A stretch of 64,000 bases of DNA from Octopus vulgaris. Its lineage: Eukaryota. The position numbers were made by a program, and so were the translations under genes. The notes beneath the pieces were generated by a model. The model ran no database searches. It had not been told where the DNA came from and was given only the letters and a program-made list of their open reading frames with translations. The stretch covers positions 145,080,001 to 145,144,000 of the forward strand of contig OX597817.1 of NCBI GenBank assembly GCA_951406725.2, in the 5' to 3' direction. Below are positions 1-64,000 of the stretch, in pieces (the stretch's first letter is position 1; each line of letters starts with the position of its first letter).

Positions 1-195
1 CACAAGGCTTAGCGGTTAGGGTATTTGGCTCATGGTCGTAAGGTCATGAGTTCAATTCCTGGTAGCGTGAGCAGGGCACTTTATTTCACTTTGCTCCACT
101 CCACTCAGCCGGCAAAAATGAGTTGTTCCTGTAATTCAAAGGGCCAGCTTTATTATATTCTGTGTCGTGCTGAATCTCCCTGAGAACTACATTAA

Positions 196-413
196 CCCTT
201 TTGTTACCATATTTTTGTTGAGATGCTCTGTGTTTCTTTCAATTTTAAATATAACAAAGAATTTAGTAAAGTAAGTTAGTTATCATTAAGCTAGTGTTAG
301 GAACATAAATTGTGACTAAGGTTTGGTGGAAGATTTTAATTCAAAACTTATGAAAACAAGACATTTGTACTACAGAGCCAGAGGTGGTTTCAGCTGGATT
401 GGTATCGAAAGGG
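196..413. mobile_element. piggyBac-like MITE family M1, copy 1
   Basis: TTAA at 192-195; ends CCCTTTTGTTACC / GGTATCGAAAGGG; four homologous copies in the window. Confidence 0.8.
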
Positions 414-433
414 TTGAATTAATCATTTGTTAA

Positions 434-655
434 CCCTTTTGTTACCATATTTCTGTTGAGATGCTCTGTGTTTCTTTCAATTAATTTTAAATATAACAAA
501 GAATTTAGTAAAATAACTTAGCTATCATTAAACTAGTGTTAGGAACATAAACTGTGACTAAGATTTGGTGGAAGATTTCAATTCAAAACTTTTGAAAACA
601 AGACATTTGTACCACAGAGCCAGAAGTGGTTTCAGTCAGGTTGGTATTGAAAGGG
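434..655. mobile_element. piggyBac-like MITE family M1, copy 2
   Basis: TTAA at 430-433 and 656-659; CCC...GGG termini; near-identical to 196-413. Confidence 0.85.
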
Positions 656-721
656 TTAAGAACAAGTGTGTCTGTGGAGTGCTCAGCCACTTGCACATTA
701 ATTCCACAAGCAGGCAGTTTT

Positions 722-1000
722 TTAAAGTCTGGTACTTATACTTGTCTCTTTTACTGGACTACTAAGTTACTGAGACATAGACAAACCAACATCTGTTTTC
801 AAGTGGTGGGGTAGATGCAGACCCTAATGCAAAAACATACACACACAATAGGTTTCTTTCACTTTCCATCTACCAGTTTTGCTCACAAGGCTTTGGTTGT
901 CTAAGGGCTATAGCAGAAGACACTGGCCCAAGGTGCCACACAGTAGCACTGAACCTAAAACCATGTGGTTATGAAGCAAACCTCTTACCATACAGCTATA
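722..1000 (-). mobile_element. SINE family A, degenerate
   Basis: Reverse complement matches the family A head and body (CACAAGGCTTTGG, CCCAAGGTGCCAC, CCATGTGGTT). Confidence 0.7.
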
Positions 1001-1929
1001 CAACAAATAAGTGAATCCCTTTCTTCACACACTGTATTTGCCCTCCTGAAAATTCTCCTTGTTACCACCATCTGATAAATTCAACTCTTCAACAAAATGC
1101 TTGTTTTTAAATGTCTGAAAAGCATATAAAACATAGGTCTGTTATGAAAACATCCTGAACTGTAATATGATAACCTAGTCTCTTCTAACAGCATTGAAAT
1201 TACACATATCCGTACCACTATACATCTCAAGAAAACAAGCTCAAAATGCCATACTCTCCATCTGCAACAGCAACACACAGCTGAAGACTTCAACTCCAGA
1301 TACTGTTATCTCCCAATCGTTAATGACATCTTATTCTGGCCTCACACATATGCAAAGATTTGTAGGATCCCTCTTCAAGGGCCACAAAAATAATTCAGTC
1401 CTGGTTACTGTTGCGCCCCGGCAGAGTATAACACAACTCCTGTCAGAACACTGATCAAATATCTTTGACAGCACAGCTGCCTTACATACAAAAACATACT
1501 GGACCACACCTGATAAAGTTAATTTTACCAATTGACAAACACACACCAACATGCTACACCTATTGACTTCATATTATTATGTCTAACACATTGAACTGGC
1601 AGCTTCATTAGCATGCCCAACCCGTTACTTAGTAACATTTCTTCCAGCTTTATGTTCTGAGTTCAAATTCTGCTGAGATTGGCTTTGCCTTTTATCTCTT
1701 CAAGATCAATAAAAATAGGCACCAGTTAAGGACTAGGGTCAGTATAATCAACTTAACCCCTGTCCTAAACTTGCTGGCCTTGTGCCAAAATTTGAAAATT
1801 TTAAACTGGAACATTTACCATGAAATGAAGAATGGTAGATTCAGAAAATTCAATATGTCTTGTATTTTGTTACAACTCATTTTCAGCTGTAAATCCAGTT
1901 GAGTTAATTTTGATTTTTATTCTTCAATA

Positions 1930-2380
1930 ACTTGTAGTATGAGGGTGAGAGCTGAACTCATACAGCTGATATGGATTGAAGAATTCAGGCATTTGAGCAC
2001 ACAAATTTGATGCTACACATCAAAAGAGCATAAAAATAAAAAGAACGGCTTAGTCATGCAAGTTGACAAATATGCTGGTAGACAGGAACTACTCCGTGCA
2101 CAGGTAAAAAGATGAAAGATTCCTGGTACGGTCATGTATCCTGCTACAACTTGCTGTCCAAAACCATTCTTCAGGGCACAGATAAGGGAGGGCAAAAGAG
2201 AAGACGGAGAGAATCCTGGTTTCACATCATCAAGGACTGGACAGGTCACAACACAGCAAACTTTCTATGAATGAGAGAGAACAGAAATCAATGGTAATGC
2301 TAAATATGAAAGTGCCTGGCATTGCACCCCAGAGTCCGGCTCCATCAGTTCAGGAATCTTGATGACAATGATGATGTCAT
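1930..2380 (+). mobile_element. Decayed RTE-clade LINE, ORF2 C-terminus and tail
   Basis: Broken translation ...RIQAFEH...QVDKYAGRQELL...WYGHV...SKTILQGTDKGGQKRRRRESWFHIIKDWTG matches RTE ORF2 C-terminal motifs. It contains stops and frameshifts and ends in a GATGACAATGATGATG tail. Confidence 0.75.
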
Positions 2381-2461
2381 TTATTTACCACGAAAAGAAG
2401 AAAAATGAAGTTGGCATCAATGATATTTGAACTCAGTGCAGAGCTATCCAGAGCAAATACC

Positions 2462-2692
2462 TATTTCTTTACTACCCACAAGGGGCTAAACACAGAGGGG
2501 ACAAACAAGGACAGACAAGCGGATTAAGTCGATTATATCGACCCCAGTGCGTAACTGGTACTTATTTAATCGACCCCGAAAGGATGAAAGGCAAAGTCGA
2601 CCTCAGCGGAATTTGAACTCAGAACATAGTGGCAGACGAAATACTGCTAAGCATTTCGCCTGGCGTGCTAACGTTTCTGCCAGCTCGCCGCC
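2462..2692 (-). mobile_element. SINE family B, young copy with 17-bp TSD
   Basis: Head GGCGGCGAGCTGGCAGAAACGTTAGC on the minus strand; TATCCAGAGCAAATACC duplicated at 2445-2461 and 2695-2711. Confidence 0.9.
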
Positions 2693-3095
2693 TTTATCCA
2701 GAGCAAATACCACAAGTGATTCTAGCTGATGCTGTTATGATTCTTCCAGTTTGTTTTACTGTACCATCAAGCCATACAAATATTCTGCACATTACTAAAA
2801 TTACAGAAATTGATAACACGGATGTATATGAATTTATGCAAACACCTACACGTGCATAGACAGTTACATATATAAACAAACATACATGCATATACAACTA
2901 TACGCATGCATACACATGCATACTGCAGATATTCAGAAAACATTCATGAGCTAGCTAAATATAAACAGGTGTTGAGATAAAAAGAAGTTTTAACACATTA
3001 AAAATTCTTAGTGATACAAATAATACAAACTTCCTGCATTCGGAACACAAGACAGTTTTACCATCATTTCTATTAATATGCGTGGGTGGTGGTTT

Positions 3096-3150
<55 letters not shown>

Positions 3151-3179
3151 GTATTTTTATGTATGTATGTATATATATA

Positions 3180-3227
<48 letters not shown>

Positions 3228-3244
3228 CATGTGTATATATATAC

Positions 3245-3292
<48 letters not shown>
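3096..3292. repeat. Compound (TA)n/(TG)n microsatellite
   Basis: Direct inspection. Confidence 0.95.
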
Positions 3293-3294
<2 letters not shown>

Positions 3295-3639
3295 CCCTGC
3301 TTGAAACCCACTAGAATAAACTTTTGAATTTGGGATAGTAGTGTGTGGGGGTAACGGGGGAGATGCAGTGCTCTTTCTATGTTATTTTGGAGATTTTCTC
3401 GGGGGGGGGTGGGGGCTTTTTTTTCATTATTTTTTTTTTTCCCTCTACACAATCTTTCATTTCTGCTGTGATATTTCATCAAATCACTGCTAATCAAATA
3501 TACCTGTCTCATTTTCTCACATCTATATATAGTACTGAAAAAAATTGATGGAAGATTGTAATAAAAAGTAAACCATTAAAAGTAGCTGGAGTGGAATGAA
3601 GCAGACTAAATAGAAATGCTCAATTCCTTTGCTACATAC

Positions 3640-3693
3640 ACACTCACATATATATTACATACATGTATATATGTATCTACATATATATATATG

Positions 3694-3730
<37 letters not shown>

Positions 3731-3805
3731 CTACTATACATATATGTAAAAATACATATGTATAGATATATATTTCTACCATATATTTATATATGTATAT
3801 ATTTC

Positions 3806-3892
<87 letters not shown>
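3640..3892. repeat. (TA)n/(GA)n microsatellite block
   Basis: Direct inspection. Confidence 0.95.
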
Positions 3893-3895
<3 letters not shown>

Positions 3896-4359
3896 CTACT
3901 ATATGCTTCTACTTCATTTCATTTCATTCTTTTTCTTTACTAATGATTTCTTATTTAGACCTAAGGTCACAAATAGTTGGCAGAGGGAAAATTGAAATAA
4001 AGTGAGAGTCAGTTTTTTTAATTACTTTTTTGTGTATGTGTTTTCTTCTTTTTTTTGGCAAGAGCATTAGTGACTATAAGTGAAGTGAAATGACCTCAGC
4101 TGACATTCAAAACCAGCTTCACTGACTTACATTACAGTATCATCATTTTGATTTTTTTCCTCCTTTTTTTTAGTGAGGTGTGTGGTGGGGGTGGGGAGTA
4201 AAGCCCTTTAATTTTAGGAAAGAGAAAATGAAAAAAAATATGAATGATGTCTTTGCCAAGGGCATAAATTGCAGTGAAATGGCTTTCAGCTCAGAATTAA
4301 AACTTGTAGAGTTGAACTGCCAGGAGCTACAAAATTTATCATCTTAAAGCAAAAATGGA

Positions 4360-4980
4360 ACTTCTATGTAGTAACTCGACTTCCTAGAAATAGCAGCCTA
4401 ATTGTCCTTAAATTATGCATAGAAAGGGAAAAAGATGTGTATCTGGGACCTTGTAAAAAGCATCAGCTATAAAAGAAGTATATGAGAGATGGCTGAGTGA
4501 TAAGAAACTCACTTTGCAGCCCTTTAGTTTCAGGTTCAGTCTCAATGTGCAGCACCTCAGATAAATATCTTCTAGTATAGCCCTAGGCCAATTAGTACCT
4601 TGTGTGAATGAATTTAGATGTGTGCGTGTGTGTATTTTTTTGTTTGTCCCCTACCACTGCTTGACAGCCATTGTTGGTTTGTTTACATCCCTGTGAGTTA
4701 GCTGTTCAGCAAAAGAGACTGATAGAATAAGTACCAGACTTAAAAATTTGCCTGGGGATTGATTTGTTCAGCAAAACCCTTCAAGGTGGTGCCCCAGAAT
4801 GGCCATAGTTCAGTGACTGAAGCAAGTAAAAGAAAAAATAGAATACAAAGAGAGCATCAAATAAAACCAAAATATCAGATACATTAAAAAATGACAGGGT
4901 GGCCACCACTGGAACGTCTTTCATTAAGAACTACTCAATCATGGCTGATCTAAGGTTAAACAACAACAACAACAACAACA
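4360..4980 (+). mobile_element. Old SINE-like family D ((CAA)n tail) with nested SINE A (4487-4845)
   Basis: CTAGAAATAGCAGCC...GG(A)TGGCC...TAAACAACAACAAC. Homologous segments lie at 5240-5850, 8600-9625, 13730-13900(-), 26230-26400(-), 32030-33230, 47535-47985, 51580-51860(-) and 61265-61465. Confidence 0.6.
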
Positions 4981-5371
4981 CTTGCCACCTTTGCTATTTC
5001 AGTATTAACTAATGATAATAATTAATGTAGAGGGGTTGGTCAGGACAGTAATGATAATTTTTAATTAAATTAGACAGGAAATTAATTAAGTAGTGGGGGT
5101 GGTAGGGGGTAAGCAGAGATATTTGATCTTGGTCTTTACATGTGTGTTAGGGTTACATTCTGTCTCCTTATGAAAATCAAGGTTGCTCTCTTACCTACTC
5201 AGTTATTGCATATCACAGCAACAACAACAATAATAATGAAGGAAGCCCCTATGCAGTCACTTGAACTTTAAGAAAGAGCAGTGAAATGTCCCACAATTTA
5301 TACCTTGCTGCCTTTTGAAGAAGAGGAATTGGATAATTGATCCTTATACACTTTGTATTATTGTTTTTTTT

Positions 5372-5758
5372 TTATTCTTTTACTTCAGTCATTTGACTGC
5401 AGCCATACTGGAGCACCGCCTTTAGTCGAAACAAATCAACCCCTGGACTTATTCTTTGTAAGCCTAGTACTTATTCTATCGGTCTCTTTTGCCAAACCGT
5501 TAAGTTATGGGGACCTAATCACACCAGCATCAGTTGTCAAGTGATGTTGGAGGGGATAAACACAGATACACAACATATACACACACATATATATATATAT
5601 ATATACGACAGGCTTCTTTCAGTTTCCATCTACCAAATCCACTCACAAGGCTTTGGTCGGCTCGAGGCTATAGTAAAAGACACTTGCCCAAGGTGCCACT
5701 GAACCTGGAACCATGTGGTTGGTAAGCAAGCTACTTACCACACAGCCACTCCTGCGCC
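5372..5758 (-). mobile_element. SINE family A, nested in family D
   Basis: On the minus strand: head GGCGCAGGAGTGGCTGTGTGGTAAG, central (TA)n/(TG)n, tail CAAATGACTGAA...AAAAGAAT. Confidence 0.9.
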
Positions 5759-5860
5759 TATGGACAAAGGGATTAGGATGATCATTGATGCAACACTTTC
5801 ATCATAGATCTGTTCTGTCAGAGCTGGCTTGGTGCTAAACAACAACATACATACACACTC

Positions 5861-5995
5861 ACACTTGTGTATCGTGACTCACACACTGTTCGCTTTCCTG
5901 ACTTTTGTACATAATTCTATGCACTGTACATGCACCTTTGATGAGTTGTAGTGCACCTGAACACTATACTCAGTAATTTCATTATTATCATTATT
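5861..5995 (+). mobile_element. CR1-like LINE 3' UTR fragment
   Basis: Homologous to the 3' UTR of the CR1-like element at 55105-55520 (CCTGACTTTTGTACATAATTCT...ACATGCACCTTTGAT); ends in (ATT)n. Confidence 0.7.
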
Positions 5996-6221
5996 AAAAG
6001 CGATAATAATGATAATTTTAACACTGGGGAGAATTCAGCCCTGGTTCTGTAGTGTGTGTGTGTGTGTCTCAGTTAACAGCAGCTTTTCTCCGAGGATTTC
6101 CTGATGAAAGAATTCTAACCCTGGAATATTGAAACACCAGGTTAGAGTACAAAACCATTGACCTGTATTAATAATTGCTACTACAACTTGCCTGTTTTGG
6201 CTTTAAAACAAAATAATTAAG

Positions 6222-6255
<34 letters not shown>

Positions 6256-6279
6256 AATCAAGGAACGGCCATAATAGGC

Positions 6280-6485
6280 CATCAATGATCATCCTAATCC
6301 CTTTGTCCATAGGCGCAGGAGTGGCTGTGTGGTAAGTAGCTTGCTTACCAACCACATGGTTCCAGGTTCGGTGGCACCTTGGGCAAGTGTCTTTTACTAT
6401 AGCCTCGAGCCGACCAAAGCCTTGTGAGTGGATTTGGTAGATGGAAACTGAAAGAAGCCTGTCGTATATATATATATATATATAT
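6280..6485 (+). repeat. Inverted duplicate of 5587-5790 (SINE A head plus unique flank)
   Basis: Reverse complement of 5587-5790, including the non-SINE flank TGGACAAAGGGATTAGGATGATCATTGATG and the same private deletion. Confidence 0.92.
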
Positions 6486-6544
6486 GGCCGTTCCTTGATT
6501 GTGATGTTGAACTTAAAAATGGTTTATGACTATTTAATTTTTTC

Positions 6545-6605
6545 CCACTAGGCCGCTGGTGGCAAAAGAATTCTACAAAATTTTTTTTTTGCCACCCTAT
6601 ATTGA

Positions 6606-6648
<43 letters not shown>

Positions 6649-6800
6649 TATAGATATATATAGAGCACAATTTATTCATGATCAGAGGCGTTCGTAAACT
6701 GAGGTACTACTATATTAAATGAATATGAGAAAGACAGGAGATAAAATATGATTTATTCGTGATCAGAGTTGTACGAAAACCGAGGTTCTGCTGTATATAT
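6545..6800. mobile_element. Cluster of Tc1/mariner- and pogo/Tigger-like terminal fragments
   Basis: TTTTTTGCCACCCTATA end near 6600. Two direct repeats (6670-6715, 6751-6798) read TA(C/T)AG(T/C)AG(T/A)ACCTC(A/G)GTTT in reverse complement, resembling pogo-type TIRs next to TA. Confidence 0.45.
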
Positions 6801-7664
6801 ATATGAGTGTAACTGCCTAAAATGGTCGTGACTTCTTATATATATAAGAATTTTTTGCGCAATGAGATAAAAAACCAAGGCTGTGTAGATATTAGAACAT
6901 TTATAGCTATTTATTATTTATATCCCTTCATCGGAGACGGTGTGAGAGGATGGTTAAGTAATAGTTGATTTAGATAAAATACAAAATAGAGAATGAGGTG
7001 GAGAAAAGAAAATAGATGCAAGATATGTAGGGATATTGAAGTTGTAAATTCATTTTTTAGACATAATTTTATACATGCAATATTCCAATACCCTATGAGT
7101 AAAGTTCAAAAGTCCAACAGAGTTTTAAATGGGTCTTTCCAAATATAGAGTTTATATGCAAAGTTTATACCTTTGGGTCTCAATGACACCTTTATCTCTT
7201 ATATATATATATATACATATCAATCGGTCAATGCTTAATATATATACACACACACAAGACTTTCTGCACTCACAGGCAAAACTAAGGGTAGCATAAGACT
7301 GTGACTCAACCAAAATAAAAATATTAATATCTACTAATAATAGAATATCAATTACTCTGTGTGTGTGTGTGTCTGTGTGTGTGTGTGTGTGTGCCTTTTC
7401 AAGTCCGAGGAAGACCGTCACTGACAATTAAGAACATTGTGCACTGAGACAAGTTTACATTTTACACTTGAGGCTCTGCTGGTGACTAATGAGCCCAGCC
7501 CTTGATAAACATACACGTCCACAGATACTGCAGACTAGGCTTCCTCCAGTCACTATATTGGCTGTGTGTTTTTGGGCATTTTGCTAAAATTCTGCATGTA
7601 AAATGCATGTTTTCAAAAACACCCACTCTTTCCTTTACTTGTTTCCTCCACTGGTGATGATGAT

Positions 7665-7698
<34 letters not shown>

Positions 7699-8110
7699 AC
7701 ACATTACTTTTTCCCTTTGCCATAAATTATGTAGTCATGTCCCCCCGCCACCTTCTTTGTTTCTGAAGTTATTACTGTTGTGTGTCAGTACTCAAAGACC
7801 TGAGGTTCACTTCAGTTTGGCCTTTCCACATCTCTAGGGTGCACAAGTGAGGTCAGAGAAACGACAGTAAAAAACTTCATCTGCTCTTCTTCATTCTTTC
7901 TTTGTAAACTGAACATCAAGAGACTAGTGAAGAGTTGCAGTTACATTGGAGCTGTATGGTGTTTCTGCTATCTTTCATAAACTAAATCACTATTTTAACT
8001 ATCAAGGGAGCCTCTATGGCAGCATGCAGCCCTCAAACATCCTTCTGGCAGCCTTCAAACATCCTAAAGGTGGCCCTCGGTAGTCTTCCCTCTATAAATA
8101 TTATAATTTT

Positions 8111-8530
8111 TTCTTTACTCTTTTACTTGTTTCAGTCATTTGACTGCGGCCATGCTGGAGCACCGCCTTTTTTTAGTCGAGAAAATTGACCCCAGGACTA
8201 ATTCTTTGTAAGCCTAGTACTTATTCTATCGGTCACTTTTGCCAAACCGCTAAGTTACGGGACGTAAACACACCAGCATCGGTTGTCAAGAGATGTTGGG
8301 GGGGGGGGGCAAACACAAACACACAAACATATACACACACACACACACATATATATATACATATATACGATGGGCTTCTTTCAGTTTCCGTCTACCAAAT
8401 CCACTCACAAGGCATTGGTCGGCCCAAGGCTATAATAGAAGACACTTGCCCAAGGTGCCACGCAGTGGGACTGAACCCGGAACCATGTGGTTCGTAAGCA
8501 AGCTACTTACCACACAGCCACGCCTACGCC
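8111..8530 (-). mobile_element. SINE family A, full length
   Basis: Colinear with the other family A copies. Confidence 0.9.
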
Positions 8531-8829
8531 TTTTGTTTTATTTTTTTTTTTTGGTGTGGCCAGGTTTTGAATCTGGCCTAGATATTAAACAGGTTGAGAA
8601 CTACTGCTCTATGCACCCCTTCAATCTGCTAGAAATAGCATCATTAAATCTCTCTCAAACTGTACTCATACCATCCTCATCATCACAGTGTTGTCTCCTT
8701 TCCATTCTGATATGATTTGGATGGGTTGTCACAATTCAAATCAGTTTTTATTTGGATTCACTGCTTTCTTGGGAAGAGCAAAAAAGGCTCTTCCATCATT
8801 AGAATTTTAAAAAAAGGACTCTTCCATCT

Positions 8830-9510
8830 CTTTTATCTCTTTCACTTGTTCCGGTCATTTGATTGTGACCACACTGGGGCACTGCTTTAAAAGTCTAGCC
8901 AAACAAATTGATCTCTGTATGTCTTTTTTCTAACAAGGACATAAACAAACCACCACCAGTTGTGAAGTATTAGTGGGGAATAATTGCAAATACAAAGACA
9001 CACACACACATATATGAAGGGCTTTCACACAATTTCCATGTAGTTGTGATACCTGTGCTGGTGGCACGTAAAATGCACCATCCGAACATGGCCAATGCCA
9101 GTGGCACATAAAAAGCACCAACTGATTGTGACCGTTGCCAGCCTTGACTGGCTTCCATGCCAGTGGCACATAAAAAACACCAACCAATCGTGGCCATTGC
9201 CAGCCTTTCCTGGCCTCTGTGCCGGTGGCACGTAAAAAGCACCCACTACACTCATGGAGTGGTTGGCATTAGGAAGGGCATCCAGCTGTAGAAACCCTGC
9301 CAGATCAGATTGGAGCTTGGTGCAGCCTCCTGGCTTCCCAGACCCAGGTCGAACTGTCCAACCCATGCTAGCATGGAAAATGGACACTAAACGATGATGA
9401 TGATGATATCCACTCAAGACACTTATTTAGGGTTCTGCACAGTGGAACTAAACCTCAAACCACATGATTGCAAAGCAAACATCTTTACCATACAACCATG
9501 CCTGCACCTA
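8830..9510 (-). mobile_element. SINE family A interrupted by an RTE 3' end
   Basis: SINE tail half at 8830-9039 and head half at 9408-9510. Confidence 0.75.
9040..9407 (+). mobile_element. RTE LINE 3' UTR (5'-truncated)
   Basis: Matches 10887-11331; 67-bp hairpin units; ends (GAT)n. Confidence 0.88.
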
Positions 9511-10263
9511 AATTCACATTATACCATAGTAGTTTTAGATATATTAAAACAGCGAGCCATGGCTGGGACACCTTTCATCACAATTCTGCCCAATCAGGGA
9601 TGATTTGAGCTAACCAGCCACAACAACAGCAAGAGTCAAAATAGCTTTATATTTCCCTGTAATTAAGATAAAATACAAACCTCCATGCTCTCCTTTCATG
9701 TTTTATATTTTATCTCTTACCAAGCCATTATAAACACGAAATTTATAAATCATTATGTTTTTGTTTCAATCAAACATTAAATGTTGATAGGTTTGTTCTG
9801 TTTGACTTGTTGTAATCAGTGGTAAACTCTATTGACCTTAGAAGAGGGAGAAATAATAAAAAAATCCAGTAGTTGTTATATTTTACACTAAGCTAAAAGT
9901 AAGAAGCAAAACTGTTACAAACACTGGCTCGCTAAGCATTAAATTTTACTCTGTAATTAGTAATTTTAATTAACCTTTGTACACTTTAACATTTGGCCTT
10001 AGTCCTAAACTGCGTAATTCAGTCCTTTCTGTTACATGTCATGATTTGAAATGCTTATTACAAAGAAACTAAGTAATTAACAGCTTCGATGAAAGGGTTT
10101 AGAAAAATCCTGATATAGGCGCAGGAGTGGCTGTGTGGTAAGTAGCTTGCTTATCAACCACATGGTTCCAGGTTCAGTTCCACTGCGAGGCACCTTGGGC
10201 TAAGTATTTTCTACTATAGCCTCGGGCTGACTAAAGCCTTGTGAGTGGATTTGGAAGACAGAA

Positions 10264-11331
10264 ATAGCCTGGGCAAAGTTTAGAAAGCTCCTACCCCTAC
10301 TGGCAACAAAGGGTCTCTCACTCAGAGTGAAAGGTAGATTGTATGATGCATGTGTGCGAACTGCCATGCTTCATGGTAGTGAAACATGGGCCGTGACTGC
10401 AGAGGACATGCGTAGACTTGAAAGAAATGAAGCTAGCATGATCCTCTGGATGTGTAATGTCAGTGTGCACGCACGACAGAGTGTAAGCACCCTGAGAGAA
10501 ATGCTGGACATAAGAAGCATCAGATGTGGTGTGCAAGAGCGACGCTTGCGATGGTATGGTCATGTACTGCAGATGGATGAGGAGAGATGTGTGAAGAAGT
10601 GCCACTCCCAAACAGTTGAAGGAATCAGGGGGAGAGGTAGACCCAGGAAGACATGGGATGAGGTAGTCAAGCATGACCTCAGAGCGTTGGGCCTCACTGA
10701 GGCAATGGCGAAGGACCGAGATCTCTGGAGATATGCTGTGACTGCAAAGACCCAGGCTGCTTCCTGCACCAGTTCCGCATAGCCCCTGCCCATTCAAAGT
10801 ACCTTAGATTCCAGAACATCCTGCTGTGCTTGAGGAGACCTGTTGAGTCAAGTACATGAACATCGAAATAAATATCAATGGAAATAGCAGTTGTGATACC
10901 TGTGCCGGTGGCACATAAAAAGCACCATCCGAACGTGGCCATTGCCAGCGCCGCCTCGACTGGCTTCTGTGCCGGTGGCACATAAAAAGCAACATCCGAA
11001 CGTGGCCGATGCCAGCGCCGCCTCGACTGGCTTCTGTGCCGGTGGCACATAAAAAGCACCATCCGAACGTGGCCGATGCCAGCGCCGCCTTGGCTGGCTT
11101 CCGTGCCGGTGGCACGTTAAAGCACCAACCGATCGTGGCCGATGCCAGACTCCCGTGGCACGTAAAAAGCACCCACTACACTCGTGGAGTGGTTGGCGTT
11201 GGGAAGGGCATCCAGCTGTGGAAACACTGCCAGATCAGACTGGAGCCTGGTGCATCCCCTGGCTTCCCAGACCCCGGTCGAACCGTCCAACCTGTGCTAG
11301 TGCGGAAAACGGACATTAAACGATGGTGATG
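10264..11331 (+). mobile_element. 5'-truncated RTE-clade LINE (ORF2 C-terminus, 3' UTR minisatellite, GAT tail)
   Basis: Open frame 10264-10782: IAWAKFRKLLPLL...LYDACVRTAMLHGSETW...RRLRWYGHVLQM...GRGRPRKTW, typical of the RTE ORF2 C-terminus; tail CGATGGTGATG. Confidence 0.93.
10901..11170 (+). repeat. 67-bp tandem repeat in the RTE 3' UTR (about 4 units)
   Basis: Units start at 10901, 10968, 11035 and 11102; each has GTGCC-ggt-GGCAC and GCCAG...CTGGC stems. Confidence 0.9.
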
Positions 11332-11371
11332 TAACTGAAAGAAGCCTATTGTATATATATATAAGTATATA

Positions 11372-11583
11372 GGTGGTAAGTTGGCAGAATCATTAGCACA
11401 CTGGGCAAAATGCTTAGCGGTATTTCGTCTGCCGTTACATTCTAAGTTCAAATTCCGCCGAGGTTGACTTTGCCTTTCATCCTTTCAGGGTCGATTAAAT
11501 AAGTACCAATTACGCACTGGGTTCGATGTAATTAACTTAATCCATTTGTCTGTCCCCTCTATGTTTAGCCCCCTGTAGGCAAT
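11372..11583 (+). mobile_element. SINE family B nested in the (TA)n tract of SINE A
   Basis: GGTGGTAAGTTGGCAGAATC...GTTCAAATTCCGCCGAGG...TTTAGCCCC. Confidence 0.88.
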
Positions 11584-11826
11584 GGTATGTGTGTATATGT
11601 TTGTGTCTGTTTGTCCCTCCCAACATTGTCTGACAACCGATACTTGTGTGTCCCATAACTTAGCAGTCTGGCAAAAGAGACTGATAGTACCAGGCTTACA
11701 AAGAAAAAGTCCTGGGGTTGATTTGCTCGACTATAGGCTGTGCTCCAGCAAGGCCGTAGTCAAATGACTGAGAGAAATAAAAGAATAAGAATTGCTCAAA
11801 TAGATATTCGTTTATCAAATAACTAA

Positions 11827-12010
11827 TCATCATCATCGTTATTTAATGTCCATTTCCCATGCTGGTATGGGTTGGACAGTTTGACCAGAGCTGACCAGCT
11901 GAAGAGCTGCCCAGGCTTCATGTCTGTTTTGGCATGGTTTCTACAGCTGGATGCTTTTCCTAACACCAACCACTTTACAGACTACTAAGTGCTTTTATGC
12001 AGCACCAGCG
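11827..12010 (-). mobile_element. RTE-type 3' end, older subfamily
   Basis: (CAT)n start, CCATGCTGGTATGGGTTGGAC, TTTCTACAGCTGGATG. Confidence 0.7.
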
Positions 12011-12104
12011 AGCCTGCAAGATTAGAGATACTCAGCCATAGAGGGTTGCAGGGGATGAACCTATACGCAAGGACCACCACTCTTTTATAAGTATATAAAT
12101 AGTA

Positions 12105-12460
12105 ATAATGGTTTCAGATTTTGCCACAAGGCCAGAAGTTTCAGGGTAGGGAGTAAGTCGATTATGGCAACCCCGGTGCTCAATTGGTACTTATTTTATC
12201 AACCCCGAAAGGATGAAAGGCAAAGTTGTCCTTGGTGGAATTTGAACTCACAACATAAAGGCAAACGAAATACTACTAAGCATTTTGCTCCATGTGTTAA
12301 TGATTGTACCAGCACACCACCTTAATAATTAATGATAATGCCTATTATAGGCACAAGGCCTGAAATTGGGGGCTGGGTTTAGTTAATTGTATGAACTGCT
12401 AATGCACAACTAGCTCTCATTTTATCAACCCCAAAAGGATGAAAGGCAAAGTCAACCTCA
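12105..12460 (-). mobile_element. Two SINE family B-related copies (variant tail)
   Basis: AAAGGATGAAAGGCAAAG core appears twice; CACAAGGCC tail variant. Confidence 0.75.
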
Positions 12461-12704
12461 GAATAATAATAATGATAATAATAATAACAATAATGATAAG
12501 TGAAGGTGTGAGGAATTAAAAGGAAAAGAAATATATGTATATTATAAATTGCCTCTTTCAGTAATATCATAATGAAGCAAAGTTGAAGAATATTTTTTCC
12601 CTCTTTGCTTCAATCAGATTCTGTTAATCTGAAGGTTTTAAGAGACATCTGTTTACTCAGGAGCTTTTTACCTTTTTTTCCCTTTTCTTTTTTATCCTTG
12701 AAAG

Positions 12705-12728
12705 GCCTCAGAGTCCTCAGCTGTTGGA
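12705..12728 (+). other. Weak candidate 24-nt microexon
   Basis: Pyrimidine tract of about 35 nt, AAG| acceptor, 24 nt open in all frames, |GTGAGA donor. Confidence 0.25.
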
Positions 12729-13155
12729 GTGAGACAAAAATAGGCGATAAAACTGAAGACTAATTAATCCCTGTATTCCCTAATTCCCAGTTCTCGTTTA
12801 CGTTCTATTTTTGTCTTCTTTTTAAAAAGACCCTAAATCTCTTTACTTATTAAACCCCTTTTCCTTTCTCTTTTTTTTCTTTTATTTTAGATATTATTTA
12901 TGTATTTGCTGCATAATTTTTTTTTCTTTTGCATATCTTTTAGAATGATAGCTAGATTAAAATATTAACTGTTGCAGGTGTTGATAAAGTTCGTCAAGAT
13001 GCAAATTAGCATATAAGGATACTGAAATATTTTTTCTCCCGCTGAGAAGAAACCTGAAGATAAGTGTAGATGTGTGTGCGCGTGTCATTTATATATATAT
13101 GTATTGATATATATATATATATCTTATGATAATATATTGATATTTATATATATAT

Positions 13156-13194
<39 letters not shown>

Positions 13195-14716
13195 GTAAAG
13201 GAATAGGGATTTGAAATCTGGGCAGGTATCTTATTAGCACTGATACAATCCAGATCTGGTTAACTACATTGAATGATAGGGAATATACAGAATCATTTAA
13301 AATAAACAATTTGATGGTACTTCATACAATAGGTAAATCCTGAGTTTGCTTCATTGGATTTCATACAGTACACAGAGTATATAATCAAGAGAATGGACGA
13401 TTATACATCTTCAAATATTTATTTATTAAAGCATTATATTCTCATCAAATTTGAATCTGACATCTTTCTGCTGGATAAGTGTCCTAGGGTTGTCTTTTGA
13501 TGTAGCAATCATGTGCATTTAGTTGATTTCAATTTAAATCAGTTGCAGTGTATATTCATCCAAGGTAGACGTAGACATTCCTATTCTAGCTTTGTTCAAG
13601 GTTTTCCTCATGCAGGTGGATCTATCTATCTGTCTGTCTATCTATCTATACACACAAACACACACAAAACTGAGATCATGAAGTTTGTCTCAAATCTTGT
13701 ACAAATATGCCATAAATTTGTTTAACCCTGGGGTGACCCTTATTGGGTAGAGCCATGATCCAAGCTCACCAACCATGATCATCTCATCTTATTTTCTGAT
13801 AGTGTTTCCCAAACCATTATCCTAATTGTGTCTCTTTTTTTCCTTTCTTCTCAAGATGCCTAGATGTGATTTTAGGGAAATTTTGGCTGCATTTTCTAGC
13901 AAAGACAAATGGAAAGGGAAGTGATAGGCATGCTAAGAACGAATTCTGAACCTGAATTTAGTTTTGTTTTCTAATTCTTCTAGATTAGGTCACTTGTAAC
14001 AAAACAAAACAATCATAGAAAATATTGCCATTATAATTAACGAGTCTGCATAGAACAAGGAAAGCTCTTTCCTTTGGTGAGTGGATATAGGTCATTATAT
14101 TCTTTATTTTTTTTTGGCTCTTCTGAGAAAAATACTTAGGAATCTAGGTTTTGTTAAATCCTTTTTTTCTTTTGCTTCTATGTTTTTCTTCCACTCTTGA
14201 TGTTTTTCTTCAGTTTTAATAACCTTTGTTTTGTATTATTATTATTTTCACACATCATAATATTTTTAACTCTGAGGTTATCAACAACCTAACAAAAATA
14301 TCCATTCCTTAGCCTCGTCGTTTTTTGTGTTGGCAGAAAATAGATGTCAAACTGTCAAACTCCATAAGCAACAAATTATGGAGTTAATTTGTTGAACAAA
14401 TGAAGTGAAATAACTAAAATACATGTGATATAATAACTACTTATAACACACAGGACATGTATTGAGTCCTTCACATTTTATTTATACTACACTTGACACT
14501 TCTCTCAGCTAATTAGTATTGATTTGCTATCCTTATTACTTCAGCCAACCGTCATTTGCAAGTTTCGTGCTTTCCTGAATCACTTGAGGTGTCAATTATG
14601 CCATTTCTCTACTATGTGATACTGTTGTCTCTCGCAGACCATCTGAAGCACCAGTTGGTCCTGAAGATCACAGGTCAGGTTGTAGATGTCAACAGTCCTC
14701 CACATTTAATGATTAC

Positions 14717-14975
14717 ATCATTATCATCGTTTAACGTCCACTTTCCATGTTAGCATGGGTTGGACGGTTCGACCGGGGTCTGAAAGCCATGGAGGCTGCA
14801 CCAGGCCCAGTCTGATCTGGCAGTGTTTCTACAGCTGGATGCCCTTCCTAACATCAACCACTCTATGAGTGTAGTGGGTGCTTTTTATATGCCACCGGCA
14901 CGGAGGCCAGTCGAGGCGGTGCTGGCAACGGCCACGTTCGGATGGTTCTTTTACGTGCCACCGGCACTGGTATCA
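14717..14975 (-). mobile_element. RTE LINE 3' end
   Basis: Reverse complement of the 11050-11331-type sequence. Confidence 0.88.
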
Positions 14976-14999
14976 CGAGCGGAAAATGAAGGCACATGC

Positions 15000-15310
15000 T
15001 TTAGCCGTTTGGATATTCAGCTTACAATTGTATACTCATTAGTTTGATTTTCAAAGACATGTTGTGTCCTTGAGCAAGACACTTTATTTTACATTCCAGT
15101 CCACTCAGCTAGTAAAAATTAGTTGTTTCTGTATTTCAAAGAGCCAGCCTTGTCGCATTGTGTGTCATGCTGAATATCCTTGAGAACTACATTAAGGGTA
15201 CACATGTCTGTGGAGTGCTCAGCCACTTGCATGTTAATTTCAGGAACAGGCTGTTCCATTGATCAGATCAACTGGAACAGTCACTGTTGTAACCAATGGC
15301 ATGCCAAAGG
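15000..15310 (+). mobile_element. SINE family C
   Basis: TTGTGTCCTTGAGCAAGACACTTTATTT; GAGAACTACATTAAGGGTAC (uninterrupted TTAA site). Confidence 0.75.
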
Positions 15311-15401
15311 GTCGGAGTAGAAACAATTCCAGTTTTAGTTGCCCTGCTATCTATGCGACTCCCCAAACAGAGAAAAGATATAAAGAGTGTTTGGAACTGA
15401 C

Positions 15402-15600
15402 ATCATCATCATCATCATCATCATCATTTAACATCCGCTTTCCATGCTAGCATGGGTTGGGCGATTTGACTGAGGACTGGCGAACCAGATGGCTGCACCA
15501 GGCTCCAATCTTGATCTTCCAGAGTTTCTACAGCTGAATGCCCTTCCTAATGCCAACCACTCCGAGAGTGTAGTGGGTGCTTTTACGTGCCACTGGCACA
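15402..15600 (-). mobile_element. RTE LINE 3' end
   Basis: (CAT)n followed by TTTAACATCCGCTTTCCATGCTAGCATGGGTTGG. Confidence 0.88.
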
Positions 15601-15992
15601 GTGTCCCAAAAACAAAAGTTGCATTGAAGCTCCAGTCTGCAGCCCTTGCATTTAAATCCATTGAAGAGCACAACCATTACCATACTTTCAATAATTGTTT
15701 TCGGTGCCTATAAAGGTGAGCAGACATAAACACCCTCTCAGGCCCCTTCACCCTTAATCAAGCAACACATCTAGAGTCTGACAGCTGGACAGAGAGGTGG
15801 CTGCATCAGTTTCCGGTTGGTATTCATTTACAGCTGTGTAAACTGGAGCAGCATGAAGTGAGTGTTTTGTTTAAGGACACAGTGCACTGCCAAGACCAGG
15901 ATTTGGTCTTCTAATCATGAGCCAAAACCTTGACCTTTAGGCCACACACTTCTACTGATGGAAGTGGCTTTAGATGGGTATAATGAATAAAC

Positions 15993-16440
15993 TTGAGTCA
16001 AGTAAAACCAATATTGTAGCTGTGGCCAGTGCCCCCTGGCTGGCTCCCATGCCAGTGACATGTAAAAAGCACCATCTGTATGTGGTCAATGCCAGGTCCG
16101 CCTGACTGGCTCCCATGCTGGTGGCGCATACAAGCACCATTTGAACATGATCGATGCTAGGCCTGGCTGACTGGCTCCCATGCCGGTGGCACATAAAAAG
16201 CACCATCTATACGTGGTTGATGCCAGGTCCGCCTGATTGGCTCTGGTTCCAGTTGCACGTAAAAAGCACCCAGTACACTCTTGGAGTGGTTGGAATTAGG
16301 AAGAGCATCCAACTGTAGAAAGATTGCCAGATCAGATTGGAACTTGGTGCAGCCACTGGCTCTCCAGACCTCAGTCAAACCGTCCAACCCATGCCAGCAT
16401 GGAAAACGGATATTAAACGATGATGATGATGATGATGATG
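15993..16440 (+). mobile_element. RTE LINE 3' UTR with hairpin repeats
   Basis: About 4 diverged units; ends (GAT)n. Confidence 0.88.
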
Positions 16441-16444
16441 TGTT

Positions 16445-17170
16445 TTCAAGAGGACGATGAAAAGATATGGGCATATCTTTATAACAAACCATCAATTTCT
16501 TGAACTGCAGACTTATACTCTAACAACTTGGCCAACTGCAAAATTTCAATCAACTTTGGCATTGTTTGAATCAACCTCAGAATTTTAACTTTGTAAAGAA
16601 TTCCATTGCAAAAGGCCAGAAGGAGACTTTTATAGCTTACACAATATCTACATTTTTACACTTGGTATATTAGATTTTGTTAAAAGTTAATAAGCTCTCT
16701 TACTTTGAGCATCAAACTTTCTAATATGCCTGCAATCCCAGTGTTTAATTTAAATACCAGAATCTGTGACCATCCACCAGTAATAACAGCAGCAACTTGC
16801 TTGCATAAAGATTCAGGTTTATATTAATCAAGTTGGTAACTGACCACACAGGTTTTCGGCTCAAGGTAATCTAATATCAACATCTTGGTCCTCGATCAAT
16901 TTCTTCATCTTCTGATGCAGTTTTATTATTCAAAACCGTTCCAGCATGAGACTGTAAGCAAAAGAGAATTCAGTACTTTTATATTCCTAATTCCAGCTTT
17001 TATATCATTCAACCAGCACTTTGTTGTTACTCAACTAATATTCAATTATTGTCTTTGTATTTCCTTTCTCCAATACTCAATCGGATATTCAATAAATTAT
17101 GTCTGGCCTATACAACAGTCTATCATTGGCATCTCCAGCATTTAAATGTATATTTCGTCACCTTCTGAAT
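16445..17170 (-). pseudogene. Highly decayed hAT-like transposase relic
   Basis: Broken minus-strand translation gives VAAVITGG (cf. the VTD.G motif), ILESLMLKVRELINF and QWNSL...ILRLIQ (cf. TRWNS..ML.RL), in the hAT order; many stops. Confidence 0.5.
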
Positions 17171-17989
17171 AGGCCTCCAGCAGAATATATTATTAATCTC
17201 TCCTTCCACTCCCCCTTCTCTCTCTTATACTATTTCATAAATACATACACATGACTATATTTCTTTCCATATAGCCACCACCATCACCACCACCACCACC
17301 GCCATCATAATCCTCCTCTTTCTCTTCCTCATTATACCCATCTTCTTTCATATCTGTTTTATTTTCTCAATTAGTCACTAAGAATATCCTCCATTTGTAA
17401 TACTTTCTTCACTACTAACCCTTTTTGTTTTCTTTTTCTCCCCTTCTTTTGTTTATATTTTGTTTCGTTTTGTTTTCTCTCCCCCACCCCCACTCCCCAC
17501 TGTCTCCCAGTTCTCTTGTTCTGTTGCTTTCAAGAGATAACATCACATGTGGTGTGATAACAATTTTCAATCTGCTTACTAAGTTCTAAGAGCCTGATTG
17601 TGATTCCTTATACCTGTGTGAAGCTTCTGTATCAAGGGCTGACTGAACCCCTTCTGGTTGGTGGGGGTGGTAATGTGGTAGTGTAGGGGTAAGACACCAA
17701 CGTTTTGATTTATTACATCTGTTGACCTCAATATTTAAAGGGGTTTGTTTTTCCCTACTTTTAGTGTTTTTAAGCAACAACAAAAAAAATAAATAAATCA
17801 CTAAATTCTGGAAATTAAATCAGAACTCCATAGCAAAATCAGGAAGAATATAAGACTTATCTTCAACCAATATGACCAGTCTTTGTTGTGCCACCACCAT
17901 TAATCTTTATCTATTATTTGTTTCATCCATTGAATCATAGCCATGCTGAGGCACTTTCTTAAATGGTTTAATCCAATAGTTCTCACCTG

Positions 17990-18591
17990 GGGTCCAGATA
18001 AGATTTTGCTGTGCTTGAGAAGACCCGACAAGCCAAATGAGACCATAACCTGTGGCCTATGCTAGTGGGTGTAAGCATCCCATTTATGATTACTCCTCAT
18101 TCACTGGACAATAAACTTTGCTTGCAAAGACCTGTTGAGGCAAATGAAATCAAAATCAAAATCGCTGACATGACCATTGACAGTACCGCCTGATTGGCAC
18201 TTGTGCAGTGGAATGTTAAAAGCACCATCTGAGTATGATCGTTGCCAGGGCCACTGATTGGCTCCTGTGCCAGTGGAACATAAAAGGCACCATTCGAGTG
18301 GGATCGTTGCCAGCGTCACCTTACTTGCACATGTGCTGGTGACATGTGAAAAACAACATTCGAGTGTGGTCATTACCAGTGCCACCAGACTGGCTCCCAT
18401 GCTGATGGCACGTAAAATCACCCGCTACACTCTAGTGGTTGGCATTAAGAAAGGCATCCATCTGTAGAAACTTTGCAGATCAGATTAGAGCCTGGTACAG
18501 CTTTCTGGCTCGCCAGTCCTCAGTCAAACCATCCAACCCATGCCAGCATGGAAAGCGGATGTTAAACAACGATGCTGATGATGATGATGAT
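17990..18591 (+). mobile_element. RTE LINE 3' UTR with hairpin repeats
   Basis: Homologous to 10800-11331; GAT tail at about 18570-18591. Confidence 0.85.
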
Positions 18592-18889
18592 CTATGTGCA
18601 ATCAATTGCTTATACTTCTATATAAAATGCACAAAATTTTTAAAGTTTTTTATTCAATTCTTAATGATATTTAATTATAAAAATACAGTAGGATTATTTT
18701 TCATATACAGGGTGTGGGACTAAAGTAGAAGACACTTACCTAAGGTTCCACACAGTGGAATTGAACCCAAAATCATGTTTGCAAAGCAAACTTTCTTAAC
18801 CATATATCCATTCCTGCTACGTTACATTTCCTTATGCTTTAATCACATTGAGCTCTATCATAATTCATTTTCTTTTATTTTCATTGCAG

Positions 18890-18919
18890 GTGAGTACCAA
18901 CATTATGACGACAATAGTG
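18890..18919 (+). CDS. Candidate 30-nt microexon (phase 1: xEYQHYDDNSx; phase 0: VSTNIMTTIV)
   Basis: Acceptor TTTTCTTTTATTTTCATTGCAG|, donor |GTAAGT, length divisible by 3, unique sequence. Confidence 0.55.
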
Positions 18920-19220
18920 GTAAGTCTGATTCCCTATTAACAACACATTCTTCACAGAAGGATTTATTTCCAATCTGATCGACTCAACTTGCATGTATTG
19001 AATATTGATTTAGTAATGATTTGAATAGTTTAAAAGAACAAGTTTTGAGAAAATATAAAAACAGATGCACTGTTCCAACTCCATTCTATAAAGTTACAGA
19101 TTTATCATTAATACTTTTTGCTATAACTGTAAAGAATTCTATGTTTACACGATATTACACACATACTCATACTTACGTACAAATACACACACAGAAACAC
19201 ACACAGTCGCAGACACACAA

Positions 19221-19513
19221 AACAATTGCAATGTAGGAAAGTCGTGTTAGCCATTTAAAATACACATATTTACCATTTTACCATTGTGCTCGGTTTTGTT
19301 TTCTTTTGTGCTCGCATTGTATATACTGCTGTAATGTGTTTAAAAAAGAAGAACTATCATCATATATGATGACACACTTCTGCTCTGATGGTATTGTGTC
19401 AATGACAGATCATAGAAGAGTACAATAGTATTACAAAATCAAACAAAAGCAAATATATTATAGCGATATGTGTTTTTAAATGGCCAACATGTCTCTTCCA
19501 CAATGTAATTATT
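19221..19513. repeat. Degenerate inverted repeat (about 49-bp arms)
   Basis: 19221-19269 versus the reverse complement of 19466-19513 aligns by eye with about 6 substitutions and 3 single-base gaps; the arms resemble 30005-30055. Confidence 0.75.
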
Positions 19514-19646
19514 TCAGTTTCAGTGAACAACCTCAGATCAAATCATTTTGCCACTCAAATACGTCAAAACACACAAACACATACGTACAAAATACAGACA
19601 TGTGTGCACATAGGCGCAAAACAAGGTGAAAAAAATAACACTTGAA

Positions 19647-20096
19647 GGCGGCGAGCTGGCAGAAACGTTAGCACGTCGGGCGAAATGCTTTGCGGTATTC
19701 CATCTGCCATTACGTTCTGAGTTCAAATTCCGCCGAGGTTGACTTTGCCTTTCATCCTTTCGGGGTCGATAAATTAAGTACCAGTTATGCACTGGGATCG
19801 ATATAATCGACTTAATCCATTTGTCTGTCCTTGTTTGTCCCCTCTGTGTGTAGCCCCTTGTGGGCAGTAAAGAAATAAGAAACGTTAGCACACCAGGCAA
19901 AATGCTTTGCGGTATTTCGTCTGCCGTTACGTTCTGAGTTCAAATTCTGCCGAGGTCGACTTTGCCATTCATCCTTTCGGGGTCGATAAATTAAGTACCA
20001 GTTACGCACTGGGGTCGATGTAATCAACTTAACCCTTTTGTCTGTCCTTGTTTGTCCCTTCTATGTTTAGCCCTTTGTGGGCAATAAAGAAATAAG
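19647..20096 (+). mobile_element. Head-to-tail SINE family B dimer within one 14-bp TSD
   Basis: AAATAACACTTGAA at 19633-19646 and 20097-20110; the second monomer starts at AGAAACGTTAGC, about 19878. Confidence 0.9.
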
Positions 20097-20211
20097 AAAT
20101 AACACTTGAATTCCTAAGATGGAGTAAAATAGTTTTATTGAAGTTGAGAAGACTTCACAAACTGTTACTCAGAGTTTCACTTAACCTGTATCAGATAGCC
20201 ATGAGTGTGAT

Positions 20212-20349
20212 ATATATGAGTGTATAAAAATTTATACATGTATTAAGAATGTTCTTTTCATGGCTTAGGATCTGACTGCCCTTTTTAACATGTAAGAAGT
20301 CTACATAGTGGTCTTCTCTCCATGTATAAATTTTTATACACTCATATAT
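20212..20349. repeat. Perfect 29-bp inverted repeat, 80-bp spacer
   Basis: ATATATGAGTGTATAAAAATTTATACATG (20212-20240) and its exact reverse complement (20321-20349). Confidence 0.92.
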
Positions 20350-20447
20350 TATAAAAATATTTACGTCTGCTGACTTTTTTTACACATGCTAACTAACCAC
20401 TGGTATAAATTATTATTTTTAATAATTTTTACCCTTGTATTTATTTA

Positions 20448-20479
20448 TTGATAGATAGGTAAAATAGATAGATTGATAG

Positions 20480-20510
<31 letters not shown>

Positions 20511-20646
20511 GATAGATAGGAAGGTAGATAGATAGATAGATAGATAGATAGGAAGGTAGATAGATAGATAGATAGATAAGAAGGTAGATAGATATATAGA
20601 TAGATAGATAGATAGATAGATCTGTGTGAGAGAGAGAGACAGAGAG
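20448..20646. repeat. (GATA)n microsatellite followed by (GA)n
   Basis: Direct inspection. Confidence 0.95.
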
Positions 20647-21044
20647 TTTTGTGAATATCGTGTTTTAGTTGAAAGAAATATTATTGACATGAAACTTCAA
20701 ATTTGGTTTTAAAAAAAAATTTCCTATGTTCCACATAGAATTTATGGAAGAGGAATTTTTCTCATCGAATCTGTATGACCAAATAAAAAACAGAACAGAA
20801 CAGAACAGAAAAGATAAAAAAAAAAAATATTTATCAACTTTTATTTGCAGATAAAGCATGTTACACATTTGTAATGTATAGAATCCTGAATCTTTCTCCC
20901 TGATATTTCTATTGGTATTCATGACCAGCACCATCCATTAGAAAACTTCCAGAAACCCCATATGTGATCGGGTTTTGATATTTGGTTGAAGACATTTCAC
21001 ATCTCTTATGTTGCTAAATTCTTTGTAAAAAGTATAAACATTAC

Positions 21045-21690
21045 GCATGGTTATGTGGTAAGAAGTTTGCTTCTCAACCACATGGTTCCGGGTTCAGTCC
21101 CACTGTGTGGCACTTTGGCAAGTGTCTTCTACTATAACCTCTGGCCAACCAAAACCTTGTGAGTGAATTTAATTGATGGAAACTGAAAGAAGCCCGTCAT
21201 ATATGTGTGTGTCTTTGTATATATGTGTGCAGCGAGCTGGCAGACACATTAGCGCGCCGGGTGAAATGCTTAGCGGTTTTCATCTGCCGTTACGTTCTGA
21301 GTTCAAATTCCGCTGAGGTTGACTTTGCCTTTCACCCTTTCGGGGTCGATAAATTAAGTACCAGTTACGCACTGGAGTCGATATAATCAACTTAATCCCT
21401 TTGTCTGTCCTTGTTTGTCCCCTCTATGTTTAGCCCCTTGTGGGTAATAAAGAAATATATATATATGTGTGTGTCTTTGTGTCTATGGTTGTCCCTCATC
21501 ACCACTTGACAGCTGGTGTTGGTGTGTTTACATCCTAATAACTTAGCAGTTTGGTGAAAGAGACCAATAGAATAAGTACCAGATTAAAGAGAAATATGTA
21601 CTGGGGTCAATTCATTCGACTAAAAACTCTTCAAGGTGGTGCCCCAGCATGGCCACAGTTTAATGACTGAAACAAGTAAAAGATAAAAGA
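21045..21690 (+). mobile_element. SINE family A with nested SINE B (21229-21455)
   Basis: B is inserted in the central microsatellite of A; ATATATGTGTGTGTCTTTGT occurs on both sides. Confidence 0.88.
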
Positions 21691-23099
21691 TGACAACCTG
21701 CATTTCTCATTCTCTCTCAATATATCATGGTCAATCCATCATGTTGATGGATACCTTTTATTTCAGAAAGTGGAATAGTCCGTCTCCTTTATTTACATTT
21801 GTAATTAATGTAATAAACAAGCAAATACTCTCCCACCTCTCTTTATTGGTATTCATTACTTTTAGAGGTTTCATTGCTCTCTTTATAATTCTCCTCTTCT
21901 GTTCTGGTTTTAAGATGTTATCCAGCAAAATTACTTGTGTTTAAATTTTTCCCTTCTATTTTTCTTTTTGTGAAATATTACCTTGCTTAGAAACAAATAA
22001 ATGTGGGTAACAGGAGGGGCATTTGACCATAGAAAACTTGCCTCCATGACTTGTGCATGACTAATGCAAATATGAAAAAGTGGACATTATAACACCATTG
22101 ATGAAGATAATGGTTGTCCAACAGTAATTGAATGAAAATGGCCTGTGAAAGACCAATACATTGGTAGAGGTGGTGATGTCAGGCGTGGGGATGGTGTGTC
22201 TCACAAACAAGATGGCACAGAACCATAAAGAATAGCAAGAATTTATACAGCAGCAGACTGTTCTAATTCCTTGTCAGCCTGGGAGAATGGATGTCAAAAT
22301 TAAAAGACAATGATGATGGCATTGATTATATTTAGTATGTTTTTCTTTGTTTTTTTTTTTATATTTGTTCTTGTATATATTTTTCTATGCTGGTATAGGC
22401 TGGGGTGGTGGATTCTTTTGGCACAATTAATTTTACAGCTCAATGATTTCCTATAACTAATCACTCAACAATGGCATTGTGAGTGAAACCTATTTGTCAG
22501 CCAGGCAGATCAAGGAATGATACTCTAATACCTTGTCAAGAATGTGTCCATTATAGTAAAGTTCATCACTATAGTTCGTTTATGGCCTCTATTTTAAGCT
22601 GAGATTTACCACTAATCAATGCTGTCGACAATTACTTATTAACTGCCCAGGCAAGCTCATACGAAAATACATTATCAAAGAAATACTTTCTACATGTTAG
22701 CGTTGTTTTACTTAACAATGGAAATATAATACCATACTATAGAAATGTAATTATTTCTTTCAAAAACTTATGGCTGGTAGCTTCTCCCTGTAGTACCCTA
22801 CCATTTTCATAATATCCTAACATTTTTTACTAAATAAAAAAAGGCCCAACCCTAAACAAATAACTCACACATTCGCATATGCACACATACACACACGTCT
22901 AAATTACTTGTAGTTGCAACACGAAACTTGTATAAACGCTTAAAACATTGCTGAACAAGGCCCAGTTATGAATTCTGTTTTTTCTTTATTACCTTCACTT
23001 TTGTATGACTGAAAAAGGGGAAAAAAAAATAAAATAAAATAAAACTGAAACACTTTTTTCTTCTTGACATTGTTATTACCAAAAAGAAGAGAAAAAAAT

Positions 23100-23688
<589 letters not shown>

Positions 23689-23958
23689 GGATTTGTTCCC
23701 ACCATCTTAAAGTGCCAGTATCTTGGTTGTTGTAATAACAAAGATGACAAGCTTTGAACCAGCTGCAAATATATATAATCTTCAGACATGTTAGATATTC
23801 TCAGATTTTTCAGCATCTAGTTATGTTGGAGAGATTATCTTTGTTTGTACTCTTTCCATTTTGCCGCCTTTCCTATCAAATGTCTGCAAACTGTTTTACG
23901 GGGTGGGGTGGAGCGGCGTAGGTACATGGTTTTGTTTTCCTATTTTGTGTGTGTGTGC

Positions 23959-24011
<53 letters not shown>

Positions 24012-24617
24012 CTCTTCATTTTTCTCATGTTTGTTTTGAATTTTTTTTTACGTTTTTTTATTTCATATTCTTTTGTTTTATTTTTTTCTGGAAAGGTTAT
24101 TCTTTATTCTTTACATATAATAAGCACACATATTATTATTAAAGAAATCATTATCTTCCTCTTCTTTTTCTTCTTCTTATTATCATTATCATTATTATTA
24201 TTGAATACTTTGTAACTAATATCTGCGAAAGCAATGTTTAATATCTAAATAATCAAGCCTTTTTCTTTTCTTCACTCATCCAGTTGCTACCTCCATCACC
24301 ACCAACCCCCACCACACCAGCCCCTAATGCTGCCCTGTTGCTTAAGAAAAGTTTCTTTCACCTTGCGTCTCTGTTCTTCTGTCTGAAAATAAAGGTGGAG
24401 CTTTCTTTAGAATGTTGTGCAAACATCTAGACAGTGCAAGCGTGGCTGCGTGGTAAAGACATTCACTTTGCACCCACATGGTTTTAAGTTCAATCTTGCC
24501 ACACAGCACATTGTGCAATTGCTGTTTCTACAATAGGTTCATAATGAACAAAGCCTTTTGAATGAAGTTTTGTTGGCTGAACTTTTGGGGGAAGTCCATT
24601 TGAAGAATTATTCTTGG

Positions 24618-25024
24618 TGAGTGAGATCGTTGCCAGAGCAACAAGCTGGCCTTCGTGCCAATGGCACGTAAAAAGCACCATTTGAGCGTGATCGTTACCG
24701 CGTCACCTTACTAGCACTTGTGCTGGTGGCACGTGAAACATTCGAGCGAGGTTGTCACCAGTGCCGCTGGACTGGCTCCTTTGCAGATGGCACATAAAAA
24801 GCATCATTTGGGCATGGCCGTTGCCAGTACCACCAAACTGGCCCTCATGCCAGTGGCACGTAAAAGCATCCACTACACTCTCGGAGTGGTTGGCATTAGG
24901 AAGGGAATCCAGCTGTAGAAACCCTGCCAGATCAGATTGGAGTCTGGTTCGCCAGACCTCAGTCAAATCGTTCAACCCATACTAGTATGGAAAGCAGACG
25001 TTAAATGATGACGATGATGATGAT
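24618..25024 (+). mobile_element. RTE LINE 3' UTR following a degenerate SINE A head (24435-24600)
   Basis: Hairpin units and GATGACGATGATGATGAT tail. Confidence 0.85.
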
Positions 25025-25189
25025 AGATTTAATCTATTGGCTGGTTTATACCATGGCCTAGCCCTTGGATCCCTTTAGCAGAGTCCACTCGGTTGCAAAC
25101 ATTCAAGCCAGGTCTTAAATCTGAGGTCACCTTCATCATGTTTGTCGCCAATCTTAGTATAATTACTCAATATTACTTACCCAATAGAA

Positions 25190-25405
25190 CAATGAGCTAG
25201 GAGAATCCTTAACACATTAGGCAAAATGCTTAGAGGTATTTCGTCCATCTTTACATTCTGTGTTCAAATTCTGTTGAGATCAACTTTGCCTTTCATTCTT
25301 TTCCTGGTTGTTGGTAAAATAAGTATCAGTTAGACACTGGAATTGATGTAATTGGCTTACTCCTTCTCCAGAATTGCTGGCCTTGCGTCAAAATATGAAA
25401 CTGAT
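25190..25405 (+). mobile_element. SINE family B-related, degenerate
   Basis: GTTCAAATTC...CAACTTTGCCTTTCATTC. Confidence 0.7.
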
Positions 25406-25812
25406 ATTACTTATCCAATACACATCATATTTTTATTATTTTCTACATTTTCCATATTTTATGCCCATGTATTTAGTGTCCAATGGAATAATAATCAGGG
25501 GAGTTGTTTATCTCCAGTTTAGCTCAAATTAAACAGGCTGATGTTCAAAGCGCATTCAAGCCCTGTCCAGTGCCTCTTTTTCTTAGGCACACCCTAAGAA
25601 AATGGTGACAGGCACTGCCTTTTCTTCTCTTGAAAAAGAAAAGAAATGAGACAGTGCTCTACCTATTGAAAAATGTGAGAGTTGGTAACAAGAAGGGCAT
25701 CCAGCCATAGAAAATTTACCTCAGTAAATTCCATCTGACACATGCTTGACCTTTGAAAAGTGAATGTGTGAAAACGATGATGATAATTTGGGTCGTCTCT
25801 CAGCTGATTAGA

Positions 25813-26217
25813 TACTCTTTTACTCTTTTATTTGTTTCAGTCATTTGACTGTGGTCATGTTGGAGCACTGCCTTAAGTCGAGCAAATCAACCCAGGACTT
25901 ATTCTTTATAAGCCTAGTACTTATTCTATCGGGCTCTTTTGCCAAACTGCTAAGTTACGGGGATGTAAACACACCAGCATCGGTTGTCAAGTGATGTTGG
26001 TGGGGGGTGGGGAAGGACAGACACACAAGCACATGCACACACACACACTTATATATATATACATATATACTTCTTTCAGTTTCCGTCTACCAAATCCACT
26101 CACAAGGCTTTGGTCAGCCCAAGGCTATAGTAGAAGACACTTGCCCAAGATGCCACACAGTGGGACTGAACCCGGAACCATGTGGTTGGTAAGCAAGCTA
26201 CTTACCACACAACCACT
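25813..26217 (-). mobile_element. SINE family A
   Basis: Full-length match. Confidence 0.9.
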
Positions 26218-26903
26218 ACTGTATACTATGTTGTTGTTGTCTTTTAGTCCCAAGTCAGTCTTGATTTAATCAAAGGCTTTCCAGCCATGACCATCTTTCA
26301 TTCTGTATATTTAGGATACTGTCCACTGCATCTTTTCTTTCTTTTTTTCTTAACAAAAGAGTTTGATTTGAGGTTATTTAGCTGCTTTTTCTTGCAGATT
26401 TCTTTTTAGTTTGCTTCTCACTGAGATAAAATTTTCCTTTCATCTTATCCAGGGTTGATGTAATAAGCACTAGTTAAGAACTGGTGGGGTCTCTTTCAAT
26501 TGACTCTACCCTCCGTTAGAATTCAAGGCCTCATGTTTCTAAGTTAGAAATCAATTATTTTATATCTCAAACAGGCTGAAGTCACTTCTTTCTCATAAAA
26601 CAAAGAGAGGAAAAACCATAATAAAGTATATAATGTGAATACCTTATATTAGATTTCTCATCACTGTTTGTATGCACACACACACACACACACACACATC
26701 TAGTCTTGTCCACATATGTAGTGTGTGTTCTCTCTATATTCCTCGCCCATTCATCTCACACACACACACACACACATATACACGCCTATCTCCACACATG
26801 TACACACAGACAGAGAAAGAGTTCTCTCTGAACATGCAATTCTGCCACAATATATACACACTTCCTTTATAGCAACCTATCACTTTTCCAGACACAGATG
26901 TGT

Positions 26904-26951
<48 letters not shown>

Positions 26952-27279
26952 ATGTCACTGTCCCTCTACCACTAATAACCATCCAGACAGATGAGCTACC
27001 AAATGAGCCTCGATACCTAAACCCTTTTACCAAAGATCCTTAAAACATCATATTTATTTAACCTTATTCTGGCATGGGTCAGCCACACAGTCTCATTTCC
27101 TTAACCTCACAGCAAGCTCTACAAAAAATATTAACCTTTACCAAGGTCACTCAAAAACTTTTAAATAACCGTTATAATTCCAATATCTGAGATTTAGAGA
27201 CAAAAATATCCTTTTAATGGAAGAAATAGTTGTTGTAATTAAGTCTTGTAATTAAACTTGAGATTGGCTCCTCTTTCTT

Positions 27280-27697
27280 TTATCATTTATCATATACTTG
27301 TTTCAGTCACTGGACTGTGTGGCCATGCTGTGGCACCCCTCAGAGAGTTTTTAGTTGAATAGATTGACCCCAGTTCTTATAGGATTCTGTTTTTTGGTCT
27401 TTTTTAAGTCTGATATTTATTATATTGGTCTCTTTTGTCAAACTCCTAAGTCATTGGGATGCAAATAAACCAACACCAGTTGTCAAGCAGTGTGAAGTGC
27501 ACAAACACACACACACACTCGTATGTGCGTGTTTGTATGATGGACTTTTACTCAGTTTCTTACTCCCAAAGTCACTCAAAGGACATTGGTCAGCCCTGGG
27601 GCTATAGTAGAAGACACTTGACCAGAGTATCACTTGGTAGAACTGAACCCTGAACTACATGGTTGCAAAGTGAACTTCTTACCTGCAGAGTCATGCG
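27280..27697 (-). mobile_element. SINE family A, degenerate
   Basis: CTTGTTTCAGTCA...GCTATAGTAGAAGACACTTG. Confidence 0.75.
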
Positions 27698-27703
27698 GTT
27701 TTG

Positions 27704-28129
27704 AAGGCACCATTCGAGTGTGATCGTTACCGGCATCGCCTTACTGGCACTCGAGCCCTGTGCTAGTAGGGTATTAAGAGCACCATCCAAGCGTGATTGT
27801 TGCCAGAGCGGCTATCTGGCCTCCATGCCAGTGGCACATAAAAGACACTATTCAAGCGTGATCATTACCAGCATCGCCTTACTGGCACCTGTGCCGGTGG
27901 CATGTGTAAAAGATTCAAGCGAGGTCGTTGCCAGTACTGCCTGACTGGCATGTAAAAGCACCCACTACACTCTCGGAGTGGTTGGTGTTAGGAAGGGCAT
28001 CCAGCTGTAGAAACTCTGCCAGATCAAGATTGAAGCTTGGTGCAGCCATCTGGTTCGCCAGCCCTCAGTCATTCGTCCAACCCATGCTAGCATGGAAAGC
28101 AGACGTTAAACGATGATGATGATGATGAT
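27704..28129 (+). mobile_element. RTE LINE 3' UTR
   Basis: Hairpin units and (GAT)n tail. Confidence 0.88.
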
Positions 28130-28710
28130 CCTTTATTATTATTGATGTATTTGAATGAATCTGGACTAAAGCAAGACAGATTATAGATCATTGCTGCCCC
28201 AACTACATTAATACTTCCATCTTGGAATTCCTTAAAAGAAATCCATTCCATAATATCTTAATTGAATGTCTTTTAAATGCTGTAACAATTTTGAGATCTT
28301 ACTGACAAGCACAACATGAAGCAAGTTTATCTATCAAGACATACACATCTACTTGTGCTATGTTATTCAACCCACCCACTCATCTCAGAAGAATATTGTT
28401 TTGTTTAGTGCTACCTATCTAGAATACTAATCAAAATTCTTCCATCAACTCATAACTCTTCCATCTTTTAGGGAGAAATTAAAAACACTTTCTTGTTAAA
28501 GTATATATAGATTCCACCCACCCCTGAAAATTTTCTCTCACACAAGATATTCCATTTAACATTTTAGCCTTTATAAAGTTTAATTATCACTGATAGCATT
28601 CTTGATATTTTTTCATTTCGGAAATGAAAGTGGTCCTTATTCTTTGTGTATTTGTATGATCACTGATCCAGTTTGTACAGTGCTTCAGATTGCATATATA
28701 TATATATTAA

Positions 28711-28939
28711 GCCTTTAGCATTTAAACTGATTAGATCTGGTCCCAGATAGTCTTCCTGTTTTATGTTCAAACTTTCAAGATATCTGGCTTCCCACACTTA
28801 ACCTACAACGTAATTCTAAAACTAAACTATCACATCATCAAAATTTCAAAATCTACGAGGTAATGATGCACGACTAATTCAAAACAATGTGAATAAAAAG
28901 AAGCATTACATTTGAAAGAATAATCAGAATGATAAAGGG
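28711..28939. mobile_element. piggyBac-like MITE family M2
   Basis: TTAA at 28707-28710; ends (G)CCTTTAGCATTT / GAATGATAAAGGG; homologous to 62456-62675 and 32198-32838. Confidence 0.78.
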
Positions 28940-28958
28940 TTATAATATATATACATAC

Positions 28959-28991
<33 letters not shown>

Positions 28992-29033
28992 TGCACATAC
29001 ACACATACATACATGCATACATATATATATATA

Positions 29034-29427
29034 CATAGGAGTGGCTGTGTGGTTAGTAGCTTGCTTACCAACCACATGGTTCTGGGTTGAGTCCCACTGC
29101 ATGGCACCTTGGGCAAGTGTCTTCTACTATAGCCTCAGGCCAACCAAAGCCTTGTGAGTGGATCTGGTTGACAGAAACAGAAAGAAGCCCGTCATATATA
29201 TATATATATGTGTGTGTGTGTTTGTTTGTGTGTCTGTGTTTGTCCCCCCAACATCGCTTGACAACCGATGCTGGTGTGCTTACATCTTCGTAACTTAGTG
29301 GTTTGGCAAAAGAGACCAGTAGAATAAGTACTGGGCTTACAAAGAATAAGTCCTGGGGTCGATTTTCTCGACTAAAGGCGGTGCTCTAGCATGGCTGGAA
29401 TCAAATGGCTGAGACAAGTAAAAGAAT
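29034..29427 (+). mobile_element. SINE family A
   Basis: Full-length match. Confidence 0.9.
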
Positions 29428-29671
29428 ATAGATAGATAGATTATGCCTGTATTAATATATGTATCTTAAGCATAATAATAATAATAAATTCTGTTTTCAA
29501 AATAATAATGACTTCTTTTAGCAATATTTTTCAATCTTTCAATAATAATAATCCTTTCTACTAAAGGCACAAGGCCTGAAATTTGTGGGGAGGGGACTGT
29601 TTCATTACATTGACGCCCAGTGTTTCACTCGTTCTTAATTTATCAACCACGAAAGAATGATAATAAAATGA

Positions 29672-29783
29672 TTTTGTTGGCTGAACCTTTGGGGGAAGTC
29701 CATTTGAAGAATTATTCTTGGTGAGTGAGATCATTGCCAGAGCAACAAGCTGGCCTTCGTGCCGATGGCATGTAAAAAACACC
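29672..29783 (+). repeat. Direct copy of 24568-24679 flanked by AAATGAT repeats
   Basis: About 112 bp with about 5 substitutions; includes the SINE/RTE junction of the source; AAATGAT at 29666-29672 and 29784-29790. Confidence 0.88.
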
Positions 29784-30084
29784 AAATGATAATTAGTTGA
29801 GTGTGAGGGGTAACAGCAGTTAATTTAACCAACTTCACTTTTTGGCTGGTACTTCACTTTATTCATCATGGAAAAATGAAACTTTAAGCTAACCTCAGCA
29901 GGATTTGAACTAGGAATGTAAAGAAACATCACAAAATATCTATCATAAAGCATTTTCTTCAACACTTCACAAATTTTGCTTATCGACCCAATAATAATAA
30001 TAATACAATTGCATTGTGGAAGGTGTTTATGAACCACTTGAGAAACACAAAAAACGTTAGATTCACTTCAACATTTAAATTTAA

Positions 30085-30135
30085 TTTGTCAAAATATTTT
30101 CATCACTTTGAGACCGCAACCTAGTCACTGACAAA
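30085..30135 (-). ncRNA. Minimal type I hammerhead-ribozyme-like motif (variant core), probably decayed
   Basis: Minus strand: TTTGTCA-GTGACTA-G-GTTGC-GGTCTCAAA-GTGAT-GAAA-ATAT-TT-TGACAAA, with a perfect 7-bp helix I and a palindromic ATAT loop III. Confidence 0.5.
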
Positions 30136-30147
30136 ATTCCATGCTGC

Positions 30148-30168
30148 ATAATAATAATGATAATGATG

Positions 30169-30206
<38 letters not shown>
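30148..30206. repeat. (AAT)n microsatellite
   Basis: Direct inspection. Confidence 0.95.
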
Positions 30207-30615
30207 TGTAGTGTGATCAGTAAAACAAGTGTTACCTTAGTCTGCTGGCTGTGGACAGCTGACACTTTCCATATTACCCAGCAATATAAGCTGTGAGTTT
30301 TAATACAATAATATGACATCTAGCCAAGAGATAAGTCCTGGAAGTAAGAAATGTAAATTTGTATATTTTTACCTACCCTGATGCCAACTAAATGGAATGA
30401 AAGTTCATTGACTTTCTTCCTTAAGCTCGCATCCATACAGCTCTTACAGCAAGGTGCAAGGTATACAAACTCATGATAATTTAGTCAAAAAGCAGGTAGC
30501 ATCCACTTCCATTTATTTTGAAAAATGTCTTTTGAAGATTTTTATGTAGAAACATAACTCTGCACAGATGGTTCAGGCAGTAGAGAACAAACTCACCATT
30601 CTTTTCTTTATATTG

Positions 30616-30930
30616 TATATAAAAAGCACCATCCGAACATGGCTGATGCCAGTGCCCCCTGACTGGCTCCCATGCCAGTGGCATGTAAAAAGCACTATCC
30701 GAACATGACTGATGCAAAGCCTTCCTGCCTGACTGGCTCCTGTGCCGGTGGCACATAAAAGGCACCCATTACACTCTCAGAGTGGTTGGCATTAGGAAGG
30801 GAATCCAGCTGTAGAAACTTTCCCAGATCAGATTGGAGCCTGGTGCAGCCTTCTGGCTTTCCAGACTTCAGTCAAACCGTCCAACCCATGCCAGCATAGA
30901 AAACGGATGTTAAACAATGTTGACAATGAT
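30616..30930 (+). mobile_element. RTE LINE 3' UTR
   Basis: Hairpin units and terminal CCAACCCATGCCAGCAT...GTTAAAC. Confidence 0.85.
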
Positions 30931-32197
30931 TTCTGGACACCAGGATTTTGAGTCCAAGTCACACCTGAATTAACTTTACCTTTTAACAGTTCCCCTCCTC
31001 CTCCTCCTCCTCATCCTCATCATCATAAGGTGTCTTCTACTCTCAGCAGTTTAAATATCACGAGTCTTCATTCAGGTCTTTTCTCTGCCATTATTACACA
31101 TTCACCATTTGATAGTTTGGTCTGGTACCTGAAGTTATCGAACCAGTTTGTTGTTGGTCTTCCACTCGAGCATTTGCCACCATTTGTATCTTTCCTTCTA
31201 ATAATAATCTTTGTATATCTTGTGCTACTACCATGTGACCAAAAATCCTTTCACTTTCTTTCTTCCTTTCTTTCCTCCTTTCTTTCTTTCTTTTTGTATA
31301 GTTGAGAATGATGGTCTTCTTGTATTTGCTGGTTGCAACACTCTCTAAGGTTCATAATCAACTTTCTGAGGTTCAAAATAAAATGATGAATATCGGTAAG
31401 GTGATACCGACATGGATTCAACTAAACTCCTCCCCACTTTAAAAGACAAAAAATGGTCTTGTGCCTAACAGATACTTCATTGGTGTCCTCCATTTGTATT
31501 TCACATTCAAGCAAATTAAATACCCCAGAGGGAATATTAGAATTTCTAAGATGGTGAATCCAAGAATTACTGCACAATTTCAAAAGAAATCTTGTATCAG
31601 TTTCTTTAAGAAAGAACCCTCTAAGGAGTTAAAACTTGGGGACAAGAGGGAAAATGGAGATATAAATCATATTTCTTCTATTCTTCTTTGCCCCCCTTTT
31701 GTTCTGACAGATTTTCCATCTGTCCCCCTACTGTTTTGTTATATTCATTATATTTATTTACATAATGACTTACAACTTTGTGTTTAAAACCCAAACTGAA
31801 CGTATGAAAACTGAAACCTAATGTTGTTTTTAATAATATTTTCTATATATAGCAATTAATATACTGTCAGGCAGATGCCTGTGTTGTTGTTGTTGTTTCA
31901 GAAAGTCTCTTGAGAGGAACAGAACTAAATGCAATATTGAAGTCTGACTGCTGTGTCATTGTGCCCCAACCATCTGAATATTCCATTAAACATGGTGAAA
32001 AACCAATGATGGAGTTTCTGTGCAGTCACCTTGAACCACCGAGAGAGCTTCTATATGGTTACTTAAGCCAATGAGAGAATCTTTCTGCAATTACTTCAAG
32101 TCAAGACAGACTCATTACATTGTCACATTGAGTCAAAGAGAGAGCTTGCTTGATGGTTGTTCAGTCTGTTAGAAATAGCAACTAAAATCTTCCTTAA

Positions 32198-32838
32198 AAC
32201 TTCAGTATGTAAACCAGCAATATCTGGCCTGAATATTCTCCATGTTTGTTGTTCAAACTGGCCAGATCTGGCCGCTCACACCAACTCTAAAATCATCATC
32301 ATCATCATCATCGTTTAACGTCCGCTTTCCATGCTAGCATGGGTTGGACGATTTTGACTGAGGGCTGGTGAACCAGATGTATGCACCAGGCTCTAATCTA
32401 ACGCCAACCACTCCGAGAGTGTAGTGGGTGCTTTTTACGTGCCACCGGCATGGGGGCCAGTCAGGCGGTACTGGCAACGACCTCGCTCGAATCTTTTTAC
32501 ACATGCCACCAGCACAGGTGCCAGTAAGGCGATGTTGGTAACAATCACGCTAAAATGGTGCCCTTTTACATGCCACCGGCACGGAAGCCAGTTGACTGCT
32601 CTGGCAATGATCACACTCAGATGGTGCTCTTGGCACCCTACTAGCATGGGCACAAGTGCCAGTAAGGCGATGCTAGTAACGATCACACTCGAATGGGGCC
32701 TTTTATGTACCAATGTCATTCTAAAAACAAACAACCATATTATCAATCTCTTAGAGCTATGAGATAATGCAGGATTAATTCAAGATAATGTGAATAAATA
32801 AATTTTACATTTGACAAAATAATCTGAATGCTAAATGG
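32198..32838. mobile_element. MITE family M2 interrupted by an RTE 3' end (32293-32710, minus strand)
   Basis: M2 left part to about 32292, resumes CAATGTCATTCTAAAA at 32711, ends GAATGCTAAATGG-TTAA. Confidence 0.8.
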
Positions 32839-32965
32839 TTAAATTATACCTAACCATTTTAAAAAGAGAAAGACACATTGGACAATGTAGTCTCTGTTTT
32901 GCAAAAAGATGGGGGCCAGTCAGGTGGTACTGGCAACGTGATGGTCAAGGTTGGAGCACCCTTAA

Positions 32966-33182
32966 CCCTTTCGTTGCTGTATTTCATTTGAGATGCCCTG
33001 TGTTTCTTTCGATTAATTTTAAGCATAATGAAGAATTTAGTAAAATAACTTAGTTATCATTAAGCTAGTGTTAAGAACATAAATTGTGACTAAGGTTTGG
33101 TGGAAGATTTTCATTCAAAACATATAAAAACAAGACATTTGTACTACAGAGCCAGGTTTCAGTCAGGTTGGTATCGAAGAGG
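32966..33182. mobile_element. piggyBac-like MITE family M1, copy 3
   Basis: TTAA at 32962-32965 and 33183-33186. Confidence 0.85.
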
Positions 33183-33574
33183 TTAAATAAAGTTTGCTCA
33201 GTCAGAGCCAATCAGTACTAAACATCAACTATACTTGAATACATAACTAGTTTTAATATTAGCTCTATTCAACATTACAATTAAGCACTAGACTAATTAA
33301 ACACTGTGTGTCTCAATTAGCTAAATACTCAACTCTAAATGAAGACATCAGGTTTCAGTATCTGGATTTTCCTGCATGAAGATACAGGCTTGGTAGTGTG
33401 CTTAAGAATTTTGCTTTGGGTACAATCCCACTGCATGTATTTTCTACTATAGCCTTTGGCCGACCAAAACTTTGGTCAGAAACTGAAAGAAACCTATCGC
33501 GTGTGTTTACCTCTTTGCCTTGACATCACATGATAGTAGTAAACGAGTGTCACTGTCATATATGTGGTGTCATT

Positions 33575-33800
33575 AGCTGGCAGAAATGTTAGCACGCTGG
33601 GCGAAATGCCTAGCGGTATTTTGTCTGCCGTTACGTTCTGAGTTCAAATTCTGCCAAGGTCGACTTTGCCTTTCATCCTTTCGGGGTTGATAAATTAAGT
33701 ACCAGTTATGCACTGGGGTCGATATAATCGACTTAATCCGTTTGTCTGTCCTTGTTTGTCCCCTCTATGTTTAGCCCCTTGTGGGTCTTAAAGAAATAGG
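33575..33800 (+). mobile_element. SINE family B with 11-bp TSD
   Basis: GGTGTCATTAG at 33566-33576 and 33799-33809. Confidence 0.9.
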
Positions 33801-34186
33801 TGTCATTAGTTTCCAATTTCCAGTTGTTCTTGGAAATATGTTTGGTCATGAGGAAATACTGTGCTTGGAAGCAAGTGAGGGTTGATGACAGGAATAGCAT
33901 CCAACCATAGAAAATCTGTCTCAACAGATTCCATCAGACCCAAGCAAACATGAAAAAAGTGGATGTTAAAATGATGATGACAGTCAGTATCTTGTCTTTC
34001 TCCCATATTAATATTAGAGCAGACTGCTCCACTTGGTTATGTCTTCTACTCTAATTGGGAAAGGAATTGTCACTTTTTGTATTTTCTGTTCCACAATATT
34101 GATTTAATTCTCAATACCTGAAATGGATAAGTTCAGTGATTGTTCTGTCAAAATGAAATTCACTTTCATTGGAAAAAGAGAGTAAG

Positions 34187-34520
34187 GCACAGGAGTGGCT
34201 GTGTGGTAAGTAGCTTGCTTACCAACCACATGTTTCCGGGTTCAGTCCCACTGCGTGGTACCTTGGGCAAGTGTCTTCTACTATAGCTTCGGGCCAACCA
34301 AAGCCTTGTGAGTGGATTTGGTAGACGGTGCCAGTGGCACATAAAAGCATCCACTACACTCTTGGAGTGGTTGGCATTAGGAAGGGCATCCAGCTGTAGA
34401 AACTCTACCAGATCAAACTGGAGCCTGGTGCAGCTATCTGGATCGCCAGTCCTCTGTCAAATCGTCCAACCCATGCTAGCATGGAAAGTGGATGTTAAAC
34501 GATGATAATGATAATGATGA
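34187..34520 (+). mobile_element. Chimera: SINE A head (to 34328) fused to an RTE 3' end
   Basis: ...GGATTTGGTAGACGG|TGCCAGTGGCACATAAAAGC...GATGATAATGATAATGATGA; the SINE does not resume. Confidence 0.85.
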
Positions 34521-34989
34521 TTGCCTTCGAACCTGTCTCTCTGTTTTTGAGCTTGCCTTTATCTTTGAGCCATGCCACCAACTTTGAGGCTACTCCTCTC
34601 TGTCTCTAACTTTGAAACAACCTCTCTCTCTCTCTGTCTTTGAGTTTACTTCTCTCTCTACAAGCCTACCTGTCCCTCTTTGAACCCACTTCCCCCTCTT
34701 TCACTCTTCTTCTATGTCATCAGTCCTACCTCTCTGTTTACCTTTGTGTGTATTTAGACATTTTGGTTCAATTTTCCTATCCTACATCAAAAATGAAAAC
34801 CTGCATCAAAATACTCCCCAAACAACAATGGAGATTACTTTTCCAAAGTGTTCCAATTACGGTTTCACATTATTAAAGTTCAATGAACTCTGCTCGTTAT
34901 TTCTATTAATTTTTATTCCTCATTAGATTGTCTTTTAGTTGATAATATTATATCTCAAGTCTCTACCCTTTTGTGATGCCTCACTTCAG

Positions 34990-35132
34990 ATCTTCTCACT
35001 TTCTCTCTCTCTTTATTATTTACTCTCTCATTTTCTGTATCTTTCTCCTTCTTTCTTTGTACTCTTCTCTCACTCTCTCTCTCTGCTCTCTCTCCTTCTC
35101 TTTTTGCACAACACCTTCTCTCTCTCTCCCTC

Positions 35133-35179
<47 letters not shown>

Positions 35180-35425
35180 TGTACTCCCACTCTTTAACAT
35201 GTCCCCCTCTCTTGCACACATATATTCACACTCACTCTCCAACACTCAATCTCTCTCTTTTTCTCTAACACACTCTCACTCTCTTACACACTCCCCCTCC
35301 CTCACTCTCTCTCAAATACACACACTTCAACACTTCCTCTCTCTTTCTCTCTCACATACCCACTCACTCTCTTTCACTTTACCATTCTTTCTATTCCACC
35401 TCCTTCTCTCTCTCTCTCTCTCTAC
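34990..35425. repeat. CT/CA-rich low-complexity tract
   Basis: Direct inspection. Confidence 0.9.
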
Positions 35426-35814
35426 CTAAACCATTTCCTTTGTCAGTTCTGATGTAACCCTAGCAGAACATTCTTTTCTGTTTGTGTCGATAATTTGCCG
35501 AGTGGGGGAGAGGGGTAGATGGGTGGAGTAAAGTCTGTCTGGCAGGAATTCTTGCTTCAATTTCAGGAGGACAGTTCTATAGAGATTACTTAATCTTTAC
35601 TGCATATGCAATTCTACATTTACAGCATGCACATCTCATAACAGACTTTTGGCGGGCAATTTGTTTGTTTGTTTGTTTGTGTTCATTTCCTTTGTTTTGG
35701 GGGTTTTTATTTATTAATTTTCCATAAAGTTGGCTTCAGTTTTAACAGTTTTACTGTTATTTTTTTTCTCTGTGATTTTCCTGTGAAATATTTAACTATG
35801 ATTTCTAGCACATA

Positions 35815-36450
35815 TCTGTCTGTGTGTGGTTGTGTGTCTGTGTGTGTGTGTTTGCATATGCATGTGTGTCTGTATGCATGTTTGTATTTATATGTGTTTG
35901 TATTTATGTGTGTTTGTAGTTGTGTGTCTGTGTGTTTGCATATGCATGTGTGTTTGTATTTATGTGTTTGTAGTTGTATGTGTGTGTGTTTGCATACGCA
36001 TGTGTGTCTGTATGCATGTTTGTATTTATGTGTTTGTGGGTCTACCTATATGTGTATGTGGTTGTGTGTCTCTGTGTGTGAGTTTATGTGTTTTCGCACA
36101 TGCATGCATTTATGTGTTTGTAGTTGTGTGTCTGTATAATGTGGATATGTATGTATGTGTGAGCCTCTTTGTATGTATATGTGTGTATCTGTATGTTTGT
36201 GGTGTTGCATGTATATGATTATGCGTGCATGTGTGTGTGTCTGGCAGTGTACTAGTTGTAGGTGTGAGCCTTTGTGCACATACATGTATGTGTGTGTACG
36301 TATATGTATGTTTGGATGTTTATAGAATATGAGAAGTGTATGATCATACTTGTGTGTGTGTTTGTGTGTGTTCACACATCTTGCAGTGTATCTGTTGTGG
36401 GTGTATCTGTCTGTCTGCTTGTCTCCGTCTGTCTGTGTGTCTGTGCTGTG
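35815..36450. repeat. TG-rich degenerate tandem repeat
   Basis: Recurring TGTGTTTGCATATGCATGTGTG / TTTATGTGTTTGTAGTTGT units. Confidence 0.9.
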
Positions 36451-36717
36451 AAAGTTAGTGTTAATATTGCCGTAGAGAATTGGGGGAAATATTTAGACAA
36501 GTCTGTTTATCAAATAAGATTAGAATTTTCTACATGATTTTCTGTCTTCAGATTCACAACTTTTGCAGATTAGAAACAATCTTATCAACTGTATTGTTAT
36601 TCTTCAGTAGTAGTAGCAGTAGTAGTAATAGTAGTAGTAGTAGTTGTATGGGAGGAGAAAGAAATGTTACAAAACTTCATGCTTATTTATTAATAGGTAT
36701 ATTATTGGTTTCTTGTA

Positions 36718-36950
36718 GCCGGCGAGCTGGCAGAATCGTTAACACGCCGGGCGAAATGCTTAGCGGCATTTCGTCTGCCGCTATGTTCTGAGTTCAAATT
36801 CCGCTGAGGTCGAATTTGCCTTTCATCCTTTCGGGGTCGATTAAATAGGTGCCAGTTACACACTGGGGTCGATGTAATCAACTTAATCCGTTTGTCTGTC
36901 CTTGTTTGTCCTCTCTGTGTTTAGCCCCTTGTGGGTAGTAAAGAAATAGG
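36718..36950 (+). mobile_element. SINE family B with 24-bp TSD
   Basis: AATAGGTATATTATTG(G/C)TTTCTTG at 36692-36715 and 36945-36968. Confidence 0.9.
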
Positions 36951-37363
36951 TATATTATTGCTTTCTTGCTTTCCTTTTGTTAAATTTTAAACTCTTTAAG
37001 ATCTGTAGATGTGTGTGTGCGTGTGATTGCATATATATGTGAGCATGTCTGGACATATATCCTTTAATTTTGTTTTTGCTAACACATATGCTGTGTGTGT
37101 TTTTTTAGTTCTTTGGTTTGCCTTAGTCAACACTGTTATTAAGGCTGGGATGAAACTGCTAAGCTGTGTGGTTAAAAAGTCTGTGTTGCATGCAACCAGG
37201 TGATTCCAGTTTGATGTCACTGCATGGAATTTTGGTCAAATGCCTTCTGTCATAGTATCAGGCTGACCAGTACTTTGTCAGTGGAATGTAATAGATGGAA
37301 CAGTATTGAGATGCATATTGTGTGCACACATGTATGTGCATGATGTGTGCTTGTATATGTTCG

Positions 37364-38034
37364 CGAGGTCTGATCAGAAAGTATAGAGACTGCTGCTATG
37401 GTAACGGAGCTGAAATACGCAGAGCGAAGTAATTTGGCACAAGTTGACCTTGAACTCTGTCTCACATGCATACTAAGTTTTAACATTCTCACTTCCGTTG
37501 TTTATGGCAGTGCTTGAAAGTAAAGTGTGTAGAGTGTGGTCATCTCACCACACCATAGAGGATCCATCAGTGACCATGGCAGAGAAAATTTCAAGTTATC
37601 AAGGAAATCCAAAGGATGTGGCAAAGCAGCTGCTTGTTATTTCCAAAAAAAAGGGGTTCCATGAATGCTTCCATCAATGGAAATGACACTGGCTAAAACG
37701 TGTGGCTCCAGAAGGGGATTATTTCAAAGGAGATTAAGTTCCGAATTGATATGTGTTGTAGTCTTCTTTCTATAGCACCAGTCATGATACTTTTAATCCT
37801 TTTGTTACCGTATTTCTGTTGAGATGCTCTATTTTTCTTTCAATTAATTTTAGATATAACAAAGAATTTAGTAAAATAACTTAGTTATCATTAAGATAGT
37901 GTTAGGAACATAAATTGTGACTAAGGTTTGGTGGAAGATTTTAATTCAAAACTTATACAAACAAGACAGTTGTTCTACAGAGCCAGAGGCAGTTTCAGCA
38001 AGGTTGGTATCGAAAGGGCTAAGATCAGCCCTTG
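37364..38034 (+). mobile_element. Internally deleted mariner transposon with a MITE in its right TIR
   Basis: Left TIR CGAGGTCTGATCAGAAAGTAT; transposase C-terminus GFHECFHQWK*HWLKRVAPEGDYFKGD* (stop at 37735-37737); right TIR split as GATACTTTT...GATCAGCCCTTG. Confidence 0.8.
37797..38018. mobile_element. piggyBac-like MITE family M1, copy 4
   Basis: TTAA at 37793-37796, CTAA at 38019-38022; matches the other M1 copies. Confidence 0.85.
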
Positions 38035-38959
38035 GATATTTACAATATACAATCTGGTGTTACTTTCATATCCCATAACTTAGTGGTTCAACAAAAGAGG
38101 GTCATTAAGATATTTATGAGACTGAAATAAGTAAAAAAAAAAAAAAAGTACTTAAAGGCATTGCCCTAGCCTGGCTACAGTTCAGTAACTGAAACTATTC
38201 AAAGAATATATAGAATAATTGTGTGTATATGTGTGTGTAAATACTGAATACAAAGGCATCAGTGTAAATGTTTAGAAAAAAGGCAAATGTTGAAGATTCA
38301 AAGTTTCTTTACTTTCAGTTTCTTGTTAGATTCTCAAACAAAATCTGAGAAGTGAAACGGGAAACTGTTCATAAAAATATTCTTTTAAAAAAATGAAAAT
38401 AACAAGGAAGCATTTGATTGGATGTGTTAATGAAGACAATTAAATATACAAATGTATTTGGTAGGGTGATATTTAAAAAAAATATTTAAGTGCTTATATC
38501 TAAAATGGTTAAAAAATCTAATTTATTAATGAATAAATTAAAAATTAAGTAGAATAATGATGCCATTCAGTTGCCAGTTTAACTGAAGGTATTTCGGGCC
38601 ATTCACAAGACTTCATTCACTCTCAGATACTACAAAATCAAAGAAAGAGTAAGCCACAGAATACGAAAAAATGAGTGAAACAGTGTTAAAAAAAACAGTA
38701 TATATATTCTGTTTTATAAACTGAATTCTGTTTCTTCCATTTTTAAAGCCAAACATGTGTAAGATAGATAGTGTACCATATATATATATATATATATTGA
38801 TATATATATGGTGCTAGAGCATCCAGCCATAAAAACCATGTCAAAACAGACAGTGAAGCTTGGTACAGTCCTCTGGCTTGCCAGCTCCTGTCAAACCATC
38901 CAACTCAGAGTATGGAAGACATGGGAAGATATATATATGTGTGTGAGTGTGTATCATAT

Positions 38960-38990
<31 letters not shown>

Positions 38991-39380
38991 GGCACAGGAG
39001 TGGCTGTATGGTAAGTAGCTTGCTTACCAACAACATGGTTCTGGGTTCATTCCCACTGCATGGCATCTTGGGCAAGTGTCTTCTACTATAGTCTCAGGCC
39101 GACCAAAGCCTTGTGAGTGGATTTGGTAGACAGAAACTGAAAGACGCCCATCGTATATATGTGTGTGTGTGTATATTGTTGTATGTGTATGTTTGTACCC
39201 CCACCATTGCTTGATAAACGAAGGTGGTGTGTTTATATCCCCGTAACTTAGCAGTTCAGCAAAATAGACCGAAAGGATAAGTACAAGGCTTACAAAGAAT
39301 AAGTTCTGGGGTTGATTTGTTCGACTAAAGGCGGTGCTCCAGCATGGCCACAATCAAATGACTGAAACAAACAAAAGAAT
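38991..39380 (+). mobile_element. SINE family A
   Basis: Full-length match. Confidence 0.9.
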
Positions 39381-39400
39381 ATATATATATATACACACAC

Positions 39401-39721
39401 ACTGGCTTCCGTGTTGGTGGCACGTAAAAAGCATCATCCAAATCGTGGCCGAAGCCAGTGCCGCCTCGACTGGCTTCCATGCCGGTGGCACGTAAAATGC
39501 ACCAATCCGACCATGGCCGATGCCAGCCTCGCCTGGCACCAGTGCAGGTGGCACGTAAAAAGCACCCACTACACTCACGGAGTGGTTGGCATTAGGAAGG
39601 GCATCCATCTGTAGAAACATTGCCAGATAAGACCGGAGCCTGGTGCAGCCTTCTGGCTTCCCAGATCCCCGGTCGATCTGTCCAACCCATGCTAGCATGG
39701 AGAACGGACGTTAAACGATGA
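39401..39721 (+). mobile_element. RTE LINE 3' UTR
   Basis: Same subfamily as 10901-11331. Confidence 0.88.
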
Positions 39722-40477
39722 ATACATCATATGCACATAAACTCATGCACACTTAACATTTTATATATTTGTATGTATGTGCGTGTGTGTATGTAATTCA
39801 ATAATGACTATATTTTAAACATGAATGAATCTCTCCAACTTATGAACTTATGTTTGCATGTAACAGAGAAGAAAATTACACACACACACACATGTATTAT
39901 TTGTATGGGTTGTTGACTTTTAATTTTTCTTCTTTTCAATTAGTTTTTTTTTTTCCATATTTTCTTTTAATATTGTGATAATAACAGCAAGCGGCTTTGT
40001 TTTTCTAAGAGACTGTCTACATATTTCATTTGATGCCCCATATTTGGGTTGACATTTTTTTTATCACCATTAGTTAATTCCTTGCACTAAAGCAAAGGGT
40101 GTGTCAGAGTGTAGTCGAGGGAAGACATAGTTTCTTATTTTCTTGTTTCATTTTGTTCTTTACATTGTAAAACTTCAAAATAATTTTAATTCTAAAAAAA
40201 TAATTCTAAAAAGACAACTGGACTGAAGTTTTTTTTTGTTTGTTAGATTTTTTTTTTTTTTTGTGTTGTAGTTTCTTATTTTCTGAATCTCATTTTCCAA
40301 TCTGCTGAAAATTTAAATTCCAAACATCTTGGTAAAATGAAATGTCTTTCTCATATTTCAAACATTACATTGCTACGATTTTAACTCAAAACCAGTGTCT
40401 TGTGCAGGTTCTTCAATCAAAAGCCAACAATAGAAAGCCTTTATGCAGTTGCTAAATTGTTAGAAAATAACAAGTGA

Positions 40478-40790
40478 AGGCTTATGGCTTAGTGTATTCA
40501 CCTCATGATCGTAAGGGTATGAGTTCAATTCCCAGTGACATGTGTCCTTGAGCAAGACACCTTATTCCCTAATGTTCTAATTCACTCAGCTGGCAAAATG
40601 GTTAGTTCTTGTATCTCAAAGAGTCAACCTTGTCACATTCTGTGTCACTCTGAATCTCTCTGAGAACTACATTAAGGGTACGTGTGTCTGTGGCACGCTC
40701 AGCCACTTGTGTGTTAATTTCTCAAACAGGCTATTCCGTTGAACAAATCAACTGGAACCCTTGTTATCGAAACCGACAGAATGCCAGACT
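40478..40790 (+). mobile_element. SINE family C
   Basis: Head GGCTTAGTG...GAGTTCAATTCC; TGTGTCCTTGAGCAAGACAC. Confidence 0.78.
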
Positions 40791-41559
40791 TTAGTCATAA
40801 AATATGAGAAATATATTGTTGTGTTTCCCAACATCAGCATTTTATGAATAGTAAAGCAGTACTATCTTAAGACATATGCACATGAGACAGTTGCCTGAGA
40901 GCCTCACAGGTTTAAGGGCCCACTTCTGATCTATATATGTGATGTGCCTTACTGTCATTAAATAATATGATAGGACCCAGTGCATTGATTTTCCTGAGAG
41001 CCTACTAGACTGCTAAGATGGCCCTGTTCAATGGAGCTTGTGTATAGCTTTGACTCTTTGATTTGTATATATTCACACAAGAATTTAAACTTATATGAGA
41101 GAAGGAATGAGATTATATGTCGGAAGAGATTCGTAAGTGAAGTTTTTAAACCCTTAGCATTCAAGCCACCATATCTGGCCTAAAGGCTCTTGTTTTTTGT
41201 TCAAAGTGTGAAACAGAAGCATTGCCTGATTAGGGTGATGGACAAAGCCAGTCCATCACCACCACCACCAGGTGCAAGTGTGAAGCATGCAGAATTTCCT
41301 CTGGCCTATCATACCTTAATACTGAGAGCCTTCTCTACATTATCAATCTCATCATTATTTGGTATCCATATAGCCATGCTTGCATGGGTCTGTCAGAATT
41401 TTGTAGAGGCAGATTTTCTGCAGCCTGATCCCCTTTCCAAGCAAGCTAATATTTCCCACAGCTTGACATATTTTCCACAGAAGACTGAAAATGAACCCCA
41501 TCTCTTTTATGAAAGTGATGCTCATTTACAACCACCATATGCTGTCATGACAAGGGTAC

Positions 41560-42125
41560 ACAGACACACATTTAACAAACTCTCTTACAAGTCTCTGGTT
41601 GGCCCAGTGTTATAATAGAAGACACTTACCCAAAGTGGCACACAGTGTGACTGAACCCAGGACCACATGGTTGGGAAGCAAGCTTTTCAACCACACATTC
41701 ACACTCGTTTTGAAATAGATTCAAATGAGATTTCAGATTTGCCTTTGCTATGTTTTCAGTAATTTCTACATAGAATTTATAACAACTTCTTCATGCAATG
41801 CCAAGAAGTGTGTCTTGCTTCCCAACCACACGGTTCTGGGTTCTGTCCTACAGTGTGGCACCTTGGGTAAGTATCTTCTACCAAAGCCTTGTGAGTGGAT
41901 TTGGTCAACAGAAACTGAAAGAAGCCCATCTTATGTGTGTGTGCATGTGAATGCCTTTGTGTTGGTGTGTTTATGTCCTTGTAACTCAGCAGTTTGGCAA
42001 AAGGGACCAACAGAATAATTGCTAAGCTTTAAAGAATATGTACTGGGGACAATTCATTCAACTAAAGTTTTTTTTTGCCCCTGTATGGTCACTGTCTAAC
42101 GACTGAAACAAGTAAAAGATGAAAG
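41560..42125. mobile_element. Two SINE A copies in divergent orientation (41560-41700 minus, 41800-42125 plus)
   Basis: Family A motifs on opposite strands. Confidence 0.75.
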
Positions 42126-42459
42126 ATATTACAGTTATTTATTGATTGAGCTTCAAATGACAACAGCTAAAGTTGACACCAGTAGGATTTCAGTCGACAA
42201 AATTATATTCTGTAAAGTCTTTATATCCAACTTAACATGGCTGTGTTGTTAGAATGTCAAATACCATGGTATTCACCTTGTGAGGACTTCTCAAATAGAT
42301 GTACAGTGTTAAGAGCATAGAAGCTGAAACTTCCAGATCACATGATTTCAATATATTGCACTTCTTCAATGGCAGCTGTCTGGTCACCACATACCAACCA
42401 AACCTCACTACAGATGAGATATAGAATAACTGTCTTTTCAGTCATTGATGTTGCAGATA

Positions 42460-42670
42460 ACCATGTGTGTCTATGTTTGTCCCCCCCAACATCGCTTGAC
42501 AACCAATGTTAGTGTGTTTATGTCCCCATCACTTAGCGGTTCAGCAAAAGAAACTGATAGAATAAGTACTAGGCTTACAAAGAATAAGTCCTGGAGTCGA
42601 TTTGCTCAACTAAAGGTGGTGCTCCAGCATGGCCACAGTCAAATGACTGAAACAAGTAAAAAAGTAAAGA
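42460..42670 (+). mobile_element. SINE family A, 3' half
   Basis: TGTTTGTCCCCCCAACATCGCTTGACAACC...GAAACAAGTAAAA. Confidence 0.85.
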
Positions 42671-42782
42671 GTGTGTATATTCCATGCTTCTTCCTTATTC
42701 CTAAATTTCAAATTCACTTTCCTAATCCTGCCAAATATTACAAAGAAATTATTATCTCCCTTGTTTTAAGTATCTGCTAGAA

Positions 42783-42870
42783 CAGTGCTACTCAAAGTGG
42801 TGGTCTGCAGATCAGCACCGGTCCATGAGCCATCAGCTGCAGGTACATGGTGAATTTACAGAAAATAAAG
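42783..42870. mobile_element. hAT (Charlie-like) terminal fragment
   Basis: CAGTGCTACTCAAAGTGGTGGTC...CCGGTCCA resembles Charlie/MER5-type ends. Confidence 0.5.
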
Positions 42871-42969
42871 AATCATTATAAAATGCTTATTAAAATGCTT
42901 ATGTAATATTGTATTATTTGGGCACAAAATAAATATAAGATAAAAAAAAAAAATTGTCAACTTTTATTA

Positions 42970-43177
42970 TACTCTTTACTCTTTTACTTGTTTCAGTCAT
43001 TTGATTGTGGCCATGCTGGAGCACTGCCTTTAGTCGAGCAAATTGACCCCAGGACTTATTCATTGGAAGCCTAGTACTTATTCTATCAGTCTCTTTTGCT
43101 GAACTGCTAAGTTACAGGAACATAAACACACCACCATCGACTGTCAAGCGATGTTGGGGGGACAAACACAAACATAT

Positions 43178-43241
<64 letters not shown>

Positions 43242-43403
43242 GATAGGCTTCTTTCAGTTTCCGTCTACCAAATCCACTCACAAGGCTTTGGTCGGTTCGA
43301 GGCTATAGTAGAAGACACTTGCCCAAGGTGCCATGCAATGGAAATGAACCCAGAACCATGTGGCTGGTAAACAAGCTAGTTACCACACAGCCACTCCTGT
43401 GCC
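42970..43403 (-). mobile_element. SINE family A
   Basis: Full-length match. Confidence 0.9.
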
Positions 43404-45974
43404 TATATATTCATTATATATATTGTATAAATTAATATTACTAAGAAATATTTTTGGTCCTTGGCACATTGGGGAAAAAAACTGCTGGTATGCCACATCA
43501 GATATTTTGAGAAGCACTGTTTTAGGGGATCCCAGTATTGTCATCTGTCTGTAAAACAATGTTTCAAATAACACATTTATCCAACCCATGCAACTATGGA
43601 AAAATGGATGAAAAACAAGCAAAAACTTTTACAGTAAGCAGGTTCAAGAATGTTTCATAAAGTGACACCAAAATTTTAAACTATTTCAGAAATTTTTAAA
43701 AAACCTCCCTCTCTCAATATTTGCCTATCCAGGTATTTATTTTCAAAGCACAGTTCTAACATATCTGTCTATGCTAAACTATAATAATGTTCAATCTGAT
43801 AATATCATCATTTAATCATTCATTAGAGAGCAATAATGATGAGATAGAAACTTAGAAGCAACTAAATATGTCACAAATAAAGTGTTTGATCTCTCTACAG
43901 CTGTGTCACTGCAAAATCACCCTAAGGCATACATTAAGGAAAACAACATGGTGCTTTCTTGACAATAGTCATCTCTAATATAACAATGTTCTAATCTATT
44001 AACAGTGAATTAATTTCTTAATCCTGTGCCAAAACACTTTCACTGTTTTTTATTAGACCTCTTTGTCAGTCTCTAGTCTGTGCTGTTATTGTGAAGAACA
44101 TAATTTATGTTGCGACATACAGCAAGGAAATCTTCTATCCAAGCCTTCCATGTTGTTGTCAAGGCAGACTGCTGCCAATACTAAAAAATAAATAAATAAA
44201 TTAGCTATTGTTATAGTTTTGGAATATTATCATTAGATTGCACAAGATTTATTGACAGTAGTTGTATGTAGCCTTATTCCAAAAATATTTCTGAAGACTT
44301 TATCATTCGCACTAATTTAATAATGGTGGAAGTTATTATACTCCGAATATAAATTATTACTGGAAACTTTTTATTTTCTCAGGGTTTATTGACTGTCTTA
44401 TTCTTCCTCTGAATAATAAGTGATTTCTGAAAACTTAACTTCACTTATTTGTTCAGATTTAAAGGGGAAAAATCATATCAACTTAACTGTTCCTCTTATA
44501 AACAAAATGTGTGGATCAGATAATTCTTCTGATTGTTTTTAAATTACATCTTCCTCACTCTTTGTCTAGAATTAATCACAAAACAATAACAACAAAAACA
44601 GTAATAATAAGAAGCCCTGATAGTAACACCCAATTTATCATTCTTCTGTTGTTTATCATAAATAATTTTCCTTGATTTGTCTGCTAAAAACAAGGAAGCA
44701 AGGAATTAAATTTCAGTCATTGTGTTGTGCAGCCAAAGGAATAAAAGAGCCTGAAATCCTGGCAGATCTTTTGTTCTCTTCTGTAGATTTTGATAAAGTA
44801 AAATATTCATGTTAAGAAAAAGAACAGTGATTTAAATCCCCCATTTCTCAAGTAAATCTCTGGTGCTATTCTACTTACTAAAAGAGTCACACACTGTTAT
44901 AGTTCTATATTATACAAGCAGCACCTTTTAGAAGATAAGGACAAGGATTTCTTAGTTAATATTTTAGCCTCTTTGTTATTGTTGATGTTTGGGTTTTTCT
45001 TTTACTTATTTGTTTTCCTTCACCCAAATTTCAGAATCTTGCTTGCTGCCAGTCAGTCAGTCAGCCAGCCAGTCAGGCCGACAGACAGACAGCCAACCAG
45101 CCACATATGTGTCCTTCAAGCTTTCTTCGCACTCTACTGATAGTGAAATCCACTCCTTTAACGCAAGCCCAAGAGAGCTTTTATTTTAGTTTATTTTATT
45201 ATTATTATTATTATTCCTGTCTGGCTTAGTCAGCCATCCCATGTGTTACTTTGGTGTCAGGCCTCCCGCTCCTTCTGTCTTACCAGCAGTAGCAGCAGCA
45301 GCATCAGTAGCAGCAGCATCAACCCTTAGGTTTCTTGTTTCTTTGCCTTTACTCTATCTTTCCTTCTCTACATCCTCCTTTATATCCCTTTTCCCCCACT
45401 ACACATGTTTATTATCTGCTGCTAGTCTTGACTTCATCACACACAATGGCTACTATGGTTAGAAGAGGTGGATACCACCACTAACCACTTTCTTATGTCA
45501 AAAGCTACTAAGAAAAACAATTCTAGTCTTGACAACTTTTCTGCTTCTGTCTTCTACCAATTGGTATGTCTTAGCGACATATACACATCAGTTGGAAGGA
45601 GTTTGCCTCCTGTTTTTACTTGCTTCTTTAAAAAAATGGAAAAGTTTAACTACTTCTTCAGGAATATCTTTCAAAGTTGTACATAGCAGCAAAAGAGAGC
45701 AGCTTCGTTAGTGTTGACATGTGAAGTTTCTCTAAAAGTTTATATAAGCCGACATCAAGTTCTAATCATAGATAGTAGTACTAGAGTGATAGTGGTAACA
45801 ACAACAGCCACTGCGTGGCATTGCTGACTGCAGCAGGATAACGAATTATATAAATAAGTCTATTAATCGCATACCTGTTATTACATATTAAAACATCAAA
45901 CTTTTGCCGCTTAAGAAACATACCTGCTTCACCTTGATTTTACCTGATACTAGTGGAAAGGAAAGCAAAGCAAA

Positions 45975-46149
45975 ATGGTGCTGATTACTCAGAACAAAAC
46001 TAATACCACAAAAATCAAACAGGTCAGAATGGTTCTACCTGTGACCACACCCAGCCCTTCACCATCCCCTCCACCTTTACCTGGATGCAATAGCCATCCG
46101 GATTCTTGCCAGGATTGTAAATGTCAAACAGTCTACATACAATGTGAAG
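45975..46149 (+). CDS. Candidate alternative first coding exon (MVLITQNKTN...PSPSPSPPPLPGCNSHPDSCQDCKCQTVYIQCE-), product unknown
   Basis: Start context GCAAAATGG; 58 codons plus 1 nt, then AG|GTAATA donor (phase 1); non-repetitive, Pro/Cys-rich; lies in a SINE-free island. Confidence 0.55.
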
Positions 46150-48743
46150 GTAATATATATACACACACATATATATATATACATGCATATATAATATTTA
46201 TGTGTATATTTTGTTTTTTTCTTTGTATCAAGTTTTGTTGTTTTGTTACTATATTTTCATATAATTAATTAGTTAATTGCAGGTGTTTCTTAATGATCTT
46301 TTTTGAAATTCTAATTGTTGGAGACAAGTTTTAACTGGACAACTTTCTCACAATATTCTGTGATTTACCGCTTCCATCACAGATTTTAAATTGACAACTG
46401 AATATTTACAGTCCACAGAAGCTTGACTCTCTCTCTATCTCTCTCTCTCTCTCTCTCTTTATCTTTCTCTCTCTCAGTGCTTTTAGAACTAAAGACTTCA
46501 ATTGTTTTCCTATTGAGATCTTCGGAAATTTAGATATTTCAAAGTACTCATTTCAAAATAACATACACTGATATACACAAAACTGTTTAGCTTTGCATGA
46601 GATTTAATTATTGTGTGTGTACAAGAAGGTACATGTATATGTGGGTGTGTTTAAATTAATATTTTTGATAACACAAAACTTTAAAGATTTCTTAAATGAA
46701 ACAAATATTAACATCTACCTTAGTGCTTAAATTATAATCCTAACATAACTTTAATCACATTTCTTATCCTATGAAGAGGCGATTCTATACATTCACTACT
46801 GGAATAAATTAATATTCTTTTTTACTGACTCCTTTCATACAAAGAAATCCAGGGTTATCAAAACTTAGAATTGTTAATAATTCATTGGGCATTTTTTCTT
46901 GTTAGTTTTCAATCTTGTTATTATTACTACAATTAAATCACATCGTAATCTCTTTACTATCCTCAGCAGAGACTATGATTTTGGCAGTCTGGTCAGTTTG
47001 TTGTTGTCCAGATAAAGCTTATGTTCAGTTATTTACACACACACACACACACTGTGGGGTTTAATAAGTTATAATTTGTTTTTATGACAAGTTATATATG
47101 TAATGTTCAGTTTCTAAACAACAACACTTCCAATAACTTTATTCTAATTCTGGCCCCTTCAGTCAAAACATTGGGAGTGCCACTCCAAGAATGACAACAT
47201 CTGGGAAATAACTTATGTTGTTTTGCTAATGGGTTTTATCTTTTGTTTTTTTTTTAATTAAAAATAAATGAGTGAGGAAACATCACTAGTCTTGTGAGAT
47301 TTGGTCATAATCTCTGCAGTGTTTGTGGATAGAATTCAAAGTTCTACATTGTTATGTCTGTCCTGGTTAATCCAAGACATCTGATCGTCTCTTCTAGATG
47401 CAGAAGGAAAAAGTCAATATTGTTTATCTTTTGTTCAGCAGATTAAATACCTTACAAGATTGAATTTTGCCACTCTGTGTTGTGAGTCCAAATCCTCCTT
47501 GGGTCAGTTTTTGCCTCTCACACACACCTCAACAGGGGAGCTTCTGTATAGTCACTCAGCCTGCTAGAAATAACAGCCAAATCTTCCTCAAATTATTTCT
47601 TAAAAAAGAATTCACCCAATAATATAAAGGTGGTGTTGAGTGCCTTGTACATAGGAGAAAGATGAGGTGGAGTTTCAGAATAGTGACAAATATTTCACGG
47701 GGAAAGGCCAAGGGCATGAAATTGGGGACAAAAGTGTAAGAAATCAAACTTTTTTTTTTTGGCGGGGTGGGGGACCCCATTTCTTTGTAAATTGTAATCC
47801 CTCTTGTATGAAATACAGGGATACTAAAAATGTAAAGAGGAAAAAGAAACCCCACTTCCTTGCCCTTTCCCTTCCTCTTGAGGTAAGTAATAGCTATTCC
47901 AAAACTCTGCCAATGATGAAATGGTCATGGCTGGAATCCCTTTGATCATAATTCTGATCAAAATTGATCTGGTGCTAAACAAAAACATGATAAAAGTACC
48001 AATCTTGTATGGGGGAGGGTATTTGATTTCTTCCCTCTTTTTAATGATTGCAGTATAACACCTTATTTATTAATTGTCACCTATTCCCCTCTCTATAAAT
48101 GCCGGTGAGGTGGCTGCTACCATATGCCGTATACTATATCTATGTGTTTACCATTATTGATATTATTTTACTGAGAGCGGCAAAACTGAAGATCATATCC
48201 AAGGTGTGGTTATTGCTACTTAAAACTATTATTTTATTATCATTCCTCAGTTCTACATCATCCCCTTATGTTTAGAAATCATTTATTATTATCATTGGCC
48301 AAATGCCAAAAGTTGGGAACCACTATTATTTTTATTAGATTTTATTATTAGAAATCATTATTATAAATATGTGAGAAGTAACAAACCCTAAAACACCGAA
48401 CCATATTCTTCGCAGTATATTTATTCAGCGACTCACATTTCTGTTTTCAAACTTTTCCATTATCAGCCTTGACTGTTATCTCTTCAGAATCAATAAATAA
48501 CAGCCAGTTATGCTTTGGATGCCGGTTATTTATTTCTTTAGTAATTATAATTAGTAATTATAATTAACCACCTAGTACTTGCTTTTTCTTCTGACACACT
48601 AATTCACAATCGTTAATACTCTTGAGTCTTCATGACATTGATTCACTTAGAAACTCTTCTCCCTGGTTAAATTGGTTGTATGTTTAAACAAAGAAGCCAT
48701 GTATATTAATCACTCTTAAATCCTGTCAACTGAGTAGAACATG

Positions 48744-48784
48744 CACCACTGAGGAAGTTTAATAAGACCGAAACATGTCTGTTG
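48744..48784 (+). ncRNA. Minimal type I hammerhead-ribozyme-like motif
   Basis: CACCA-CTGAGGA-A-GTTT-AATA-AGAC-C-GAAA-CATG-TC^TGTTG, with canonical CUGANGA and GAAA boxes, palindromic CAUG loop III and a GUC site. Confidence 0.6.
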
Positions 48785-49026
48785 TTTTCCCCACTTTGTT
48801 TTAAGGACCAGGTCTACTTCAATCTACCTTGTCTGCAATGTCCAAAAGTTTTGATCAACTGATCTGATCAGGGTTATCGCCATTGCTTTTTTTTTTTTTG
48901 CTTTTTTCTTTAGATTTTGAACACCCACAGAGGGAGTTTTTGTCTACTAATGGTTTTGATAGATAAGCTGATCAAAGTTTTTCTACTTAATATACAACAT
49001 ATGTGAGACTTTACCACATATATTAC

Positions 49027-49180
49027 ATCATCATCATCATTTAACGTCCGTGTTCCATGCTAGTATGGGTGGGACGGTACCACAAAAGTTGGTCAGGCCA
49101 AAGCCTGCACCAGACTTCTGTGACTGTTTTGGCAAGATTTTAACAGCTGTATGCCCTTCCTAATACCAACCACTCAACAA
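49027..49180 (-). mobile_element. RTE-type 3' end, degenerate
   Basis: (CAT)n TTTAACGTCCG...CCATGCTAG. Confidence 0.75.
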
Positions 49181-49212
49181 TGAATTACAGCCATTGTTTT
49201 TTTCTCTTGGGC

Positions 49213-50165
49213 AAAATGGATTGACAGAATCATAAGGGCATTGGACAAAAAGCCTTGTGGTGTTTATGTTCTGACCTCAAATCCCACCAAGGTTAACTTT
49301 GCCTTTCATCCCTCTAGGGTTGATAAAATAAAATTAAGTACCACTATACTGGTGTTGATGGTATCAACTGACCCCTCCCCTCAAAGTTGTTCAGACTTGT
49401 GCCTAAATTAGAAATCATTATCTTTATCCTTATAAGGGTGGTGGATTAGCAGCACTGTTAAAACATTGGACAGAATGCCTTACAATATTTCTTCTTGCTC
49501 TTTAAGTAAATTCTGGGTTCAAATTCTACCAAGGTCATCTTTGTTATTCATCCCTCCGAGGACAATAAATTAAAATATATTGCTAGTACTGGGTTCCATT
49601 AACCCCTACTTTCAAAATTTTTTTCTTTATTGCTTCCAGTCCAAAGAGGCTTAGAGGTTAGTTGGTGAGTTGACAGAATTGTTAAGACATCAAGCAAAAT
49701 CTGTTGTGTTTGGGGAGAGTCATTTTCTTTTTGTGCCTTATAATTTAACACACTCACCGGTAAAATTTCCATTTATTTCTTATTTTTATTTTCCTAAAAT
49801 TTTCATTGCGTCTTGCAACCTTTTCAATAGTCTTGACTCTCTATTTTTTATCAAAATTTTACCGGTGAGTGTGTTAAATTATAAGGCACAAAAAGAAAAT
49901 GACTCTCCCCAGACACAACAGAATATGCTTCAACACATGAACTCACATAAAGAATCTTGCAAACCAAATCCAAAAACGAAATCAGGCAAAATGTTTAGCT
50001 GAATTCCTTCTGGTTTTTCACATCCTAAATTCAAATTCTACCAACATCAACTTTGCCTGTCATCCTTTCGGGATTGATAAAGTACCAGTCACGTACTGAG
50101 GTCAATCTAATTGACTAGCCCCCAGTCCCAAATTCAGGCCTTGTGCCTATATCAGAAACAATTAT
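49213..50165 (+). mobile_element. Three tandem degenerate SINE B-related copies, the third interrupted
   Basis: Repeated TCAAAT(T/C)C(T/C)ACCAA...CTTTG...TCATCC cores at about 49280, 49520 and 50030. Confidence 0.7.
49701..49980. mobile_element. Inverted-arm non-autonomous element (Penelope-like), copy 1
   Basis: Inverted arms of about 69 bp (49700-49768 / 49854-49922) plus a tail of about 60 bp; TSD ATCA(A/G)GCAAAAT at 49689-49700 and 49981-49992. Confidence 0.8.
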
Positions 50166-50389
50166 TATTTCCATTCTAGGCATAATGTTACACAATCTCA
50201 TTTCCAATTCCCTTTTTTTTAAATCTGCGACCTGGCACCACGCCATGTCCTCCCTGGCAGTAAGACCCCCATCTCCTCCCCTGCCAGGGTCATTATTTAC
50301 TCTCACATCCCAGCTACAGCTGGTAGCACTGAAATTCCAAACATACATTAATGCCACGTTGTTTGTTCCATGTTCTTCTCCTCTGACAA

Positions 50390-50938
50390 ATTCTTTGTGT
50401 CTGTGTTCAAGTGTGCATGTTTGTGTGTGTGTCTGTGTGTTAATGCATGCACGCGTGTGCATGTTTTTGTATATATATCAAAGTGTACATATTTGTGTGT
50501 GTCTGTGTGTATTTTTCTGTCCATGTATACATGTTTGTTTTGCATTTGTATGTGTATGTATGTGTGTGCTCAAATGTGCTTATTTGTGTGTGTCTGTGTT
50601 CACATGTGCATGTTTGTGAGTTTGTTCATGTGTGCATATTTTTGTGTGTTCTGTGTGCATGTTCACATACATATATTTATGTGTGTGTCTGTGTATGTCT
50701 GTTCATGTATGTAATGTTTGTGTTTGTATGTCTGTATACTCATGCGTGAATGTGTCATATATCTCTCTTCTCTATTTACTTGTATACTTATATTGTTTTG
50801 TCTTGTTCTAATGCAATTTCCCTCTTATGAGAAATACCTTATTATCATTATTATTATCATTATTATTATTATTATTATTATTACTGTTATTATTATTACT
50901 GTTATTATTATTATTACTGTTATTATTATTATTATTAC

Positions 50939-50975
<37 letters not shown>

Positions 50976-51019
50976 GTTACTGTTACTACTACTACTACTA
51001 TTATTATTATTATTATTAT

Positions 51020-51051
<32 letters not shown>

Positions 51052-51095
51052 ATCAGCTGCAGCAGTGTTGTTATTGCTGTTATCATCATCATCAG
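50390..51095. repeat. TG-rich tract followed by (ATT)n/(TAC)n/(TAG)n microsatellites
   Basis: Direct inspection. Confidence 0.93.
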
Positions 51096-51644
51096 TTGTA
51101 TTTTTTTGACCTGGTTTTAGGCCTGAGCTATGATATCTTATTATCTATACCTCTAAATATCCTTACAAAAACGCATGAACACTACAAAATTCCATTCCAT
51201 TCTCTCTCTCTGACATAAATTTCACATTTTTGCAGTTCAGATTCTTAGTTATTTGCATTTCTATGCCATTATTAATTATATTCCCAGGAAAGGCATGAAT
51301 ATCACTAAATGTTATTTTCTTCCTTTAACAACAATAATAAAACCATAATATTTATAATTTACTTCCACCACATGTATACTAGAATCTACAAATTCTTCCT
51401 TTTTTACTTGTGCATTAGTCATAGAAGGAAGTTTGTTTACAATGGAAAAGCCCATGAAGTCTACATAACAGTAAAACTTTACAATATTACACTGCTTTTA
51501 ACATTAACTCTCTTCTAAAGTGAAATACTACCCGCCCCCTTATGTCCATAATTTTAAGCCAGTCCTGAGGTCACAGACAAAAGCATTCTAACCATGACCA
51601 TCCTGTCTTTTCAGACAGTTTAACTATGACAATGAAAAATGTTT

Positions 51645-51765
51645 TATTGTCTGGGGAGTCATTCTGTTTTAATGCCTTATTAATTAACACACTCACCAGT
51701 TTGATTTCTACTCCTTTATTTATTTTTTGTAAAATTTTCATTACTTCTTGCAACCTTTTCAATAA
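51645..51765. mobile_element. Diverged partial relative of the inverted-arm element
   Basis: TGTCTGGGGAGTCATT...AACACACTCACC...AAAATTTTCATT...CTTGCAACCTTTTCAATA. Confidence 0.65.
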
Positions 51766-52184
51766 TCGTTGAATATGTTTATTCTTTTTTAAAGAAAACA
51801 GGGTGAGATTTGAGAAATACTTGACTGCTATTTCTACAGGGATAGCAACCAGCCATATACAAGTTTTCTCATTGGTTGGCCTTGTCCAAAGTTATGTTGT
51901 TATTTGGCTCCAGATTCTTCTCTATGCTGTGAGTTGGGAGGGAGGAGTATTCCCTATTAATGGTGTGGCATGGGAGGGAGATATCTGTGAATAATAAATA
52001 AAAGAAGGCATCTCACTAGAAAAACACATTTTGTCTTGTTTACAGTCTACAAATTTAGAAACTTAGAAAGACATGAAATAATTTGTTTTTAACAGATAGA
52101 TAAGGCTACAAATAGTATCATGTAAATATCAAGCCTTTTGGACAGAAAAAGTTAAAGGTTAGACATGGGATGTGAACCCAGAAG

Positions 52185-52410
52185 GTAGAAACATTAGCAC
52201 GCTGGGCGAAATGCTTAGCGGTATTTCGTCTGCCGTTACGTTGTGAGTTCAAATTCCGCCGAGGTCGACTTTGCCTTTCATCCTTTCGGTGTCAATAAAT
52301 TAAGTACCAGTTACGTACTGGGGTCGATGTAATCGACTTAATACCTATGTCTGTCCTTGTTTGTCCCCTCTGTGTTTAGCCCATTGTGGGTAATAAAAAA
52401 AATAGGTATG
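52185..52410 (+). mobile_element. SINE family B
   Basis: Family B body and tail. Confidence 0.88.
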
Positions 52411-52963
52411 AGTTCAGATCCCATGGGCAGCCGAATATTCACCCATAAAAAACAAATTCTTTCAGATTTTGCCCTTTTATTATTATTTTTTTATTTTTTA
52501 CCATTCCAATTAATTTCTCCAATTGCTCTGCTACATTCCCTCTGTCTTACTATGTGGCTATTTTTCACTACACCACTCCATCCAGCTACTATGTCACACC
52601 ATCATTACACCATGCTACAGCACTTCACCCTACAACACCATACCATCTTCCTACACTGTGCCATACTGCTGCATCACTTTCACACTATTTCTGCACCACT
52701 CAGACTGGCCATGCCACCATCCCACCGACGCCCACACACTACTACACCACTCCTTTTAGCTAGTCATAGACACATCCTAGTTGGCTAATTTCCATAGTTG
52801 TGCTGACACTAAAGAACTAAGGAGGAACTCTATACTTCAACCCCAACCACACAGTCACCACTGCCTACCAACCACTCCTTGCCCTGTCTGTCTCCATATA
52901 TTTCCTCCCTTTCCATTATTGCATTGTCTTCCTTCCTCTTATTCAACTGTCAAACTCTCCCTC

Positions 52964-53017
<54 letters not shown>

Positions 53018-53524
53018 TCTTTTTCATGCCTTTCTTACACTATCTATTATCTTCTCTATTGTTTTGTCTCCCTATTTTCTTCTTGTTCTCATTTTGTTAT
53101 TTTTTTCCCCTTTTTTATCTACTTCCTGTGCTATTGTTTTGTAAACCTTACTCCAGATATACCAAGATACCACAGACAGTACACTCTATGTCTGTCTTAC
53201 CTGGCAACTCCAAATATGACTTATATACCATCTCCTTTCTTTAAAGTTCAAATGCCATGAACACAGGATGTTGTCAACGGATTTTTGTTGTTGTTGCATT
53301 TTTCACCTTTAAAAATATTGGTCAAGAGAATATTTGAAGAAAAGTCGAAAAAAAAAAACCAAACTTACACACACTTACACATTGGTTTTATGTCAAGTTT
53401 TAATAAAAATTTAACATTAAAGTGAAGAATTGCACAATATTTCTTTTTTTTTTTTTTTTCATAAAGTAGACTTTTTAAACTTTTACATGAAGATGTATGA
53501 CAGTAACTTTGAAGTTTCTGCCTT

Positions 53525-53561
<37 letters not shown>

Positions 53562-53655
53562 TAGTAATTTCAATAAAAAAATTACTCAGCATAAAAGCAC
53601 AATGGAAGTGGGAAATTAATGTAATTTTATATAATCTTTCTCAAATAAATTCATA

Positions 53656-53688
<33 letters not shown>

Positions 53689-53922
53689 TAGAAACATGCA
53701 GAAAAATACCTAACCAAGACCTCAGGGCTTGGAAAATATGCACAACACAGAGAAAATAGAACCGCCAGGTTCCGCACGCATATTTCTTAGAATAATACCA
53801 TTAATATAATGGGAATAGAAAATCAAAACAAAATACTGCACATAGCCAGACATCAGAGAGCTGCACTCGGCAGTGCAGTGAACACATGCAATAAATATTA
53901 CCCTATAAATAATAATAATAAT
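53689..53922 (+). mobile_element. R4/Dong-like LINE 3' fragment in an (AAT)n tract
   Basis: Broken frame KHAEKYLTKTSGL / NMHNTEKIEPPGSARIFLRII* resembles the REL-LINE C-terminus (QK..LLG.A.ILR); (AAT)n on both sides, as expected for TAA-targeting Dong. Confidence 0.55.
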
Positions 53923-54429
53923 TCACAAATTTCCTTATGTATCTTATTTGTATATTTGTGTTAACACCTCTCTTTCTCTATATCTCAGTGTATACATATG
54001 TGTGTGTGTGTGTGTATGTATAATATATATATGAAATACTATTTGTGCTGTATTTTTTTAGATAAATATTATTCAGCATCACTGGTCATTGATCAGTTAA
54101 CATTTACGTCGATTGCATCGACTGACTTGATCTCAACAAAACTGTAGTGCAGCTCAACTTATAAGTCTTTTCTTTATAATAAGCTTGGAAACTCTCTCTC
54201 TCAAGCTCCAAGAGTTACTTTTGTAACTATCAACCTATTTAATATATATTATTATTATTTTTTTTTATATATATTCGGTTCCATGCATCTTAAAGTTTTA
54301 CAGGCTTCTGGCAAACATTTGATGCTTTCAGGTTCAGATAACCAATTCAGTAACTCCTACTAAATGTATTGAGTGCCATCTTCTTTCATTTGTCCACTCA
54401 CTTGTGTGCGTATGTATATATATGTGTAA

Positions 54430-54640
54430 GGTGGCGAGCTGGCAGAAACGTTAGCACGCCGGGTGAAATGCGTAGCCATATTTCATCTGCCGTTACATTC
54501 TGAGTTCAAATTCCGCCGAGGTCGACTTTGCCTTTCATCCTTTCGGGGTCGATAAATAAAGTATCAGTTTCGCACTGGGGTCGGTGTAATTGACTTAATC
54601 CCTTTGTCTATCCTTGTTTGTCGCCCCTATGTTTATCCCC
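54430..54640 (+). mobile_element. SINE family B
   Basis: GGTGGCGAGCTGGCAGAAACGTTAGC head. Confidence 0.88.
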
Positions 54641-54650
54641 TATATATGTA

Positions 54651-54699
<49 letters not shown>

Positions 54700-55104
54700 A
54701 ATCATCTTCATAATCAATTTGATTTCACCATCAATATGATTTTCTGTACTGGCATGGGTTGGATAGTTTGTCATAATTTGAATCAGTTCTTATTCAGGAT
54801 TTTTACTCTCCTAGAATAGTTAGTTTCTATGGCTGGATGTCTTTGCTAACACCAACCACTGGATGTATTTTACCAATGGCACCATGACCCAAGTGGTTGT
54901 CGTGCACCTGGCAAGACTACGAGCCTTGTCTAGCTTACACTGTCTCTATTCATTTATCAATAATATTACTGGGTGCATTTTATCAGAACACCAACCCGAG
55001 ATAGGTTGCTTGTCTCCCTGCCAAACTGAAGAATCCTCTCTATTCTACATTGTCTCTGTTCTTTCAAGGTAAATGTTAACATTTGTGTGCAAATAAAAAT
55101 AAAA

Positions 55105-55520
55105 ATAATAAGAATGAAATTATTGTGTGTAGTGCTCCAGTGCATTACAACTTATCAAAGGTGCATGTATAGTATACAGAATTATGTACAAAAGTCAGGA
55201 AACAGTGTATGAGTCATGATATACATGTGTGGGAGGTGGGGATATCAGGTGTAATGTTGGCGAATTTCAGGAAGCGTTGAAGTTTTAAAGGATGCTATGT
55301 CTTTGCAACTAACAACTGATGCAGGTAGTTTGTTCCATACTTCAGTAACTCTGAGTGTGCAAAAATGTCTCCAAAAATCATGATAACTGTGCTGTTTTCT
55401 GACTTTGTAGGCATGCCCACATGTGTTAGATACATGGATTTCAAAAAATGTGGTCATGATTGTTGTTGGCACGATGGTTAATAATTTTGTGGGTGTTTAC
55501 CAAAGTCAGTTGCCTGAAGA
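55105..55520 (-). mobile_element. CR1-group LINE 3' end (ORF2 C-terminus and 3' UTR)
   Basis: NTCGHAYKV...RHFCTLRVTEVWNKLPASVV...SFK matches the TRGH...FF..RV...WN.LP..VV...FK signature. Confidence 0.85.
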
Positions 55521-55607
55521 GTGTGATGACCAAAAGAGGGGAAAGAAGAGGTAGTATGAGTGTGATAAGGCATCAGAATGATTGAAACCATGCCTGGCCA
55601 TGGGGAA

Positions 55608-55733
55608 ATATAGATGTTTTCGATCTAGTTTGGATTCTTTGCTATCAAATTTGAATTCTTTGCCATCAAATTTGTTTGCAAAGAATTCAAATTTGATGGC
55701 AAAGAATCCAAACTAGATCGAAATCATCTATAT
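55608..55733. repeat. Near-perfect 126-nt foldback hairpin
   Basis: 56-nt arms (55608-55663 / 55678-55733) with 2 mismatches and a 14-nt loop. Confidence 0.92.
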
Positions 55734-56577
55734 AATTTGGTTTGGAAACAGGTGAGGGTTGGCAACAGGAAGGGCACCCAGCTGCAGAAAATCCACCTCA
55801 TCAAATTCCATCCCATGCAAGTGTGGAAAAGTGGACATTAGAACAATAGTGATGATGATGTATGTGTGTTGAGAGAGAGAAAAAAAATCAATAATGGAGA
55901 AATACAAGCATGCATACACTTAATCACACACATAGACACATACATGTAGTCAATCATTTATTCTTCTCCATATTTTCCCAACACCCCACAAAGTAATGCA
56001 CATACACTTATACATATATTCATAGCACAACACTTATATTTTTACAGCTTAACACAGAAAGGCACACGTATACATAGGCATTAGCAGAGCATAACATATG
56101 AAGGTATATATGCTAGAATACACATATTGAGAAGAAAAACAAATAACAATAAAAAATTTTTGACAGTTTTTTTTTTGTTTACATTTTATCATATCTATTG
56201 ATTGTATATATTCTTAGTATAGGTGTCATTATATCAGCTTGTTTTCAGTGCTTCGTCTTCTACAGTACTGGAAGTTGTGTGAGGAATATGAAATAGAATT
56301 TTTAGTAAATTTCTATGAAAACATCAATGAGGGGAAAAATTAAATGGAGGAAATGCTATTTTATTTTATCATTAATTTCGTCTTAAACTGTATTTCTGTC
56401 TGAAATCGTTATAGAAAGTACAGGTGCATAGAGATATTGACTGAAGAAAAACTGACGGTTTATAGATTGACTGGAATTATCATCATCGTCAACTTTATCT
56501 ATATCAACAACAACATCATAATCATCGTCATCATCATCATTTGATTGGCTTCAGCAAAATAGGTTTTCCTGTATTTA

Positions 56578-56611
<34 letters not shown>

Positions 56612-56674
56612 CATCATCATCATCATCATTCTGCATGTCCAATAGTTTATTTTCAGACACAGTAATAAAGACTA

Positions 56675-56961
56675 TTCTGTTGTGTCTGGGGAGAGTCAGT
56701 TTCTTTTTGTGCCTTATAATTTAACATACTCACCGGTAAAATTTCCACTTATTTCTTATTTATATTTTCTTAAAATTTTCGCTGCATCTTGCAACATTTT
56801 CAATAGTCTTGACTCTCTATTTTTGATCAAAATTTTACCGGTGAGTGTGTTAAATTATAAGACACAAAAAGAAAATGACTCTCCCCAGACACAACAGAAT
56901 ATGCTTTAACACATGGAATTATATAAAAAATCTTGCAAACCAAATCCAAAAACGAAATATT
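56675..56961. mobile_element. Inverted-arm non-autonomous element (Penelope-like), copy 2
   Basis: Colinear with 49701-49980; TSD ATAAAGACTA at 56665-56674 and 56962-56971. Confidence 0.8.
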
Positions 56962-57569
56962 ATAAAGACTAGTTATTGTAAAAGTGCTGGACAACTGACT
57001 AAACAGGTTAAAATTATATTACAGCCATTGTATTGTACTCTTGAACAAAGCACATACCTATCTGCCTCTGTCTTCTCGGCTGACTCTAGGTTCCACTTCT
57101 TCACAATTGAGAAGTTAGTTGTAGGAAAAGCAGCAAAGCACTATTAAAACAAATGTTCAATCAGTATACTAATCCTGAAATTTGTTGGTAATTTTAATAT
57201 GGAAGGAATTTAGTAAAAACTGACAAAGAAAAAAAAAAAAGAGAGAGAAAAAAATACATAATTAAACTCAAAAGTAAAAAAAAATCTGTCAGGCTTGCAG
57301 CTGTTTAATTATGAATACTAAAATACATTTATTTATAAATAATGATCGGTGTAAATAAATCTAATTAGTGACATATGTTTATTGTAGTTTATTGTAGTAC
57401 ATATAATGATCAAAGCATGGTTAGGTGGTTCAGAAGTTCACTTCAAAATCATGAGACACTAGGTTCAGTCCCACTGTAGAATCTTCAGCAAAAGTTTTTT
57501 ACAATAGCCTTGAGTCGAACCAAAGCTTAGTAAATGGCAAATGGAAACTGTATAGAAGCCTGTCATACA

Positions 57570-57655
57570 TAGGGCTGATTAACAGTATTATACAGTATTA
57601 TAGTATTATAGGGCTGTATTAACAGTATTATAGGGCTGATTAACAGTATTATAGG
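57570..57655. repeat. 21-bp minisatellite TAGGGCTGATTAACAGTATTA
   Basis: Three full units plus partial units, directly after a SINE A head (57413-57569). Confidence 0.85.
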
Positions 57656-58207
57656 CCCTGCAGCAAAACAATGCACTGGGGCCTGTAGTATTTAGTTCAT
57701 CAGCATTTAGTGTCCAAGATGGCATAGATTGGATGGTTTGACAGAATCCAGTTGGTTTAAAGGCTGCATCACGTTCCTCTGTCCGCTTCAGCATGGCTTC
57801 TACAGCTGGATACCCTTCTTAACACCAATAATTTTACAGCATTATTTATTAACAGAAAAACACAGTAAACATAGATTATCAATGGTCTCTCAAGCCACAG
57901 GGTCATCAGAAGAATGTCCAGTCTGCCCATGTCTTAGGACACCTTGATTCAAAGGGCCATCTTGTCACACAGTGTCATACTGACTCCATCTGTGTACCCT
58001 GCTCAGGGTAGTTGTATCTGTGGAACACACTACCATATGAACTATAATTCAATAAGTATGCAGGTCAGTTGATTGAAATAGTGGAATAATTCTCGTTGGT
58101 GGTTGGTGTTAGGAAGGGCATAAGTGACTGAGCCAAGGAAGAGCACAACACAGTCTTCTGACTTGTCAGATCTTGTCAAATTGTCCAACACCCATGTCAG
58201 CATGAAA

Positions 58208-58587
58208 CATCATCATCATCGTTTAACGTCCGCTTTCCATGCTAGCATGGGTTGGACAATTTGACTGAGGGCTGGCGAACCAAATGGCTGCACCAGGTTT
58301 CAATCTGGCAGAGTTTCTACAGCTGGATGCCCTTCCTAATGCCAAACACTCTGTCAGTGTAGTGGGTGCTTTTATGTGCAACCGGCACGGGGCCAGTCAG
58401 GCAGTACTGGCAATGACCTCGCACAAATCTTTTACACATGCCACCAGCACAGGTGCCAGTAAGGCGATGCTGGTAATGATCACGCTTGAATGGTGTCTTT
58501 CACGTGCCACTGGCAGGGAGGTCAGTTAGCCGCTCTGGCAATGATCATGCTCAGATGGTGCTCTTAACACCCTACTAGCACGGGGCT
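58208..58587 (-). mobile_element. RTE LINE 3' UTR
   Basis: (CAT)n GTTTAACGTCCGCTTTCCATGC; same subfamily as 32293-32710. Confidence 0.88.
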
Positions 58588-59250
58588 CGAGTGGTTAAAT
58601 GATGGTGATGGTGGTGTTGGCTGGTTGGTTGGTTTCTCCAGTCACACTTTACATGATTTTAGAGAGAGTGAGAGATGGGGAGAGAGAATAAAAGAGAGAT
58701 AGAGAGAGCATTGAGAGATGAGTGTCATTACTTCCTGCAAAACACACATTTTTTTCATGTGCAGATCAGAGATAGGTTTATGGTGGCAGAGATTGTGATG
58801 ATATTGGTAAAATTTAGAAAAACAAAATCATACATTTATTGCAAATATACAAATGTTAAATTTATTTTATTCAATTTTATTTTAAGGTAATAAATATTTT
58901 TCTTATGAAAATTAGTATTCATTTCATTATTTTGTATAAACACCAAAAATTTTGATAAAAGTTAAATTGTAATTATTTTATGTCTGCTATATTTCCTGAT
59001 ATTACCCATGGAGAGAAAAATTATTCTTCCCAAGTTCCCTATCATATGATGGGTAACACTCTAGTTATTATAATAATAATAATGATTCTAATATAACAAT
59101 ATCATAAAGTAATTATAAGAATTATTCTAACTGGTAAGTATAATTAATTGAATTCTAAATTGAACATTGTTTTAAAATATATACACACATCTTTTATGGT
59201 AGATTTTAATTCCAAATGAAATTGTAACCAAATTATTTTATTTTCATCAG

Positions 59251-59313
59251 ACGTGCCGTTGCCTCAAAGGATTCAACGTGGGTCTGCTCTCAGTAGGTCA
59301 TACCCACTACCTA
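59251..59313 (+). CDS. Candidate 63-nt internal exon (phase 1: DVPLPQRIQRGSALSRSYPLP)
   Basis: Acceptor TTATTTTATTTTCATCAG|, donor |GTAAGT, GC-richer island in an AT-rich background; open in phases 0 and 1. Confidence 0.65.
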
Positions 59314-59348
59314 GTAAGTCATACTTCTTATCTGTAAGAGGCCACATT

Positions 59349-59399
59349 GTGGTGGTGGTGGTGGTGGTGGTGGTGGCGGTGGTGGTGGTGGTGGTGGTG
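59349..59399. repeat. (GGT)n trinucleotide repeat
   Basis: Direct inspection. Confidence 0.95.
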
Positions 59400-59616
59400 A
59401 TTGTTTTCATTTTTGTTGTAGTTGTGAATATCTTACTTTTAGGTTTCTAAAGAGATGTACTTTTATGATTCATCCCAGCAGTTGCTGAATAGAGGTAAAA
59501 CAGCTGTGTTGCTACCTGGGCAGGTGAAGGGCAGGTTCTTGCAGCATATGTCAATCAATTAATTAGAGCTAATTCAATTTAACAACCTCCAGAGACGACA
59601 AATTCTGTATTTGTAG

Positions 59617-59778
59617 GCATTAAGCATAATTGTGTGGTTAAGAATCTTGTTTTCTTAATACATGGTTTCAAGTTTAGTCCTGCTGCATGAGACCTTGAAC
59701 AAGTGTCTTCCATTATAGCCTCAAGCTGACCAATGCCTTATAACTAAATCTGGTAGATGGAAACTATGTGGAAGCCTG

Positions 59779-59833
<55 letters not shown>

Positions 59834-59842
59834 GAAGCCTGT

Positions 59843-59876
<34 letters not shown>

Positions 59877-59915
59877 GAAGCCAGTTATATATATATGTGT
59901 GTGTGTGGAAGCCAG

Positions 59916-59951
<36 letters not shown>

Positions 59952-60078
59952 TAAATTAAATTAAATTAAATTAGAGATAAAACCACTATTAGGCAAATCA
60001 AACAGTGAAAAACATAAACCAAAACATAAAATTAAAAATAATTAATATAATATACAAAATATATAAAATTTAAAAATT

Positions 60079-60117
<39 letters not shown>

Positions 60118-60370
60118 AAAGAATTACATTTGTGTGCTTGTGTTTGTTTCTTGCTTCTATAGCTTGACAACTGGTGTTGGTTTGTTTATGTCCTTATAAC
60201 TTAGTGCTTCAGGAAAAGAGACCAAGAGAATAAGTGCCCAACTTGAAAACAAAAATAAATAAATAAATAAATAAATAAAACATAATTACTAGGATTGATT
60301 TGTCCGACTAAAACCCTGCAAGGTGGTGCCCCAGCATGGCAACAGTCCAATAACTGAAACAAGATAATAG
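59617..60370 (+). mobile_element. SINE family A with expanded central tract
   Basis: Head, four GTGGAAGCC(T/A)GT-(TA)n(TG)n units, AT-rich insert at about 59950-60080, then tail. Confidence 0.8.
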
Positions 60371-61718
60371 ATGATTCTCAATTAGGGAATTCATTGCCAA
60401 AAAAAAAGAAAAGAAAAGAAAGTAATCTTGACAATCTTGTCCTTATTTAATTCTTCATTCAAACCTGCCCTTTTCTAAATGCATAAAAGTACATCGACAC
60501 ATCGAAATACTCTGAGTTAGGTCTAATGTCTTTACTAAATACCCTCACACCCCACAGTGCTCCCCTATGTCATATTCTGAGAGCGGATCTTATCAATAAT
60601 TAGCACTACTGCTGATAAACCTCTAAGTTTGATAACCATCATGTCTTATCTTACTTAAAAGAGAAACTCATGAAATTTCCTTCTTTATCTGATTATTATG
60701 GATAAAACCAGTGGCTGCCTGTTTCCCTTCCAAGTGATGATATATTTACTTAGAGTAGATATATATAAAAAAAAGTTTAAAAAAAGAAACACTGGAAAAT
60801 GAAAGGGGATTTTTTTTTTAAAAAAGCACTTTTAAGTGTACAGGGGTTTGTTCTGTCATGACTACTTAGTGAAGCTGTTGTTATTGTTAGTAAAATGACT
60901 TATCTTGGTCAAATTCATCTCAATGAGGTGTATAATTGACATGATAAAATTAGATAAGATATTTGTAAAGGATGGTATTTTTTAGTGAAAGAAAAGTTTA
61001 AATTATGTTGATAAATTAAAGATCTAGCTTTACCAAAAAAAAAAAAGAAAGAAAAGCTAAGTGAATTTGTCAGTTTTGTGGAAAATACTAAGAAATATTA
61101 AATTATTTCCAAGAAAGGCAAGTTTCATTTTTTTGAATGAGGTCAGGATAAAGCTTGCTGGGCTTTGGTTCGTTTTCTCTGTTTTCATACTGTAGAATGT
61201 CGCAGTTTATTTGTCTAAAATACTAAAACATAAATAAATATGAGACATTCTGGGCCAACACAGAAACCTCTACTCTCTCATTTGACCTGCTAGAAATAGC
61301 AGCCAGTTGCTTCCCCAAATTACATCCTACAGTCTTGAGAAAGAAAAGGATACATTAGATAATGTAACCATGTATACCCATATAAAGTTGGGATAGCCAC
61401 AACTGGAATGTCTTTGATCATAGCTCATTTTGATCAGCATTTACTTGTGGCTAAATAAGAACAATGTTTTTTCCGTCTTAAGTTTTGGTTCATGTCCTAG
61501 GACATTAAATGGTGGTATGACGTATATACAGACATTCATACACACATATAATATATATATAATACATACACATTCACAAACTTATACATATAAACAATGC
61601 ATTTCCACAGAGTTTCTGTCCACCAAATTCATTCAACAAAGTATTGTGGTTGTCCCAAGGGTTTTAGATGAAAACACTTGCCCATGTATAAATTACATAG
61701 TGAGAAAAACCCACATCT

Positions 61719-61788
61719 TTCAGTTTCTTTTATGGTATTATAAATTTAAGTTTGAGCTTCAATTTCTTTTATGGTATTATAAATTTAA
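61719..61788. repeat. 31-bp direct duplication (period 39)
   Basis: TTCA(G/A)TTTCTTTTATGGTATTATAAATTTAA twice. Confidence 0.9.
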
Positions 61789-62455
61789 AATATAAAACAC
61801 AGCAGTATTTTAACAAATTTATAGCTCCCTACTTCTCTTCTAAAGGTTTTATAGTGATTACTGAAATCCCAGTTATAAGCCTTATTTTACATTCCCTAAC
61901 GTTTGTCATCTGCAGCAACTAATCTTTATAATTAAAATATAATTTTAGAAATATTATATATTTAAAAAAAACTCTATTTATTTTTTATAGAATACTTGTA
62001 AAATTCCAAAATAAATCTGTTTAACCAATTTCTTGAAATATTTTCAGCATATTTGAAATGTGTGTGTGTGTCTGTTTATTTTGTTTTCATTTATATTTTT
62101 TCATCTTGTCATTTTACACCTTATAAGGAAGTCTAAAAGAACATATCAACCAGAGTTATGTAGGGATACTAATAGCTACACGTTTTAGTTGTTTTCCCAT
62201 TTGTTGTCCTTTCCATATTTGCTTTTCCTCCTGTAGCACTTTAACTTCAAGAATGTAAAGTTAATCCTTCAATACGGTATCTGTAACATGAAACAGATGA
62301 GTGACAAATCTCTCTCTTTGGACAGAAGCTAGTCTGTTGCAGTTAACTTTTTCTTAAAAGATTATAACCAAGTTAGATAAAGGTGAGATTAAACTCTTAG
62401 GGCATTCCAGCTAATTGTGAACCAAACTTGAGAATGATCTTTGAAATTGCCTTAA

Positions 62456-62675
62456 CTCTTTAACATTTAAACTGGCCATATCTGGCCTAAATATGCCTCC
62501 TGTTTTACGTTCAAACTGGTCAGATCTAGTCTCTCACACTGATCCTATTATGTCATTCTAAATATAGACAGTAGTGTCAACAAAATCTCAAATCTATGAG
62601 ATAATACAGGATTAATTCAAAATAATATGAACAATTAAGCTTTACATTTGTCAGAGTAATTTGAACACTAAAGGG
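62456..62675. mobile_element. piggyBac-like MITE family M2
   Basis: TTAA at 62452-62455 and 62676-62679; ends CTCTTTAACATTT / CACTAAAGGG. Confidence 0.82.
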
Positions 62676-62904
62676 TTAAATGAAATAAATCTTATGCCTA
62701 GTCAATCCTGAAAACTTCAGGTCCTAATTATATAGGGTTCTGATTCTACGAGCACTCAAAGTTGTGGGCTTAGGAGCCATATTCGAGGATTTTGATAAAT
62801 GTGGAGCCATATTTGACCTTTAGTATCTCGAGATTGAAACAGTTTCAGCCTTTGTAACTTTGTAAATGCACTCTACTCCAGGAGTACTTTACAAATAAAT
62901 ATCA

Positions 62905-63100
62905 CTAGGCCTGAAATTTGGGGGGAAGGGCTAGTTGATTACATTGACCCTGGTATACAACTGGTACTTATTCTATCATCCCCCAAAAGCATGAAAGAGA
63001 AAGTCAGCTCTGTGGAATTTGAACTCAGAATTTATAAGCAGACGATATGCCATTAAGCGTTTTGTCTGGCATGCTAACAATTCTACCAGCTCACTGCCTT
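62905..63100 (-). mobile_element. SINE family B-related (variant tail)
   Basis: AGGCCTGAAATTTGGGGG...GGAATTTGAACTCAGAA...CCAGCTCACTGCC. Confidence 0.8.
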
Positions 63101-64000
63101 TTTCAAATAAATAATAATGGAAGACTATAAATGTCCCAAGATTGTCTTATGAGCTGGATTAAGTCAGTGCCTTCAGACTATCATCTTGGTCATTTTTGCA
63201 ACTGCTTGAATATTAGTTTCCATCTGGTATATTTTCACAGATTAAGCCTAATGTGTACATGCAGATATGCACATGCAAAGTTTCTTAATCACATGATTTT
63301 TAGTATGTTCATGTTACATTAACTTAATACTTTGATTTCATATCTAGAATATTTTCTGCTATGTTAAATCAAGTTCATTTTATTTATTCATTTTATTTTA
63401 TTTTATTTTATTTTATTTCTTGCTTTGCCTAATTTTCTATATGCTTATAATCCTGGTTTAATCACTCATTCAAAATATGCTCTATATTTCACCTGATTAA
63501 ATTACTTAAACACAGAACAGAGGCAATGAGTGAGCTTTTATACAAGTTTGCTACTAACGCAGTGCCTAAATTTTGCTATAAAATGAATTTCTGCCAAGTT
63601 AGATGTTGCTTTCAGCTGCCCTTTGTCTTAAAAATTGAATACCAAATGCTGGAAACAGCATTTTTATGGACAGAAAGCTAAATTAATAATTCATTTTGCA
63701 AGATTCCTGATGTGAAATCATGTGTTGAAACAGATATTGTTTTATTTTGGGAGAATGGAGTAAGTGAAGCAAGAACACACACGGAAACAAAAAGTGTTGC
63801 TGAAGAGGTCACAGATGTGTGATGAAAGATTTCTGGACAATGGACATGAGTTAAAGTAATAAAATAAGAACAGTAATAAACAAGTGAAGAGAACATATAT
63901 ATATATATATATATATAGTGCATGCGTTTATTTGACAAAAAGAAAAGAAAAGACCATCCCGGAATACAACAATAAATTAATAATGTTCCATTCAAATTAA

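Follow-up and report, generated by a model that had tools for sequence, protein, structure and literature searches.

What produced the two hairpin-shaped sequences in this part of the Octopus vulgaris genome, a mini-element of its own kind or a larger retroelement? The window, meaning the whole stretch of 64,000 nucleotides that was analysed, contains copy 1 at 49700-49982 and copy 2 at 56676-56958, which are 93.6% identical across 283 bp. They appear to be 5'-truncated inverted insertions of an autonomous Penelope-like element (PLE) of the Neptune/Nematis type, likely formed afresh with every insertion when reverse transcription aborts twice, a reading with a probability of about 0.93.

Anatomy of the window copies

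Arm pairing spans 69 bp in both copies, with one mismatch in copy 1 and three in copy 2, and each has a 60-bp tail on one side (Table 1). The two copies, their arms, the one-sided tail and target site duplications (TSDs) of 10-12 bp had been described in the initial annotation, and all of these are confirmed. The TSD of copy 1 overlaps the element ends, and that of copy 2 can alternatively be drawn as 12 bp with one mismatch. A diverged partial copy, placed earlier near 51645-51765, is indeed present; it is 82% identical and has no inverted partner. The tail-less piece of copy 1 starts 199 nt upstream of the tail end, crosses the hammerhead and the 5' UTR, and stops at nt +24 of an ORF. Over its first 28 codons this ORF shares 70% identity with the N-terminus of an intact 1312-aa ORF in a sister family. 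The whole-window repeat search was dominated by microsatellites.

Table 1. Positions of the hairpin copies and their parts in the window
Feature	Position	Strand	Remarks
Left TSD, copy 1	49689-49700	+	12 bp, 1 mismatch to right TSD; final base common to TSD and element
Tail-less piece, copy 1	49700-49840	-	Element RNA sense is the minus strand
Type I minimal hammerhead, copy 1 (predicted)	49794-49830	-	U3-A8 core
Junction filler, copy 1	49841-49852		12 nt; common only to copies 1 and 2
Tail-bearing piece, copy 1	49853-49982	+	130 nt, 5'-truncated; RNA sense is the plus strand
First 28 ORF codons, copy 1	49899-49982	+	24 nt of arm end plus 60-nt tail
60-bp tail, copy 1	49923-49982	+	Interval between two putative reverse-transcription start sites; mechanism after PMC11167929
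Right TSD, copy 1	49981-49992	+	1 mismatch
Older solo tail-less piece, same family	51648-51778	-	Inner end about 200 nt from tail end
Left TSD, copy 2	56665-56674	+	10 bp, exact
Tail-less piece, copy 2	56676-56816	-	Decayed hammerhead at 56806-56770
Junction filler, copy 2	56817-56828		11 of 12 nt same as copy 1
Tail-bearing piece, copy 2	56829-56958	+	ORF start at 56875; tail 56899-56958
Right TSD, copy 2	56962-56971	+	10 bp

Linkage to an autonomous element

The same terminus lies directly behind an ORF with reverse transcriptase (RT) and GIY-YIG domains elsewhere in the genome. At one locus (L061), a single TSD encloses an inverted tail piece, truncated RT motifs, a CX4CxxC linker, GIY-YIG, the 3' UTR, the hammerhead and the arm. 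Its GIY-YIG domain matches PF01541 above the cut-off (E 8e-5), and the linker (C-X4-C-X2-C) precedes the VVY/YIG motifs of this C-terminal domain. The RT match to Pfam (RVT_1) is below the cut-off (E 0.008), and the RT identity is based on motifs and homologues. At a second locus (L104) the hammerhead, arm and tail continue into the ORF. Among 20 loci fetched via RT matches, 12 carry the window terminus and five belong to the sister family with intact 1312-aa ORFs, which has identical architecture and start sites; the first 27 codons of the two families differ by eight synonymous-only and seven replacement changes. The Penelope-like origin suggested by the initial annotation holds. Its separate non-autonomous family does not, since the sequence is the pLTR plus tail of an autonomous RT/GIY-YIG element and the tail is coding sequence.

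The linker and the C-terminal GIY-YIG domain point to an EN+ PLE of Neptune/Nematis type, these two clades being assigned jointly. A C-terminal endonuclease and a hammerhead in the standard type I order set the element apart from Naiad/Chlamys, where the endonuclease is N-terminal and a canonical hammerhead is lacking. Pfam returned nothing at E<=0.1 for the intact 1312-aa ORF, and a PDB sequence search with the RT-EN frame gave one chance match (E 0.33). No intact ORF of the window family was found among the 150 scored of 1323 candidates, where the longest open frame was 665 aa; because of this, the family's own enzyme is presumed extinct or unsampled. Twenty weaker RT matches, screened for intermediate families, yielded nothing beyond decayed members of the two families already known.

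Ends, junctions and target sites across the genome

Exact 27-mer counts fall from 3,400 in the tail to 1,454 in the hammerhead, 396 in the 3' UTR, 116 in the endonuclease and 36 in the RT. Of 90 tail-anchored loci, 89 were aligned and 54 have an inverted partner, which stops 52-65 nt short of the tail end in 52 cases. The outer ends are fixed, one at ORF nt +84 and the other at about +24, and the inner ends are variable. The preferred stopping zone of the pieces is 185-202 nt from the tail end, or 262-290 nt in the young sister family, and this strong stop zone yields many copies of similar size. A donor-like word coincides with four ends of the sister family (-243 to -245), an observation made post hoc; a splice-donor explanation of these ends was dropped for that reason and for want of a matching acceptor. 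Contigs from sequencing runs, a kind of record that does not reveal transcript starts, contained no splice joint.

A separate hairpin mini-element of fixed structure, copied as a unit by Penelope enzymes, could account for the two window copies sharing both breakpoints and 11 of 12 nt of filler while their TSDs differ. The 30 best genome matches are also of similar length (269-305 bp), although they were picked for likeness to the query, and mobilisation in trans between pLTRs is reported (PMC3846280). Against it, unselected head-to-head pairs range from 120 to 958 bp, the breakpoint pairs of the 48 sampled are all distinct (22 junctions with overlap, 22 with filler and four blunt), and the window-copy junction has only two matches in 2.8 Gb at up to two mismatches, the window copies themselves. 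The sole triple with a common junction (L132, L165 and L166) is a segmental duplication, because its flanks are common to all three. Many copies with one internal structure and unrelated flanks, as expected of a fixed mini-element or MITE, were not found, and the terminus is continuous with the ORF, so that this explanation is very improbable. The "fixed structure" of the initial annotation describes the two window copies and fails elsewhere, where all other junctions differ, and a fixed hairpin-forming family is contradicted by the copy-specific junctions.

Two features, the long inverted arms and the TSDs of close to 10-12 bp, might instead suggest a DNA transposon or MITE (Mutator-like, with a 9-11-bp TSD) or a Helitron-type element whose inverted repeats are subterminal. 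Duplications of 10-15 bp occur at 21 of 25 non-simple flank pairs (36 pairs, with 11 simple-repeat pairs set aside) and at 22 of 600 mismatched controls; they are 80% A+T and of variable length, in agreement with the variable TSDs noted earlier. The arms are asymmetric and of varying length, the 27-mer counts follow a 5'-truncation gradient, and the direct linkage is to RT/GIY-YIG and not to a transposase, which already refutes a DNA transposon and leaves it a negligible probability. The initial annotation had likewise argued that this is no TIR MITE. Thousands of apparent ribozyme-bearing hairpin MITEs in the octopus genome are, in annotation terms, debris of ordinary PLEs.

Proposed mechanism of hairpin formation

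If findings on a Poseidon element carry over, AT-rich DNA would be nicked by the endonuclease on both strands, with about 10-12 nt between the nicks. Each 3' end would then serve as primer for reverse transcription at either of two internal RNA sites spaced 60 nt from each other, so that one arm acquires the tail and the other lacks it. The two cDNAs would end early, mostly 185-202 nt from the tail end, and would then be joined via microhomology or short filler. The two-priming step comes from one in vitro study of another clade, and the copy ends in octopus provide independent genomic support, from a different clade, for two internal starts. Independent insertion alone does not explain the common breakpoints and filler of the window copies, whose TSDs differ, and this counts against the proposed explanation; their common junction is likely the result of local gene conversion between neighbours.

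The stop zone in both families may tentatively be taken as the 5' end of the element mRNA. On a monomeric transcript, reverse transcription that begins 24 or 84 nt into the ORF would then run off the RNA 5' end, the hairpins would be genomic "strong-stop" products, and the same short cDNA upstream of a full copy could be the missing route by which a pLTR of about 200 bp is regenerated. This possibility is somewhat less likely than its opposite. Were the stop zone to mark where the transcript begins, it would bear on pLTR regeneration, stated as an open question in PMC2377424; the idea is testable in the young sister family, whose ORFs are intact.

The hammerhead motif

The U3-A8 hammerhead-like string on the minus strand of copy 1 reads as the initial annotation had it. 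It has an extra nt between 9 and 10.1, a 5-bp helix II, a palindromic AAUU helix III and a 3-bp helix I, the outer pair of which is lost in copy 2. Searching the 64 kb on both strands with a descriptor of the minimal hammerhead that lets the 3-8 pair covary gives only two matches, copy 1 and one at 63800; an Rfam scan gave no hammerhead family match at E<=1, only microRNA-like chance matches. The fold is kept in three sister families, with 59 of 60 cells paired and both sides changed in four of ten pairs, a comparison of three lineages only. The proposed covariation of the 3-8 pair in a real hammerhead fold is seen between families. Within the family, core mismatches are fewer (17/450) than elsewhere (252/3375, P 0.003); special conservation of the core was rejected as non-specific, the ORF start being equally low in mismatches (29/829).

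Self-cleavage could set the inner ends, with cleaved RNA as the template, as for retrozymes. The compensatory changes that keep the fold favour this, as does a slight, non-significant excess of inner ends near the predicted cut in the window family (11 of 78 at risk, P 0.07). The main stop zone, however, lies 30-45 nt upstream of that cut, the young sister family has no excess at its own (3/80, P 0.42), no tandem monomers occur among the loci examined, and ribozyme mutants had no effect on insertion in vitro (PMC11167929). The copy ends argue against cleavage as what sets insertion ends, and this alternative is very unlikely. The hammerhead is best explained as a passenger in the pLTR with no detectable mark on insertion ends, and is predicted to be functional only as a dimer, if at all.

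Relation to known systems

Like EN+ PLEs of Neptune/Nematis type (Craig et al. 2021, PMC8557442), the octopus element has a single ORF with RT, a CX2-5CxxC linker and, at its C-terminus, a GIY-YIG domain, heavy 5' truncation, an inverted truncated copy, a tail at one end only, microsatellite or AT-rich targets and a hammerhead in the pLTR. Its tail is 60 bp, whereas 30-40 bp is quoted there.

Penelope families of Adineta vaga (Arkhipova et al. 2013, PMC3846280) also have inverted pLTRs, about 190-220 bp long, that include the first ORF codons and are extended by a tail; their TSDs are 8-10 bp. An Adineta vaga ORF of 1309 aa owes its length to asparagine-rich inserts, and resembles the 1312-aa octopus sister ORF. 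The arm and the arm plus tail hold 8 and 28 codons in octopus versus 12 and 22 in Adineta vaga, and the thousands of ORF-less head-to-head doublets in octopus are unlike what is described there.

For PAc/Poseidon of Anolis carolinensis (Frangieh et al. 2024, PMC11167929), the tail is similarly explained by two reverse-transcription starts within the ORF start; AT-rich DNA is cut on both strands, and the hammerhead is dispensable in vitro. The starts would be at +24 and +84 in octopus, judging from the copy ends, versus about +111-118 in PAc, and the octopus hammerhead is wholly upstream of the ATG, unlike that of PAc/Poseidon.

The predicted ribozyme shares with PLE minimal hammerheads (Cervera and de la Pena 2014, PMC4209133) the type I minimal fold, the extra nt between 9 and 10.1, G10.1-C11.1 and a palindromic 15.2-16.2. 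It differs from that set in its 5-bp helix II, a U at position 17 and a helix I of 3 bp, versus 4-5 bp (2 bp in D. virilis). The same source records the U3-A8 variant in Cercyon (about 1,300 matches) and opposite-strand hammerhead pairs 100-700 bp apart. The variant of the predicted ribozyme is already on record for PLEs, and the hairpins are not a new mini-element family. With inverted truncated copies bearing a one-sided tail also in print, the suggestion of a "possibly undescribed" system falls.

Metazoan non-LTR retrozymes (bioRxiv 10.64898/2026.07.22.740005; PMC7229834) are likewise short hammerhead-bearing sequences tied to PLE pLTRs. Their non-coding monomers, each carrying its own hammerhead, are arranged head-to-tail in tandem, whereas the octopus hairpins are head-to-head doublets of a coding terminus.

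Head-to-head doublets in the window and across the genome

Copies 1 and 2 (see table) are doublets, in which two terminal pieces of a Penelope-like element (PLE) meet head to head at a junction. Each has 69-bp arms and a central 12-nt filler, and only the right arm carries the 60-bp tail. The initial annotation placed both copies correctly, and its diverged partial is a solo piece of the same family. The TSDs differ as described, being 12 bp with one mismatch in copy 1 and 10 bp, exact, in copy 2, and the minus strand does carry the U3-A8 hammerhead string. Two decayed copies of a ~235-bp SINE-like family flank copy 1; we take this abundant family to resemble octopus SINEs.

Features of the window and of related loci (window coordinates unless a locus is named)
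Feature	Position	Strand	Description
Copy 1	49700-49982		93.6% identical to copy 2
Copy 2	56676-56958		93.6% identical to copy 1
Solo piece of window family	51648-51778		82% identical
Third-family doublet	63693-63960		Short inverted tail piece plus sense piece with canonical C3-G8 minimal hammerhead at 63800
Young sister family	L097:2442-6377, L098-L101		Intact 1312-aa ORFs, asparagine-rich insert
~235-bp family (D9/D13)	11379, 19654, 19871, 21234, 33575, 36725, 52180, 54437		Abundant, SINE-like
Decayed type I minimal hammerhead, another family	48740-48790	+	By eye; C3-G8, palindromic helix III
Decayed type I minimal hammerhead, another family	30085-30135	-	By eye; G3-type core
Further asymmetric inverted repeat	20159-20350		Hammerhead-like string

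A DNA search of the 2.8-Gb genome gave 3,163 candidates, of which 40 were scored. In the 30 best the outer ends, on the TSD side, are constant, and the junction is unique to each copy save for the two in the window. Because best hits would bias the sample, tail matches were also taken from the first contig largely by position order (90 loci, 89 aligned). An inverted partner is present in 54 of these, and 52 of the 54 partners end 52-65 nt before the tail end. With the flank-sharing duplicates L165 and L166 excluded, as well as four pairs whose gaps reach 40 nt or more, breakpoints are distinct in 48/48 pairs (22 with overlap, 22 with filler, 4 blunt); the element is not of fixed structure. Among the first 30 loci the smallest doublet measures 120 bp and the largest 958 bp. 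Among 36 pairs with scorable ends, 11 in simple repeats were set aside, and 10-15-bp duplications were found in 21 of the other 25, compared with 22 of 600 mismatched controls (one mismatch and ≤4 nt overlap with the ends tolerated); TSD length varies in this sample too. L132, L165 and L166 have identical junctions and flanks, a segmental duplication across 1.2 Mb of contig C1, and in two rare doublets, L174 and L163, both arms carry a tail.

The breakpoints and filler common to copies 1 and 2 are unmatched elsewhere in the genome, and their TSDs differ. The copies have diverged by 6.5% (16/248), a value close to the lower quartile for random pairs (median 9.5%). They share an orientation and are separated by 7 kb, so the simplest reading is that one junction was converted by the other; alternatively, the doublet may have moved once, locally and in one piece.

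The parent element

Some copies extend beyond the inner end of the window copies, and a 27-nt motif of this extension has 396 exact matches. Longer loci continue into a CA-rich 3' UTR and then an ORF. In locus L061 the order is inverted tail piece, truncated RT (conserved A and C motifs), thumb, C-X4-C-X2-C linker, GIY-YIG (PF01541, E 8e-5, above cut-off), 3' UTR, hammerhead and arm, and one TSD encloses the whole array. RT similarity led to 20 loci, of which 12 have the window-family terminus and five belong to the young sister family; the remaining three lack the window-family terminus (L088, L095) or their end is not within the stretch. The suspected linkage to a Penelope RT/GIY-YIG ORF is therefore real, and the terminus belongs to that element rather than to a separate non-autonomous family. 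No intact window-family ORF was found among 150 scored of 1323 candidates, the longest frame being 665 aa. At E<=1e-20 the RT-endonuclease frame matches 182 homologues, of which the best (62%) is labelled Octopus vulgaris. Exact 27-mer counts, which are lower bounds on copy number from motifs of unequal mutability, fall from tail (3,400) through hammerhead (1,454), 3' UTR (396) and endonuclease (116) to RT (36), matching the expectation for 5' truncation.

The tail itself is coding sequence. Read together, the 60-nt tail and the 24 nt of arm that precede it encode 28 residues, which match the N-terminus of the intact sister ORF at 70% identity (8 codons with synonymous differences only, 7 with replacements), and L104 runs uninterrupted through hammerhead, arm, tail and ORF. 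The layout of arm, tail and ORF start is the same in the Adineta Penelope pLTRs (PMC3846280) and, as generally described, in PLEs (PMC8557442). In vitro work on a Poseidon element reports that the tail spans the distance from one reverse-transcription start to another, both of them within the ORF, that AT-rich sites are cut on both DNA strands and that the ribozyme is not required (PMC11167929). By analogy, two internal starts would bound the tail here, both target strands would be cut at AT-rich DNA, and insertion may not need the ribozyme. The doublets belong to a known kind of element and may have been catalogued before; 30 recently active Penelope families are listed in an octopus repeat annotation from 2026 (PMC13282606). 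They are neither rewired Naiad hammerheads nor retrozymes.

Inner ends

Of 127 window-family pieces, 53 extend as far as a zone 185-202 nt from the tail end and 31 of these stop within it, a rate of 3.3% per nt versus 0.6-1.2% over the preceding 100 nt (P 1e-13, the zone having been chosen after seeing the data). None of 16 pieces stops between 230 and 414 nt, and each of the three window pieces long enough to reach the zone ends in it. In the young family the zones are at 262-290 (18/65) and 99-116 (16/112). Inner ends show no significant excess at the predicted ribozyme cut in the window family (11/78, P 0.07) or the young family (3/80, P 0.42). Since transcription of Penelope begins inside the pLTR (PMC2377424), the 185-202 zone may be the mRNA 5' end, in which case the doublets would be strong-stop products, an idea that our literature searches did not find. 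RT pausing or a bias in end joining are alternative sources of such a zone. In L098, in the stretch 243-286 nt upstream of the tail end, inner ends seem, on a post hoc view, to cluster around an AAAATGG word, and four ends lie at a splice-donor-like GTAAGT 37 nt beyond. The AAAATGG word presumably resembles a YY1 site.

Hammerhead

When the window is searched with a descriptor that lets the 3-8 pair covary, only two sites match, the U3-A8 string and 63800; an Rfam scan finds no hammerhead at E<=1. The fold lies at the same position upstream of the ATG in three sister families, with cores U3-A8 (window family), C3-G8 with C9 (young family) and C3-G8 with A9 (third family). Across six sequences, two per family, 59/60 cells are paired, and 4/10 pairs change on both sides, including two in helix II and the 3-8 pair, whose proposed covariation is borne out over these three lineages; on this evidence the fold is real. 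Self-cleavage in the window family is doubtful, with a helix I of 3 bp and U at position 17, and within that family conservation of the core does not exceed that of the ORF start. Nor are its traits undescribed, as had been thought possible: earlier work reports the U3-A8 variant, a palindromic helix III, and pairs on opposite strands at a spacing of 100-700 bp (PMC4209133).

Sister families

The young sister family (2,236 exact tail matches) has many near-identical copies and (TA)n targets, and was likely active recently. Its copies likewise join head to head as doublets, and the second end falls at the corresponding place. The third family has 231 exact tail matches; two loci include the endonuclease end of an ORF.
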